From assembly GCA_048938105.1 (NCBI GenBank), contig JBHLMN010000023.1:40254-104253 (forward strand): DNA of 64,000 nucleotides, given 5' to 3'. The translations under genes were made by a program, and so were the position numbers. Positions 1 through 64,000 of the stretch are shown piece by piece. Each line of letters opens with the position of its first letter. Positions within the stretch are counted from its first letter, which is position 1. This stretch comes from Promethearchaeota archaeon (GTDB taxonomy: Archaea > Asgardarchaeota > Heimdallarchaeia > Hodarchaeales > Hodarchaeaceae). Under the pieces are notes generated by a model that saw only the letters and a program-made list of their open reading frames with translations, did not search any database and had not been told where the DNA came from.

Positions 1-190
1 AATGGGAAAAAAATTCTTAAAATTAAAGAAAATACTCAGTGTAGGTACATTATTTTCATGTTCATTTATAAACTATTTAAACCAAAGTATTTAAACTTTT
101 GAGAAAACACTAGAGAATGTCTAATTACTCTCCATTCTTCTCATTATATCCAATTTGTGGTCTTATGATTAATTTATTTTGGTGAGGTTC

Positions 191-787
191 GTGTCTAACG
201 ATTCAGAAAGAGATGACCTCTTTGCAGAGGTACAAAATGTAGTTGCTTCAGTTGATTTACGATGTAAGATCAAATTAGAAAAAGCAGCTAGCCGTTTACC
301 TGGTGATGTTCAGGTGTCCTATATCCCCGAACAATTTCCAGGTGTTGTTGTAAAGATCAAGAAACCAAAGGTTTCGATATTAGTTTTTTCCTCAGGTAAA
401 TTGGTTGTCACAGGAGCAAAATCAGTCCCTATGATTGAAGAAGCGGTTGAAGTAATTTCAGAATTGTTAAGACAAGCTGGCCATAATGTTAAACACGAGG
501 CTACCATCACTGTACAGAATATTGTTGCATCGGGAACCTTGGGAAAACGAATCAATTTAGAACTCGCTGCTTTATTATTAGAACATTCTATGTATGAACC
601 CGAGCAATTTCCTGGCCTGATCTATCGAATGCAGGATCCTAAGGTTGTACTTCTTCTTTTTCAATCTGGAAAACTAGTTTGTACTGGCGCAAAAAAGGAA
701 GAGTACGTATATCAGTCAATTCAGAAGATCTATGGGATTCTCGAAGAGATTGACGCGTTTGAGGTCAGTGGGATGCAGTTTTCGTGA
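191..787 (+). CDS. tbp: TATA-box binding protein
   Basis: Two TBP repeats (QNVVAS...YIPEQFPG...IFSSGKLVVTGAKS / QNIVAS...YEPEQFPGLIYR...FQSGKLVCTGAK); GGTGAGG RBS before GTG at 191 (ORF track starts 179). Confidence 0.97.
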   Translation: MSNDSERDDLFAEVQNVVASVDLRCKIKLEKAASRLPGDVQVSYIPEQFPGVVVKIKKPKVSILVFSSGKLVVTGAKSVPMIEEAVEVISELLRQAGHNVKHEATITVQNIVASGTLGKRINLELAALLLEHSMYEPEQFPGLIYRMQDPKVVLLLFQSGKLVCTGAKKEEYVYQSIQKIYGILEEIDAFEVSGMQFS

Positions 788-2303
788 TAGAATCTTTTTG
801 AATAAAGTCAAAACTTTCCTTCAAGGCGATAGGTATCTGACGAAGGAGATTAGAAAGATTAAAATCTCTTTCCGCAAGTTCTCCTGCTCTTCCATTAATA
901 TATGCACCAATGCAAGCAGCATGAAAAGGCATTTCTACTTGCGTAATAAATCCAGCAATCAAACCTGCTAATATATCTCCCGTTCCTCCTCGTGTCATCC
1001 GAGGTGTACCACTTTTATTTATCTTCATATAGCCTGAACTATCAGTAACAATATCCCAGTGCCCTTTTATTACCCACACGTTGGAATATTGAGCTGAGAC
1101 ATCTTGTACCAACTGATATCGTTTAATGAACTCATGGGGACTACCAGGAAGTGATATATCTGTTAATACAGAAAATTCTCCAGCATGAGGCGTCAAGATA
1201 GTTTTTGAAGTAACATCCACTATGTCTAGAAGTTTGAGGGCATCTGCATCAATAACAATATGTTTATCAAATTTTTTTACTAAATTTAAAACTTTTGAAA
1301 CAGCTTTTTGTGTATCAGAGTGCTGTCCTAGTCCTGGCCCAAGAACAATGACGTCACTTTGCTTAATTAAGTCTATTGAAAGTACTTCTTCAGTTAAATG
1401 AGTAGAAGCATAATCATACACAATAAACTCAGGTGAATAAGATCGAATAGCTGAACTGACTTTCTGAGGTGTTAAAATTGATACTAAATCGACCCCTGAT
1501 TGAACAGCACCCATAGCAGCAAGCGCAGGAGCACCAGAATACGTCTCATTTCCTCCAATGATTAATATTCTTCCATTATCTCCTTTTTTTGACCACGAAG
1601 AACGGGATCTAAGGGCTAACAAGTCACCTGGGCCAATAATTCTTTCAGCTTCGGGAGGTACCCCGATAGGGATGATTCTTATCTTCCCAGCATTTTTTGA
1701 TGAGAGTCCTTGCTTTTGTTTGTGAAATATTCCAGTCCATTGTGGTGATAAAAACACATTAGCCTTTTCCCCTGTGTTAGGGTCAATCCCTGTAGGTGTA
1801 TCCGCGCTTATAATAATAGCTCCCTTTTCCTGCCATTTAGTAATTGACTGTACTAGTGTTGCAAGTGGCTCCCGCAAACTACCTCTTATCCCAGTCCCAA
1901 GTATTGAATCCACGATGAGTGTTGTTGATTTAATTTCAATTTTCTCAATGTCTTCTACTTGTTTTAACTCAAGAAGTTTGATAGATTCCGACATATTCTG
2001 TAGAATTTTCCAATTTTGAAATGTTGATCGCTTTGTAATATCTTTTTGGATCCCTACTAAATATAATCGAATTGGTACATTTCGGGAAAGATGTCGTGCT
2101 GCAACCATTCCATCGCCGCCATTTCCGCCTTTTCCAGCGAATATTACAATGTCAGATCTATTAGTTGTGTTATATACCTCCCAAATTAATTCCCCTAGCC
2201 CTCTTCCTGCGTTCTCCATCAAAATAATCCGATTTACTCCAAGATATTCGGAGTTTACATCTGCAATACTCATTTCGAGCGTGGAAATCATCTCTGAATT
2301 CAC
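765..2303 (-). CDS. nnr: Bifunctional NAD(P)H-hydrate epimerase/dehydratase (YjeF N+C)
   Basis: LMENAG, GKGGNGGDG, DTPTG in N domain; KGDNGRILIIGG, YSGAP, GPGLG, DADAL, LTPHAGEF, GGTGDILAG in C domain. Confidence 0.95.
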   Translation of the reverse strand: MNSEMISTLEMSIADVNSEYLGVNRIILMENAGRGLGELIWEVYNTTNRSDIVIFAGKGGNGGDGMVAARHLSRNVPIRLYLVGIQKDITKRSTFQNWKILQNMSESIKLLELKQVEDIEKIEIKSTTLIVDSILGTGIRGSLREPLATLVQSITKWQEKGAIIISADTPTGIDPNTGEKANVFLSPQWTGIFHKQKQGLSSKNAGKIRIIPIGVPPEAERIIGPGDLLALRSRSSWSKKGDNGRILIIGGNETYSGAPALAAMGAVQSGVDLVSILTPQKVSSAIRSYSPEFIVYDYASTHLTEEVLSIDLIKQSDVIVLGPGLGQHSDTQKAVSKVLNLVKKFDKHIVIDADALKLLDIVDVTSKTILTPHAGEFSVLTDISLPGSPHEFIKRYQLVQDVSAQYSNVWVIKGHWDIVTDSSGYMKINKSGTPRMTRGGTGDILAGLIAGFITQVEMPFHAACIGAYINGRAGELAERDFNLSNLLRQIPIALKESFDFIQKDSITKTASH

Positions 2304-2368
2304 TTTAAATCACCAGAGAGAATAAAATGAAGGATAATAAAGATCGATTAGACTGTTACTAATTCTTT

Positions 2369-3904
2369 ATGAAAAATTTTGCTACCAATAAATTTTCAAA
2401 GTCCTCAAAACAGTACAAAGCATCAAAGGATAGATGTGATTTGGACTATCTATTTCTATTCATCCTAATCGTTAACATCATTTCAGGAATTCTTCTTCTT
2501 CCTTATCCAATCAATCTCTTTCTACTTGCGATTTCTTCACGTAAATGGAAAGATCCTCGAGTTCAAGAGTATTATAAGGAATTTGAGTATCCTAGTGTCA
2601 CAATTCAACTACCTATATTCAATGAGTCTAGGGTCATTCAACATACTCTTTCTACTATTACCAAGCTAGTATATCCTCGGGAGAAATTACACATCCAGAT
2701 TCTTGATGATTCTACTGACCAAACATCAGTAATTATAGAAAAAGAGGTTTTATCTCTTGAAAAGGAAGGAATTATCTGCGAAATAATTCGTAGGAATAAT
2801 AGAGAAGGGTATAAAGCTGGAGCACTAGCAAATGGACTAAAACATGGAGTATCCGAGTTTGTGGCAATATTTGATGCTGATTTTATCGTTAATCCTCATT
2901 TTTTGGAACGATGTGTTCACTATTTCAAAAATAATGATCAAATTGGCGCAGTTCAAACCAGATGGGCTCATTCCAATCTTCATTATTCATTTTTTACTCG
3001 TTCTATGTCAATTGGGCTCGATGGACATTTTCTTGTGGAAAAGACTGGAAGAAAGAAGAGAAATGCCTTCATTACTTTTAATGGTACAGGTGGAATATGG
3101 CGACGCTCAGCAATAGAAGAAAGTGGAGGGTGGTCTTCAACAACACTTGCAGAAGATTTGGACTTAGCTTATCGTACTCAGGCGAATGGGTATGAAATTG
3201 TTTATTTGAGGGATGTGACAAACTTACAAGAAATTCCTCCTACTCTAAGATGTTGGATTATCCAACAAAGTAGATGGTCAAAAGGATTTTCTCAAAACTT
3301 TAGGAAAAATTTTGTTCTATTTTGGAGGAATTCATACGGAAAATCACGTATTCAAGGTACAATTCATTTCACTCAATATTTCGTACCAGTATTGATCTTA
3401 ATTAATACTAGTACAGGTTCACTATTACTGTATTTTTCGCAGTTCGAAGGTGGTATGTTTTTTATTTTTGGTATATTGTTTTCTATTGCATCCATATTAG
3501 GAATACTTGCATATATATTTGCTATTTTGCGAGCAAAAAGACCTATAGCAAATATTATATTGATTCCACTATTCTTGTTTTGGGGAGCTGGGTTAGTAGT
3601 TAGGATGGGATTAGGTGCCCTTAATGGACTATGGAGAAAGGGAGGAGAATTTATTAAAACACCCAAGTTCGGTTTATCAGATAATTACAAAAGTAAGAGC
3701 GTTAATATTCGTGAAAAAATTCCCTTAGATAAAATATTTATTGCTGAGATAATATACATAGGGATTTTAAGCCTGGGAATAATAAAAGCCCTTGAATTAG
3801 GAGTCTCATACCTATCACAAGCGGTATTTTATATTTTTCTTCTTCTCAGTATGATTAATTTAGTCATATCTGAACTCTTACACGCAATAAGCACTCAAAA
3901 ATAG
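2369..3904 (+). CDS. Cellulose-synthase-like processive GT2 glycosyltransferase (membrane)
   Basis: QLPIFNE, DDSTD, GYKAGAL, FDADF, LAEDLD, QQSRW motifs and C-terminal TM helices; true start may be TTG at 2441. Confidence 0.9.
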   Translation: MKNFATNKFSKSSKQYKASKDRCDLDYLFLFILIVNIISGILLLPYPINLFLLAISSRKWKDPRVQEYYKEFEYPSVTIQLPIFNESRVIQHTLSTITKLVYPREKLHIQILDDSTDQTSVIIEKEVLSLEKEGIICEIIRRNNREGYKAGALANGLKHGVSEFVAIFDADFIVNPHFLERCVHYFKNNDQIGAVQTRWAHSNLHYSFFTRSMSIGLDGHFLVEKTGRKKRNAFITFNGTGGIWRRSAIEESGGWSSTTLAEDLDLAYRTQANGYEIVYLRDVTNLQEIPPTLRCWIIQQSRWSKGFSQNFRKNFVLFWRNSYGKSRIQGTIHFTQYFVPVLILINTSTGSLLLYFSQFEGGMFFIFGILFSIASILGILAYIFAILRAKRPIANIILIPLFLFWGAGLVVRMGLGALNGLWRKGGEFIKTPKFGLSDNYKSKSVNIREKIPLDKIFIAEIIYIGILSLGIIKALELGVSYLSQAVFYIFLLLSMINLVISELLHAISTQK

Positions 3905-3906
3905 TA

Positions 3907-4314
3907 TTAACGTAGTTTTACACATCCATGTTTCTCTGGTAATCTGTGTTCTGTGCAAAAATATCCGTCACAATAACTACAAGTGAATCCCATTAGTTCC
4001 CTTTTTCCACAATATTCACAAGATCCTCTCGTTATAGTTTTTTTTACTTTTTTAGGAGGAGGGATGATAGTAGGCCTGAAAGATGGAGAAGTGTAATATT
4101 GATTATAGGGGTAATGTCTGATTGGTCCCTTCATAGGTTGAAGAATAAAGATATAGATGATTATTAAAGAAAATGCAACTGTTGTTCCACCTAAGAAGAG
4201 TGTATATGACATCAAATTCGATGAAAAAAATAGTGTCTCTAAAACAATTAGAATAACAGAAATTAATCCTAATATCAGAGCTATTTGCTCTTGTTGTGTA
4301 AGCTTATACAACAA
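3907..4314 (-). CDS. Membrane-anchored AN1-type zinc-finger protein
   Basis: Two N-terminal TMs; C-terminal CEYC...FTCSYCDGYFCTEHRLPEKHGC AN1 signature. Confidence 0.88.
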   Translation of the reverse strand: MLYKLTQQEQIALILGLISVILIVLETLFFSSNLMSYTLFLGGTTVAFSLIIIYIFILQPMKGPIRHYPYNQYYTSPSFRPTIIPPPKKVKKTITRGSCEYCGKRELMGFTCSYCDGYFCTEHRLPEKHGCVKLR

Positions 4315-4906
4315 TTATCCCTCCTAGGATTCCTAATGGGTGAAATAGCCATAATACTAAAACTAAGGAAAAAATTAAGGCAAAAATTGCCTGACTCCAT
4401 CTGAGAACCTTTGCACCATCCAGTACAGAGAATGGTAACATATTAAACAAAGCTAGATCAAGAGAGGCCTTACTTGCATATAAAAGAACGTCTATAGCCC
4501 AATCTAGCGGCATAAAAGATGAAAAAAGTAAAAAAAGACCTCCAATGAGAATGTTTGTCAGGGGTCCTGCTATTGAAATACGACCTGATGTATCTAACCG
4601 ATATTCACCAGAAGAAAAAACAACTCCTGGGGCAATGATCTTTATTGGTATTATCGGTATTATCGAAAGTAAAGAAATTAGAGCCATATTTGGGTCAAGC
4701 CGAAAGAACGAGGTTAATCCATTACCTTGAGCTACGAATTTGTGTGCTAATTCATGAAAAAACCAAAGAGGGATGATGAGTATGCCTAGAATTAATAGTT
4801 CTAAAGGTGTTTTGAAATAATATATTGCAATAGATAATTCGACTAGAACAAATATCGTTGTTCCAATTAATAAATCTCGTTTTTCGGTTGATGTGAATGA
4901 ATACAT
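4304..4906 (-). CDS. Site-2 (M50) intramembrane metalloprotease
   Basis: HELAH zinc motif, AGPLTN, FNMLPFSVLDG, multiple TMs. Confidence 0.92.
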   Translation of the reverse strand: MYSFTSTEKRDLLIGTTIFVLVELSIAIYYFKTPLELLILGILIIPLWFFHELAHKFVAQGNGLTSFFRLDPNMALISLLSIIPIIPIKIIAPGVVFSSGEYRLDTSGRISIAGPLTNILIGGLFLLFSSFMPLDWAIDVLLYASKASLDLALFNMLPFSVLDGAKVLRWSQAIFALIFSLVLVLWLFHPLGILGGIIVV

Positions 4907-4927
4907 TCTAATTAGCTACCTCTCTCC

Positions 4928-5122
4928 TCACTTCTCACTAATTTGGTTGACTAATTTTTCCCAAGTACCGATTTCCTGTTTCAGGAGTTCTTCAATAGCG
5001 ATTCTTAGAAAATGAGACCGAGACTCATACTGTTCGAGTCGCACAAAATTATCGATTAATATCAATATTTGGTCTGGAATTTTGATACTTATGGGTTTCT
5101 GACGTGTCATTGATGTTTTCAC
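4928..5122 (-). CDS. Ribbon-helix-helix (CopG/NikR-like) regulator
   Basis: ISIKIP strand followed by IDNFV...YESRSHFLRIAIEELL. Confidence 0.85.
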   Translation of the reverse strand: MKTSMTRQKPISIKIPDQILILIDNFVRLEQYESRSHFLRIAIEELLKQEIGTWEKLVNQISEK

Positions 5123-5400
5123 CCATTTTTTTTAGTTTAAAACCAGTTTCATTATTTCTTGAACTAATTCTATATTTTTTTAAATGGTTTCTCTGAGCTA
5201 TCAACTTCTTTTATTTCCTTAGAAATGGCGAATTTGCATGTCTAGTATTTTCTAAAGGAGATAAAAGGAAGTGATACAAAAAAGTAACCGTTCTTACTTC
5301 CTTTCTTAATAAAAACACGAAAGAATCAATCAGTTATTAAAAAAGAAACAGTTTTATGTTTTGATCAGCTTGCTTAATTCTTAGAATCAGGTGTTCTAAA

Positions 5401-6675
5401 TTGAAATGTGTTTTATTAGTGGCAACTGGTATTCTCATTGGGGAAAAAATCGATAGCACTTCTAAAATTATTGATTCTATATGGTTTGATGAGGAAACTG
5501 CCATAACTAATGGAGAATTAAAGGATTTCATCGAACAAAAGGGAGATGAAATCGTTGAACTTCTTGATCAAACCCAAGAAGAAATTATTTCCGATAACTC
5601 GCAGATTGTAGACTTTTTACGGCAGAGAGGTTTTGAGAATGCCAGATTCGCTATTTCAGGGGAATTAATCTCTTTTCGTGCTTTAATATCTGATTTTATT
5701 AGTAATAGTAGGAAGATGGAGACTTCTATAGCGATATCTCAACTTATTCGAGAAAGAGCAATGCAACGAACACGCATGCTTTTGAGGGAGAAAGTAGAAG
5801 CGCGAGATGTTTATATTGCGCAAGCGATCAAGAGTATTGATGATGTGAATTCCATTCTAAACTTGATTTATGCCCGATTATCCGAATGGTATGGAATCCA
5901 TTTTCCTGAATTACAGGAGTTAGTTCGAGACAATCCTCAATATATTAAACTAATTTCTAGAACAGGTGGTGCTATTCGCTCCAATCTAGATGATGATTTG
6001 TTATCTCACCTGTCTGATAAACGACGTGAACTCATTTTGCAGGCAGCAAACCAATCCCTTGGTACTGATATCTCACCATATGATATGAATCCTATCTCCC
6101 AGTTGGCACGTTTTGGGGTTGAGATTCTTAAAATAAAAGATAATTTAGAGACATATATAGAGGAAAGTATGAAAGAAGTTGCCCCAAATATTCAATGTCT
6201 TGTAGGAAGCCTTCTTGGAGCACGATTAATAGCTCTTGCTGGGAGCCTCGAAGACTTAGCTAAACGTTCCTCTGGGACAATTCAGGTTTTAGGGGCGGAA
6301 AAAGCATTATTTCGACACCTTCGATCAGGAGAGGATCCACCAAAACATGGAGTTATTTTTCAGTCTTCTTACATTCATTCATCTAAAAAACATCAACGAG
6401 GGAAGATTGCACGAGCACTAGCTGGTAAATTAACCATTGCTGCTAGAGTCGATTATTTTAGTGGAGAATTTATTGGAGCTACTCTCTTAGCAGATTTGGA
6501 AAAAAAAGTTGAAGATATTAAATCTTCATTCCCAGAGCTATCAGAACAGCAGTTAGAACAAAAACGTCTTCAAAAAGAGAGAAAGCGTAAAAAAACATTT
6601 AAGAAAGGAAAAAAAGATTTTAAAGGCCGAAGGAAGCCCAAAAGTCAAAGAAAGATAGAAAAGAGAAAAGAATAA
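5401..6675 (+). CDS. nop5: C/D box sRNP protein Nop5 (Nop56/58)
   Basis: EWYGIHFPEL, APNI..LVGSLLGARLI, IQVLGAEKALFRHL, PPKHGVIFQ, Lys-rich tail. Confidence 0.97.
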   Translation: MKCVLLVATGILIGEKIDSTSKIIDSIWFDEETAITNGELKDFIEQKGDEIVELLDQTQEEIISDNSQIVDFLRQRGFENARFAISGELISFRALISDFISNSRKMETSIAISQLIRERAMQRTRMLLREKVEARDVYIAQAIKSIDDVNSILNLIYARLSEWYGIHFPELQELVRDNPQYIKLISRTGGAIRSNLDDDLLSHLSDKRRELILQAANQSLGTDISPYDMNPISQLARFGVEILKIKDNLETYIEESMKEVAPNIQCLVGSLLGARLIALAGSLEDLAKRSSGTIQVLGAEKALFRHLRSGEDPPKHGVIFQSSYIHSSKKHQRGKIARALAGKLTIAARVDYFSGEFIGATLLADLEKKVEDIKSSFPELSEQQLEQKRLQKERKRKKTFKKGKKDFKGRRKPKSQRKIEKRKE

Positions 6676-6682
6676 GCAATTA

Positions 6683-7378
6683 GTGAGAGAGAAAGGAATG
6701 GAACTCGCAAAAACCAGCATAAAAGGGATGTTTCAAGTAAAAATTAATGGAAAATCCCGATTAGTAACACGTAACAAAATACCAGGTAATTCTGTTTATG
6801 GTGAACAATTACTCTCTATCAATGATAAAGAGTATCGTGTTTGGGATCCCTATCGGTCAAAATTTGCAGCTGCCTTTTTATCAGGGATGAAGAAACTCCC
6901 ACAGATCTACGAAAAAAGGATCTTATATCTAGGAGTATCAACTGGAACAACTGCTTCTCATTTTTCCGACATCTTGGATAATGGGATATTATTTGGAATT
7001 GAATTTTCACCCAAGGTAATGAGAAGATTCTTTCGTTTATCGGAACAAAGACCCAATCTAATTCCGATCCTTGCTGATGCTAGACGGCCAGAAGAATACT
7101 CTCCATTTGTTTATGAAGTAGACTTGATCTATCAGGATATAGCGCAGCCAGATCAAGCAACAATATTTGGTCGTAATGCTCTAGAATTTTTAAAATCTGG
7201 AGGACTAGGTTTCTTAGCGATCAAGTCTCAAAGTATTGATGTCGTTCTCAAGCCTGATGAAATATTTTCCATGCAGATAACTAAATTAGAACAAGAATTT
7301 AAATTTGAAATTCAAGAATATCAATCTATCGATGATTTTGAGAAAAAACATGCTGTAATAATTATTAGAAAGCCGTAA
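6683..7378 (+). CDS. flpA: Fibrillarin rRNA 2'-O-methyltransferase
   Basis: VYGE, YRVWDPYRSK, LYLG..GTT.SH, DIAQPDQ; directly downstream of nop5. Confidence 0.97.
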   Translation: MREKGMELAKTSIKGMFQVKINGKSRLVTRNKIPGNSVYGEQLLSINDKEYRVWDPYRSKFAAAFLSGMKKLPQIYEKRILYLGVSTGTTASHFSDILDNGILFGIEFSPKVMRRFFRLSEQRPNLIPILADARRPEEYSPFVYEVDLIYQDIAQPDQATIFGRNALEFLKSGGLGFLAIKSQSIDVVLKPDEIFSMQITKLEQEFKFEIQEYQSIDDFEKKHAVIIIRKP

Positions 7379-7488
7379 GTAGAGTCTTAAGTAACAGTTT
7401 CTTAACTTTGATCGAAATTAAACCTCTACACAGAACTAATGGTGAAATTTGGATTATAAAGGAGAAAAGGAGCCCATTTAGGTATAAT

Positions 7489-7836
7489 TCACCCATAATC
7501 CCTCCAAGTGTGTCCACATCGCTTACAACGATAAAATGTTGTTTCAGCCTCATCAGCGCTTCGTGTTTGTAATTGCCAATAAACAGCTTCGTTGTTACTG
7601 CATTTTTCACAATTAACATTCGCTGTTGGCATTGTTTCAATGCCAAGGGGTTTTTCAATAATAACAGTTTTCTCTTGTTCAGAATGTGGTATCTTTTGTG
7701 TTATTTCAAAAGCTTTTGAATTTGAATCAGAACTGATAGTTTTCCCACATGCTGGACATCTCATCTGAATATTTCCATCAGATTGTCGGTCAGGAACTAG
7801 AAGTGCACCACATTCACAAAACTGCATGGTCATCAT
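7489..7836 (-). CDS. tfs: Transcription elongation factor TFS
   Basis: Two Zn ribbons; QTRSADE acidic hairpin, TTFYRCKRCGHTW. Confidence 0.95.
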   Translation of the reverse strand: MMTMQFCECGALLVPDRQSDGNIQMRCPACGKTISSDSNSKAFEITQKIPHSEQEKTVIIEKPLGIETMPTANVNCEKCSNNEAVYWQLQTRSADEAETTFYRCKRCGHTWRDYG

Positions 7837-8131
7837 CAGAATTACGCCGAGAGAACATATTAAGCTAAATTAAGGTGCTTTTTTAAAGTAGTTGGATCAT
7901 TAACTAAGTCTTTTAGACAAAATCATCCGTTGAAGTTCTAAGAGTTATCGGATTACTTAAAAAATGCCGGGATATAGTTCATAATGAAGGTATTTATCAA
8001 TTTTAATCGAAAGATGACCTTATCTTCAAAAAAAAAGCCAAATCAAGTCAGCAATGAGTGAATATCATTAGGATTAACATTGACATATCTTACACATTTT
8101 CCATGAAATAATACTAGACAGAGGATATGGT

Positions 8132-8440
8132 ATGAGAAGGAAGTCTTCAATACCTTATGAAGAAACCACTGTACTGTCTCTCTTAAGTCTAACCGCTGAT
8201 ATAAAGTTTCAGTTAATTGCTAAGGTTAAGAGTGTTGATCAAAAAAAGATTATAGTTACTGATGATCATGAAGACTTGGAAATACCTCTTGAGGAAGAAG
8301 AAATGATAGATTTCAAAGCTGGGGATACAATCACCATATTTGGAGAGAAATTAGATTCTAAGATCAAGAGAGAACACATCATTAAATTGAATTTAAATTG
8401 GGATCTCTATCAGCAAACTAGAGAAATAGAGTTAAAATAA
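8132..8440 (+). CDS. Small OB-fold protein, RPA3/RPA14-like
   Basis: N-terminal RR..P, OB strands (LIAKVKSVD, IIVTDD, GDTITIFG) and C-terminal helix WDLYQQTREIE as in archaeal RPA small subunits. Confidence 0.55.
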   Translation: MRRKSSIPYEETTVLSLLSLTADIKFQLIAKVKSVDQKKIIVTDDHEDLEIPLEEEEMIDFKAGDTITIFGEKLDSKIKREHIIKLNLNWDLYQQTREIELK

Positions 8441-8760
8441 TTGATATTACTCAATAAATCTTTTTTGAAAAATTCCTAAAGAATTTAACTGCTTCGCTGT
8501 TTCAATTCAATAGATATTAGTTATATGATTTCTTGATTAGAATGGATTTTATACTATTTCTAGTGGGTTTGTTTCTAAAAGGAGAGTATCTCTGCTTTTT
8601 CTGGTAAAAGATTTAAACCTAGTAAGGGGGTTCTAAATTGATTGTGTTTTGCCTAATCCCTGAACCTTAGGCAAGTAGAAAAGAATATTTTCTCAGTATT
8701 GTTACAATTTTCCTAAGTTGGGCTTGCAGCAATCATCCTAATTTATTGGAGGTATTTGAG

Positions 8761-9210
8761 TTGTCTATGATTGGAGCTGCTAAAAGAGCATATCAAAAAG
8801 AGATTATCTCATTTGTTAACAAGAGAGTAGCAGTCATTTTAAAAAACCAAAAGAAGTATGTGGGTGAATTGAAAGGAGTTAACCCTGAAACTCTTACATG
8901 TGTTCTAATAAAAGCAAAACGGGAAGATGAGACAACTGAACTTCATCGTATCTGTTTGAATGGTGATCAAATATCAGAAATATATTTAGAGGAAGCCCCC
9001 TTCGACCTCTTGGGATTGAAGGACGAATTAGAACAGATTTTTCGTCGTCCTGGAGATGTGAAGGTTTATGATGAAGCAGGATTAATAGTTGTACTTGAAA
9101 GAGTTCGAGTTTCAGAGAGTGGTGTGGAAGGAACAGGACCCGTAGCTGATCGTGTTCGTGCTATTTTCGATCGTTATGCTTTGACTCAGAGTGCAGAGGC
9201 AGAGGATTAA
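8761..9210 (+). CDS. Sm-like protein with C-terminal extension (SmAP3 type)
   Basis: Sm1 (VAVILKNQKKYVGELKGVN) and Sm2 (LNGDQISEI) plus C-terminal domain; GGAGGT RBS; upstream of rpo8. Confidence 0.85.
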   Translation: MSMIGAAKRAYQKEIISFVNKRVAVILKNQKKYVGELKGVNPETLTCVLIKAKREDETTELHRICLNGDQISEIYLEEAPFDLLGLKDELEQIFRRPGDVKVYDEAGLIVVLERVRVSESGVEGTGPVADRVRAIFDRYALTQSAEAED

Positions 9211-9220
9211 GGGATTATTT

Positions 9221-9583
9221 ATGATTATTCAAGCTGAAAGGATGCGAACTGAACATGATTCAGATAATGATCTGTTCTTAATTGATTTCCGTGATGAAGA
9301 TAAAGGATTGCGAGGAAAAATCGAAATCCCTTCTCGAATTGTTGATATGGAAGAGGAAAAATCTTTTGAAGTCGAAATTATTCCTCTCGATTCTATAAAA
9401 GATCCTTTAGATTATACAGATGCAAAAATAGTTTTTAATGCTGTAAATTTTCGAACGAAACCCCTGGGTACCGAGAGAATATACTCATTCTCTTCTGGTG
9501 GTCTAATACTACGATTATTTTCTGGAAAACCTTTACCAGAGTTTAAAACTGTCCTTAGAAAATTTGTAATAATCGTAAGATAG
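9221..9583 (+). CDS. rpo8: RNA polymerase subunit Rpo8 (RpoG/Rpb8)
   Basis: Rpb8 signature SSGGLILRL near the C-terminus, OB-fold size, SmAP3 synteny. Confidence 0.75.
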   Translation: MIIQAERMRTEHDSDNDLFLIDFRDEDKGLRGKIEIPSRIVDMEEEKSFEVEIIPLDSIKDPLDYTDAKIVFNAVNFRTKPLGTERIYSFSSGGLILRLFSGKPLPEFKTVLRKFVIIVR

Positions 9584-9666
9584 GATATGATGATTATTCA
9601 GAGTAACTCTCTATAGCCAAACCGAAATAAAAATAATAAATAATATAATAAAAAGCATCATCCAAA

Positions 9667-9751
9667 GCGGGGGTTTCCCAGCCAGGTCAAAGGAGCTAGG
9701 TTGAGGTCCTAGTCGCATAGGCGTTCGTGAGTTCAAATCTCACCCCCCGCA
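9667..9751 (+). tRNA. tRNA-Leu(GAG)
   Basis: GCGGGGG/CCCCCGC acceptor stem, CTAGG-TTGAGGT-CCTAG anticodon arm, long variable arm, GTGAG-TTCAAAT-CTCAC T arm, T-tract downstream. Confidence 0.96.
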
Positions 9752-9969
9752 CTTTTTATTTACGAAATTTTACATTGTTGTGATCAGAGAAATAAGAATT
9801 ACTCTAAAACTGGTTAAATCTTTTTTAAGATCAGTATTTGTTGAATTAGGAATTTAAATCATCTCAACAACGTAATTTATCATGCTAGAAACTGCGGAAT
9901 ATTGAATCAATAATCATTTTAATTCTAATATCGTACTTATTCAAATGACTTCTGGGCTGGCCGATAAAA

Positions 9970-10749
9970 GTGATATTTGATTCAATACTTTACCGTCTTT
10001 ACGAGAGAAGATTGTGGGCTCAAATCAAAGATGGTATAAATAAAGGAGTCCATCCTCGCCATGTTGCATTAATCATGGATGGCAATCGCCGTTATGCTCG
10101 TGCGAATAATTTACCAAGTAGTTTAGGACACCATTTGGGCCGTGAAAAACTTAAAGAAATTTTAGGCTGGTTTTATGATTTACAGATTGATTATGTCACT
10201 TTATACGCTTTTTCAACCGAAAATTTTGAACGGGACGAAGAGGAAGTCAAAGAATTGATGCAACTCTTTGAAAAAAGTTTCCGTGAAATCGTGAATCATC
10301 CTGAAATTAAAAAACGTAATATTAAAATTAAAGTTATTGGCCGAACTCATCTTCTTCCTCCAGAAGTGCAAAATGCAATACGAGACGCGGAAAAGAGTAC
10401 ACATACAGATGAAGAAGGACCAACTTTGATCATCGCTGTTGGTTATGGAGGTCGAGCAGAGATGATCGATGCTATCAAGTCAATTGCAAGAAAAATCGAA
10501 AATGGCGAGATGACTGTTAATGATATTAATGAAGTTGTAGTGGAACGACATCTCTACACCAATGGAATTCCCGATCCTGATCTCATCATTCGAACCTCAG
10601 GAGAGGAGCGACTCTCTGGTTTTCTAACTTGGCAATCAGCTTATAGTGAGCTATATTTTGCTGATGTTTACTTCCCTGGATTTCGTAAAATTGATCTATG
10701 GCGAGCTGTCCGTACATATCAATCCAGAAAACGACGGTTTGGGAAGTAA
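9970..10749 (+). CDS. uppS: cis-prenyltransferase (undecaprenyl/dolichyl diphosphate synthase)
   Basis: HVALIMDGNRRYA, YAFSTENF, DPDLIIRTSGEERLSGFL. Confidence 0.97.
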   Translation: MIFDSILYRLYERRLWAQIKDGINKGVHPRHVALIMDGNRRYARANNLPSSLGHHLGREKLKEILGWFYDLQIDYVTLYAFSTENFERDEEEVKELMQLFEKSFREIVNHPEIKKRNIKIKVIGRTHLLPPEVQNAIRDAEKSTHTDEEGPTLIIAVGYGGRAEMIDAIKSIARKIENGEMTVNDINEVVVERHLYTNGIPDPDLIIRTSGEERLSGFLTWQSAYSELYFADVYFPGFRKIDLWRAVRTYQSRKRRFGK

Positions 10750-10792
10750 TTCCTCTATATAAAAATGGTAACGGATTTAATTTTGCAAATCT

Positions 10793-11548
10793 TCAGGTAT
10801 ACATTCTCCTTGAAGATAACCTGTCTTTTTCTGTGTCTTCCATAGGCGCTAGTTGCCTTTTTATTTCCTCTTCGATCACACGAGCATTTCTTATTAACTC
10901 TTCGGTTTGAATTTCAACATTTAAAAGATTACTGAGTTTTTCAACCGCAGCAACCGCTCCCAGTGGATCGGGGCGATCTCTTTCCGCATATGCAAGAAGA
11001 CCAACCGCAGGGAACATGTTCATATCTAGATATCCAAGCATTATCGCAAGTGGTCCAGCAACAAATAATCCAGGGTTTAGTAAATTCGTTTTTACTTCTT
11101 CAATGAATCCATCTGGTAAACTAGAATGAGAAAAAAGCGCTCGGCTTGGAATATATTGCAAAGGGTTGTCTGACGCTTTTAAATTTATATCAACTCCCCC
11201 AATAAAGTAAGTAATTTCGAAGTTCTTGTGGCTTAGAATCCATTCGGAGAGTTTTTCAGAAAATTCAATCTGAACATGACGATACGGTTGTAGATGAGGA
11301 ATAAAGACAGCAAAATCTAGCTCATTTCCCCCATAAATCTCAAATGGTAATCTTAACCTGTTTTCCTGTACTGAAATGAACGGTGGGGCCCCACTTGACA
11401 TAATTGTAGCAATCCTCTGCATTTTTAGTTCTTGAATTAAATGAGAAACAGAAATGTATCCTATCTCTCCTAGACCATGCCATCCTCCAATGAATATGTT
11501 ACATTGATCTAGAATTTCAGGCTGTTCAATGAAAATCTTAAACTTCAT
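10793..11548 (-). CDS. Proteasome assembly chaperone (PAC2 family)
   Basis: GWHGLGEIGYI, PFEIY, GPLAIML, PDPLGA pattern. Confidence 0.85.
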   Translation of the reverse strand: MKFKIFIEQPEILDQCNIFIGGWHGLGEIGYISVSHLIQELKMQRIATIMSSGAPPFISVQENRLRLPFEIYGGNELDFAVFIPHLQPYRHVQIEFSEKLSEWILSHKNFEITYFIGGVDINLKASDNPLQYIPSRALFSHSSLPDGFIEEVKTNLLNPGLFVAGPLAIMLGYLDMNMFPAVGLLAYAERDRPDPLGAVAAVEKLSNLLNVEIQTEELIRNARVIEEEIKRQLAPMEDTEKDRLSSRRMYT

Positions 11549-11572
11549 TGGTTACCACTCCTTATGATTTTG

Positions 11573-12235
11573 TCACTCTAGTCGGTTCTCTCTTGCGATA
11601 TATCTAGCCCGGCTTTGGATTTTTTTCATATGTTCAAAAGTTTTCCTGCCTTTCTTGGATATCTCAATATATCCAAGTTTAAACAAGTCAAATAGATTTT
11701 GGAAATCTGAGCTGATTGCCTTTAATGTACTGTAGAACGTTAATAAATCGTCAGCTTTTTTTTCTATCTCCATTGATACGTGGCTTAATCCAAAATCGAT
11801 CAACCATGGTTCGTTATGTTTATTAATAACAATATTAAAGACAGTTAAATCCCCGTGTGTAATATCATTCTTGTGAAGAAGACCAACTTGCTGACCTATG
11901 GCTTTAAAAATTGATTTTAATTCAATGAGAGGTGCTGTATTCATTAAAAAAAAGAGGATTTCTCCTTGGATTTCCTCAATCAACAAAGTTCGGTTACCAA
12001 AATCAATTCCAAGAAGAACTGGTACTCGAGCACCGATCTTCCACGCAGACACCATTATTCGAGCTTCTGCTCTTAATCTTTGTAAACGGATCGCATTGTC
12101 TATTTGTGGTAATCTATAAATTTTTGGAAGCCGATGTTTCAGAACTATTGGAGTTTGAAGAAATGAACCACGATAAATTATAGCTTCTGCACCTTTCGCT
12201 AGTATTTTATCTTGTTTAATCATCAATGGATCCAA
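11573..12235 (-). CDS. bud32: KEOPS kinase Bud32
   Basis: KGAEA, KHRLPKIYR, HGDLT, LIDFGLS; coupled to kae1. Confidence 0.95.
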   Translation of the reverse strand: MDPLMIKQDKILAKGAEAIIYRGSFLQTPIVLKHRLPKIYRLPQIDNAIRLQRLRAEARIMVSAWKIGARVPVLLGIDFGNRTLLIEEIQGEILFFLMNTAPLIELKSIFKAIGQQVGLLHKNDITHGDLTVFNIVINKHNEPWLIDFGLSHVSMEIEKKADDLLTFYSTLKAISSDFQNLFDLFKLGYIEISKKGRKTFEHMKKIQSRARYIARENRLE

Positions 12236-13215
12236 TTCACTTCTACTTGGTCAGTTCGCCAACGAGGAATTACATGACTTTGTTTAATTTTTATGAAATC
12301 GTTAACTTCATACATTTTTACACCAGCTAAGGCAATCATTGCTCCATTATCCCCAGCAAGGTTTTTTGGAACTACAAAAAATTTGATTGATTGCTCTGAT
12401 GCTACTCCTTGCATCATTTCTTGAAGTCTTTTATTCGCTGCTACACCCCCTGTTAATAAAAGGGAAGATTTTTTGGTACATGACAAAGCTCGTTCTGTAG
12501 CCTCAGCTAATGCTGCAAAAGTATATTCTTGAAAAGAATAACAAATGTCAGAAACATCATTTTTTGAAATGAGTTTTTGAGCAGCAGTAATAACACCAGA
12601 AAAGGAGAATGACATACCTTTTATTGTATATGGAAGAGAAAGTAAAGTTTTCCCCTTTTTCGCTTCTTGTTCAATATAAGGTCCTCCAGGGTGAGGGAGT
12701 CCTAATTTTCTCCCAAGACTGTCTAATGCATTACCAATAGCTACATCTAATGTTTCTCCAAGGATACGGTATTTTCCATTCAGGAAAGTGATAAGCTGAG
12801 TATTTCCCCCACTCACATAAAGGACCAAAGGGTCTTCAGCTGGTGTAAGCATTCTTCCAAGCTCGACATGGGCAATACAATGGTTAACACCAATCAATGG
12901 TCTCTTTATCAGTAAAGAAATAGCCCGAGCAATAGTTGCAGTTATTCTAAGACATGGTCCAAGACCTGGTCCTTGAGAGAAGGCAATTGCATCTATTTTA
13001 TGTACTTTAAAGGGCAATTTATCAAAGATGTGTTCCAAGAGTCTTGGGAAATGTTTGGCAAGAAAATCTGATGCTTCCCTCGGATGTATACCACCCTGTG
13101 TTGGAAAATAGGTAGCTGACTCATTGATAATTATTTTTTTACCCTTTACTACAGCTATTCCTGCGGTATGAGCCGTTCCTTCAAATCCTAAAATTATAGG
13201 TTCATTTTTCACCAT
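12223..13215 (-). CDS. kae1: KEOPS t6A synthase Kae1
   Basis: EGTAHT, GIHPREA, HCIAH, LYVSGGNTQ, GDNGAMIA; start moved to ATG 13215 because the longer ORF overlaps rps27ae. Confidence 0.97.
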   Translation of the reverse strand: MVKNEPIILGFEGTAHTAGIAVVKGKKIIINESATYFPTQGGIHPREASDFLAKHFPRLLEHIFDKLPFKVHKIDAIAFSQGPGLGPCLRITATIARAISLLIKRPLIGVNHCIAHVELGRMLTPAEDPLVLYVSGGNTQLITFLNGKYRILGETLDVAIGNALDSLGRKLGLPHPGGPYIEQEAKKGKTLLSLPYTIKGMSFSFSGVITAAQKLISKNDVSDICYSFQEYTFAALAEATERALSCTKKSSLLLTGGVAANKRLQEMMQGVASEQSIKFFVVPKNLAGDNGAMIALAGVKMYEVNDFIKIKQSHVIPRWRTDQVEVNWIH

Positions 13216-13237
13216 GTCAGAGTCAGAAGAATCTGAT

Positions 13238-13402
13238 TTAGAATTCCGTGTATCCACATAAACCACAAGAAATCCTTCTATCTTTATGTTGTGCCATAAA
13301 CGATCCTTTACAACGAGGACAAAATTCATGCGTTCTTTTTATTGCCCCCTTTTTATAATCAACTTTATAATATGCGTTTGTGGGCTTCCTTCTTGTAGTC
13401 AT
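13238..13402 (-). CDS. rps27ae: Ribosomal protein eS31 (S27ae), not in ORF track
   Basis: Manual translation [54 protein letters not shown]; conserved position after rps24e. Confidence 0.95.
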
Positions 13403-13407
13403 GATGG

Positions 13408-13710
13408 TCAGCTCTTTTTACTTTCTTCATTTACGAATTTATTCCTTTTTAAGCGAAATTTCGGCTCGAAAATATATACATCTTCCGTATTATCATAACA
13501 ATGAACTGTTACATGAGATCTCGGTTCCCCAAAATGTCCATGGATACTCTGTATAACAACATGATCAAGATCCATATTTAATTGAGCAGCAATTTTAGAC
13601 CTAACGGCCTCTCGTGTTGGGGTCACCTCTCCTAAATGAGTAAGGAGAACATCAACTTCCTTTCGGCCTATTAATGGGTTGTATTTTTCTTCAATAATTG
13701 TGGTCTCCAT
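13408..13710 (-). CDS. rps24e: Ribosomal protein eS24
   Basis: [18 protein letters not shown]...EP; operon context. Confidence 0.95.
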
Positions 13711-14320
13711 AAGTGGATTCCTCATGAACTTCGAATTTTTTTAGCAATTTTTGCACTAACTTCTTTAGGCTAGGAGTAATCAGAGCTACAACAATACCTT
13801 CATCAGTATTAATAGGAGGTTGGCCGTAAACAACCATACTTCCAAGGGGTAATAAAATAATCGCAGGGATTACTAGAAGATCCTCTTCGCCATCAATCCT
13901 GACAGCGACACGACATTTATCTGAGGTATATGTTTGTATTTGTTTGATTGTGTGTTCAATAACTCCCCAAGCAGCGTTCGAGATCCATTCTGGAGGATTG
14001 GAAACATTCATATCTTGATATAGTTTGAGATCAAGGGTAATTTCTTGTTTTCTGAGGGTTTTTCCATCGTATATTACGATGTCAGGATAAAAATTAACAT
14101 CAAATAGTGTTTTAGTACAATAATCCCCTATAGATATTGTAATAGGAGGTTTTTTCCTGTTAATATAGTTCTTTGCGTTTCTTGCAGCGTTGAGAGCTGT
14201 TCCTGTATATAGTATTCCAAATGGATCACGTAATGATGTTCTTAACATCTGTGGAAGTTTGTAACCCAAAAAGAAACCTCTAGCGTACTTTGATAGCATA
14301 TTTCCCAGGTCGAGTAACAT
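13691..14320 (-). CDS. GTP-dependent dephospho-CoA kinase (DUF359)
   Basis: IGD, YDGKTLR, NPPE.I, DGEEDLL, YGQP; conserved position between spt4 and rps24e; true start likely somewhat downstream of ORF start. Confidence 0.9.
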   Translation of the reverse strand: MLLDLGNMLSKYARGFFLGYKLPQMLRTSLRDPFGILYTGTALNAARNAKNYINRKKPPITISIGDYCTKTLFDVNFYPDIVIYDGKTLRKQEITLDLKLYQDMNVSNPPEWISNAAWGVIEHTIKQIQTYTSDKCRVAVRIDGEEDLLVIPAIILLPLGSMVVYGQPPINTDEGIVVALITPSLKKLVQKLLKKFEVHEESTYGDHNY

Positions 14321-14474
14321 TGAGTTTGTGAGCTATTTTGCTTTTATTGACATCTCTTATAATAACCATACCAACAAAGGATTTAGAAAGATGATTATGA
14401 GTTTTACAAATGGGACAGACCTCCTCTCCATGTACTATGCTATTACATTTCTTACATGCTTTTAATTTTACCAT
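14280..14474 (-). CDS. spt4: Transcription elongation factor Spt4 (RpoE'')
   Basis: ACKKC...CPIC, G.VII....SKIA..L..PGKYAIKVR. Confidence 0.96.
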   Translation of the reverse strand: MVKLKACKKCNSIVHGEEVCPICKTHNHLSKSFVGMVIIRDVNKSKIAHKLNVTRPGKYAIKVR

Positions 14475-15026
14475 TTAAGAATTCTCCTTTGTTGTAGATT
14501 CTTCAATCCAGCTTTTCAAGCCAAGACCTTCCCCCTTCATTGTGACTGCGATTTTCATGCTTACATGATCAACAGTTGCCGTAATGATCTTTCCACGGAC
14601 AAGATCCCCTGGCCTAATTGTACGACCTGATTCTCGTCCTACTAAAACACCAGAAGATCGAGAAGACATCTGGAAATACTCTTCCGCAATCTGACTGATA
14701 TGAGCTAATGCGTCAGTACAGCCTATTCTCATGAAAAAACCAAATTTTGTAGTTTCTACTACCTCTCCTTCGGATACTTCATCATCTAGTGGTCGAAAGG
14801 TGATAGCTTCATATTCAACATCATGAAACGTTGCTCCATCGCCTGGAACAATCCTACCTGGCGAAACTTCGATGATAGACAATATTGCAACAATCATTCC
14901 AACATCTGCACCAATTGTAGTTTCATTTTTTGCCCGAGAGATATCAAGTATGACCTTTGCTATTGACTCCCCAAAACGGTTTGGAGGAACACGGATTGTT
15001 TCACGGATTCGAGTTAAGTAGTACAT
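14475..15026 (-). CDS. rpo7: RNA polymerase subunit Rpo7 (RpoE')
   Basis: RVPP..FG, GRIVPGDGA, S1 domain (AHISQI), GLG..SWI. Confidence 0.96.
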   Translation of the reverse strand: MYYLTRIRETIRVPPNRFGESIAKVILDISRAKNETTIGADVGMIVAILSIIEVSPGRIVPGDGATFHDVEYEAITFRPLDDEVSEGEVVETTKFGFFMRIGCTDALAHISQIAEEYFQMSSRSSGVLVGRESGRTIRPGDLVRGKIITATVDHVSMKIAVTMKGEGLGLKSWIEESTTKENS

Positions 15027-15354
15027 AGTTCTTAAGCCTCAGTACGTTACCCTAGTACTGCAACTACTAAAAAATAGATCACATTGGGGTTTATTCATTA
15101 GACTATTGAGTGTTTCCACAAAACAATTCTTACAGAGATTGTATAAGAAAATCTCTTAACTTTAAGATAAGAAAAAACTAGCCAAAAAAGGGATTTATTT
15201 CCATTTGGAAGAATGATATTTTCTTGAACGAAAATAATTGAGCTAAATGAATAGTTGATATTCACAATATGACACTTATTTGTCCATACGAATAAAAAAA
15301 GGGGTGTGGGGATCAGACCCACTTTTAAGATATTGATTTAGGATATTTTCGAGA

Positions 15355-17841
15355 TTATTCTCTAATTGATGTTATTTTTCGATTACTTTTCCTATATGCC
15401 CATATAAACAATACAAAAAGTCCGGCCGCAACTATCATTAGAATTAAACTAAGATCTGGTTTGACAGTTGATTCTACTAAAAGTGGAGCCAATATAAGAC
15501 TTACTAAGTTAACAACTTTTATCATAGGATTAATTGCTGGACCTGCTGTATCTTTCAAGGGATCACCAACTGTATCACCAACAACACCCGCTTTATGACG
15601 TTCGGAACCTTTCCCCATATTCTTTTCTATGTCCCGAGGCTCGTCCTCTACAGCCTTCTTAGCATTGTCCCAAGCACCGCCAGCATTCGCCATGAATACT
15701 GCTAGTAATTGTCCAGAAGCAATTATTCCTGCTTGGAAACCCCCTAGTACTTCAACCCCAGAACCAATTGTTTGTCGCGCGGCCTCAGAAATGTTGGAAA
15801 TGGTTGCTCCTTGGACTATTAGTACACTGAATAAAATCGCTACCATAATAGGAACTGAAACAGCAATAACGGCTAAACTTACTAATTCTTTCTGTGCTGC
15901 TGATGTGGAGATTGATACGGCTCGTCCGTAATCAGGTTTTTTTGTTCCTTCCATAACACCAGGAATTTTAAATTGGTGCCTAACTTCCTCAATAATGTCA
16001 CCTGCAGCTCGACTGACTGCTCTGATGTTGAAAGCAGCAAAAATCCATGGTAAAGCTGCACCAAGCAAAAGACCAACAAAAACCGCAGGAATATTAACAC
16101 GCAAACCGTTTAAAAGCGGATTTACTAAATCTGGATACCCAGCGTCCACCAAATTATCTACAACAACTTGTATATCGGTAACAAAGGATGCAAACAAGCT
16201 AACCGCGGCAATAACAGCGGAAGCAATAGCTATACCCTTTGTAATCGCCTTTGTGGTGTTACCAACGGCATCTAGTTCTTCTAAAACGCCTGCTGATTCC
16301 TTATCCATAGATGTAAGTTCAGCAATACCTTGCGCATTATCACTAATTGGCCCAAATGAATCCATTGCTACATTATTACCTGTGTGAGAAAGCATACCAA
16401 TTCCAATTAGTGATATCCCATAAAGCATGTATTGTAAAATCTGTGAGGAATCAACATATAATTCTCGAATTCCAAGAAATCCACCAAAGATCTGATTACC
16501 TGGAAGAATAAGAAATGTACAAACAGCTATTACAAATGAGATGCAGATTGTAACAACAGCCCAAACACTAGATTCATACCCAAGAGCAAGTCCAGAGAGA
16601 ATAGTTGTTGCAGGGCCCCCATCCATTGACTCAACTACCTCTTTAACAGGGCCTCGTTCTTTCGAGGTAAATCTAGCTGTAATAGGATTAAAAGATACAG
16701 CTAACATCACACCTGTAGCTGTAAGAAATGCTAGTCTCCAATCACCTATGTAAAAAATGGCAAAAATAAACGAGGTTACAATGGTAATTGCACTAGAAAG
16801 TTCATATGATTGGAACATTGCTTTCTCTGCATCAGGTGTCTTCCAGAGGGCAACTGCAAAAGTACCAACCATTGAACTGATTACACCAATTCCTCTTACA
16901 ATAAGGGGATACATTATCCAAACAATAGCCTCTGTGATCGGAGTGCCTGGTACATCTAGTGCTAATCCATATAAAAATAAACCGAGAATGAGTGATGAAA
17001 CGATAGTAACTTCATAAGACTCAAAGATGTCTGCAGCCATCCCTGCACAGTCTCCAACATTATCTCCTACGAGATCCGCGATAACAGCCGCATTGCGTGG
17101 ATCATCTTCAGGGATATCCTTCTCAACTTTACCAACGAGGTCTGCTCCGACATCGGCAGCTTTTGTATAAATACCACCACCTACTCTCATGAAAAGGGCA
17201 AGAATTGTACCACCAAATCCAAAACCAAGAAGTGCATCCGGGGCAGCCGTTCCAAGAACTATAAAAATGAGCGTACCTCCTAAAAGACCAAATCCATCAG
17301 TCAACATCCCTGTGACAGTACCAGCATGATATGCTATCGAAAGTGCTTTGTTATATCGTCTGTCAACATCCATAACCTGTCCATTCTCGTCCGTTGCTCC
17401 TTGAGCAGCAGCAGCAACCCTTAAGTTACCTTGAACTGCAATTCGCATCCCAAATTGACCAACCATTAAAGAAAAGCTTGCCCCCATAATGAAAGCAATT
17501 GTCCTCCCAATCGCTAGTATCAATGTTCTTGTCTGTTTGGGGAATGCTTCCAGTTCATATTGCGCCGCTTCAGATGTATGGATTAAATAAACACTCAGAA
17601 AAAGGGCGCCTGTCAGTAGGATTACAATCGGTAGAATTGTTTTTAATTGTTTCCCAAGATAGGCATCAGCACCTTCCTTAATGGCACTCCAAACCTGTTT
17701 CATGTCATCGGTTCCAGTGTCGTGCTTCATAACATCTTGTTTTAACCACCAAGAATATATGAAGCTCAAAATGGCTACAATGATGACACCAATGAGAACT
17801 AATTGTTCAAAAGGATCTAAACGCATAAATGTAGTGAACAT
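15355..17841 (-). CDS. hppA: Membrane-bound ion-translocating pyrophosphatase, predicted K+-independent
   Basis: GGGIYTKAADVGADLVGKVE, DNVGDCAG, GNTTKAITKG (Lys variant), GDTVGDPLKDTAGP. Confidence 0.96.
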   Translation of the reverse strand: MFTTFMRLDPFEQLVLIGVIIVAILSFIYSWWLKQDVMKHDTGTDDMKQVWSAIKEGADAYLGKQLKTILPIVILLTGALFLSVYLIHTSEAAQYELEAFPKQTRTLILAIGRTIAFIMGASFSLMVGQFGMRIAVQGNLRVAAAAQGATDENGQVMDVDRRYNKALSIAYHAGTVTGMLTDGFGLLGGTLIFIVLGTAAPDALLGFGFGGTILALFMRVGGGIYTKAADVGADLVGKVEKDIPEDDPRNAAVIADLVGDNVGDCAGMAADIFESYEVTIVSSLILGLFLYGLALDVPGTPITEAIVWIMYPLIVRGIGVISSMVGTFAVALWKTPDAEKAMFQSYELSSAITIVTSFIFAIFYIGDWRLAFLTATGVMLAVSFNPITARFTSKERGPVKEVVESMDGGPATTILSGLALGYESSVWAVVTICISFVIAVCTFLILPGNQIFGGFLGIRELYVDSSQILQYMLYGISLIGIGMLSHTGNNVAMDSFGPISDNAQGIAELTSMDKESAGVLEELDAVGNTTKAITKGIAIASAVIAAVSLFASFVTDIQVVVDNLVDAGYPDLVNPLLNGLRVNIPAVFVGLLLGAALPWIFAAFNIRAVSRAAGDIIEEVRHQFKIPGVMEGTKKPDYGRAVSISTSAAQKELVSLAVIAVSVPIMVAILFSVLIVQGATISNISEAARQTIGSGVEVLGGFQAGIIASGQLLAVFMANAGGAWDNAKKAVEDEPRDIEKNMGKGSERHKAGVVGDTVGDPLKDTAGPAINPMIKVVNLVSLILAPLLVESTVKPDLSLILMIVAAGLFVLFIWAYRKSNRKITSIRE

Positions 17842-18274
17842 GGTTTCACTTTTCCTTTCTACAAATTTATCAGAACCTTGAATTCAATGATAGGTAAACT
17901 ATATATCTTTTTCAAAGAATAAAAGGATCCTCATGAGCTATTCTTTTGATTTTTATACATAAAGTTGTTTATAGTTTGTAACAGACCTGAAAAACAAGTG
18001 GTTCTGCCTAAACAACTTAACAAGAAACCAATTTTAAAAATTTTAAATAATTTTTTCCTTTTTTTGGATTCAAAATTCTTAGGTTGCCTTTTTTGGAAGT
18101 AATTTTAACATATTTATATTGTAATTGTTGATAGAAGAAGGATGATCTTTAATGACAAGGACATTATTTCAAATAGAAGAGTCTTAGTAACTTTCTTATG
18201 AGGGAGAAATTATTTTTGATTTAGCGACTAGAACGAGTAAAGTAATTCCAAATCAGGAATTCTGGGTGTATAAA

Positions 18275-18724
18275 ATGACTGAAAAGACGCTTTTGGTGAT
18301 TAAACCCGATGCTGTCCAAAGATCGTTGATTGGACAAATTATTTCCCGGATCGAGGAGAAAGGTCTTAAAATAATCGGCCTGCAAATACAAAAATTAACA
18401 GAATCACAAGTAGATCAATTATATGACATTCATGTAGGAAAAACCTTTTATCCTTTATTACAGTCATTTATTCTCTCTGGCCCTATTGTTGCAATTGGGA
18501 TTCAAGGTGAAAATGCTGTCAAAGTCGTACGAAAACTGGCTGGTATAACAAACTCCCCTGAAGCCGAACCTGGGACAATTCGTGGAGATTATGGACTTGA
18601 TTTAACAAAAAATATTGTTCATGCTTCTGATGCTATTGAACGGGCACAATATGAGTTAAGTATTTTATTCAAAAAAGATCAATTGGTAGAATATGAACTG
18701 ATAAATAAAAATTGGATAAAATAA
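18275..18724 (+). CDS. ndk: Nucleoside diphosphate kinase
   Basis: IKPDAVQR, PGTIRGDY, NIVHASD. Confidence 0.98.
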   Translation: MTEKTLLVIKPDAVQRSLIGQIISRIEEKGLKIIGLQIQKLTESQVDQLYDIHVGKTFYPLLQSFILSGPIVAIGIQGENAVKVVRKLAGITNSPEAEPGTIRGDYGLDLTKNIVHASDAIERAQYELSILFKKDQLVEYELINKNWIK

Positions 18725-18828
18725 TTAAATGATGTCCTTGAAGGTTTGAATATAATGGCACCTAAAATATCAAAACGAATTTTAAAAGGGAGGAATCTTT
18801 AATTCAGCGACGTTATCCCTATAAGAGA

Positions 18829-19458
18829 ATGCGAATAGAAAATTTAAACCGTTCACAGCTCATTAAAGATGAAGAAGATCGTTGGAGATTAGTTACACCA
18901 AGTGGGGATTACATTTTCCGAATATGGATCATGGGAATTGTCACAGAAAGATATACTGGGGAAAATTACTATCTTGGGTTGAAAGTGGAGGATGGGAGTG
19001 GAGCAATTATAGTAAAAACTTGGGACGGCAGACTTGATCAATTTCAGAAGTGGGATAAAATCGAGGTTTTAGGCCAAGTGCAAATGTCTGAGAGAGATGA
19101 AGAAATTGATGTTTTTATCTCTCCTGATATTTTTCAATCTATTTCAGATGATAACTGGTTCTTAGTACATAGGTTAAAAATTGCTCAACAACTCCAAAGT
19201 GACACCTCGATTGAAGTTAAGTCTGCAACTGTAGGAGGTATTGAACTTGGTGTTGCCTCTATAGAAGATCTGAAAATAAAATTACACGAGGCTGTTAAGA
19301 AGTTTGATAAGGGGGGAGGTGTAACATATAACCAACTAGTAAGGATATTTTCCGATATTGATGAGGTTCAGCTTGATGAAGCTATTACCGAGTTACTGGA
19401 ATCTGGAGAGTTTTTTGAACCTAAAGCAGGGATTTTTTCCTCAGCTGTTGATTCATGA
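18829..19458 (+). CDS. RPA2/RPA32-like OB-fold plus C-terminal winged helix
   Basis: RIWIMGIV..., VEDGSGAIIVKTW OB fold; C-terminal wH (GVTY..L...LDEAITELLESGEFFEPK). Confidence 0.8.
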   Translation: MRIENLNRSQLIKDEEDRWRLVTPSGDYIFRIWIMGIVTERYTGENYYLGLKVEDGSGAIIVKTWDGRLDQFQKWDKIEVLGQVQMSERDEEIDVFISPDIFQSISDDNWFLVHRLKIAQQLQSDTSIEVKSATVGGIELGVASIEDLKIKLHEAVKKFDKGGGVTYNQLVRIFSDIDEVQLDEAITELLESGEFFEPKAGIFSSAVDS

Positions 19459-19488
19459 AGTTATTTAATATGATTCTAGAAGAAAGTC

Positions 19489-20055
19489 TTAAGGACGATT
19501 CCACTGAAAAACATAGTATCGAATCTGTTGGTCTGATAAAACAGTTGCAATAACATATCTTTTTCTTACTGATGTTGCAAGTCTTCCAGCACGGACTAGA
19601 TCAATAGGTTTGATCGTTGACGCCTTTGGAAAGATTGAAACTAGAAATGGAGCGTGATCAATTCCTGGGCCACGACGATAAACAGCATAATCAGTCCCAA
19701 ATTTAAGACCAGGACGTACAATGTAACGCTTATTACGGAGGTCCAAAAAAACCGCATAAAAATCATCAAATTTTGGAAATCGTTCCTTACAAATGTTTAA
19801 GAATTCATCTTGGGAAAGAAATTTTGAATCGTCACTATAAATAGAGATTTTCTTCTTCTCCTGTAGAAATGCAGCCTCTAAAAGGGTTAGTTCTAGAGGA
19901 CGATCAAATCTGGGTGATTTAGGTTTTCTAATCCCTACTGGTTTTCCAAAATACCCTAGTTGGTAAATATAGCTTCCCTGATTTGGGTTCCATATGATCA
20001 CATGCTTATTAACTATTTGAGCTGGAATTGGGATTTCCATTGATTTTGCTTCCAA
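19489..20055 (-). CDS. endA: tRNA splicing endonuclease catalytic subunit
   Basis: GLKFGTDYAVY..GPGIDHAP, RLATSVRK catalytic triad; GYFGKPVGIRKPK loop. Confidence 0.95.
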   Translation of the reverse strand: MEAKSMEIPIPAQIVNKHVIIWNPNQGSYIYQLGYFGKPVGIRKPKSPRFDRPLELTLLEAAFLQEKKKISIYSDDSKFLSQDEFLNICKERFPKFDDFYAVFLDLRNKRYIVRPGLKFGTDYAVYRRGPGIDHAPFLVSIFPKASTIKPIDLVRAGRLATSVRKRYVIATVLSDQQIRYYVFQWNRP

Positions 20056-20080
20056 AAGGAAAGTAAAATTTCAGATCAAC

Positions 20081-20707
20081 TTATCTCTCGTTGCCCCTTC
20101 GATTTAACATTGGGGCAATCAATCTAATAACTAAGAGTATGTCAAGAATTACAAGGGTAATAAGTAGAGTAATAGCAGCATAAAAATTAGCCAAAGAAAA
20201 ATCTTCTGGAGTTTCAATGACTGTAATCTCAACATTATTGCTGATTGTCTTAAATTTCGTAGGATTGAGTTCTGAGTCATAATACTCAACGAGTGCCGAG
20301 AATAAGTAATATGTACCTAGCGATTTTGCTGTAACTAAATAACTAAATTTACGAGTTTCATTAACATCAATTTGACCATAAGAGAGTTGTGTTAAACCTG
20401 ATACCTCAAAAACCCACGGTTGATTTAATTGATCAATAAAAGTAACATTGTAAGCTGTTTTGTTACCAAAGTTATTAATGATCACATTGACTACAAAACT
20501 CTCCCCTCTAACTACCTCAGTTTTATCAACGTTTTTTACAACAAATAATTTCGGGTAAATAAAATTTGTTTTCTCCACTTCTGCTGTTGAAGCCCTGACA
20601 TGTGTTGTTGTTTGATTTAGGGCAATACCAACAATATTCAGACTTACTACTGTTAAGAAAACAAAGCAAATCCGTTTTGTCTTACTATTCAATAATAAAA
20701 ACCCCAT
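20081..20707 (-). CDS. TRAP-beta (SSR2)-like single-pass Ig-fold membrane protein
   Basis: Signal peptide, PKLFVVK...INNFGNKTAYNVTFID...G.Y.L.SA.VEY Ig domain, C-terminal TM with basic tail. Confidence 0.65.
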   Translation of the reverse strand: MGFLLLNSKTKRICFVFLTVVSLNIVGIALNQTTTHVRASTAEVEKTNFIYPKLFVVKNVDKTEVVRGESFVVNVIINNFGNKTAYNVTFIDQLNQPWVFEVSGLTQLSYGQIDVNETRKFSYLVTAKSLGTYYLFSALVEYYDSELNPTKFKTISNNVEITVIETPEDFSLANFYAAITLLITLVILDILLVIRLIAPMLNRRGNER

Positions 20708-20823
20708 TAAGGCGCAGTTACACTCCTGTAGATTATCTTGTTAAAGATTCTTGTTTCTATTCTTTTTATCTTCAAATTTTCTTAACAAAACATTCTTGTT
20801 TTACTTTTTTCCTTTAACTTAAC

Positions 20824-21777
20824 ATGGCACATTCTTTATTTGAAAAGAGATTTCTGTTCTTTGGAGGAAAAGGAGGAGTTGGTAAGACCACCATGGCAGC
20901 TGCTACAGCTATAAGAGCGGCTGACCGTGAATATCGTACTTTATTAGTTTCAACAGATCCAGCTCATTCTGTCTCAGATAGTCTAGACCAACGAATTGGA
21001 GGGGAGACTTACACAAAAGTGAATAATGTCTCAAATTTATGGGCTATCGAGCTGAATACAGAAGAGGCTATGCGGAATTACAGTCAAATTGTAAGTCAAC
21101 AGGATCCTTCAGGAACTGTTTCAGAATTTCTTGGTGGGGATGATCCTGCTTCTTTATCCCCACCAGGAGCGGATGAAACAGTAGCATTTATACAGCTGTT
21201 AGAATATATTCAAAATCCTGAATATGATATAGTTGTATTTGATACAGCTCCAACTGGGCATACACTTAAACTGCTTCAACTACCAGAGATGACCCAAAGT
21301 TGGTTATATCGACTCATTAAAATGAGACGACGGCTAGGAGGGATGATGGCTGGTTTTAAAGCCATTTTTGGGGGAAATTCTGGTACAAGCGAACAAGAAG
21401 CCTTTGATAAGCTAGAGGAATTAAGAGACCAAGTAGAAATTGCACGAGTTCATTTAGCCAATGCAAAAGAAACAGAATTTGTTGCTGTTATGATTCCTAC
21501 TATAATGGCGATTTGGGAAACAGAACGTCTGATTCGAGCATTGTTTGAAGTGGCTTTTCCAATATCACAAATCTTTATCAATCAAATCCAGCCTAAAAAT
21601 CTAGAATGTGCCTATTGTAGAGCAAGATATGGGAGTCAACAGGAGAATTTACAAAAAATTCAGGAATTATACTCTGAATTTGACCTAATTGAAATTCCAA
21701 TGTTTGAATATGAAATTAGAGGTATTGAGCGCCTTCGAGAATTAGGTCTCTTATTGTACCAAGAAGATTCTAATTGA
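20824..21777 (+). CDS. Get3/ArsA-family ATPase (single domain)
   Basis: GKGGVGKTT, STDPAHS, DTAPTGHTL, ETERL, CAYC motif. Confidence 0.93.
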   Translation: MAHSLFEKRFLFFGGKGGVGKTTMAAATAIRAADREYRTLLVSTDPAHSVSDSLDQRIGGETYTKVNNVSNLWAIELNTEEAMRNYSQIVSQQDPSGTVSEFLGGDDPASLSPPGADETVAFIQLLEYIQNPEYDIVVFDTAPTGHTLKLLQLPEMTQSWLYRLIKMRRRLGGMMAGFKAIFGGNSGTSEQEAFDKLEELRDQVEIARVHLANAKETEFVAVMIPTIMAIWETERLIRALFEVAFPISQIFINQIQPKNLECAYCRARYGSQQENLQKIQELYSEFDLIEIPMFEYEIRGIERLRELGLLLYQEDSN

Positions 21778-21793
21778 AGAGAGATATTAGATA

Positions 21794-22378
21794 TTATCCG
21801 TCTTCGTCCCAACCTTTCTTAATTCTAGCAAAAGCCTCTTTAAGTTCCATGTTCATTTGAGCTTTTAAACTCATTGGAGAAGCTCTTGCTGGGGGAGCAG
21901 CTGGTTGTGGTGCCGGTGGTTGTCCGAAACTTGGTTGTGGAGCTGGAGATAAACCAGGTAGAGGGGGAAGACCTGGTGGTGCCGATGGAGAAGAGGGAGG
22001 AGAAGTCGGACTTGAGGGGGGAGCCGAAGCCGTTGCTGGAGTTGGGGGTGTTGGAAGTCCTGGTGGTACACTTGTTGTTGCTGGTGCTGGAGGTGGTACA
22101 CTTGTTGTTGCTGGTGTTGGAGGTGGTACACTTGTTGTTGCTGGTGTTGGAGGTGGTACACTTGCTACTGGTGTTGAAAGTGGTCTAGAAGCAGCTGTTA
22201 CACCTGGGTTTGTTGAAAGTTGATCTACTTTGATAGTTAATTCATCTAAGCTATTTGCTAAGCTATCTACAATCTCTGCGAGCTGAGACACAAAACCAAA
22301 GAACTTTTTTGTCACTTCAATTAATGTTTTTACATTCTGGGACTCATCATCACCAAAGAAATCATCTATGTTTTTCAT
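21794..22378 (-). CDS. Coiled-coil plus polyproline protein with C-terminal helix and Trp-acidic tail
   Basis: N-terminal heptads, about 90 aa Pro-rich region, tail SLKAQMNMELKEAFARIKKGWDEDG; AGGTG RBS before ATG 22378. Confidence 0.8.
   Translation of the reverse strand: MKNIDDFFGDDESQNVKTLIEVTKKFFGFVSQLAEIVDSLANSLDELTIKVDQLSTNPGVTAASRPLSTPVASVPPPTPATTSVPPPTPATTSVPPPAPATTSVPPGLPTPPTPATASAPPSSPTSPPSSPSAPPGLPPLPGLSPAPQPSFGQPPAPQPAAPPARASPMSLKAQMNMELKEAFARIKKGWDEDG
22062..22164. repeat. 30-bp intragenic tandem repeat (about 3.4 copies) encoding VPPPTPATTS
   Basis: GGTGGTACACTTGTTGTTGCTGGTG(C/T)TGGA x3 plus a partial copy. Confidence 0.95.
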
Positions 22379-22769
22379 AGACACCAAGAACACCTAATCA
22401 TTTAGAAGGCTGTTTACTAATTATTACTTTAATATAGTGACTCTACATTAATAATGAAACTTTTTTTTTGATAATTGCCCTTTTTAAGCCAGATAAATAA
22501 GCTTTAAGAGGAAATCTACGTAAGTAAGTCATCCACTATATTCATGGATATTTTGAGATTTCATTGTTATAAATAGTTCTGTTCCTTCTCTAGAGAAAAT
22601 AAGAATTTCTGAATATTTTAACTAGCGCTTAGCTATTAAAATCGTGTTATCTAAAATACAGATAGATATGCAAAGATGCAACTATATATGGATAATTCAA
22701 AGAAATATTGATTGAGATCAAAGAATTATGACTAGAAGAGCGATATAAGATAGGGTTCTTGTTCCACAA

Positions 22770-23633
22770 TTAAAAACTGGTTTTTTTTTGAAAATTTTTA
22801 ATATAATCAGTAATTAAGCAAACATCTTTGGTTGCTTTTATATCATGGGTTCTAATGATATGTGCACCATTCAGTATAGCTACTGTAGTTGCTGCTAATG
22901 ATCCCCATAATCTTTTTTCAGGAGGAACATTTAGAATTTTGCCAATGAAGGATTTACGTGATATTCCTACAAGAATACAATGTTTTAATTCACGAAGCTT
23001 GGCTAAATTAACGATTAATTTGTAATCGTTTTCTGTCTGTCGTGTAGTTACCCAACTACCTAAACCAGGGTCAATAATTATTCTCGATTTTTCAATACCT
23101 GCATTAACACCTAATTGGATGCTGTTACCAAGTTCAATAAGAACCTCTTTTATTGAAAATACATCCCCTGGGACTCGACGACAGGCCATTACAATTGCAG
23201 AGGCAGAATATTCAGAAACAACATACGGAAGTTTGGGGTCGGATTTAAACCCAGAAATATCATTAATAATCGTTGTACCTTGGGAGAGAGCATATTCTGC
23301 TGTTATCGATGATTGTGTATCAACTGAAATGGGGATATTCAATCCCATCTCATTGTAAACCTTAAAGAAATAAGAAAGACGATCTATTTCGGTGGATTCA
23401 GAAACTTTTTCCTTACCTTTATATAGAAAAGCTGGGGCGCTGGAAATGGCACCTATGTCAATGAAGTCTGCCCCTCCCTCAATTATGTGTTCTAAATAGA
23501 ACCGAATCTCATCTTCAGACTGTTTAATGCTTCCTTTAAAGAAAGAACTTGGTGAAAGATTTATAATTGCCATAAGATGGGTTCTAACACGATCACCAAC
23601 CTCTATATTACCTAATCGTCCTTTTATTAACAT
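22770..23633 (-). CDS. folP: Dihydropteroate synthase
   Basis: MAIINLSPSSF, DIGA.S, ISVDT, INDISG, IDPGLG, SRKSF, IRTHD. Confidence 0.93.
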   Translation of the reverse strand: MLIKGRLGNIEVGDRVRTHLMAIINLSPSSFFKGSIKQSEDEIRFYLEHIIEGGADFIDIGAISSAPAFLYKGKEKVSESTEIDRLSYFFKVYNEMGLNIPISVDTQSSITAEYALSQGTTIINDISGFKSDPKLPYVVSEYSASAIVMACRRVPGDVFSIKEVLIELGNSIQLGVNAGIEKSRIIIDPGLGSWVTTRQTENDYKLIVNLAKLRELKHCILVGISRKSFIGKILNVPPEKRLWGSLAATTVAILNGAHIIRTHDIKATKDVCLITDYIKNFQKKTSF

Positions 23634-23646
23634 ATTTCCTTACCTT

Positions 23647-24456
23647 TTATTGCTTCATTTTAGATTTTCTTTTGAACCAAAGGGGCCCCATGTAAATACA
23701 ATTGTTTGGGGGAATTTTCATGGTTGAATTGTATTTCTCGCTCTCTCTGGTCTCTTCAAAAGTGATCTCTTTGCATCCACGGGCTATAACTACTGGGACT
23801 CTTTGGTTTGTCTCCCCCATTAAAATTTCAGCCCCACTAACTAGGTTATCAGCAATTGCACGTGAGGTAATATTCATGGGTCGGCCATATAGGTCTGGGG
23901 TCCCAATGTCATCGATTATAGGTCTAAATCCCGATATAGCAAGGGCAAAACCCGAAGTTCCTCGTCTTAAAGGATGCGTCTTTGAATCAGCGATTATAAT
24001 TCCAACATTTTTTCCAGTTATTGCATTGATCTCTTTACGTATTCTTTCTGCAGTTTTAACAGGATTTCTGGGCAATACAATCAAGAATTCATTACCTCCA
24101 GCATTACTTTGATCAACACCTGCATTAGCTTGAAGAACATTATTACGTAAAGCAAGAACGGCACCTGGTACAGCACCTAGAACTTCATCTGCCTCTTGGA
24201 ATACTACTTCAACAAATCGGGGATCAAGTCCAGTAGTACTTGCAGCAATTCTTGCTTCTTGTCGAACGTTAGTGATACTGTTTAAGTGAAGTTGACAGCC
24301 TTCAATAATGGATATAACTTTGCTTGCAATGATAACTATATCATAATCCTGTAACTCGACCTTATTGACGTTTATCGCTTTTATCAAAATATTTGTAATA
24401 TCTTTGTCAGATGCATTAATAAGGGGGGTGCGAATCCCAAAGAATTCGATTTTCAT
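23647..24456 (-). CDS. cofE: CofE-family gamma-glutamyl ligase
   Basis: ASKVISIIEG, NAGVDQSN, IADS..PLRRG, DLYGR, MGE. Confidence 0.88.
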   Translation of the reverse strand: MKIEFFGIRTPLINASDKDITNILIKAINVNKVELQDYDIVIIASKVISIIEGCQLHLNSITNVRQEARIAASTTGLDPRFVEVVFQEADEVLGAVPGAVLALRNNVLQANAGVDQSNAGGNEFLIVLPRNPVKTAERIRKEINAITGKNVGIIIADSKTHPLRRGTSGFALAISGFRPIIDDIGTPDLYGRPMNITSRAIADNLVSGAEILMGETNQRVPVVIARGCKEITFEETRESEKYNSTMKIPPNNCIYMGPLWFKRKSKMKQ

Positions 24457-24598
24457 ATTATTTCATTCCCGTATTTTTCAATTGGAAGTGACTAGATATG
24501 ATTGATCAATTTAATGAGCTTCATTTCAATAAGATAACAGGCAATCTTTTAAATTTGAGATTGATGTATTACAATTACTCAGATATCAAAGTTAATTT

Positions 24599-25366
24599 TT
24601 GATAAACGGAGAAATTATGATGGTAATGGAAGATCGTGCAAAATTTGGGATTCCACTGCTTGATGATGCCTTGGGTGGAGGAGTTCCTCGGGGGTCTATC
24701 ATCCTTGTTGAAGATGAAGTTGGTATCAATACAGAGCATATTTTAGTTCAATTTCTTTCTGAAGGCTTAAGAACTGGTGAATATGGGTATATATTATCCA
24801 CAGAACACTTATTTTCCCACTACTCCCCATTATTTGTACCCTATAATATCTCAGAGGTCACTTTTGAAACAAAACGGTTAGTTTTTTTGGACGCATTTAC
24901 TAATCCTTTTGGTTATGCCGAAGGAAGACCAGGTACAACAGGAGAAAATGTCATCCGAGATATTACTCAGCCTCGCCTTGTGACTGATCAAATCCGTCGT
25001 TCATTATTACATGTCCGATCTCAACCGATTCGTGGTGTTCTTGATTCTTTAACAACAATTCTATTGGTTTCTGATTCATTAAAAGCACCCATGGCTTTCT
25101 TACAACATAAAATTGCTACTGATAAAGAGATGGGTGTTGTTAGTATCCTAACTTTGCATCGTGATGTTCATGAAGCGAGAATTATTCAAGCGATAGAACA
25201 TTATAGTGATGGAGTTATTAGATTGGAGAAAAGAATCCAAGAAGAGAAAGAAGAGGAAGTTTTACAAATTAGAAAAGTTCCAGGAGTGGCGTTAGCAGAA
25301 CTCGAAAACACTGAATTTATTTTTCGGCCGACACCTGGTCATATAGAATTATCACCTTCAATCTAA
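24599..25366 (+). CDS. KaiC/RAD55-like RecA-fold protein with degenerate P-loop
   Basis: FGIPLLDDALGGGVPRGSIIL, VLDSL, DGVIRL; Walker A replaced by EDEVGINT. Confidence 0.82.
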   Translation: MINGEIMMVMEDRAKFGIPLLDDALGGGVPRGSIILVEDEVGINTEHILVQFLSEGLRTGEYGYILSTEHLFSHYSPLFVPYNISEVTFETKRLVFLDAFTNPFGYAEGRPGTTGENVIRDITQPRLVTDQIRRSLLHVRSQPIRGVLDSLTTILLVSDSLKAPMAFLQHKIATDKEMGVVSILTLHRDVHEARIIQAIEHYSDGVIRLEKRIQEEKEEEVLQIRKVPGVALAELENTEFIFRPTPGHIELSPSI

Positions 25367-25410
25367 GCAGGTTCTTAAATAAAATTGCAATCGTTAAGTG
25401 AGAGGTTTTT

Positions 25411-25629
25411 ATGGCTGCGAAAAAAAAGTTCTGTGATGTTGAGGGTTGTTCAAACTTAACAAAAAAGACTGTTTCACGAGAACTAGCGGGAGATGCGCTT
25501 AAACAGGCAAATTTAACACTTGATATCCGAGATAAAGTAAATAAAGTTCATCTCTGTGCTGATCATTACCGAAAAATCAAGAAACAACTGAAAAAAGATC
25601 GAAAAATTGAACGGTTACGATGGGGTTAA
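25411..25629 (+). CDS. Small basic Zn-binding protein
   Basis: CDVEGC...LCADHY, GAGG RBS, C-terminal KIERLRW. Confidence 0.75.
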   Translation: MAAKKKFCDVEGCSNLTKKTVSRELAGDALKQANLTLDIRDKVNKVHLCADHYRKIKKQLKKDRKIERLRWG

Positions 25630-25632
25630 TTT

Positions 25633-26544
25633 CTAAAGGAATTTTATCTCCATGGCGTCTTCAGGACAGACCGCAACGCAATCCATGCAATTAGTACAAT
25701 GTGGACTCCTCACTTTCTCTGAAGGATGAGAGAGAATCCTGACACCCATTGGACAGACATCCTCGCAGAATCCACAATGATTACATTTCGATATATTACG
25801 CCCAATTCCTAGTAATGAATTTTTACCAAGATGACCCATAATTGTCCCTACAGGGCAGAACCAACGACACCAGCCTCTAGGGATATAAATAACAAGGATT
25901 ACAGCAAAAATAAAGATAAAAATGCGTAACCAAAAGATGATGTCAATTAGAATAAACTTATCCCAGATGAAGAAATTTTCAATTCCACCCCACCAAAACA
26001 ATAAGGGTATAGCAGTGAACAAGAACGCTGATGGACTTAAAACTGCCCATGGTTGATCGACAAACACATCAAAAGCAGCTTCAACAGTTGCTTTCTCACC
26101 CAAGGCAACATTAACCCCAATAAAGGTTGATAAGAGTAATGTTGCCCCTGTAATAAATTCACCAAATTGTCTTAGATTAAGGTTTGTCTCTCTTGTAGGT
26201 TCGTATTTTCTGATCCATGAAGTAAGATACCCTAAAATGTCTTGGAACAAACCAAACGGACAGGCCCATGCACAAAAAAACCTACCAAGAATGGCACCAG
26301 AGAGAAAAAACACAGCAAGAGGAATTAAAGGGACAATAGCCATCGTTAACATCCTTTGTAAAAGGAAAAAGGCCCCTTCAGAGCTTGAAAAGAGTGAACG
26401 GGGCATATTTACAGGTAATACCAGCCAAGTTGCACCAATAAGGAAAAATGTGAGGTTCATTAAAACAAACATGATAAACTGGACGAAAGTTCGCAATAAG
26501 CGGAGTTTTGTCAGATTCGTCTTTTTTTTCTTATGCCACGCCAT
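25633..26544 (-). CDS. NapH/MauN-like membrane 4Fe-4S protein
   Basis: GRFFCAWACPFG, RGWCRWFCPVG, two CxxCxxCxxxCP ferredoxin motifs. Confidence 0.9.
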   Translation of the reverse strand: MAWHKKKKTNLTKLRLLRTFVQFIMFVLMNLTFFLIGATWLVLPVNMPRSLFSSSEGAFFLLQRMLTMAIVPLIPLAVFFLSGAILGRFFCAWACPFGLFQDILGYLTSWIRKYEPTRETNLNLRQFGEFITGATLLLSTFIGVNVALGEKATVEAAFDVFVDQPWAVLSPSAFLFTAIPLLFWWGGIENFFIWDKFILIDIIFWLRIFIFIFAVILVIYIPRGWCRWFCPVGTIMGHLGKNSLLGIGRNISKCNHCGFCEDVCPMGVRILSHPSEKVRSPHCTNCMDCVAVCPEDAMEIKFL

Positions 26545-26553
26545 TTAAATCAC

Positions 26554-26745
26554 CTAAGGAATAGGAATTCCAGCTTTCGCGCTTTTTGTTATTTCTGAAA
26601 TGATTTCTGGAATTAATTCGAATTGATTTGTAGAAATAGCAATGGCTAATAAGATGATGCCTAAACTAAACGCTAGAAAAGCTTTTGCGTTGCTTCTCAT
26701 AATGATATTTCCTTTGTAATTATGGTCAATAGGAAGCAAAATCAA
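26554..26745 (-). CDS. Small single-TM protein
   Basis: Hydrophobic stretch, co-oriented between GGR and NapH-like gene; start probably ATG near 26700. Confidence 0.5.
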   Translation of the reverse strand: MILLPIDHNYKGNIIMRSNAKAFLAFSLGIILLAIAISTNQFELIPEIISEITKSAKAGIPIP

Positions 26746-26851
26746 GTTCTGACGTAGAACTGTGCATTTACGTTCTCTTCATAAATCCTTACATAAACAA
26801 TGACAACGGCTAATGCAAAGATCAATTTTGTTAATAATTAAGAAGATTTTG

Positions 26852-28075
26852 CTAAAAACCCCAATCTCGACTCTTACTGAACCCATGAGCGATAATTCGT
26901 GCATCACTAAATTTTTTCAGCATAGAGGGCGATAAAAGAGCTTTTAAAAGTAATCGTAACTTTTGAAACGTGTTAAGATTAGTGATATCCCAACCATCAA
27001 CCCATGAGCCAAATATTTCGATATCATTAGCTGTAAACTTGTTATACAAAATCTCATGAGCTTGTTGAATAATCGGATCCGTATACGGGTATATTTGAGA
27101 ATTTTTTTGATATTTACTCATTTGTTGTTCATTGAATTCTCCAACTTCATGAGCTTCGACCGCGTTTAGTCCAGCAAGCATACCTGAGTGAATTCCTATC
27201 GAAATCCCCCCATAAAAAATAGAGTTTGTCATCCCTGCTGCGTCACCTGCGACCATGAAATTATTGCTGTATCTCTTAGGAATAGGTCCACTAGCAGGTA
27301 TAATCCCAGCTATCTTTTGTATTATCTCTTCATCTTTTATATTCTTGTACCCTATGTATTTAATGAATTGATTCAAAATTCTCATTGGTTTAGATGCTGG
27401 TTCAACTACAACCCCTACGTTTGTATGATTTTTTTTAGGGAAAGACCAACCATAATGCATTTTTTCAAAAAGCTGCCGATTGAAATAAAAATCAAGAGCA
27501 TCCGTGTGTACTCCTTGAATTTTATATTCTACACCTTGTACATATTTTATGGGAGGTTCCAATCCCATCATTCGAACACTGTGAGCAGAAGGCCCGTCAC
27601 ATCCTATGACAATGTTCGCCTCATAAATTCCATTTGTAGTTTTGACCTCTAATCTCTCATTCATCGGATTGATTGCAATTACTTGAGTTCCTAGAAGTAG
27701 TTCTGCGCCTAAATTTTGAGCTGTATTAGCCATAATTTGATCAAAAAGAGGACGATTAATGGTAACAGTATTTATACTTGCTGTAGCCACTCCCTTTATC
27801 CCAAAAAAGAAACGTTGAGCATTGACCACTCTTTCAAGAAAGGATTCATGTCGTTGGAGACTTAAGATCTGATCATTAATCTGAGAATCTATTTTAGGCA
27901 TATTTTCTAGCGAAAAGAGCTTTTCAGCTGAAATTCCTTCTCCACATGCTAGTGGATAGCCTATTTTTCTGTGTTCTTCAATAACAAGAGTAGTTAAACC
28001 CTGCTTAGCGGTTGTAGTTGCTGCAGATAACCCTGTGGGACCTCCTCCAACAATAAGAATGTCATAAACGGTCAT
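26852..28075 (-). CDS. Geranylgeranyl reductase family FAD oxidoreductase
   Basis: GGGPTG, PLACGEG, NRPLFD, GCDG, WSFPK, AGDAAG. Confidence 0.9.
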   Translation of the reverse strand: MTVYDILIVGGGPTGLSAATTTAKQGLTTLVIEEHRKIGYPLACGEGISAEKLFSLENMPKIDSQINDQILSLQRHESFLERVVNAQRFFFGIKGVATASINTVTINRPLFDQIMANTAQNLGAELLLGTQVIAINPMNERLEVKTTNGIYEANIVIGCDGPSAHSVRMMGLEPPIKYVQGVEYKIQGVHTDALDFYFNRQLFEKMHYGWSFPKKNHTNVGVVVEPASKPMRILNQFIKYIGYKNIKDEEIIQKIAGIIPASGPIPKRYSNNFMVAGDAAGMTNSIFYGGISIGIHSGMLAGLNAVEAHEVGEFNEQQMSKYQKNSQIYPYTDPIIQQAHEILYNKFTANDIEIFGSWVDGWDITNLNTFQKLRLLLKALLSPSMLKKFSDARIIAHGFSKSRDWGF

Positions 28076-28213
28076 ATTTCTGCAACTCTGACTTTATATA
28101 CATAATACAGGGATTCTAGATCATTAACAATAATATGAAGCAAGACATAATTGTATTACCAAAAGCTGGTATTTCAAGAAAAAGGATTAATCAAAAAATA
28201 ATTCAGTGAAAAT

Positions 28214-28546
28214 ATGGGTTTTTTTGTGTCATATACACCGATTAGAGTAGGAAAATGTTCAAAAAAAGTTCAGGGAAAAATCATTGTTAAATTAGAAACT
28301 AAAAACCTTCCAAAAATCGGAGCCCGTGTGAAAATTCAAAGAAATGGCCATTTTAAGACAATTGGCGGGGTTATCGAGGTTATTGGATCAACTCGAAATC
28401 CATGGATTGTAATTTCAGCCTCCCCAAGCTCGTTCAACATAGTTCAGTATGATGAAAATATATTTACAGAGGAACGATCTCAACGAGAAAAAAAGAAGAA
28501 AAAAAGGAAAGTCAAAAGACACAAGAAAAAAGAAGCTGATATTTAA
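28214..28546 (+). CDS. gar1: H/ACA RNP protein Gar1
   Basis: PKIGARV...[15 protein letters not shown] beta-barrel pattern, basic tail, upstream of rps8e. Confidence 0.75.
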
Positions 28547-28637
28547 AATCATAAAAAGTACCCCAATTACAGCAGTAGTCAGCAAAAATTTTAATCTGAC
28601 TGACCTTATTTATATAATATTTGAGGAGAGCTATTCG

Positions 28638-29018
28638 TTGGCAAGATCACAAAAGAGATCAGTACGGAAACCGAGTGGCGGACGATATCATGTTGCTATC
28701 AAAAAGAAGAAACGTGATCTCGCACGACCAGCCGCACATACAATGCTTGGGGAAAAACGAAAAAAAATTGTACGAACACGAGGAGGGAATCGAAAAATTA
28801 GATTGTTAAGCTGTCAATATGCCAATATATCCTCTATAGAAAAACGAACTGCAAAAAAAGTAGAAATTGAAGATGTACTTGAGAATCCAGCAAACAGGGA
28901 TTTCGCGAGGAGGAAGATCATTACAAAAGGAGCAATAATTCGCACGAAGAAGGGAAATGCGAGGGTAACAAGTCGCCCTGGGCAAAACGGAACTGTGGAC
29001 GCAGTTCTAATAGCATAA
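28638..29018 (+). CDS. rps8e: Ribosomal protein eS8
   Basis: [33 protein letters not shown]; GAGGAG RBS before TTG 28638. Confidence 0.97.
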
Positions 29019-29074
29019 TACACTCTTTCCTTCAAGCTGACGATCATATATTTCCAATAGGAATTGTCTGGGAT

Positions 29075-29965
29075 ATGGATCATAAAGAATCAAGTATCTC
29101 GGAGGGGGAAAAAACAGGGACTAAAAGTATGGTAGTTAAACTGTTAAACTGGCTACAAAAGGCTATTAAGCGAACTTTTAGTGGTCATAGCAGATCTACT
29201 TGGGTTTGGATAATTCTCTTCATAATTATTTTTATTGTTAGTGTAATAATTTTAATACTTCAATATCAAGATGACACATGGTTATTTTCTATAGTTGTTC
29301 GTTGGTTTATTGTACCCATAGTTGATTTAAAGGAATGGGGCTGGTTAATCTTTATTTTATTCATGGGTATTCAAGGTATATTAGTACCTATTCCATCAGA
29401 ACTTGTTCTTTTATCTTCTGGTCTTATCTGGGGTTTAATAGGAGGTACAATCCTAGGGATTATTGGCTCAATGGCAGCTGGGATTTTAACCTACTATATT
29501 GCTGTTCTTGGAGGAAGACCAATGATGGAAAGGTTTCTTGGTCAGGAAAATCTTGATGTTCTCGATTTTTATATTGGAAAATATGGAACAGCGGCTATTC
29601 TTGTAGCAAGAGCATTTCCTTTTATGGCTTTTGATCCCATTTCCTATGCGGCAGGATTTCTTAAAATTGAGTTCAGATCATACTGTATTGCAACTTTAAT
29701 TGGTTCAGTTATTCGGTGTGTGTTTTATGCCTGGTTAGGATCACTATTGATTCAAGGTGGGAATAGTGTGGAAGATGTTATTAATGATCCAATTGCGATG
29801 CAAACATTTATAGATGCTGGATCGACTCAATTCAACATATTACTCGCTATAATTGTGGTTATTCTAGGTTCTGCTTACTTATTTTACCAATTTATATTGA
29901 TGCCTTATCTAAGAAAGAAACACCTTGAAGCAACAACAGATAATTTCTCAACAATTGAGGACTGA
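29075..29965 (+). CDS. DedA/VTT (TVP38/TMEM64/TMEM41-like) membrane protein
   Basis: PIPSE, re-entrant helices, ARAFPFMAFDPISYAAG. Confidence 0.88.
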   Translation: MDHKESSISEGEKTGTKSMVVKLLNWLQKAIKRTFSGHSRSTWVWIILFIIIFIVSVIILILQYQDDTWLFSIVVRWFIVPIVDLKEWGWLIFILFMGIQGILVPIPSELVLLSSGLIWGLIGGTILGIIGSMAAGILTYYIAVLGGRPMMERFLGQENLDVLDFYIGKYGTAAILVARAFPFMAFDPISYAAGFLKIEFRSYCIATLIGSVIRCVFYAWLGSLLIQGGNSVEDVINDPIAMQTFIDAGSTQFNILLAIIVVILGSAYLFYQFILMPYLRKKHLEATTDNFSTIED

Positions 29966-30222
29966 ATTTTCAAGTTCCTATCGTACCTTTATTAACTACC
30001 GATTGAATAAAAATGGTAGAAACTTATCTAGAATTTCTGAAAATTTCAACAAGCTGGCTATATATCCTCTTTAGCGTCATCCCTAAAAGAAAAGTACTTA
30101 AGTCAAAGAGAAATATTCATGAATATTTGGGAGGAATATATAAGTAGAAATTTCATATCCTGAAGTAGGAATTATTCTAATTTACTCTTATGGAGATGAA
30201 GAAATAATAGGGAGTCTACGTC

Positions 30223-31929
30223 ATGGAACAGGCGGAATTGCGCGAAACAATTCAGGAAACACGATCTAGACTAGATTCAGATCATGAAATAGACGAATGG
30301 TTGACACTAGCTGATTTTCCTGATGATACACGGGTTAATTTAACTCCTCGGGGCCGTAGGTTTATTTTTCAAAAAGAGGTTGTTTTAAAAAGTCTTGAAC
30401 CTGTAGTTAGTCGTGCACAATGGTCTCGCTACCGTTCTAATCCCGAAATGTCAATTCCTCTTTCCACAATTCGTCTTTTAGTAGAAAATAAACGCGAGTT
30501 ACTCATGACATCTTTTACTGTGACAACAATTGGGAATAAGAAGAGCCCACTTTCTATAAAACTTCCATTAAAAACGCGTAGTAATTCCTTGACAAAGTTA
30601 TTGGCATTATTTGCTTTATCAAAAAATGTATTCAATACTGGTACTTATCAAACAAAAGATAAAAAACAGGTTGAGTGTTTAATAGAGACATTTGAATCGA
30701 TATTTGATTATTCTCTCTGCAGCAAAGAAGAGATTCCTCAAAATCAGAGAGGTTTCTACATCAAAATCCCGACACAAATATGTTCTGCTTTAGTTAAAGC
30801 ATTCACAGGGGAATTTCAGGCTAGTGTTCCACAAATTATTCGTTCGATCGGTAAATGTCAAGATGAAAAAGATATAGTAGATTTTATAATAACATGGCTT
30901 CAATTTTCAAGGATTTATCGTTCGGAGAGGGATCAGGAATATCTTTACAAGTTCCGTGTTACTGATGAAACTCGAGCTCTAATCGAACTTATCAAAAAAC
31001 TTGGTGTGAACTATAAGGATGGGGCGATCAGACATAGCAAAAAAATAGATGGTAAATATGTAGAGCATAATATTCCTGTATATCTGATCCCTAAAGAAAA
31101 AGATAATGAAGTGATCCTTAATACTCATTCGTCACGAGTTTCACGTCTTCAAGCTAAAATTCAGAACCAAGAGGCTTGGATTAGGGAATTAAAGGCCATC
31201 AAAGAGGATCTTGAGAATAAGCTGGAAAGAGTAACCCAGAGTAGCGATGCTAGCTTAACTTGGTCCAGAGCGGTAGACGAACGAGATAAAGAGAATCTCA
31301 CGGAAAAGCTAGAGGAATTTGATCGAATTCTTCAACATACTCGTCGAGAAACTGCAGAACTTAGACGGATTTTAGAAGAAAGCAATGAAATTGCTTCGGA
31401 GGATCCCATAATAATCGAAGACACAGCAGCACCTGATGTAATCAACGGCCTTGATCGTTTACGAAAAGAGGTTGATCGGTTAAAAGAACAATTAGCTGAA
31501 ATTAGTCGTCCACCTGCTTCAAGCAAAGAATTAAGCTATAGAGTTACTCAGGAAATCACTATGAAGTCAGAGTCGTCTCCTTTTCCTGTTATCGATGTAA
31601 ATTATTCTTCATTAATTAAGACCTTCTTGGCTCATCCTGATAACTGGGTTTTGTTCATATTGAGTATAGAACAGCCACTTACACAAGAACAGATACGAAA
31701 TATTTTAGGAATACCTGTAGAAAAACGAGTGGATCTACTCAAACGTCTTAATGATTTTGTGGATAGAAAAATTCTAAAAGTTGAAATTTCATCACAAGGA
31801 GAAGAAATCTATAAGATAGATAAATGGCAACAATCAGATCTTATTAGAGGTTATATCACGACTCTTTTGGGGAATAAAACTCTAGTACCACTAAAAATTC
31901 GACAATTAGTTCGTAATGTCTTACGTTAG
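30223..31929 (+). CDS. Hypothetical protein: degenerate LAGLIDADG-like domain, coiled coil, C-terminal winged helix
   Basis: 568-aa ORF with RBS; IKLPLK..LTKLLAL and VPQII..DFII pattern; long heptads at about aa 305-430; wHTH-like tail. Confidence 0.6.
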   Translation: MEQAELRETIQETRSRLDSDHEIDEWLTLADFPDDTRVNLTPRGRRFIFQKEVVLKSLEPVVSRAQWSRYRSNPEMSIPLSTIRLLVENKRELLMTSFTVTTIGNKKSPLSIKLPLKTRSNSLTKLLALFALSKNVFNTGTYQTKDKKQVECLIETFESIFDYSLCSKEEIPQNQRGFYIKIPTQICSALVKAFTGEFQASVPQIIRSIGKCQDEKDIVDFIITWLQFSRIYRSERDQEYLYKFRVTDETRALIELIKKLGVNYKDGAIRHSKKIDGKYVEHNIPVYLIPKEKDNEVILNTHSSRVSRLQAKIQNQEAWIRELKAIKEDLENKLERVTQSSDASLTWSRAVDERDKENLTEKLEEFDRILQHTRRETAELRRILEESNEIASEDPIIIEDTAAPDVINGLDRLRKEVDRLKEQLAEISRPPASSKELSYRVTQEITMKSESSPFPVIDVNYSSLIKTFLAHPDNWVLFILSIEQPLTQEQIRNILGIPVEKRVDLLKRLNDFVDRKILKVEISSQGEEIYKIDKWQQSDLIRGYITTLLGNKTLVPLKIRQLVRNVLR

Positions 31930-31954
31930 TTGATTGCTTTTCTAATTTTTAAGC

Positions 31955-32287
31955 TTATAAGTCATCAATTATTTTTAAGGCTCGTAACAATTCCTGTCTA
32001 TCAGAATCCTTTGCGACAAGAACATTTGTGGGTTTTTCTGGGGTTGGCTGTGATTCAAGGCCAGACGATGCAATTATATCAGCTTTATCGTCTGATATTG
32101 AAGATTTACTCAATCCAGAGATTTGGTTGAAATGCTCTTTTAATTTAATAATTTCTTCTTTAAGATTGTCTATTTTTTGATTTTGCTCCTTAATTTGGTC
32201 GCCAAGTAACCTTGCTACTTTTGTTAGAGTTTCAATTCTTTTCGCATTAATACTAATTGCTTCATCAATAGGTGCCATTAAAATCAC
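31955..32287 (-). CDS. Small coiled-coil hypothetical protein
   Basis: Heptad repeat over about 50 aa, linker, C-terminal amphipathic helix DRQELLRALKIIDDL. Confidence 0.65.
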   Translation of the reverse strand: MILMAPIDEAISINAKRIETLTKVARLLGDQIKEQNQKIDNLKEEIIKLKEHFNQISGLSKSSISDDKADIIASSGLESQPTPEKPTNVLVAKDSDRQELLRALKIIDDL

Positions 32288-32425
32288 ATATTAAGAATTC
32301 ATGATGAATCCATTCAATAACTAAATCTTCAAGTTACTATTATATGGGTTTAACTATATAATACATGAAATCTTTTTATCATTTGTTTATTTTTTACTTT
32401 ATATCCAATCCAATGGGTTCAAAGA

Positions 32426-34981
32426 ATGAAGCCAAATTCAGCGCAATGGGAGCAGGCACTGGAGGCAGACAAAGATTATTTTATATTAAGTACTGTGTAT
32501 GATGCGCAAACAAATGGTGCTGGAATCAAATTATATGATGTTGAAAAGAAAAAAGTGATATATGTCACTGATACATATGGTCATGAACCGTATTGCTTTA
32601 GTCGAGAACCACTTCAGAAAGTACAAGCAATTAAGTTTCCTCCTGGAACTGTAAAAAGGATTGAAACCATTATTAAAAGAGATATCCTGAATGAGATGGA
32701 TGAAGATCTCACACGAATTGTAACTCCCACACCTAGTGAAGTTCCTAAAGTAAGAGATATTATTGGAGATACATGGGAGTCTAGGATCAAATATCATCGA
32801 AATTGGATTTATGATGTTCAAATTGTACCTGGTAGGCGTTATTGGTGGGATCCTGGGAAAAAAAGATTTATTCAATCTCAAAGTATGAGTTCTGGGTTAG
32901 ATATTCCACAAACTATCATCGAGTATCTATCCAAGTATGAAGGTTTAATTGAAGTTTTTCGTGATGATTTTACGCAAGAAATTCCAGATATACCAATTGT
33001 GGCTTGTGATATAGAAACAGAGTACTCTAAAGGACAGATTCCTCAAGCAGCGGACCCGAAATTTCGAGTTATATGCATTTGTTTCGCTGATAGTGATGGT
33101 AACGAGATTGCTTTAGTACTAGATCGTAAGGGGATAGAAAAGGGTGAGAAACCCGATCAATTATCCCCTCATGTTCAAATTCAAAGGTTCTCTGATGAAT
33201 TGGCTCTTTTGAGGCAAGCTTTTGAAATTCTAAACAAGTATTCAATTATTGTTACTTTTAATGGAGACAACTTTGATTTTCCCTATCTTCACGAACGTGC
33301 CAAGTACCTTAAGATTGGTACTTATAGTCCTATCAAATGGAATCGTAGAGACAAAAGCTGTAACTTTAAGCAAGCAATACATTTAGATATGTATCGATTT
33401 TACCATAATGTTGCAATTCGGGGTTATGCATTTGGAAATCGTTATAGAGAGGAGACCCTTGATGCAATTGCTCAATCATTGTTAGGAATCGGTAAAATCC
33501 CGTTGACAAAGGAGATTTCAGAATTATCTGAATGGGACTTAATTTCGTATTGCGTACGAGATGCTGAAATTACTTTAAACCTTCTATTATTCGATAATAG
33601 AACACCTTTAAACCTAATATTTATTTTAGCTCGTATTTCTAGAACACCGATTGATGATTTAGTACGTACAAGCGTATCTAATTGGGTACGAAGTCTATTT
33701 TATTATGAACATCGTCGAAGGGGATATCTCATCCCGAATCAAGAAGATCTCTTAGTAAAAGGAATACATGCTAGTTCGGAGGCTATAATAAAAGGAAAAA
33801 AATACAAGGGTGCCTTAGTTATTGACCCTGTGCCCGGTGTTCATTTTAATGTAACAGTCATGGACTTTGCATCCCTCTATCCCTCCATCATTGGAACATT
33901 CAATTTAAGCTATGAAACTATAACCTGTCCTCATAAGGAATGTAGAAACAATATTGTACCCCAAACAGATTATTGGGTTTGTCAGAAGAATCGTGGGATA
34001 ATAGCTGACGTTATTGGTTTTATCAAAGATGTGCGTGTCCAATGGCTTAAACCTGAGTCCAAAAAAGATACTACTCATAAAACATTCTTACAGATTCTAG
34101 AAAGAAGCCTAAAAGTACTAATTAACGCGTCATATGGCGTGATAGGCAGTGACAGATTTCCGTTATACTGCCTTCCCGTTGCAGAGTCCACAACAGCTTA
34201 TGGACGAGATGCAATTGAAAAAACTATCAAAAAAGCACAGAGCTTGAATATTCAGGTTCTCTATGGTGACACTGACTCTGTCTTCCTTCAAAACCCCACT
34301 AAAGAACAGATCGATGTTATTATCAATTGGAGCCAGGAGAATCTAGGCGTGAGGTTGGAGATGGAGAAAATTTATAGGTATGTCGTTCTTTCAAAACGCA
34401 AAAAGAATTATTTCGGAGTATATCCTGATTCTAGCATCGATGTTAAAGGATTGATGGGAAAAAAAAGAAATACTCCTCCATTCCTACAGGAAGGATTCAA
34501 ACAGGTCTTAACCATCTTATCACAAGTCAATACAAATGAAGAATTTGATATAGCGAGAAAAGAAGTCATAGCATTAGTAAGAGAGATTTATCAGAAACTG
34601 GAAAAGCATTTTTACTCTGGAGAAGACTTAGCGATTACCATGCAACTGACCCAACCGCTAAAGAGATATAAAGTAAGAGCGCAACATGTGAAAGCTGCAA
34701 ACCAACTAGAGAAATATTATCAAGAACAATACAAAGATTCTCTTGATGAAAATAAACGTAAACGTTCTTTCATAAAAGCGGGGCAATTAATCTGCTTTGT
34801 TAAAACGAGAACAGCAGATCGTGTGACTCCTGTTGAATTAATGACTGACAAAACCAAGGTTGACGTGAAAGCATATAAATCGATGGTAGATTCAACGTTT
34901 GATCAACTATTAGGAGCACTAGATATCGATGTAGAAGAGGTTGCAACTGGCCAGGTAAATTTAATGGAATTCTTCGGTTAA
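32426..34981 (+). CDS. polB1: Family B DNA polymerase, PolB1 type
   Basis: DIET, FNGDNFDFPYL, DFASLYPS, K..INASYG, YGDTDS, KKNYFG; C-terminal PIP box QVNLMEFF. Confidence 0.95.
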   Translation: MKPNSAQWEQALEADKDYFILSTVYDAQTNGAGIKLYDVEKKKVIYVTDTYGHEPYCFSREPLQKVQAIKFPPGTVKRIETIIKRDILNEMDEDLTRIVTPTPSEVPKVRDIIGDTWESRIKYHRNWIYDVQIVPGRRYWWDPGKKRFIQSQSMSSGLDIPQTIIEYLSKYEGLIEVFRDDFTQEIPDIPIVACDIETEYSKGQIPQAADPKFRVICICFADSDGNEIALVLDRKGIEKGEKPDQLSPHVQIQRFSDELALLRQAFEILNKYSIIVTFNGDNFDFPYLHERAKYLKIGTYSPIKWNRRDKSCNFKQAIHLDMYRFYHNVAIRGYAFGNRYREETLDAIAQSLLGIGKIPLTKEISELSEWDLISYCVRDAEITLNLLLFDNRTPLNLIFILARISRTPIDDLVRTSVSNWVRSLFYYEHRRRGYLIPNQEDLLVKGIHASSEAIIKGKKYKGALVIDPVPGVHFNVTVMDFASLYPSIIGTFNLSYETITCPHKECRNNIVPQTDYWVCQKNRGIIADVIGFIKDVRVQWLKPESKKDTTHKTFLQILERSLKVLINASYGVIGSDRFPLYCLPVAESTTAYGRDAIEKTIKKAQSLNIQVLYGDTDSVFLQNPTKEQIDVIINWSQENLGVRLEMEKIYRYVVLSKRKKNYFGVYPDSSIDVKGLMGKKRNTPPFLQEGFKQVLTILSQVNTNEEFDIARKEVIALVREIYQKLEKHFYSGEDLAITMQLTQPLKRYKVRAQHVKAANQLEKYYQEQYKDSLDENKRKRSFIKAGQLICFVKTRTADRVTPVELMTDKTKVDVKAYKSMVDSTFDQLLGALDIDVEEVATGQVNLMEFFG

Positions 34982-35003
34982 GAATACCTTATTCTCCTCT
35001 GCT

Positions 35004-37274
35004 TTAGTAAGATTTCTTCTCTTCTGCCACAATGAATGTAATTTGAGTACTCTTGATACTATGAGCTAGGAACAATCTCTGAATCCACTCTTGTAATGGG
35101 GGAGGATCTGAATCCAGTATTTGATGCCATTGCTCATCAGTAAGACGGTTATTCATGGGATACTCAAATTCATAATAAGAAAATGTTCCTCCACGAATCA
35201 AGCGTAAATTGCCATCATGATCCTGAACCACAACGTAAATGACGAAAGGATCTCCAGTACCAACTTCCAGGATTTGCCCTGAATTGGGATCAGTGTGTAC
35301 ATCAGCAATGATAGCCATTCGGTCATCAACTTCATTCACCAAAGGTTTAGCAGTAGGATCATTATAATTTGCTAAGTTCGAAATAAGATTACCGCAGAAG
35401 TGAATGAAATTATAATCACTGTCATTTAAGGGTTCATTTTCTAATTCTTTGATACTAATTTCAACCAAGTGATCAAACAAATTTGCAATCGAGGCAAGTT
35501 TGTGACTAAAACCTTCAACAATTAAATCTCTGTCTTCTAAACCATGCTGCATAAGACGAACAAGGCTACTTAAACGAGCATAAACAGCAGGGTATGGTTC
35601 AACATATCCTTTCCTAATTTGAGGTATTGAATTGACAGTGAAGGATTGTTTAGCGTACAGGATGGTATCATGACGTAATTCCGCCCAAGAAGCCATAGCT
35701 GTCATCAATGCCTTGTCTGACCAAGCATCACTGAGCATGAAAGCAGGGAACCCCTTCTCTGCTGGATGTAATAAAGGAAAGAGCGTATAAAGCCACAACC
35801 AATAAAGGTTTTGAGTCCAATCATAATCAGTAAAATTGGCAAATTCCTTACGTAACTTAAGTATTTGGTCATCATAGCCTAAATAAGTTTGATTCTCATC
35901 TTTAAGATGAAAGGCAGCCCGAGAGCTCCCTAACACAGAGAAAACATCCAATCCTTTGGGCATGAAGCGCGTGGGGAGTTTGGTATACACTAGTTGTTGG
36001 AAAATGTAGGAATCAGGGATGAATCGTTGTCCCAAAAGACGAAAACCTTGCGTTATGTTTTCAGCTTCATTAGTGTCCCCAATAATCATTGAATTGATGT
36101 TCGGTTTGCGATAGTTCTTAGCAAGAGTAATGAATGTTTCAATCAGCGTATTATTTATTAATTGATCACCTTCCGGGGCTCCTAGTCCTTGCCAAATTTG
36201 ATAATACTCAACTGGGGTGAGATCATCGCACGTTCCCACATAGAAAACTGTTGGTTGATAGATACGATCCCAAATATCCCATACAGTTTCTTTCCCAGAG
36301 TTTAAGGTGGTATTAAAAGATGATAATAACAAGAGGGCCATTCTTGTATGTTGAATACCTGATTCTTGGAGGAGAAATCCCATTCGACCTGCATACATCA
36401 TAGCCTTGAAATAATCTGAAAGTATTTTGTTTCGGGTATAATGTCCCCGAACTTTATATTGAGTGTAATCCTCTTCATAACCAAAGATTGCAGAAAGAGC
36501 ACGTACACCAGCTTTAATATTGGTCAGTTCAATATTGACAAGAGTCTCAACCTCGTTGGGAATCAGGGTGGTGTTATCAAGGAGGTAGAGCATAACTGAC
36601 AAATAAGCGATGTTCTTCTCTAGACAATCACTTACAACATCTTCTGTGACGATTCCTTTCAAGACAAGTTGATCGTTTCTTAGCGTTTCAAGCATTATTT
36701 GGAAATCTGAGGCAAAATATGTTCCCTCTAAAACACGTAAGCTAATGTCATACAAGACATGATAAGCGTGTAAACAAAGATCGGTAGTAATAAACTTCGG
36801 AGAATAATCAAAATCAGAATCATAAAGATCATATATATCCTCATACCCTTCATCTACTAATGCAAAGCCATATTGATCAATTTGGTCGATTTCTTTATTT
36901 GAAAGAGTGAGTCCTTGAAAATTTACATTTGTTAAATTAGAATGTATTTGAACTAATGGAATTTGGGGTTCAAAAGACAATCCTTGAGGAGAATAATAAC
37001 CAAAATTCGTTCTAAGGGCATTGGTAATCTCATATTCTATTGCAGTTTCAGGAGACGTAGGAATATAATTTTCAGGTTCATCGGAAACCTCAGGTTCACC
37101 AGGAGAGTCTGGTATATAGGATGTTTCAGGTAAATCTGGAGTCATTGACATATTCAGAGGATTAAAAAATACTATGGCAACACCAAAGCCAAATAATATA
37201 ATGATGCTCCCAACAACAGAAAATAATAAACCATATTTGCGAAAATTACCATCTGGTGCCATTATTAAACACAA
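35004..37274 (-). CDS. DUF3160-family surface protein
   Basis: N-terminal TM; FITTD..LHAYH, DYTQYKVRGHYT, GQRFIPDS, SWAELRHDTILYAKQ, GYVEP, SYYEF. Confidence 0.88.
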   Translation of the reverse strand: MCLIMAPDGNFRKYGLLFSVVGSIIILFGFGVAIVFFNPLNMSMTPDLPETSYIPDSPGEPEVSDEPENYIPTSPETAIEYEITNALRTNFGYYSPQGLSFEPQIPLVQIHSNLTNVNFQGLTLSNKEIDQIDQYGFALVDEGYEDIYDLYDSDFDYSPKFITTDLCLHAYHVLYDISLRVLEGTYFASDFQIMLETLRNDQLVLKGIVTEDVVSDCLEKNIAYLSVMLYLLDNTTLIPNEVETLVNIELTNIKAGVRALSAIFGYEEDYTQYKVRGHYTRNKILSDYFKAMMYAGRMGFLLQESGIQHTRMALLLLSSFNTTLNSGKETVWDIWDRIYQPTVFYVGTCDDLTPVEYYQIWQGLGAPEGDQLINNTLIETFITLAKNYRKPNINSMIIGDTNEAENITQGFRLLGQRFIPDSYIFQQLVYTKLPTRFMPKGLDVFSVLGSSRAAFHLKDENQTYLGYDDQILKLRKEFANFTDYDWTQNLYWLWLYTLFPLLHPAEKGFPAFMLSDAWSDKALMTAMASWAELRHDTILYAKQSFTVNSIPQIRKGYVEPYPAVYARLSSLVRLMQHGLEDRDLIVEGFSHKLASIANLFDHLVEISIKELENEPLNDSDYNFIHFCGNLISNLANYNDPTAKPLVNEVDDRMAIIADVHTDPNSGQILEVGTGDPFVIYVVVQDHDGNLRLIRGGTFSYYEFEYPMNNRLTDEQWHQILDSDPPPLQEWIQRLFLAHSIKSTQITFIVAEEKKSY

Positions 37275-37583
37275 AGATATTATCTAAGATACAATACTCC
37301 TTTCAACCAAGGTCTTAAAAAAACTATATATTAGAACATACATCTCTCTATTATAGGATAAAACTTAACATCACAAATATTTTACGTTAAAATTTTCTTT
37401 TTCAGGTAGATCGTCGGATAGTTTTACCGTTTTTTATATTAAAATACATAAATAAGAACACCATAAATAAAATCCATTTTTAATTGGTTGGCCCGCATAT
37501 TATGAAGCTTTTGAAATGATAGAATGATTAGGTTCACTCTATAGTAGCTAATTCAATATCTAGTTTCTTAAATGTATTTTTGG

Positions 37584-38963
37584 TTAATTTGATTTCCATC
37601 CGAGTTTAAAAATAGAAAAGCCCTCAGTTTGATTCAAGTGAGGGAAGAGACGCTGCGCTAAAGGAAATTCTGGGCTAGATCTCCCAATAAAGATCTTCTG
37701 GGGTTGAAGAACAAAGTCTGGATGATTTTCCAGAAATTGCTTAATGACTGATTCATTTTCAATGGGATGAAGCGAACAGGTCGCATAAACGATTGATGCG
37801 GTCGGTGTTTTTTTAAGGACGGTAGAAGCATTCGACAATAAAGAATATTGCAATTGGCTCAACCATTTGGTTTGGTGACGATCAACACGCCATTTGGCAT
37901 CAGGCCTGGATGCAAAGGTACCTGATCCAGAACAAGGGGCATCTACTAAAATTTTATCAAATTTAATTCGAAAATTCAACCTCAATCGGAGATCATATTG
38001 AATTGGTGATATACTTTCCATCTTTAAAGCTTTGAACTTCGTTACTAATTCCGTTAATCTTCGAAAATGATTGTCTAGAGCAATAATAGCTCCTGAATCC
38101 TGTTGTAACGTTGCAATGTGAAGTGTTTTCCCACCAGGGGCTGCACAAGCATCTAATACTACCTCTCCATTCTGGGGGTCTAAGATATGAGAAATAAGTG
38201 CTGATCCTTTGTCTTGTATATAATATAATCCCTTCGTGAAAGATGGGAGTCGTGGAACAGGGGTTTTCCAAGAAAGGACTCTCACCACATCAGAAAGGTG
38301 CTGATCTTGTTCGATTTCTACTCCTTCCTCTCTCAATTGATCAATAGTTTCCATTTTTTTATGATTCAATAGATTAAGTCGTAAATAAACTGGTTTAATA
38401 AGATTATTTGAGTCTAAAATTTTTATAGTTGTTTCAAATCCATAAAAATCCATCCAATCACGGACTAACCATGTGGGATGGAAAAATTGAACAGCTAGTT
38501 TTTCTTCAGGGTCATCAATTGTTTCAATGAATGAGCTTAAATCCCAATTCTTCAAGATTTCAAAATAATTTCCAATTAAATGAGTTAAATTAGGATCATT
38601 AATTGAATTTAAAGTGATTTTAAGAGCTATTTCAACAAGGTGATCATTTTCAATGTCAGAGGAAAATGTTAAAAGATATGTTATAACCCGTAACAGATTA
38701 CGTAATTGTATTGGGATTTTATCTGCAAGAAATCTCTGAAAATTAAGGTGAAGAATCCGATTGAGAACATTTTGACGTCTTACGGTTTCAAATACCAGAG
38801 CATGGACTTGTGAATAAATCTTTGGAGTTACAGGTTCCAAAGATGTTGGGATGATCTTCATAGCATTTCTTAAAGAAACCTGGTTCTCCTCATAATACGT
38901 TATTATGGTTGCTGCTGACTCGATAATAGCTTGATGACTTTTTGAATCAGCTATACTATTCAA
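37584..38963 (-). CDS. RsmB/NOP2 family RNA m5C methyltransferase
   Basis: DACAAPGGKT, DAPCSGSG, YATCS...ENE. Confidence 0.94.
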   Translation of the reverse strand: MNSIADSKSHQAIIESAATIITYYEENQVSLRNAMKIIPTSLEPVTPKIYSQVHALVFETVRRQNVLNRILHLNFQRFLADKIPIQLRNLLRVITYLLTFSSDIENDHLVEIALKITLNSINDPNLTHLIGNYFEILKNWDLSSFIETIDDPEEKLAVQFFHPTWLVRDWMDFYGFETTIKILDSNNLIKPVYLRLNLLNHKKMETIDQLREEGVEIEQDQHLSDVVRVLSWKTPVPRLPSFTKGLYYIQDKGSALISHILDPQNGEVVLDACAAPGGKTLHIATLQQDSGAIIALDNHFRRLTELVTKFKALKMESISPIQYDLRLRLNFRIKFDKILVDAPCSGSGTFASRPDAKWRVDRHQTKWLSQLQYSLLSNASTVLKKTPTASIVYATCSLHPIENESVIKQFLENHPDFVLQPQKIFIGRSSPEFPLAQRLFPHLNQTEGFSIFKLGWKSN

Positions 38964-38991
38964 TTTGACTCATCGTCCTTTAATGAAACAA

Positions 38992-40092
38992 TTAAGTTTC
39001 CTTTTGTATTCTGAGTAATCTACCATTATAAGATATACCCTCAAAGGTATCTCCTTCTGAAAGGTCAGATATTTCACTAGAATCAATGTAATGGGTCTCA
39101 AAATTCTCGGTATTCATGACTTGAGCAATCATTCCTCCCTTTTCAAAGTTTACTAATTGAAATTGCTTAAAATCCTCATCTAAAATTTGTGGTTTAGAGG
39201 TGATAAATGATTTTATAGGCAGCTTTACCTTAATTTTTTTCTTAAAATCCCAAAATTCCACTTTAGAGTTGTACCCCAAAATTTTAATTGGTTCTTGCTT
39301 TAAAATGACTATATCTCCAGGATTAAATTCTGGTAGTGTGATTAATACGACGGGTTTGCGTGGGTATTCCTTAGATTTCGATTTATCAAATCCTGCAAAT
39401 TCCGTGGTTACACTAGTGAAACCACCATGTTTTTTAGCAAATTCACGTGCCACAGAATTAGCAGTTGATTTTGTTTGAAAGAAAGCATCCAATCCTGATC
39501 TCAAAAAGTCTATTCTGAAGAGAGGATTTTTTCCATCAGATTGCAGAAAAGACTGACTAATCGTTTCAATTTCATCACTCCAAGTTTCTAATTGTTTATT
39601 GTCAACCTTTTTCGGCGATCTAATCTGAATTTTAGACGAATAAGATCCTGAAAGGCGATCTCTACATTCAGAACACCTTCCCCATTCAGTATGTATTGTG
39701 AAGTTTTCTGAAATAGTCATCAATGGAACAAACGCGTCAGGACTCGCACTAATTTCTACTGAACCATTGATAGCTGTTACCTGACCTTCCTCACTAGATT
39801 CAATGTTTACATCACGAATCTGGATTTGATGGGGCCGATAATAAAAAGTCCATTCTTGAAAAAGGAGCTTGGACAGATTTGTGTTTAATGCAGGTTTTCC
39901 AATATCAGCAACCAGGAAATTTGTCCAGTGTCCCTTTATAGAAAGTAACTCACAATTTTCACACGCAGTAATATAAATATCACTCTTTTGTTTCAAAATT
40001 GGATGATTTTCGAGATAACATTGTTGACATAACCGACTGAAGAAAATTTTGTGAGAACCGCACACAATACATTGGGGTGCCACATTATCCAT
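38992..40092 (-). CDS. nmd3: NMD3-related ribosome biogenesis protein
   Basis: CxxC pairs, C..C.....G.YSSKIQIR; GGAGG RBS before ATG 40092; aIF2b-DUF424-NMD3 synteny. Confidence 0.88.
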   Translation of the reverse strand: MDNVAPQCIVCGSHKIFFSRLCQQCYLENHPILKQKSDIYITACENCELLSIKGHWTNFLVADIGKPALNTNLSKLLFQEWTFYYRPHQIQIRDVNIESSEEGQVTAINGSVEISASPDAFVPLMTISENFTIHTEWGRCSECRDRLSGSYSSKIQIRSPKKVDNKQLETWSDEIETISQSFLQSDGKNPLFRIDFLRSGLDAFFQTKSTANSVAREFAKKHGGFTSVTTEFAGFDKSKSKEYPRKPVVLITLPEFNPGDIVILKQEPIKILGYNSKVEFWDFKKKIKVKLPIKSFITSKPQILDEDFKQFQLVNFEKGGMIAQVMNTENFETHYIDSSEISDLSEGDTFEGISYNGRLLRIQKET

Positions 40093-40109
40093 TGTAGGCC
40101 CTCCAATAC

Positions 40110-40487
40110 TTATAATGGGGGGATAGAGAATATCAACAAATGTGGAATCTTTTTTCCTTCTGATGAAGTAAACCAAAGAACTGCATCTTTATTGATGAGG
40201 TTTTTACTAATACCAAGTTCAATAACTGAACCTACAACATTAATGTTTGCATAATTTTTCATTAATTGTAGGGCATCCTGTGCTGCTATCTCTTGTCCCC
40301 TGTAAAAATCGGCTGGGATTTTCATTCGTGCCTTCTCGTTGAATATTTCTTGATCTAGCAGTGATTCATCACATAAAGCTAGTATTTCGACATTATTTTT
40401 TCGATGGATCTTGAAATATACACGGACAGGCGATGATGTAGTTTGAGAAGAATTATTTGACCGCAACACGGGCACCGCAAGCTTCAC
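40110..40487 (-). CDS. DUF424 family protein
   Basis: ILALCDESLL, FYRG, NINVVG, IPH; true start probably near 40450. Confidence 0.85.
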   Translation of the reverse strand: MKLAVPVLRSNNSSQTTSSPVRVYFKIHRKNNVEILALCDESLLDQEIFNEKARMKIPADFYRGQEIAAQDALQLMKNYANINVVGSVIELGISKNLINKDAVLWFTSSEGKKIPHLLIFSIPPL

Positions 40488-40869
40488 AGACTTTAATTAA
40501 GATTCGTCCCTCTTTAAGAAGTTTAGTATCAGGTTTTCCACATTCTTCACATAAAACGAACTCTTTCACATATGTTTCTAACTCACGATTAATCATGCCC
40601 TTGGAGAATTTCCCTTGTAAACATAATCGTCCTCTTTCTTCAGTCGAAGATGTGGCAAATTCTCTTGCTAAGTGCTTAGCCAGATGATCCGCCTCTTTTT
40701 CTCTGTTTAAAGTCTTGAGGATTCTTGCCCAATCAGTTATCCACGTTTTATTTCCCTCTCTGAAGACATCTGCCTGCGGAATTTTAAAACGTGACTTTTC
40801 AAAAACCTGAGCTGGAAGATTGTTCCTAGCACGTTTAAGAGAAGCGAGATATTCTTTTTCAGTCGTCAT
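40453..40869 (-). CDS. eif2b: Translation initiation factor aIF2 beta
   Basis: SRFKIP, EGNKT, LCEECGKPDT, CEACGA. Confidence 0.96.
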   Translation of the reverse strand: MTTEKEYLASLKRARNNLPAQVFEKSRFKIPQADVFREGNKTWITDWARILKTLNREKEADHLAKHLAREFATSSTEERGRLCLQGKFSKGMINRELETYVKEFVLCEECGKPDTKLLKEGRILIKVCEACGARVAVK

Positions 40870-41003
40870 AAAACTTCGAAATCCTTGGAGATTAAGTTGT
40901 TAGATTGATCTAGAGATGATTTTCTAACTCATTCCTTCTGACAGGAGCGAATCCAGCTAGCTTTTTAATCCTCTCGCTAGAAAGTTTAATAGAGCTGATT
41001 AAC

Positions 41004-41795
41004 ATGAGACGCCGAAAAGAACACCGACAAGTCTTTGAGTTAATCAGAAATAGCGATTTGGTATTGGAGATAATCGATGCTCGCTTTCCAGTACTTAGTC
41101 GTGTTTCTACAATTGAAAGACATCTGGAAAAAATAGGAATTCCGCTTATTATCGTTCTTAATAAGTGTGATCTGGTTCCTCGAAATATTTGTGATAGAGC
41201 AAAAACAGTTTTAAGTCAAGAATACCCCACAGTATATATTTCTGCCAGAAACCGCCAAGGAACTAAAATTCTTAGACAAAAAATCGTACAGCTTTCTCAA
41301 AAGAAACAAGAGACTCATGTCTCAATTGTTGGAATTCCAAATACCGGGAAAAGTAGTTTATTAAACATTCTTAGGGGGAAACATGTAGCTCCCACAGGAT
41401 TGAAACCTGGTGTTACAAGACATTTACAACTTGTCCGTGTATCAAAGCAAATCTTAATGTATGACACACCAGGTGTTGTACCTTTCGATCATCCTAGTAA
41501 GGAACTTCAAGTATTTATGGGAGCTGTTTCTATAGATAAGCTTGAAGACCCGCTAAAAACTTCATTTTTTTTTATTGATAGGATAAGAAAGCATTATTCT
41601 GAAGGGTTTATGCAACGGTATAATCTTCCCTCTCTATCCATAGATAATGAAGCAATAATTACTCATATTACTCAACAACGAGGAATGATTATGAAAGGTG
41701 CTCAACCAAATGTTACAGAAGCAGCAAAGGTGTTAATGCGTGAGTTTATAGCTGGACTATTCCCATATTGGGAAGAAATTATAGAAAATACCTAA
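41004..41795 (+). CDS. Circularly permuted ribosome biogenesis GTPase (RbgA/YlqF family)
   Basis: DAR.P, NKCD, GIPNTGKSS, PGVT, DTPG in G4-G1-G3 order. Confidence 0.93.
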   Translation: MRRRKEHRQVFELIRNSDLVLEIIDARFPVLSRVSTIERHLEKIGIPLIIVLNKCDLVPRNICDRAKTVLSQEYPTVYISARNRQGTKILRQKIVQLSQKKQETHVSIVGIPNTGKSSLLNILRGKHVAPTGLKPGVTRHLQLVRVSKQILMYDTPGVVPFDHPSKELQVFMGAVSIDKLEDPLKTSFFFIDRIRKHYSEGFMQRYNLPSLSIDNEAIITHITQQRGMIMKGAQPNVTEAAKVLMREFIAGLFPYWEEIIENT

Positions 41796-42011
41796 CCTTT
41801 ATAACAAAATATCAGAGATTTTAGCAAAAACTTTGAATTTAAATCCTTTAATACCTATATAGGGGATTTTTTACGTCCATTCACGATCTACTTATTGTTA
41901 TAAAGAGAATTTATCCTAATGTTTGATTTTATATTCCTCTTACAAAAGAACGAAACAATTTTGAGAAGTTATTGTTTAGAGATTTATTAAATTAAATGCT
42001 GTTCATTCGGC

Positions 42012-43454
42012 GTGAAATCAATGACGGATGAGTCTCTTTCTTCTATTGTTACGTATTCAACAGTATCAACAATTGCTGGGCCTCTCCTCTTTGTTAAAAA
42101 TATAAAGGGGGTTTCTTACGGTGAAATTGTAAGTGTATCTAGTCCAATCGGTGAAAGACGTACAGGCCAAGTGTTAGAAGTCTCTGAAGACATTGCAGTG
42201 GTTCAAGTCTTCGAAGGAACTCAGGGTCTTGATACCCAGAAAACATCCGTGAGATTTCTCGGTGAAACTATTAAAATTGCAGTAGCACAAGATATGCTTG
42301 GGCGAATCTTCTCTGGAAGTGGAAAAGTCATAGATGCAGGCCCTCAAATTTTTGCTGAGGAGCGTCTCGATATAACAGGAGCGCCTATTAATCCTTATGC
42401 ACGAGAATACCCTCGAGAGTTCATCCAGACGGGTATTTCATCAATCGATGGCTTAAATACCCTTATTCGCGGCCAAAAGTTGCCCATTTTTTCAGGCAGC
42501 GGTCTTCCTCACAATAACATTGCAGCTCAAATAGCTAGACAGGCCAAGGTTCTAGGGAAAGAAGAGGAATTTGCGGTAATTTTTGCTGCAATGGGAATCA
42601 CAACAGAAGAAGCACGATTTTTTCGTTCAGATTTTGAAAAAACTGGAGCTCTAGAACGAGTTATTCTATTTTTAAATCTTGCTGATTCCCCTGCTGCAGA
42701 ACGATTGATTACTCCTAGGATAGCTCTTTCTACTGCTGAATATCTAGCATTTGAATATGATTATCACTGTTTAGTCATCCTTACTGATATGACAAACTAT
42801 GCTGAAGCTCTACGTGAAATATCAGCGGCACGAGAGGAAGTTCCTGGACGACGAGGATATCCAGGGTATCTCTACACAGATTTAGCTACCATCTATGAGC
42901 GAGCGGGCCGAATAAAAGGCAAATTAGGAACAATTACTCAACTTCCGATTTTATCAATGCCTTCTGATGATATTACACACCCCATTCCCGATCTATCTGG
43001 TTATATCACAGAAGGTCAATTAATTATAGATCGTGGTCTCCACCGAAGAGGGATTTACCCGCCTATTGACCCCATGCCCAGTCTTAGTCGTTTAATGCGT
43101 GAAGGCATAGGCCGAAATCGAACTCATGTGACCCATAAGTCAGTATCAGATCAAATGTTTGCTGGGTATTCTATGGGTAGAAATCTGCGTGATCTCGTGG
43201 CAGTTGTGGGAGAAGAAAGCTTAACTACTGTTGATAAGAAATACCTGGATTTTGCTGATAGATTTGAAAACGAATTTCTTCAACAGGATTATTATGAATC
43301 AAGGGAAGTATTTGAAACCCTTGAGCTAGCATGGGATTTATTATCAGATCTTCCAGAAGATGAATTAAAGAGAATTCCACCCAAAATGCTAAAAATGTAT
43401 CATCCACGATATCGTGGAGATAGAAAACTCTCTATAGATGATCCTGAACCATAA
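42012..43454 (+). CDS. atpB: A/V-type ATPase subunit B (isolated)
   Basis: [53 protein letters not shown]. Confidence 0.97.
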
Positions 43455-43721
43455 TTAAATTACTAGACTTTTTCTATTTGTATGATTCGCTTAAAGAAAA
43501 AAGATAAAGATAAAATATTACCACATTGCTTAAAAATAAGATACATGAATGTAAAAATTAAATAAAAAAAATAAAACTCAAAAAAAAATAGTGTAAGCTA
43601 TAAAATATTAGATTGCCATTCCCATAAACAGATAATTAGTAGTACGAAAAATATGTAAGCTGATAGTTCACAAAGAAAAACAGTAATTATCTCTTGTCAA
43701 ACAAATGGGTGAAGATGAACT

Positions 43722-44972
43722 ATGGTTAGTTGGAAGGTTATGTTTGCTTTAGGGGCACAGGATGAGGAAATTGAGTTATTTGATGCAGCAACCTTAGTTG
43801 ATTGGGATCCAGAATTTAAAGGGGAGCTTATCGCTAGCTTCTTCAAAACTGACTACACTTGGATACCAGGATTAAAATCAGTGACACGAGATGATGTAAT
43901 GTTCTCCCCTAAGAATTTCTTTGTAGTAGTAGGAAGGAAGTGGGGAGAATCTCAAACTCAAAGCATCCCATTGGGAGTACTTTTCGAGTTTACCGAGGGA
44001 GATCTACGATTACGAGGAGTAGGCCCAAAAAGCTTGTCAGAAAAAGCTGGAGGTGATAGTAACCTCCTTTTAAACTTAGTATCTGATCTTTTCGACAAAC
44101 CTGATTTATGGAAAAGCAAAATCAGCATTTCTGCTAAGCCAAAAAGTGAATGGAAGGTAATTAGTGACATAATTGGAGAAGAACCTTGGCTTTTAATTGA
44201 GCAAGGCCGTAGAATAATGAAAACAGATCCTAGGAGAGCTATGGAAAATTTCACAAAAGCTTATAAAATATTCGACATTTTAACAGATATTAACGGTAAA
44301 TTTCATGCAGTATTCGCCCAAGCTGAGTTATCACTTGATTCTATGAATTTTGATCTCACTAAAAATAGATTAGAATCGTTATGGGAGTTTACAAGTCAGT
44401 TAGGCGACCCCATGCTTGAAGAAAACATTTTATCAACTGAGGGTATTCTTCTATACGAAAATCATCTCTATGAGCAGGCTATTGCAAAATTTGAACAAGC
44501 TTTAGAACGTGCAAAAAAAGCCAATATTCACAAAGCAGTTGTTAACGCTTATTGTAATATTGGTGAATGCTACTTTCGTGTCCAAAAATATGAAGAAGCA
44601 ATGAAAAATTTTGATAAATCTCGTTCGTTAGCTGAATCAAGACAGGATCGTTATTCTCTTGCTATGTCTCAAGTTAATTTAGCTAAAGTATTGAAACAGT
44701 ATGTACGGCAAGGGGATAGTTCTAGTGCTGCTCAAGCGGTATATTATCTTGAAGAAGCTATTCAGCTCTTTGAGGAGCTTGATGATAAAAAAGGACTTCT
44801 AATTGCACATGGTTTATTTGGGGAGATTGAAGGACTACAAGGAAGTTTTGAAAAAGCTCTAATGCACTTTGAATTTGCAGCTGAAAAGGCTCAAACAACA
44901 AACGAACATCAGTTTCAAGAATTTTATAGACAAAAAGCTCAAGAAATGAAAGATAGGCTTTACGACCTCTAA
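43722..44972 (+). CDS. TPR-repeat protein with unknown N-terminal domain
   Basis: Repeated AY.NIG..Y.....YEEA...F..S TPR pattern in the C-terminal 270 aa. Confidence 0.85.
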   Translation: MVSWKVMFALGAQDEEIELFDAATLVDWDPEFKGELIASFFKTDYTWIPGLKSVTRDDVMFSPKNFFVVVGRKWGESQTQSIPLGVLFEFTEGDLRLRGVGPKSLSEKAGGDSNLLLNLVSDLFDKPDLWKSKISISAKPKSEWKVISDIIGEEPWLLIEQGRRIMKTDPRRAMENFTKAYKIFDILTDINGKFHAVFAQAELSLDSMNFDLTKNRLESLWEFTSQLGDPMLEENILSTEGILLYENHLYEQAIAKFEQALERAKKANIHKAVVNAYCNIGECYFRVQKYEEAMKNFDKSRSLAESRQDRYSLAMSQVNLAKVLKQYVRQGDSSSAAQAVYYLEEAIQLFEELDDKKGLLIAHGLFGEIEGLQGSFEKALMHFEFAAEKAQTTNEHQFQEFYRQKAQEMKDRLYDL

Positions 44973-45024
44973 ATAATCGGTTCTAACATCACTTAATTCT
45001 CCCCTCTTTGATTATATCGTGTTT

Positions 45025-45429
45025 TTATCCGAGAATTTCACCAATTTTTTTTGCAGCTTGTTTCATATCAAGGAATATCAGCCCTAATTTCACAGAACGA
45101 CTTGCTGAAGTTGTTAAGACAGCTTTTGTCCCTGCTTGGACTGAAATTAAGTATCCACTGTCTCCCTCAACTAAGATACGTGTCATTTCCCCTTTCCCAG
45201 TTTCCATCACAGCTCTTTCACCCAAACTTAAGATAGCTGCCGTCATCGCCGCCACTCGCACGTCATCCAACCCTGAAGGCAGTGTTGGAGGCCAGGATGA
45301 AATTGGTAACCCCTCTAAGGATACTACAGAGGCAAAATCTATTGCTGGTAGTTTACTTACAAAACCTTCTAGCACTTCTGCTATTTCTTTGTGTACTTGG
45401 GTATCTGTTTCACTATCTGGAATGTACAC
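45025..45429 (-). CDS. Roadblock/LC7 (MglB-like) protein
   Basis: VVSLEGLPI, VAAMTAAILSLGER, KLGLIFLDM. Confidence 0.93.
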   Translation of the reverse strand: MYIPDSETDTQVHKEIAEVLEGFVSKLPAIDFASVVSLEGLPISSWPPTLPSGLDDVRVAAMTAAILSLGERAVMETGKGEMTRILVEGDSGYLISVQAGTKAVLTTSASRSVKLGLIFLDMKQAAKKIGEILG

Positions 45430-45865
45430 TTATTACACCCCTACTATGAGTAATTCTTGTAACATTTTCTTGAATTTTTGCATCTCTCATAACGTTATTT
45501 CGAATTTCTATCATTCTTGTTACAATTGATGTCGTTGTATATTCTTAATTTGGGCGACTTATGTGAATATTATAACTCTAATATATAAGAATTCTTATTC
45601 CTAAAAATCTTACAGGATCAATGATTCTTAGGAAATATCATCTTCTAACAATCAAAGCAGATCAAGGATAAGAAAATCAGTAAAGAAAAAATAAGTGCCT
45701 GACATGTAGATGTTATAATGTGAATCTTAAGGCATTGAATATTTAAAGCACAATCAACGAGTGTAAATCAGTTTATTATTTCTTTGAGATGAATTGTTTC
45801 CTTTAGTTGGTATTTTTGTCGAGAGATGAACCAAGTGCTAGATGTTGCTTTTCTTCTAGAATCAT

Positions 45866-46453
45866 TCAAGCTCTGGCTATTTGAGACTCTTTAGTTCCAT
45901 AAAGCTGAATCATAAGGATTTCACGAGCTAATGATTGAAATGCACGTTTGACTCCGAGACCCGTGGTCGCAACGGTCTCATAGATGGGATAATCTTGGAT
46001 TTTCAACTTGCTTACCAGCTCTGATCTAGGTAAAGCATCCTGTACATCTCGCTTGTTAAGAGTAATCACAAGAGGGATGGTTTTTCCTAGTTGATCACCT
46101 AAACGCATTTTCAACTCATTGAAAGATTCCACGTTCTCTTGAAATTGGGAAGCACTAGAATCGACAACAAAAATAAGACCATCTACTCCTCGTATCACTA
46201 TCTTACGTTGGTGTTTGTGACGTTCTTGACCTGCAGTTGTATATACATCAAAAACAACACCTGTAGTTGCTTGCATTGGGACGAAATCGAAAAATAAGGT
46301 ACGACCCGTGGGATCGGCTAATTGAGTAAATTTCCCTTTTTCAAGTCCATCCACTTTTTTATACAACCAAGCTAATGTTGTTGTTTTCCCACCCAGAGAT
46401 GGGCCATAGAATACAACTTTGAATCGATGACGACCTTCTGCATCCTTTCTCAA
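45866..46453 (-). CDS. MglA-family small GTPase
   Basis: YGPSLGGKTT, RTLFFDF, TTAGQ, FVVDS, NKRD, ATTG.GV. Confidence 0.9.
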   Translation of the reverse strand: MRKDAEGRHRFKVVFYGPSLGGKTTTLAWLYKKVDGLEKGKFTQLADPTGRTLFFDFVPMQATTGVVFDVYTTAGQERHKHQRKIVIRGVDGLIFVVDSSASQFQENVESFNELKMRLGDQLGKTIPLVITLNKRDVQDALPRSELVSKLKIQDYPIYETVATTGLGVKRAFQSLAREILMIQLYGTKESQIARA

Positions 46454-46499
46454 GAAATAAGTCTCCTCTGAAGGTTAGGAGTCGTGATTCAGAAATCTT

Positions 46500-47006
46500 T
46501 TAGAATTTTTCAAGTTCACGTAATGCTGCTTCTAGTTCATCTTTCTCAAGGCTTGTACGAATCTCAGGAGTCGCAGAAGCCACCCCTCCAACTGGTCGTG
46601 TGGGTTTTCCAGCTAGAAATTCGTCCAAAATATTACTGAGTTCTTCATTGGCTTTTCTCATGAGTAGACGGATCATTCCAATATTGACATCAGCATCAGA
46701 TATGATTGTCAAAATTCCACGCCCGCAGGCACTTGCGAAGATCTTACCAGTATCAAACTCTGAAGTAACAATATCTAGGCCACCAATAGTTAGATTCAGG
46801 CCCTGTTCTGCAGATGCCATAAACACAGCTGAAGCAATAGCCCCAATACCATCTACATCAACACTTACATAGCTGAATTTAGAGACGTGGGCAATTGTAA
46901 GACCAGTTCGATCAACAAGAATCACTTTTTTTATGCCTGGTTCGCTTTTTATGATCTTACTAAGTACAGTGTCAAATCTTCTGGGATCTATCATGGTTAT
47001 TACCAA
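46500..47006 (-). CDS. Roadblock/LC7 (MglB-like) protein with C-terminal helix
   Basis: LVDRTGLTIA, GAIASAVF, NIGMIRL; directly upstream of the MglA-like gene. Confidence 0.92.
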   Translation of the reverse strand: MVITMIDPRRFDTVLSKIIKSEPGIKKVILVDRTGLTIAHVSKFSYVSVDVDGIGAIASAVFMASAEQGLNLTIGGLDIVTSEFDTGKIFASACGRGILTIISDADVNIGMIRLLMRKANEELSNILDEFLAGKPTRPVGGVASATPEIRTSLEKDELEAALRELEKF

Positions 47007-47243
47007 TATTTTCTTTTATTTTGAAATTCCTCGGCTCTTAATGAGGAATTAGCTTGAATAACCACACACAGGTCATTTATATGTGATTATGTATTATGAT
47101 TTATTCTTATCCTTTTAACTTTTTTTAATTTCTCTAAAAAAAGGTTCTTATTTTGAATTTAGCTACTCGTTTTTAGAGACTTGCGAAGATGGCAATGAAA
47201 AAGGGCCTATGATGAGCTGAATATCATTTTTATATGGTGATTT

Positions 47244-48071
47244 TCATAATAAAATCACCATGAACAATAATACAAGATTTCCAAAAAGAATATCAATAAA
47301 AAATCCTAACATCAAAATAAAAATGAACGGAAGTGATGGTTGAACCCAAATAGAACGTTTTTCTGTAATTTGAATCAAAGAGATTAGATTCTGCTTTCTT
47401 GTAAGATCAGCTTCAGGTGTATCAAGGCGTGTCCGAAACGATATACTCCATCCACCTTCCTCTTTAAATTCTTCTAAAAAATCAATATGCCATGGTCTTT
47501 CTTCCAATTCTTTGGCAAGATTTTGAGTCAGTCGCGGATACCCAATGAAGCGAATAGAAAATCGTTTCCACATTGATTCGTTTGAAATTATATAAAGGTC
47601 GGGATATAAACGCTGATTTACAACATTATAGCCAAAAATCAGAAATGGTATAGGAAGTGCAATAAAATAAGCGTTGAAGAAAGTTCCAAGGATTCTTGGA
47701 GTAATTGAAATAAGAATCTCGTAAACAGGATCTTGAAAAAGGATTAGTGGGGGAGAAATGGGAGAAATAAATCCAATAGCGATAAAGGCGATTCGATCTG
47801 CTTCCCCACCCAACCCAGAGAAAGTTAAAAATAGAGCTAGACCGAGAGAAAAACCGATATTTACTACCCAAATCATAAAATATTCAAGAATAGTCTCTTT
47901 GGCTAAAATTAGTAAGATTAATTGAAAAATATGAATTACAATACCTCCAACAATCATGCTTAGCCAAATCCAATCCGCTACTTCCCGAGTTTTAATATCG
48001 TGCCATGATCCTATAGACAAGAATAAGAAAGCAAAAATTAAGAGAATAATATTCAATTCTGATCCAATCAT
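47244..48071 (-). CDS. Prepilin/prearchaellin peptidase (A24, PibD/FlaK-like)
   Basis: DIKTREV.D..W, GGEAD (GxGD-like), C-terminal WVQPSLPFI. Confidence 0.85.
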   Translation of the reverse strand: MIGSELNIILLIFAFLFLSIGSWHDIKTREVADWIWLSMIVGGIVIHIFQLILLILAKETILEYFMIWVVNIGFSLGLALFLTFSGLGGEADRIAFIAIGFISPISPPLILFQDPVYEILISITPRILGTFFNAYFIALPIPFLIFGYNVVNQRLYPDLYIISNESMWKRFSIRFIGYPRLTQNLAKELEERPWHIDFLEEFKEEGGWSISFRTRLDTPEADLTRKQNLISLIQITEKRSIWVQPSLPFIFILMLGFFIDILFGNLVLLFMVILL

Positions 48072-48568
48072 CTGACATTAAACCTTTACATGGTTAATTT
48101 CAGGTCATTATTCTAAGAATTGTTTACCCATTTTTATGATTAATGAGGTAAGAACTACCCTGGTTCCTCAGTTCAAGAATTATGGATTTCACATTTTTAT
48201 CTATGAGAATAATCTACCTGGAGTATCATTTTAATTACGACTTTTTCTCTCAACAGACCTTTGAAACCGTTTCAACAAGACAATTAAACCTTATGGCCCA
48301 AGAGTATCAAATATATCAATTGGAATGAATTTCAAGAGTTATTATTCATGTATTTAAAAATTTGAAAGATCTGCAGAGTCTCAAAAGGGGTAATTCTAAA
48401 GAATTTTGGGTTGTACTCATTTATAACGGAGTGGTAGGTAGATCAAGAGAAAAAACTATGAAATATTTGAATATACTTAAAATCCCTTAAAGGAGTCCTC
48501 TAAGGATAGCATAATATATAAATCTAAATCTTTTTGAGCCCCTTGCTTTAAAGGCCCTTCCGAAAAAA

Positions 48569-48721
48569 GCCACTGTGGCTTAGTTTTGGTTAGATGGCTC
48601 AGGGTTGCAGCGTCTACCAGATAGAGAAGCCCGGTTATAGCGCCTCCTTGGTATTTTTCTTTCCAGTCTTGGAAGAGAAACAGTTAGGAGGATGTCGTGG
48701 GTTCAAATCCCACCAGTGGCT
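48569..48721 (+). tRNA. tRNA-Thr(GGT) with two introns (D-loop about 48584-48629; canonical 37/38 48654-48685)
   Basis: GCCACTG/CAGTGGC acceptor, CCTCC/GGAGG anticodon stem with TT-GGT-A, GTGGG-TTCAAAT-CCCAC T arm; removing the two hairpin-forming inserts gives a 75-nt cloverleaf. Confidence 0.88.
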
Positions 48722-48779
48722 TTCTTATTAAGAAGACATACTTTAGTACTCAATTTTTATAAAACCCCGAGGAGATCAT

Positions 48780-49415
48780 TTGGATTATAGGAGCCTATAT
48801 GAATTATGGCTAGAAGAAAGAGCTAGTTCAACTCTTCTAAAGATACCTGCAGATTTTTATATTTCCATGGATGGGAAATTGGCTAAATTATATAGAAAAC
48901 CACAAAATCTAGAATGGGAAGAGATAGTAGATGAAATTATAGGAAGAATGGAGTTTCTCCGTAAAGATCTCGTTCAACTAAGATTAACAAAAATACTAAA
49001 TTCAATAGTTTATAATGTACCAATCGATTTGGAAAACCGGTGTACTTGGGGAGAACGCCGTTTAATTAAAGATTTAAGAAACGCTATTGAAACGCTTGGC
49101 ATGGAGAAACCAAACATTTTAGATACTCAGGATAATCTTCCAATCACGAATCTCCAGGAAGATTCGGACGTAGAGTCTAATCAAATTGAGGAGAATAGCG
49201 ATGCTATTCCCACTTCCCAAGTTAATTTGATAATTAGGATTCTTGACGATGTCGAAGCCTTTATTGGTCTGGATAACAAGCGATATGGCCCCTTAACAAG
49301 GCATGATATTGTACGTTTGCCCTTAGAGAACGCTAAAGCTCTAATTGCCCGAGGAATGGCAAGAATAATAGAAATAGACGAAAAAAAAAAGGTAATTTTA
49401 GGTGAAAAAATGTGA
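48780..49415 (+). CDS. GINS subunit Gins51 (Gins15)
   Basis: ER....L..IP.DFY A domain, R..KI, acidic linker, B domain FIGLDNKRYGPL...DIV.LP.ENA..LI..G. Confidence 0.9.
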   Translation: MDYRSLYELWLEERASSTLLKIPADFYISMDGKLAKLYRKPQNLEWEEIVDEIIGRMEFLRKDLVQLRLTKILNSIVYNVPIDLENRCTWGERRLIKDLRNAIETLGMEKPNILDTQDNLPITNLQEDSDVESNQIEENSDAIPTSQVNLIIRILDDVEAFIGLDNKRYGPLTRHDIVRLPLENAKALIARGMARIIEIDEKKKVILGEKM

Positions 49416-49600
49416 GAAGACGCTATATTCCTCAACCTCGTTCACACTTTCTAAAAGTGACTTGTGAATGCGGGAATGTTCAAGAGATTTTTTCTCATGC
49501 CACAACCGTTATTGTTTGCCGCGTTTGTGGGAAAACTCTTGCAGAACCTAGTGGAGGAATTACAAAATTGTATGGGGAAGTTATTGAGGTTTTAGACTAA
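49412..49600 (+). CDS. rps27e: Ribosomal protein eS27
   Basis: PQPRS.FLKV.C, FSHA, C..CG..LAEPSGG. Confidence 0.96.
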   Translation: MRRRYIPQPRSHFLKVTCECGNVQEIFSHATTVIVCRVCGKTLAEPSGGITKLYGEVIEVLD

Positions 49601-49617
49601 AAAAAAGGCGATAATGA

Positions 49618-50403
49618 ATGGATACTAATTTTCCAAGAGTCGGTGAACTCATTATTGGTACTTGCTCCAAACTAACACCACATGGAGCATATTTTGAAAT
49701 TTTCGATTATGAGAAACTGGGCCAAGAAGCAGGTTTTGTTCATATCTCAGAGCTAAGCCGTACTTGGGTTCGGAATATTCGTAGTCATATTCGTGAAGGA
49801 CAAAGAGCAGTAGCCAAAATCTTACGGGTTGACACGGCCCGAGGGGAGATTGACATGTCCATTCGACGAGTATCAGAACCACAGCGGAGGTCTAAACTTA
49901 ACGAATTCAAACAGGAAAATCGTGCTAGAGGTCTCGTAACAGTTGCTTGTGAAAAAGTCGAAGTTTCTGCTGATAGCGTTGAAGAATCTCTTTTGGGAAA
50001 ATTTGGCTCTATTTATGAAGGAGTAATCCAAGCAAGGGAAGGAGGTGTAAGTTTGCTTACTGAAATTGGAGTTCCCAAAGCTGCTGCACATGAAATTTAT
50101 CAATTGGCATTAAAAGAACTACAACCACCAACAGTTCGATTAAGTGGGCTAGTCCGAATAACTTGTTACGAACCTGAAGGAGTACTTCTTCTTAAGAAAT
50201 TCTTTACCTCCTACAATAAGAATTTTGATAAAAAGTATAAAGGTTCTCAGATCAAAATTCAGATCATTTCTCCACCTGATTATCGTTGTGTGATCGAGAG
50301 TGGAGACTGGAGAACTGCAGAAGGCATTTGGACTGATATACAGAAGGAGACTGAACAATACTTTTCTCCTTATGATGCTGAATATTCTTTTGAAAGACAA
50401 TAA
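49618..50403 (+). CDS. eif2a: Translation initiation factor aIF2 alpha
   Basis: S1 domain with HISELS..WVRNIR, IDMSIRRV, PPDY. Confidence 0.95.
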   Translation: MDTNFPRVGELIIGTCSKLTPHGAYFEIFDYEKLGQEAGFVHISELSRTWVRNIRSHIREGQRAVAKILRVDTARGEIDMSIRRVSEPQRRSKLNEFKQENRARGLVTVACEKVEVSADSVEESLLGKFGSIYEGVIQAREGGVSLLTEIGVPKAAAHEIYQLALKELQPPTVRLSGLVRITCYEPEGVLLLKKFFTSYNKNFDKKYKGSQIKIQIISPPDYRCVIESGDWRTAEGIWTDIQKETEQYFSPYDAEYSFERQ

Positions 50404-50429
50404 ATGCAATAATGTAAACTGGGATACGA

Positions 50430-50606
50430 ATGCGCCTGTTAAGAAAGTGTAAATGCCAATATACTATCGATCAATCAAAGAAAATATGCGATAAATGTGG
50501 GGGAAGGTTTCATAGCGCGTACCCACCAAAATTTTCTCTTTATGATAAATATGCTGATTATAAACGCAAAATGAAAGAACTTGCTAAACAAAGGGGATTA
50601 TTATGA
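50430..50606 (+). CDS. nop10: H/ACA RNP protein Nop10, not in ORF track
   Basis: Manual translation MRLLRKCKCQYTIDQSKKICDKCGGRFHSAYPPKFSLYDKYADYKRKMKELAKQRGLL; conserved position after aIF2a. Confidence 0.93.
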   Translation: MRLLRKCKCQYTIDQSKKICDKCGGRFHSAYPPKFSLYDKYADYKRKMKELAKQRGLL

Positions 50607-51109
50607 CGGAACAATCATCAATAATAATCCGAAAGTTCGAACTAAAGGATCTAGACCAAGTTATGGAGATTAATAGACAAACACTACCAGAAAACTATCC
50701 TGAGAGCTTTTTCCGTACGATTTATTCAGAATTACCCTCTGCATTCTTGATTGCTGAGATAAATGGAAAGATTATAGGATATACTATGGCTAGAATTGAG
50801 AGGGGATTAAGTCATTACTCTATTTTTCACCGGGCTAAGAAGGGTCATACGGTTAGTGTTGCAATCAGACCAGAATATCGTAGAAAAGGTTTTGCATCAA
50901 AGTTATTAAAAGAATCTATCGCTGGAATGATTAACCAAGGCGCAAACGAACTCTTCCTAGAAGTTCGTGTTTCAAATACTGCAGCTGTCAATCTCTATAA
51001 GTCTCTAGGGTATGAAATCTTAAAGGAAATTAACCATTACTACCGTGACTTTGAATCAGCTTACTTGATGGTTCAAAAAGTTCTTAAGACTTCGAAGAAT
51101 ACCTCGTGA
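50603..51109 (+). CDS. N-terminal acetyltransferase Ard1/Naa10-like
   Basis: LPENY, GHTVSVA..PEYRRKG.A, LEVRVSN..A..LY, YYRD.E.AY. Confidence 0.93.
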   Translation: MTEQSSIIIRKFELKDLDQVMEINRQTLPENYPESFFRTIYSELPSAFLIAEINGKIIGYTMARIERGLSHYSIFHRAKKGHTVSVAIRPEYRRKGFASKLLKESIAGMINQGANELFLEVRVSNTAAVNLYKSLGYEILKEINHYYRDFESAYLMVQKVLKTSKNTS

Positions 51110-51615
51110 TCTTCTCATAGTCTTAGAAAGCGGGATTTAGGAATAATATCTTCCTAAGCTAGGGATTAATGGTTTAGATAAGTATAGGTTATTTCACAAT
51201 CTTGATAAGAATAATAGTATTAAGAAATATGTCATCATCACGTTCTATAGCGATTACATAAGGATTAAAAATGCAGTGAGAACTAATTAAGACAACTGTC
51301 CTCTCAACGATTTCTATACTACCTGAACTAAGTAGACTTATGAATATTCCATAATTAACACCAAATAAAATCATTAACTTTGAAGATCAGTTTTAATCCT
51401 AATTACAACTCAATGATAAGGGATTACAAATCAGAGAAGGTTAATCAAGCACAATTTAAGTCAGAAAACGCCCAAACATAAAGCTTTAAAAGGACGGAAT
51501 ACGTGACTAGTGTAAATATTAGAATAATATTTAATATGGAGAGCCTGTTACAATTAGATCAAAGGCTCACTTTCAAAATTAGAATATAAATGTTTCTCCG
51601 AGAATCATTCTAAGA

Positions 51616-52617
51616 ATGGTGGTTGAATACGTGAAAGAGTACTTTTTAAAGGCTAGTAATGCCTTGACACGTCTAAATAATAGTGTCTCAACTAATGCTC
51701 GAAGTGTTGCAGATATTACATTGAAGATCTATACAAAATTTGAGGAGATTCGATACACAAGTGAAGCCATTCCTGATTTCATTCTTCATCCTAATCAAAC
51801 CAAATCCAACCTCAAATCGAGTGGTGAAATACGGGTTGCCCAATTGCTTGCTTCTATTCTTTGTGAGCGAATTACAGATCAATCAATGCGATTAGCTGAG
51901 GATCTTGATTTTAGAGAAGAGGATTTGGATGTTCGAGAAGAAATCCGTGTGATTCACGAACATGTTACCCGATTGAGTGAAGTTATCCAAGTTCAAAAGA
52001 AATTAGCTGATGGTGCACCTGTTTCAACTGAAAGCATTAAAGACTTGCAGAAAAAATACGATACTCGCATTAAACAGCTAGAACAAGAGCTTTTGCGTAA
52101 AGAAGGTCGTGCTTTAACTGTAACTGCTCTAGATGCCACAAAAAAGCCGAAACTGTTTGGAAAGGGAAGATTTGAAAAAACACTAGATGATCTAATTCTT
52201 GAATATGGGAAAAATCTTCGTGCTAGTTCTGGTGGTTATATTTCGCTCGCAAATCTTTATACAGCTTTAAAGACTCAAGTTCCTGATGTCGAATTTTCTA
52301 CAAAAGATCTTGAGAAATCCTGTAAACGTCTCAAAAAACAATCTCTCATTGAAGGAATCGTAAAACGATCAGGGGTCAAGATAGTAGAATTTGTTCCAGT
52401 CACTCTTGGGAGTGATGCGAGGAAAGTTTTTGATTTAGCAGTTAATAAAGGATATGTCACACTCGAAGAGGTAATAATGGGTACCAAATGGGATCAACAA
52501 CGTGTTGTTAGAGTTCTTGAAAGTCTTGTTAACCAAAAAATTGCTCGAAAAGTTTCCTCTCTTGATACAGGAGATCAATATTATTTTCCTGGATTATATG
52601 GGGACAATAGTTGGTAG
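51616..52617 (+). CDS. ESCRT-II Vps22/Vps36-like (EAP30) protein with N-terminal helical/coiled-coil extension
   Basis: Tandem winged helices GGYISL..L, DLEKSCKRL, FVPVTL..D..KVFDLA..KGYVT, KW...R..RVLE.L, YYFPGL. Confidence 0.85.
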   Translation: MVVEYVKEYFLKASNALTRLNNSVSTNARSVADITLKIYTKFEEIRYTSEAIPDFILHPNQTKSNLKSSGEIRVAQLLASILCERITDQSMRLAEDLDFREEDLDVREEIRVIHEHVTRLSEVIQVQKKLADGAPVSTESIKDLQKKYDTRIKQLEQELLRKEGRALTVTALDATKKPKLFGKGRFEKTLDDLILEYGKNLRASSGGYISLANLYTALKTQVPDVEFSTKDLEKSCKRLKKQSLIEGIVKRSGVKIVEFVPVTLGSDARKVFDLAVNKGYVTLEEVIMGTKWDQQRVVRVLESLVNQKIARKVSSLDTGDQYYFPGLYGDNSW

Positions 52618-52627
52618 GTGAAATCTT

Positions 52628-53518
52628 ATGGCAGAAGTAGAGAAATTTGGTGGATTATTTCGTAGAATAGGCGATGCTGTACATATTGGAACGAAAAAAT
52701 TTAAAGGAAAGTCAATTTTGAATTCAGATTTTGGTCCAGAAGCAGAAAGTTCATTGATTTGTAGGTTAAAATCCGAAGATTTTGATGGTTTTCGGAAGTA
52801 CGATGGATTCATTGTTAAAGACCCAGAAAATGCGATTTTATTACAATCTGGATCTTTAGTAGGGGTCGCTGGCAGTGGTATTTACGAGCTGGATAAAAGT
52901 GCTAAACGACCTGGAAGTGAAATTATCTGGGTAACAAAGCGGGAATTCATTATCAAATGGGGAACACCTGGGATTTATACCTCTGATAATATAATGGTTG
53001 GTTGTTATGGTATTTCTCGTATGAGGGTTGTCAACCCCCGTAATTTTATTATGAATGTTGTTTCACATAAACAGTACTATTCTGGTAATGAATTAAAGAA
53101 TTGGGTCAAGCAGACAATTATAGCTGCCGTAAAACATGTTTTATCTCGATATTCTGTACCAGAGATGCTCAAGGAGCGTAGAAGTTTAGAAATCCAAACA
53201 CGTTCAGAACTTGGACCTGAAACTTCTCGTTGGGGATTAGAGTTAGTTGGACTGGATATTGGGGGCTTCAAAGTACCTGATGAATATCAAGCCTTGTTAT
53301 CATATGAAATCGAAAAACAGGTTTTGAAGCAACGCAGGGAGTTAGCAGAAGAAAGAAAAATGTTTGATGATTTAACGGAAAAAGTAAAGAAATATGAACA
53401 TATGCTTGAACAAGCTGATGAAATGTTTCTCAGTGGTAAAATCTCAGAGAAAAAGTATAAGGAACTTACAGATAAATATTCTAAAAAATTAGCTCAATTT
53501 AAAGCTCAAATTTCATGA
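52628..53518 (+). CDS. SPFH (band-7)-like protein with C-terminal helical hairpin
   Basis: IVK..ENAILL..G, IKWGT, YG...RV.NP..F, WGLEL; tail EMFLSGKISEKKYKEL. Confidence 0.75.
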   Translation: MAEVEKFGGLFRRIGDAVHIGTKKFKGKSILNSDFGPEAESSLICRLKSEDFDGFRKYDGFIVKDPENAILLQSGSLVGVAGSGIYELDKSAKRPGSEIIWVTKREFIIKWGTPGIYTSDNIMVGCYGISRMRVVNPRNFIMNVVSHKQYYSGNELKNWVKQTIIAAVKHVLSRYSVPEMLKERRSLEIQTRSELGPETSRWGLELVGLDIGGFKVPDEYQALLSYEIEKQVLKQRRELAEERKMFDDLTEKVKKYEHMLEQADEMFLSGKISEKKYKELTDKYSKKLAQFKAQIS

Positions 53519-55279
53519 TAATTTATTTTCCTGCAAACTTCCTCCACATTCTGGGCATAAAATCATTTCTACTGTACTCATTTCTTTGTAGCAATCCAGG
53601 CATACTTTTAAGCTACAAGATGTGCAGAAATAGTTAATAGAATCAGTTTTTGGAAGTTCACATACACCACAAAGAAATTTTTCTTCGTGTTTTTTCAATT
53701 GTAAGGTCATTTCTCGAATGTTGATCTTCCCTTGAATTACACCACGTAAGATATAGTTTTCTAATAATACGATTGTATCGCTATCAGATCGGTTTGATAA
53801 ATCTATTATTTGTTTGAGTGGAATTTCAGCTTTAGACGACTTTTCTAGAAATTCAGAGAGACTTGGATCTAATTCAGATGATTTAAGTGAAATTGGTTCG
53901 TGTTCTATCCATCCGATTTTTAAAGGACCCTTTTTGCAGAAATGACACTCCTCAGTGCTAACTAAATTATAGGAATGAGTGTAATTAACTCTACAATATG
54001 GGCAATATCTGGGAAGATCGATAATAAATGCAGAAATATTTCTACAAAACGGACATTCATGTTTACTTCCAGTAGAACGGCAATTTGAGCACATAATTCG
54101 TCTACAATTTTGACATTCAAAATAAAGATCCGGATCAGTATATGAAGATGTGTCTATTTGGCAAAAAATTTCAAAATGGTCTACACCTTTAACTAAAAAG
54201 GGATCAGAGGTTTCTCCCGAGATAAGTCGTAATCCAAGGAGTTTCGCTAGCTTAAAAATCCGATCTAAAAGTTTTAATGGGTCTAGATTCAATGATGATG
54301 CTAAATGTTCAACAGCAATTCCATTTTCGAACCACTCGTTTAAAGAAGGAGCAATGAAATCTTCTGTAGTTAAAGTCCCCTTTAAACTTTGATTTAAAAT
54401 ATTTAACAGTTTAAAAAAATCAGACCTGTCTACATCGAGACGTTGAATCCAGAAATCAATAGGAATATTACGATAAACGAATATATCTTTTAAGATTTGG
54501 TTTATAATGTCCATAATTGGATAGAGGTAATTGTAATTAGCAGAAAAAATATAGCTGATTTGGTCACGATTTGCCTCCAAAAATTCTAGACATTTCTCTT
54601 CAGAGAGTTGTGTTAATTTACTAATATGGCTAATAGAGACTTCAGATTCCAAGAGAAAACTTGTATCGATAAAACGAATGACATATTCGATATTTTTTCG
54701 AATATCTGAGGGAGATGAGAAGTTTAAAGAAGTGAAATTATATATTCGTTGTTTTATTGGATCAATGTAACCAATGAAATGACTATCCTGAGCAAGAAGC
54801 TCCAGAACACCTTCCAAATGTTCTTCAGCCCAGTAAAGCTGGTTCAATAGGTATTTCAATCCTATTGCCGTGGTAGTGTTTAACCTTTGTCTGATTTCTG
54901 CTTTGGCTCCAGGTAAGGTATAGAAATTTCGGTTTATTATATCAAAGAATCCCTCAAAACTTTGAGCTCCTATTTTAATTTGTTGTTCTAGTAATTCTCC
55001 TGGTAAGTTTGTAGTGTCAATAAGATTACATATGTCTATAAAGCCTTTTGTTGCCAATTCACGGGATATTAATTGGTGAAGGAAGTTAATAGGGATGAAT
55101 TTTTCATCATCAAAACTAACAAAGCCATTCAGCTCATTTGAGCCAATTTTTGTGCGTAAAAATGCAGCAATAACGCTTGGATTTTCCTTCGGAGCCATTT
55201 CACGGAATTTAAGAGGAGTATTTGCCATTTGAGCCTTTGTTAACCATTGATGTCTCTTTCTCCCAAACATTGGTATCAC
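53513..55279 (-). CDS. Putative E3 ligase: winged-helix repeats (UFL1-like), RING-like finger, Zn ribbon, PCI, C-terminal RING-like finger
   Basis: CQNCRRIMCSNC...CPFC; PCI-like LENYILRGVIQGKIN; C-terminal CGVC...CTSC...CLDC...CPEC. Confidence 0.7.
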   Translation of the reverse strand: MIPMFGRKRHQWLTKAQMANTPLKFREMAPKENPSVIAAFLRTKIGSNELNGFVSFDDEKFIPINFLHQLISRELATKGFIDICNLIDTTNLPGELLEQQIKIGAQSFEGFFDIINRNFYTLPGAKAEIRQRLNTTTAIGLKYLLNQLYWAEEHLEGVLELLAQDSHFIGYIDPIKQRIYNFTSLNFSSPSDIRKNIEYVIRFIDTSFLLESEVSISHISKLTQLSEEKCLEFLEANRDQISYIFSANYNYLYPIMDIINQILKDIFVYRNIPIDFWIQRLDVDRSDFFKLLNILNQSLKGTLTTEDFIAPSLNEWFENGIAVEHLASSLNLDPLKLLDRIFKLAKLLGLRLISGETSDPFLVKGVDHFEIFCQIDTSSYTDPDLYFECQNCRRIMCSNCRSTGSKHECPFCRNISAFIIDLPRYCPYCRVNYTHSYNLVSTEECHFCKKGPLKIGWIEHEPISLKSSELDPSLSEFLEKSSKAEIPLKQIIDLSNRSDSDTIVLLENYILRGVIQGKINIREMTLQLKKHEEKFLCGVCELPKTDSINYFCTSCSLKVCLDCYKEMSTVEMILCPECGGSLQENKLS

Positions 55280-55395
55280 CCAAATCTCTTGCTGTACAAA
55301 TTTCAGGTAAAAAAAGTGAGAAAAATTCTTTTTATAAAATCTTTAGTCTTTCATAAAATAAAAGTATAATAAGAAAAACTTGAGGAAATAATACA

Positions 55396-55710
55396 ATGGC
55401 TCAACAAAAGATTAAATGTACAAATTGTGGTTATATTCCCCGAGATCTCCCTGTTTCTGGGAGCTGGTACTGTCCGAAGTGTGGAAAACGTACAGAAATT
55501 CCCCACCACCGCCCACGAGTCGCTAGAAAATTCTATAAGAAGCCACGAATAACTCAAAAATCTCGAGATCAAGTAACAAGCAGAATCTATGATAAATTAA
55601 CATATGAAAAAGTTCCCGATCTTGGGTTCAAAGAACCTTATTTAAAACCAAAAATTCCTCCAATTCTCCCCAAAAGAAGAGATAAAATACGATTATTTTA
55701 TAAAAAATAA
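55396..55710 (+). CDS. Small basic Zn-ribbon protein
   Basis: CTNCG...CPKCG; GAGG RBS. Confidence 0.65.
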   Translation: MAQQKIKCTNCGYIPRDLPVSGSWYCPKCGKRTEIPHHRPRVARKFYKKPRITQKSRDQVTSRIYDKLTYEKVPDLGFKEPYLKPKIPPILPKRRDKIRLFYKK

Positions 55711-55750
55711 TCAAAAGTATTGTTAATTGATACAAAAGGTTATTATTTCT

Positions 55751-56980
55751 TTAATTCTGAAATTTAATTTGCAAACGTATTTCTTCATCATCAATCAAAG
55801 AACTTAGTGTTATCCGATCACCATCAGAAAGAAATTTTTGGATGATCCCATTTTCAGGTATCATAAAGTTACCACGAAACCCAACATAATCTTTTTTGTG
55901 TTCTTCTCGAATTGTATCAAGAATAGATCTAAACTTTGATCTACAATCTACTGTTACGATTTGAATGGAATCTACAATGGTATTAGATTGGCCACATACT
56001 AGGCAATTTGGATCAGGAACTAGATTGAAAGTGTTTATTGTCCCTGTTAGTGCAGAATATATGGTAAACGAAGGAATGCGGAATCTATGAGATTTCAATA
56101 AACCTTCAAGCGTTTTACGTTCTCTTTTTTTCATTCTCTCTTTTTTTTCTAGAAAAAGAGACTTTAGGATCTCTTGAGATTGGATTCCACTGACTACTGC
56201 ATTAACTGTGATGAGACTGGGTACGTGGAAAAGGACTAATTGCATGAGTTCTTTTTCATCGAATTTTCCAAAATTATATTTATTAGCAAAATTATTTGCC
56301 AATTTCGTAAGTTCCGCAATATCTTTGGCTGAATTTTCAATAGGTGAGCGTACATGAGTTGTACTAAATTCATAAAGAGCTTTCCAAGCACAATGTTCTC
56401 TCTCACGAGGAACTCCCACTAAAGTACAAGGAGCTGTTAAAACCCGAGTTTCATCAGGAGGTTGAGGGGTTTCACAAGCCAAACAAGCAGTAACATTTGG
56501 TTTTATATACTGAATTTGGCCGAAGTAGCCATCTGTAGCTGAATCTATTAAAGTTAATTTAAGGTCAACTGCTATTGCATTCAGATATTGTCGTGCCAAA
56601 AAGTTATCTACGCAACCAGCAATGATGTCAACTTCGTGAAAAATCCTTTGAGGTAGGTTTTGGAGGAGGTTAGAATAACTTTCAATCTCAATATCAGGAT
56701 TAAATCTTTCTCGAATCCGCTTTCTTGCTATTTCTGCCTTTTTTTTCCCAACATCTTCTTCTTTAAACAACATTTGACGATTTAAGTTTGAGAATTCTAT
56801 AGTGTCCACATCAACAAGGATTAAACGACCAACGCCTAATAAAGCTAAGTTCTTAGCTACTTCGCTACCTGTCCCTCCAACTCCTGCTATTAAAATCGCG
56901 CTATCTTCAATAATATGTTGATCCCAAAGAGATAAACGTTCTTGTCGGTCATATTTAGAAGAAGGAAGATCTTGTGTCAT
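55751..56980 (-). CDS. Ubiquitin-activating enzyme E1 (UBA3/UBA2-like, with catalytic-Cys insertion)
   Basis: YDRQ, GVGGTG, D.DTIEFSNLNRQ.LF, TACLAC, PCTLVGVPREREHC, C-terminal CLVC and Ub-fold-like domain. Confidence 0.92.
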   Translation of the reverse strand: MTQDLPSSKYDRQERLSLWDQHIIEDSAILIAGVGGTGSEVAKNLALLGVGRLILVDVDTIEFSNLNRQMLFKEEDVGKKKAEIARKRIRERFNPDIEIESYSNLLQNLPQRIFHEVDIIAGCVDNFLARQYLNAIAVDLKLTLIDSATDGYFGQIQYIKPNVTACLACETPQPPDETRVLTAPCTLVGVPREREHCAWKALYEFSTTHVRSPIENSAKDIAELTKLANNFANKYNFGKFDEKELMQLVLFHVPSLITVNAVVSGIQSQEILKSLFLEKKERMKKRERKTLEGLLKSHRFRIPSFTIYSALTGTINTFNLVPDPNCLVCGQSNTIVDSIQIVTVDCRSKFRSILDTIREEHKKDYVGFRGNFMIPENGIIQKFLSDGDRITLSSLIDDEEIRLQIKFQN

Positions 56981-57029
56981 ATCTTGAAATCTTCCTAATA
57001 GAATCCTTTAACATTACAATAAGAGGGAA

Positions 57030-57359
57030 TCAACCCCCCTTAATCTGATCTGGAACTATCATGAGAATTGCATTTTGTTCGATTCCATAGGAAGAAAGAT
57101 TGTTTGAAGGATTCATTCTTCTTCCCTTGAATAATAAAGCGATTGGTACAACTTCTGGGATATTAAATGCATCACGAGCTGCTGTGATAGCTTGAAATAC
57201 AGTTCCATTAATATTAATGTATTTTTCACGGATATTTTGATCTGGAGGAAGTTGTGGATCTTTAAAGCGAATTTTTATCATTTTTTCAATACCACTGTCA
57301 GGAGCTTTTCCTGTAGAAGTAGAATCCCATATTACGTCCTTTTTACTCATTTTTTTCAC
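57030..57359 (-). CDS. Ubiquitin-like protein ending in GG
   Basis: Beta-grasp pattern LLFKGRRM...LSSYGI...ILMIV, C-terminal KGG-stop, adjacent to E1. Confidence 0.9.
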   Translation of the reverse strand: MKKMSKKDVIWDSTSTGKAPDSGIEKMIKIRFKDPQLPPDQNIREKYININGTVFQAITAARDAFNIPEVVPIALLFKGRRMNPSNNLSSYGIEQNAILMIVPDQIKGG

Positions 57360-57371
57360 CTTTCTGTCTAC

Positions 57372-58166
57372 TTAAGTATAAAACATACGTTCAATTTCTG
57401 AAAGTGTAGTAAGAATATCTATTCGTCCTTTGGCATAATCCTCTAAAGGTCCTCGAATAAGAGGGTATTTAGTTAGAATATCACTTTCAAGACCTATAGG
57501 TAAATTCTTTTTTCTCTTAATGATAAAATTTATTACTTCACCATTTTGGGCATAAAATCTTACAGTAATCTCTTTTTTTGCTGCTGATGCATCATAGTTT
57601 GCAAGAATTTGACGTATGAGAGGATCATGTTCTTCTTGAATCGCAGCAGAAGCTTCAGAAGATGCCATAATGGGTTCTCCCATAACCTGGGGGAGTTCTT
57701 TTTCAGCCTTCTGATAGATTTCTTCTAATACGTCCAATACTGAACTTGAGCCAGGGGTCCAGTTTTTCATTACTTTCAAATCGTTGATTTCACAATCTAA
57801 GACTTCTCTAAGCTTAGCAGGACCATCAATGTAGGGTCGATCAGGCAAATCATCCAACACAAGAAGAAGAGGAAAAGCATATTCCTTTACTTGCATCTTA
57901 ATCCTTAGTTTACCTACTTCATCACCAACAAATTCCCCAGGAAAATTTTCAAGGATTTTCTGTGATTCTTGATAAATAAGAAAGTAATTTTCAGCTTCCT
58001 CCTCTGCATCCATCATTTTGGCTTCTGCTGGTGTAATAGCTGCCCGTTTAAGGTAATTTGTCATGTCACAGTATTCACACTTTACAGGGTGCTGATATGA
58101 TGGTCTTATTGGAAGGGGGGCCCCACAGCCGCTACATTGAGAAATATCAGTTTGAATATCTTCCAT
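57372..58166 (-). CDS. Zn ribbon plus inactive E2-fold (UEV/BRE-like) protein
   Basis: CSGCGAPL..CEYC; LP.RP.I...L..MKNW.P.SS.VLDVLEEI resembles the UEV C-terminus; no HPN motif. Confidence 0.6.
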   Translation of the reverse strand: MEDIQTDISQCSGCGAPLPIRPSYQHPVKCEYCDMTNYLKRAAITPAEAKMMDAEEEAENYFLIYQESQKILENFPGEFVGDEVGKLRIKMQVKEYAFPLLLVLDDLPDRPYIDGPAKLREVLDCEINDLKVMKNWTPGSSSVLDVLEEIYQKAEKELPQVMGEPIMASSEASAAIQEEHDPLIRQILANYDASAAKKEITVRFYAQNGEVINFIIKRKKNLPIGLESDILTKYPLIRGPLEDYAKGRIDILTTLSEIERMFYT

Positions 58167-58225
58167 TTTTTTTGATCACCCATTATGTGAGGAATGTTCG
58201 TGCAAGATGAGTCAGTCTTTAGACC

Positions 58226-58315
58226 TTAAAAAGCTAGCTCATTCTACACCTTTTCTTCCATTTCCTAGCCACAGCTTTAAATATCGGCAACGGTGCATTA
58301 TTTATAAGCTAGCTT
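58226..58315. promoter_or_regulatory. Divergent promoter region of the Ubl locus with two AGCTAGCT palindromes abutting TATA-like boxes
   Basis: AGCTAGCT at 58232-58239 next to minus-strand TTTTTAA; AAGCTAGCTT at 58306-58315 next to TTTATA. Confidence 0.4.
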
Positions 58316-58387
58316 TAGTGTTAAATGAGATTGAATTTTACTTTATCATAGATTAGGTAAGGATAAAAATGGAAGGATGGTAAGATC

Positions 58388-58930
58388 GTGCAGGATTTAC
58401 ATTCTAGACGACTACGAGAAGAGTTCAAACGGATGCTGAAAACTTATCCCCCAAAAACAAGTCCCATTAAATGGACTATAGTCAATAATGACCTTCATCA
58501 TTACAAAGCGACTATTAAAGGAAAAAAAAATACTCCTTATGAGGGAGGGAAATGGAAGATCACTCTTGACTTACCTTCTGAATATCCCTTTAAACCTCCT
58601 ATTATCAACTTTTTAACCCCTATTTATCACCCTAATATCGCAACTGGTAAAACTCAATGGAAGTGGGGCTCCAATGTATGTTTAAGTCTTGTAAATTGGA
58701 ATAATTTAGGGAAACCTGGTGGTTGGAAGGAAACGATAACCTTGCCAAGCGTTTTTGAACATATTGAAATGATGCTAGATGTTTTTAAGACAACTGGGGA
58801 TGTGGATTTTCCAGAATATCTTGTTGATCCAAATGATCCTTTTAATCCTAAAGCTGGAGAGATTATGAACACAAATTTTGATAAATTCTGGGAAATAGCT
58901 GTTAATTGGACCAAAAAGCATGCAAAGTAA
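58388..58930 (+). CDS. Ubiquitin-conjugating enzyme E2
   Basis: RRLREE, TPYEGG, YPFKPP, TPIYHPNI, catalytic VCLSL, WTKKHA. Confidence 0.96.
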   Translation: MQDLHSRRLREEFKRMLKTYPPKTSPIKWTIVNNDLHHYKATIKGKKNTPYEGGKWKITLDLPSEYPFKPPIINFLTPIYHPNIATGKTQWKWGSNVCLSLVNWNNLGKPGGWKETITLPSVFEHIEMMLDVFKTTGDVDFPEYLVDPNDPFNPKAGEIMNTNFDKFWEIAVNWTKKHAK

Positions 58931-58962
58931 ACCTCTTCTAGAATCGGTATTGTGGATGATGA

Positions 58963-59562
58963 ATGTCTAATCATAATAAACAAAAAGATTTGAACTCAGA
59001 AAATTCTGAAATAACAGAAGAAAAAACTACTGATAAAATACAAGAAAGCTCCTTTAGTAGACAAGTGGAAATCAAAAAGGTAAAAATTTCTTCATCTCCC
59101 CAAGTTCAGTCAGTCTCAATCTTAGGAAATCTACTTGATGAAATAACTGAATATTCGGTAAAATCTATGCCTAGGGAAGCTATTGGTCTGTTAGGTGGAA
59201 GAGAACTACGTCCCAAAGAAATAGAAATATTAAAAATAATTTTTGTGTCAGAAGGTGACGAAATCTCTGTTTCCTTTTCTGATGAAGATTTTGAGGCTTT
59301 CGAAAATATTTTAGAAGATGATTGTTATTGTTGTGGGTGGTGGCATTCTCATCCAGGATATGGCTTATTTCTGTCTCAAACAGATATAAATACTCATATT
59401 TTTTCTTTTCAGCTCCATAATGATCTTTCTGTTGCACTTGTTATTGAACCTACTATAAGAGATATGACTGGCCGTGCCGCTTTTCAATTTTACCAAGTTA
59501 TAAGCGAAGATAAGAAGGATTCTTTCGGATACAAGGAAATTGCTAGCTATATACAACATTAA
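58963..59562 (+). CDS. JAB/MPN+ metalloisopeptidase
   Basis: EAIGLL, GWWHSHPGYGLFLSQTD, ALVIEP. Confidence 0.95.
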   Translation: MSNHNKQKDLNSENSEITEEKTTDKIQESSFSRQVEIKKVKISSSPQVQSVSILGNLLDEITEYSVKSMPREAIGLLGGRELRPKEIEILKIIFVSEGDEISVSFSDEDFEAFENILEDDCYCCGWWHSHPGYGLFLSQTDINTHIFSFQLHNDLSVALVIEPTIRDMTGRAAFQFYQVISEDKKDSFGYKEIASYIQH

Positions 59563-59750
59563 AAACTGTTTAGTATATTGAAATTCTTTCGTTGAGGAAA
59601 TTGCTAGCTTTATGTAACATATTATATTACTCTGTGGATTTATAACAAGATTCAAAGACTTCTTTGATGAATTTCACTATATTGGAGGAAATTCAGTATC
59701 AATAAGATCCCAAAGAAAAATAATTTAAATTTTAAAGTTAATTGTGAACC

Positions 59751-60560
59751 ATGAGTTCGATGAAGTTGAATTGGGGGTTTTTTGAGTTTCATCTCGAATA
59801 TTTAACTCGTTTTTTCCTTCAAGATGGATATGGGATGATAGACTATATTTTGATTTTCCTTGGTCCAGGGACAGTTTTATTCTTTACATTCTACCTTTTA
59901 TGGGCTGGAAGGCGAAAAAATCGCAAAATTATGCATTTATCACGTGAAGCTTTACTAGATGTCTTTGCAAACGAATTTGATGATCTAGTTATGGAGCAGA
60001 TGAGTTCAAACGGGGGTTTATTAATTCCCAAGTACAAGAAATCTTATGATATACCTTTCCAAGATTTTCGTGTAGTATTTGCCCTAGAAGAAAGGCATCT
60101 CATGTTATCAGTCATCATCTCATGGTTTTCAGGAGTAAATGATTATATTGCACTAGAGGCAAACTCGAAAAAGGGAGAAGTACGTACTCAAATTCCTACC
60201 AAGATTCAAATTATACCTAAACATGAAGAAGGTCAAATAAGAAAACATCAGGATCTCCTGTTTAAACTGGAAGATATTGAACTTGGAGTAAAAAGATTTG
60301 ATGATGTTTTTTTGGTGAAAGCGACCACCCAACGGACAGGAACATACTTTCTAGGTGATAAAAACCTTCTGAAACTAATTCACAATGTTAGAAAAGTAAT
60401 TGTTAGAATTTCAGTTGATTCTGCTGACGACCCATCTCTTCGTATTTATGCACGAATTAACAAAGATTTGAATCTTGAGAGGTTACACGCCCTTTTCATT
60501 GCATTTTGTGATCGGATTAATGAGGTTTCTGAAAAAGTGGTCATGAAGAAAAAACGATAG
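59751..60560 (+). CDS. Single-TM protein, CCDC47 (PAT complex)-like
   Basis: TM followed by GRRKNRKI; LEERHLMLSVII.WF....D.IAL motif. Confidence 0.5.
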   Translation: MSSMKLNWGFFEFHLEYLTRFFLQDGYGMIDYILIFLGPGTVLFFTFYLLWAGRRKNRKIMHLSREALLDVFANEFDDLVMEQMSSNGGLLIPKYKKSYDIPFQDFRVVFALEERHLMLSVIISWFSGVNDYIALEANSKKGEVRTQIPTKIQIIPKHEEGQIRKHQDLLFKLEDIELGVKRFDDVFLVKATTQRTGTYFLGDKNLLKLIHNVRKVIVRISVDSADDPSLRIYARINKDLNLERLHALFIAFCDRINEVSEKVVMKKKR

Positions 60561-60604
60561 ATTGATACAGTTCAAACATTTGAGAAATTTAATCTAGATA
60601 TTGG

Positions 60605-61168
60605 TTATAAAAGATCGATTTTTTCAGTCACTCTTTGACGGAGCCATTCAAGTCCTTCCTCGACGTTAAAACCAGTTTTAGCTGAAGTGGGAACGATAGC
60701 ATATGAATGTGTCGTGACTTTGTGAAGGTTAAGCCCTCGCGCAACCTCTCCAGCTGAAGCAGCATTTTCTAGATCTTGCTTGTTGGCAAGTACTAAAATT
60801 GGTATGTTTTCTACCTTATCATTGTCAAGGACATATTTCCATAACTCCATCCTAGCTTCAGTGAGTCTGGGCCTATCAGCTGAATCTACTACATATACGA
60901 TTCCCATACTACCTGACATGTAGCTTTCCCAAAGAGATTCACGAAAAGCTTCTTGTCCCCCAATATCCCAAGAAATAAATCGTACATTCCCAGAACTGAA
61001 TTCATCAACATTCATCCCCAGTGTTCGGAAAGTACTACTGTTAAATTCTCCAGAAGTAATTCGTTTGACTAATGTGGTTTTTCCAGCCTGGTCAAGACCT
61101 AACCACGCAATTTTCACAGTTAACTTTTCTTTGGCAAATTTAGCACGGAGCTTTGAAAGGAAACTCAT
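60605..61168 (-). CDS. Arf-family small GTPase
   Basis: Amphipathic N-helix, GLDQAGKTT, TLG.N, WDIGGQ, NKQD, SAKTG. Confidence 0.95.
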   Translation of the reverse strand: MSFLSKLRAKFAKEKLTVKIAWLGLDQAGKTTLVKRITSGEFNSSTFRTLGMNVDEFSSGNVRFISWDIGGQEAFRESLWESYMSGSMGIVYVVDSADRPRLTEARMELWKYVLDNDKVENIPILVLANKQDLENAASAGEVARGLNLHKVTTHSYAIVPTSAKTGFNVEEGLEWLRQRVTEKIDLL

Positions 61169-61177
61169 TTAGGGCAC

Positions 61178-61729
61178 CTATCTGCTTTTCTGTGACATTC
61201 TACGTTGAAACCTGTCGCTCATCCACTGCCAAGGTTCCTCAACCCCTTCACCTGTTAAGGCTGAGCATGGGTAGACTGCGAATGTTCTTGGTCTTGCAGC
61301 CATCTCCTTCTCGAGCTCTAACGTGTGGATAATTCTTTCCAATGTCATTGCTTCTCTTAAATCTTGTTTATTTGCCAAGAAAAGGAATGCAGAGTCTTCT
61401 GGCGCCCATTGAATGACATTTTTCAACCATTTTCCTGCATTTTCAACTTTAGATCTGTCTGCAGAATCAAATACAAACACAATACCTGATGCATCTGAAA
61501 CAAATGGTTTCCATAGGCTAGTAGGAAATGTGGCTTGACCACCCAGATCTGCTGCCATTACTTCAATATTGCCAATTTTTAAAGTTTCAATATTCATCCC
61601 CATTGTTGGAACGGTCTCTAAATCATCATCTCCCTTAAGTCTTTTTACTAATGTAGTTTTCCCCGCATTTGCAAGACCAACAAATGCTATCTGATTTTCT
61701 ATTTCTCGACCAAACAATTTTGTCGGCAT
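61178..61729 (-). CDS. Arf/Sar-family small GTPase
   Basis: GLANAGKTT, PTMG.N, DLGGQ, NKQD, CSALTG. Confidence 0.93.
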   Translation of the reverse strand: MPTKLFGREIENQIAFVGLANAGKTTLVKRLKGDDDLETVPTMGMNIETLKIGNIEVMAADLGGQATFPTSLWKPFVSDASGIVFVFDSADRSKVENAGKWLKNVIQWAPEDSAFLFLANKQDLREAMTLERIIHTLELEKEMAARPRTFAVYPCSALTGEGVEEPWQWMSDRFQRRMSQKSR

Positions 61730-61926
61730 TTAAATTCCCTTTCAGACAGTATATTAAGTCAAAGCTATTAAATGGTAAAAGATACGATATTTACTACTGA
61801 ATGTCTGTTTTAAGTATCATTTTGTTCTATTCTATTCTGATTTAAATCTCAAGGTAATTTTTAAGGGTAATGTACCTATTATCAATGTTTATTTGATGAT
61901 TTATATTGGTTATTATAAACTACTTC

Positions 61927-63834
61927 TTAAACTTCACGAGTGAATATGGGTTGATGAGATACCAGTCTTGGAATAACCCGATAAAATGATGGCATTTCAA
62001 TAATATGGCTCTCAATATAGCTTATTACTTCTTTTAAAGGTTGAAATTCTTGAGTATTTTTCTTTCGATAGCGGACACTAACCTTATCTTGATTTGCTTC
62101 ATTTTCACCAATTACAAAAATCAAGGGGGTCCATAGTTTTTCTGCAGCACGAATTTTCTTTGCAAGTGAGAGATCACGATCATCTATTTCCACTCGAATG
62201 TTTTTCTTTTCTAATTTTCCTGCAATTTGTTCAGAATAAGGTAGAAATTCTTCTGTGACTGGTAAAATGCGAACTTGGATAGGTGAGAGCCATAGCGGAA
62301 GTTGAGGTTTAAGACCTTTCTGTATTTGCTTGATTTGTTCCTCAAGAATTCCATATATTACTCGTTCAGTTGAACCTGATAATGAACAGTGTAATAACAA
62401 AGGATATACTTCTTGACCTTGTTTATCAATATATTTGATATTAAAGCGTTCTGAGTTTTCCACGTCTATTTGGACTGTTGATAGGGCTCCAGCCTTCCGC
62501 TGGCCATCAACAATGTTAAATTCAAATTTTAAAATGAAATATGCGTATCTTGTGTTGAACAATTCAAGTAGGATAGGTTTATCTAGGTTTTTTATCAAAG
62601 AAATAATCCAATTTTTATTATCTTCATAAAATTCGGTTGTCATCCGAAATGCTGTTTCGTAACTAACCTCAATATCCTGCATATACTGAAAAGCAAGCTT
62701 GAATTGGGCTTCAAACTCTTTTTTAGCTGCTGACATGTCTATAACTGCGGTGTGCAAGTCTGGCATGGTGAATGCACGAAGACGGCGAATTCCAGCCAGT
62801 TCTCCACGTTGTTCTCGTCTGAAAGAATCAGTTATTTCAAACATTTTTAGAGGAAGTTGTCGATAGCTAATTATCGCGTCAGATAGAGTTAGAAATTGAC
62901 CAAAACAAGCTGAAAACCTTAGGAAGTAATCTTTATCGCCAGATTTTACGATATATTGACGTGCAGGAAAACGCTCCAAATACTTTTTGAGCGAAGGATG
63001 ATCATAGGAATACATTATGGGAGTTTCAACAACCATGGCTCCATATCTGATTGCCATCTCGAGTACATGGCTTTCAATTAAATGTTTGACAATGTACCCT
63101 CTGGGAAGAATACGAAAATTCCCAGCATCACTACCTTCTTCATAATCGATTAATTCTAATTGCTTCATGAATGCAACATGTTTAGGAGGAGAACTAACAG
63201 TCCTGTCTTTTGCAGTTTCGTAGTTTACAAATATTTGGAAGTCGTTAAGGTCTTCATAATTAAAAGTATTATGTGGAATCAATTTTCCAGTTTGAGTAAG
63301 GATAAAAAATTGAGATTTCGTTTCATCTTCAGCAGCAATTGCTGTGGTAACTTCGACTGTTGGCTTTAACTTTATTTCTTTTTTTTCGCCTGTAATCTCT
63401 TTAGAGCGCTCTGCAAGGGCATGCCCCTTACATTGTAGAGAGAAAGCCTTGTAATACCCGAAAGGAGCACGTATGATACTTAAATTTGGAAATTCTGACT
63501 TTAATTCTATCTCTAATGTTTGTAGAATACGTAATGCATCAGCTGGTTTTGCTGGGGTTGTTTTAACGAGATGTACCCAAGGATAAAGTATAACATTAGT
63601 CTCTTTAATATCTTCTAATGCTTTTTGAATCTCTAAAATCGATTTCTTATTTAATAGGGAAGTATTGTTAGTATCATCAATCTCCACACCAATAAAAATA
63701 ACCATTACGGAGTTTTTTGTACTGTATTCTCCTAATATATAATCTGTTAACGATTCAGCGTTACTTACTGCTTTATCATTAACTTTCCAGCTAAATCCAT
63801 CTGAATGAATTAATAATAACTGCATTATAACCAC
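61927..63834 (-). CDS. thrS: Threonyl-tRNA synthetase, archaeal type with N-terminal editing domain
   Basis: LLLIHSD, YPWVHL, RAPFGYYK, FLRFSACFGQF, SFRREQ.GE, LHCS, LPLWLSP.QVR. Confidence 0.97.
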   Translation of the reverse strand: MVIMQLLLIHSDGFSWKVNDKAVSNAESLTDYILGEYSTKNSVMVIFIGVEIDDTNNTSLLNKKSILEIQKALEDIKETNVILYPWVHLVKTTPAKPADALRILQTLEIELKSEFPNLSIIRAPFGYYKAFSLQCKGHALAERSKEITGEKKEIKLKPTVEVTTAIAAEDETKSQFFILTQTGKLIPHNTFNYEDLNDFQIFVNYETAKDRTVSSPPKHVAFMKQLELIDYEEGSDAGNFRILPRGYIVKHLIESHVLEMAIRYGAMVVETPIMYSYDHPSLKKYLERFPARQYIVKSGDKDYFLRFSACFGQFLTLSDAIISYRQLPLKMFEITDSFRREQRGELAGIRRLRAFTMPDLHTAVIDMSAAKKEFEAQFKLAFQYMQDIEVSYETAFRMTTEFYEDNKNWIISLIKNLDKPILLELFNTRYAYFILKFEFNIVDGQRKAGALSTVQIDVENSERFNIKYIDKQGQEVYPLLLHCSLSGSTERVIYGILEEQIKQIQKGLKPQLPLWLSPIQVRILPVTEEFLPYSEQIAGKLEKKNIRVEIDDRDLSLAKKIRAAEKLWTPLIFVIGENEANQDKVSVRYRKKNTQEFQPLKEVISYIESHIIEMPSFYRVIPRLVSHQPIFTREV

Positions 63835-64000
63835 GATACTTTATTTAAACTTTTTCTAGGTCTAAGTAACCTGGATTTCCTTCATCAAAAGTATTTTTCT
63901 AGTAAATTCCTCTATTATACTTCCCGTTCCTTGATACCTATGCTTTTATTGCTTACAATAAAAGCAGATCATTCCTGATTCATAAAGTCGGGCCTAGAAA

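Follow-up and report, generated by a model that had tools for sequence, protein, structure and literature searches.

A divergent, probable ubiquitin-type modifier of Hodarchaeales, encoded in a putative conjugation cassette with a UFL1-like protein, and its weak likeness to UFM1

Archaeal ubiquitin operons of the Caldiarchaeum and Asgard type combine a ubiquitin-like protein (Ubl) with an E1, an E2, a RING-type protein and a JAMM/Rpn11-like protease. The set of Caldiarchaeum subterraneum consists of ubiquitin, E1, E2, a small RING protein and Rpn11 (PMC5654768, PMC6043591), and Rpn11 trims the precursor of the modifier (PMC6043591). Among Asgard archaea, such operons are represented by ubiquitin-ESCRT clusters (PMC9192718). 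A further system relevant to the locus described here is the UFM1 pathway, which is operated by UBA5, UFC1, UFL1-DDRGK1 and UFSP. UFM1, UFC1 and UFSP2 were found in eukaryotes only, and UFL1 and DDRGK1 also in Asgard archaea, for which a UFM1-independent function was suggested (Picchianti et al., 2023; PMC10183829). A structure-based search has since reported Ufm1 homologues in nine Asgard clades (Köstlbacher et al., Nat Microbiol 2026; PMC12962969; bioRxiv 10.1101/2024.07.03.601958). In relation to the origin of UFM1, the earlier study explicitly asked what UFL1 and DDRGK1 did before UFM1 existed (PMC10183829). We found no paper combining Hodarchaeales and UFL1.

The same set of genes as in the archaeal ubiquitin operons is present in the window, i.e., the whole 64,000-nucleotide stretch of Hodarchaeales DNA that was analyzed. 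The genes for the Ubl, E1, E2, RING-type protein and JAMM protease are all located within positions 53513-59562, as follows.

53513..55279, minus strand: 588-aa UFL1-like winged-helix scaffold with C-terminal RING-like zinc fingers, candidate E3 (profile of 23 homologues)
55751..56980, minus strand: E1 (409 aa), ThiF adenylation domain and catalytic-cysteine region (Pfam ThiF, 1.7e-55)
57030..57350, minus strand: Ubl gene, 106 aa from ATG (MSKKDV...IKGG; open reading frame and translation, with Shine-Dalgarno box and relatives for the start)
57372..58166, minus strand: zinc-ribbon protein (264 aa), the upstream gene of the Ubl operon (open reading frame)
58388..58930, plus strand: E2 (180 aa), HPN and downstream cysteine, divergently transcribed (Pfam UQ_con, 7e-24)
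58963..59562, plus strand: JAMM/MPN metalloprotease (199 aa) with the HSHPGYGLFLSQTD motif (Pfam JAB, 7.6e-9; Prok-JAB, 1.1e-7)

The minus-strand open reading frame at 57030-57359 comprises 109 codons from a GTG and ends in ...VPDQIKGG-TGA, whereas the plus-strand reading of the same positions is riddled with stops. Since the GTG used as the start by the ORF finder sits within a Shine-Dalgarno-like box, most relatives start with MSKKDV, and the corresponding ESM Atlas entry begins at residue 4, the true start is most likely the ATG at 57350, giving a product of 106 aa. Residue numbers used below count from the GTG, and the methionine of the ATG is residue 4. The following parts were distinguished.

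57356..57360, minus strand: GGTGA Shine-Dalgarno-like box, 5 nt upstream of the ATG at 57350 (direct sequence reading)
57282..57350, minus strand: N-terminal extension, residues 4-26, about 23 aa, with conserved KKDV.WD (alignment of relatives; pLDDT)
57051..57281, minus strand: predicted beta-grasp core, residues 27-103 (AF2 model)
57033..57050, minus strand: C-terminal tail DQIKGG after Pro103 with an exposed di-glycine (translation; VPD.IKGG is invariant in 19 relatives)
57030-57032, minus strand: stop codon TGA (sequence)

The reading frame proposed in the initial annotation is real, and each of the motifs quoted there was found: DPQLP (residues 34-38), AARDAFNIP (60-68), LLFKGR (75-80), GRRMNP (79-84), LSSYGI (88-93) and LMIVPDQIKGG (99-109). 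The N-terminal extension, put there at about 25 aa, is likewise present and measures about 23 aa. The view that the GG-stop terminus needs no maturation holds for this gene but not for the whole family. The GG itself is invariant in the relatives, and approximately one-fourth of them carry 1-7 extra residues after it and thus resemble the Caldiarchaeum precursor (PMC6043591). The lysine-rich N-terminal tail is predicted to be disordered (pLDDT <50 for residues 1-21), and the AF2 model of the remainder is a beta-grasp domain (pLDDT about 80-85) with predicted strands b1 (26-33), b2 (43-50), b3 (73-77) and b5 (98-103), a helix (54-65), a 3-10 helix (88-91) and a long b1-b2 loop, DPQLPPDQN. The N-terminal tail, this loop and a Pro-containing C-terminal tail one residue longer distinguish the Ubl from the tags of archaeal ubiquitin operons; in the alignments to ubiquitin and to UFM1 the Ubl tail is also one residue longer than that of either protein.

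The enzymes of the cassette are of the ubiquitin kind. By its best PDB matches (UBA1 8e-40, SAE2 7e-32, UBA3 1e-29 over residues 21-273) the E1 belongs to the canonical UBA1/2/3 kind, whereas UBA5 is matched at just 1.7e-19 over residues 19-172, the adenylation domain; scores to UBA types are far higher than those to ThiF/MoeB. The best PDB matches of the E2 are UBE2D2/D3 (8e-20). No UFC1 match occurs at the cassette, and the sole one in the genome (E 0.33, below the cut-off) lies elsewhere. Both enzymes thus bear out what had been read from the letters, namely a UBA3-like rather than UBA5-like E1 and an E2 with HPN rather than the TAK motif of UFC1. The JAMM protein is the probable tail-trimming and deconjugating enzyme, as judged by its family, and Peptidase_C78 has no match in the genome. 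The profile of the 588-aa protein and its 23 homologues matches UFL1 structures over the N-terminal winged helices (8b9x, 2.7e-7; 8ohd, 2.6e-6; 8c0d, 3.9e-6), and its C-terminus matches RING domains (NOT4 RING, 0.0017).

Compared with C. subterraneum, the RING is thus carried by a 588-aa UFL1-like scaffold instead of a small protein, and a zinc-ribbon gene leads the operon. By the presence of a gene for a UFL1-like protein the cassette resembles the UFM1 pathway, from which it differs in having a canonical E1 and not UBA5, an HPN E2 and not UFC1, and a JAMM protease and not the cysteine protease UFSP. The order of the upstream gene, Ubl and E1 is kept in two distant relatives (L005 and L007) at 55-57% identity. 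A complex predicted for the Ubl core and the zinc-ribbon protein scored 0.07 against a mark of 0.32, which is evidence neither way. The proteins of the cassette are small and soluble and could be amenable to reconstitution in vitro.

Two further Ubl systems were found in the same genome. On contig C11, an ordinary Asgard ubiquitin of 84 aa (...TRTTGGST; PF00240, 58 bits; L001:1462-1716) is encoded immediately upstream of a compact ThiF-type E1 of 331 aa (L001:1817-2812). This ubiquitin type (...RTxGG) occurs in 78 of the 150 Asgard genomes sampled. The second system, on contig C63 (about 201,000-205,157), comprises two tandem Ubls on the minus strand with acidic N-terminal tails and IP(V/H)STAG termini (L003:1462-1914 and 2259-2606); genes for an E1 of 416 aa, a UQ_con E2 and a JAB protease of 302 aa come next (L003/L088). 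STAG-tail Ubls are found in 55 of the 82 genomes of the class. By gene content, the cassette in the window is therefore a putative dedicated third conjugation cassette of this genome. Relative to the ordinary Asgard ubiquitin on contig C11, the Ubl appears as an order-restricted paralogue. Even if it is only a lineage-specific ubiquitin paralogue, three parallel Ubl systems are present in one archaeon.

Homologs of the Ubl form 35 clusters at 55-95% identity, and those with a named source all come from Hodarchaeales or other Asgard metagenome bins. The alignment of relatives contains three invariant blocks: KDPQ.P, VPIALL.KG.R.N and L.IVPD.IKGG. When 300 Asgard genomes were surveyed with the family profile, the family was present in 18 of the 19 genomes of its own family and in one of the two genomes of the sister family. 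Outside the order, a single strong match was observed in a genome of a different Asgard class (87 residues, 114 bits, at a contig start; G069:C139:133-393), which could reflect mis-binning, transfer or a wider range; among the approximately 278 other Asgard genomes, no further strong match and one marginal match (21 bits) were found. As far as sampled, the family thus appears almost only in the order Hodarchaeales. One genome of the same genus also contains a second, partial copy of the Ubl (positions 58-107; G216:C1:1389201-1389350). A search of 1.8 billion representatives gave 253 profile matches, mostly polyubiquitins, and only about six single-domain clusters belong to the Ubl family; the polyubiquitins, whose repeats sum in score, dominated this search, so that a single-domain UFM1 could not be ranked in it. 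The nearest clusters in an ESM Atlas feature search were unnamed or annotated as Rad60-SLD/ubiquitin.

Profile comparisons place the Ubl on the ubiquitin side, and the fold searches list ubiquitin-type modifiers first. Its best and only above-threshold Pfam match is Rad60-SLD (27.7 bits, cut-off 23.8), and ubiquitin (PF00240) follows with 23.0 bits, under the cut-off of 25.4. All 19 relatives match both models at E<=10; Rad60-SLD (PF11976) and PF00240 are models of the same clan, and their matches cover the same part of the Ubl. A PDB search with the family profile retrieved ubiquitin chains. By hhalign, the family was aligned to ubiquitin across 41 C-terminal columns (probability 92-93%, score 39-40, P 3-5e-7) and to UFM1 across 74-76 columns (probability 2-20%, score 18-24, P 0.021-0.0011). 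BLASTP against ubiquitin gave 1e-5 over the LLFKG...GG half, with 31% identity over 35 residues. The similarity to ubiquitin is therefore concentrated in the C-terminal half, whereas the UFM1 alignment covers the whole domain. This half follows the pattern LxF.G....L..Y.I.....L.(I/V)V...GG common to both proteins, and contains LLFKGR and LSSYGI, which had been called ubiquitin-like. Foldseek placed NEDD8, ubiquitin and SUMO1 on top, with SUMO2 and Rad60 SLD2 also among the fold matches. The Ubl shares with ubiquitin, NEDD8, ISG15 and SUMO the fold, the pattern of the C-terminal half, the enzyme types and a hydrophobic-patch residue, Leu76 at the position of Ile44. It differs from ubiquitin by its score below the PF00240 cut-off, its N-terminal extension, and Arg80 and Gln95, which align with Lys48 and Lys63.

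UFM1 was not recovered by the corresponding searches. The Pfam Ufm1 model (PF03671), to which real UFM1 scores 142.8 bits against a cut-off of 27 bits, has no match at E<=1 in the Ubl, at E<=10 in its 19 relatives, or at E<=10 anywhere in the 5.85-Mb genome. UFM1 is absent from the best 50 listed fold matches in each of three structure searches (Foldseek-PDB, VIA on Foldseek matches, VIA wide), and the N-terminal half (residues 20-74, holding DPQLP and AARDAFNIP), when compared by itself with the PDB, gave no UFM1 match at E<=10. By every family test, the Ubl is a predicted modifier of the ubiquitin type (ubiquitin/SUMO-type) and not UFM1. The suggestion that it is a possible intermediate between ubiquitin and UFM1 is accordingly unsupported as a statement of kinship, as neither the profiles (Ufm1 model, hhalign) nor the matches listed in the fold searches show a preference for UFM1.

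Phylogenetic analysis (81 rows, 83 columns, maximum likelihood, LG+C20+F+G4) recovered the Hodarchaeales Ubl family as monophyletic (support 98/89). Ordinary Asgard ubiquitins and eukaryotic ubiquitin-like domains formed a clade (100/93) with the Ubl family outside it; the family does not nest within ordinary Asgard ubiquitins, the placement that the initial annotation had named as evidence against its proposal. Apart from one marginal match, the family profile retrieved no further Asgard Ubl at E<=0.001. UFM1 itself was placed on a branch of 3.87 changes per site, which carries a long-branch warning, and weakly joined the STAG-tail family (89/68). Constraining UFM1 to group with the Hodarchaeales Ubl family cost 5.4 log-likelihood units and was not rejected (AU p = 0.42), and the placement of UFM1 on this tree is therefore tentative.

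Taking the observed fold class, family assignments, gene order and taxonomic range together, the Ubl is probably a divergent ubiquitin-family beta-grasp modifier, restricted as far as sampled to Hodarchaeales, that serves as the tag of its own cassette. If the reconstituted Caldiarchaeum system (PMC5654768, PMC6043591) and work on Asgard ubiquitin-ESCRT clusters (PMC9192718) are taken as models, its C-terminal Gly-Gly would be adenylated and then linked as a thioester to the adjacent single-chain canonical E1, and the modifier would be handed to the UBE2D-like E2 of the divergent operon and ligated to lysines with help of the UFL1-like winged-helix/RING neighbor. The JAMM protease would take the Ubl off again and, where the gene of a relative extends past the GG, would trim the tail. 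Substrates, and any role of the disordered lysine-rich N-terminal tail, can only be inferred. Several points weigh against this assignment: the PF00240 cut-off is missed, the likeness to ubiquitin is concentrated in the C-terminal half whereas that to UFM1 extends over the full domain, ordinary Asgard ubiquitins form a clade apart from the family, the candidate E3 is built on a UFM1-ligase scaffold, and the AU test leaves a grouping with UFM1 standing. The cassette offers a concrete candidate answer to the question of what UFL1 did before UFM1, namely that in Hodarchaeales a UFL1-like scaffold shares its cassette with a tag of the ubiquitin type, whose E1 is canonical, whose E2 resembles UBE2D and whose protease is JAMM.

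The alternative that survives best, though we consider it unlikely, is that UFM1 descended from a tag of the Hodarchaeales type that was already partnered with a UFL1-like ligase, with UBA5 and UFC1 subsequently taking the place of its E1 and E2; the Ubl family would then be the nearest relative of UFM1 surviving in archaea. The motifs on which the likeness was first noticed are genuine. DPRLP, AAEEFKVP, GIGINP and LRIIPRDRVG, given for UFM1 in the initial annotation, do occur in real UFM1 sequences, and all four pairs fall in register in a single colinear alignment over the whole domain (24-26% identity). In both proteins the b1-b2 loop carries DPxLP, the helix closes with A-x-x-F-x-(I/V)-P, a G-x-x-x-NP motif is present, and I-x-P follows the last strand. 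BLASTP gave 24% identity over 84 columns (E 0.011), and the Smith-Waterman score is 49; shuffled sequences average 24.0 (sd 4.3), which corresponds to z = 5.8, and none of 2000 shuffles scored as high. The corresponding z is 6.7 for the Ubl against ubiquitin and 0.05 for eukaryotic ubiquitin against UFM1. In favor of this alternative, these values are joined by an hhalign P of 0.001-0.02, a UFL1-like candidate E3 next to the Ubl gene, the constrained tree that the AU test does not reject, and the published view that UFL1 and DDRGK1 arose in Asgard archaea and predate UFM1 (PMC10183829).

The Ubl family also tops the pairwise UFM1 scores of the groups tested. Its median is 49 (n = 19), compared with 40 for the STAG-tail family (n = 47), 35 for ordinary Asgard ubiquitin (n = 26) and 22 for eukaryotic ubiquitin-like domains (n = 368), of which none reaches 45 and the maximum is 42. 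However, the four most distant members of the Ubl family have a lower median of 32 (1.1 bits with the UFM1 HMM), and a purpose-built UFM1 HMM hardly separates the three Asgard groups, with medians of 3.6 (Ubl family), 2.4 (STAG-tail) and 2.9 bits (ordinary ubiquitin), vs. -0.9 bits for the eukaryotic domains; this model gives 1.7 bits for the Ubl itself and at most 12.9 within its family, values obtained with metazoan sequences only (the best 120 of 1549 matches), so that a broader profile might reach further. The hhalign score of UFM1 against the STAG-tail family (22-23) is the same as that against the Hodarchaeales family. The similarity of the Ubl to UFM1 is therefore above chance and genuine, yet weak and non-exclusive: another Heimdall-group Ubl family has it to a similar degree, so that this gene does not stand out. 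As a class, the Ubls of the Heimdall group are nearer to UFM1 than eukaryotic ubiquitin is, with the Hodarchaeales family marginally the nearest in pairwise scores, and the UFM1-like motifs probably represent a weak full-length similarity that these Ubls have generally kept. The mixed ubiquitin- and UFM1-like character proposed earlier can thus be quantified, with the qualification that two other Heimdall-group families are almost as close to UFM1. At the sequence level, these Ubls bridge ubiquitin and UFM1, whereas eukaryotic ubiquitin has no detectable similarity to UFM1.

Further points argue against a proto-UFM1 identity. The Ufm1 Pfam model matches nothing, the hhalign probability is just 2-20%, and the maximum-likelihood tree attaches the long UFM1 branch to the STAG-tail family. 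The mature C-terminus of UFM1, ...RDRVG, has a single Gly after Val that is exposed by UFSP, whereas the Ubl ends in the di-glycine tail PDQIKGG, one residue longer. All three enzymes (E1, E2 and JAMM) are of the ubiquitin kind, with no Peptidase_C78 match and the single sub-threshold UFC1 match located elsewhere in the genome. For comparison, the published Asgard Ufm1 homologues (PMC12962969), which may include this family, span nine clades, vs. one order for the Hodarchaeales family, and both are Asgard Ubls with proposed affinity to UFM1. Were the proto-UFM1 account true, a UFL1-like ligase would have worked with a ubiquitin-type tag (DPxLP, GxxxNP and IxP-tail) in the archaeal lineage nearest to eukaryotes. 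The STAG-tail Ubl of contig C63 was also considered as a better structural candidate for UFM1 and was rejected: its predicted fold matches ISG15, ubiquitin and SUMO, and UFM1 is not among the 50 best matches listed.

Returning to the ubiquitin-type modifier, a variant by which the Ubl is functionally an analogue of SUMO is improbable, more so than the UFM1 account. It draws on the Rad60-SLD match, which is the only one above threshold and recurs in all relatives, on the disordered lysine-rich N-terminal tail, and on the presence of SUMO1, SUMO2 and Rad60 SLD2 among the fold matches. Nonetheless, the E2 is closest to UBE2D and not to Ubc9, the best match of the E1 is UBA1, SUMO, ubiquitin, NEDD8 and ISG15 reach fold scores within about 1-2 Z units of one another, and the Rad60-SLD and ubiquitin models, being of one clan, match the same stretch. 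A non-conjugated beta-grasp protein, either a sulfur carrier of the ThiS/MoaD/SAMP/Urm1 type or a binding domain with the E1 acting as a mere adenylyltransferase, is the least credible reading of all: the C-terminal GG next to a ThiF-family enzyme is also a sulfur-carrier signature, but this E1 aligns with UBA3 through the catalytic-cysteine region and far above ThiF/MoeB, an HPN-Cys E2 and a JAMM protease belong to the cassette, and neither the Ubl nor its relatives have a ThiS/MoaD or Urm1 Pfam match.

Several other genes were observed around the cassette. Between the E1 and 588-aa genes, positions 55396-55710 of the plus strand encode a basic protein of 104 aa that begins with a zinc ribbon (CxxC...CxxC) and has only weak zinc-ribbon Pfam matches. 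An EAP30/Vps22-36-like (ESCRT-II) gene directly followed by an SPFH/Band 7 gene (51616-53518, plus strand) is convergent with the 588-aa gene, and an EAP30 and SPFH pair is also found near the Ubl in the distant relative L005. The JAMM gene is adjoined by a gene for a 269-aa protein (59751-60560, plus strand) that weakly matches the Pfam families CCDC47, a subunit of the PAT complex (E 0.044), and DUF3137. Two tandem small GTPase genes follow closely downstream of the cassette on the minus strand (60605-61168 and 61178-61729); they have the P-loops GLDQAGKTT and GLANAGKTT, and a Ras/Arf-like gene also lies near the locus of the distant relative L007. Elsewhere in the genome, on the minus strand of contig C20 (L089:217-2961), a 914-aa protein with a C1_2-type zinc finger at its C-terminal end matches Pfam E3_UFM1_ligase above the cut-off over residues 378-487 (26.2 bits); it represents a second, longer UFL1-like/zinc-finger paralogue of this genome.
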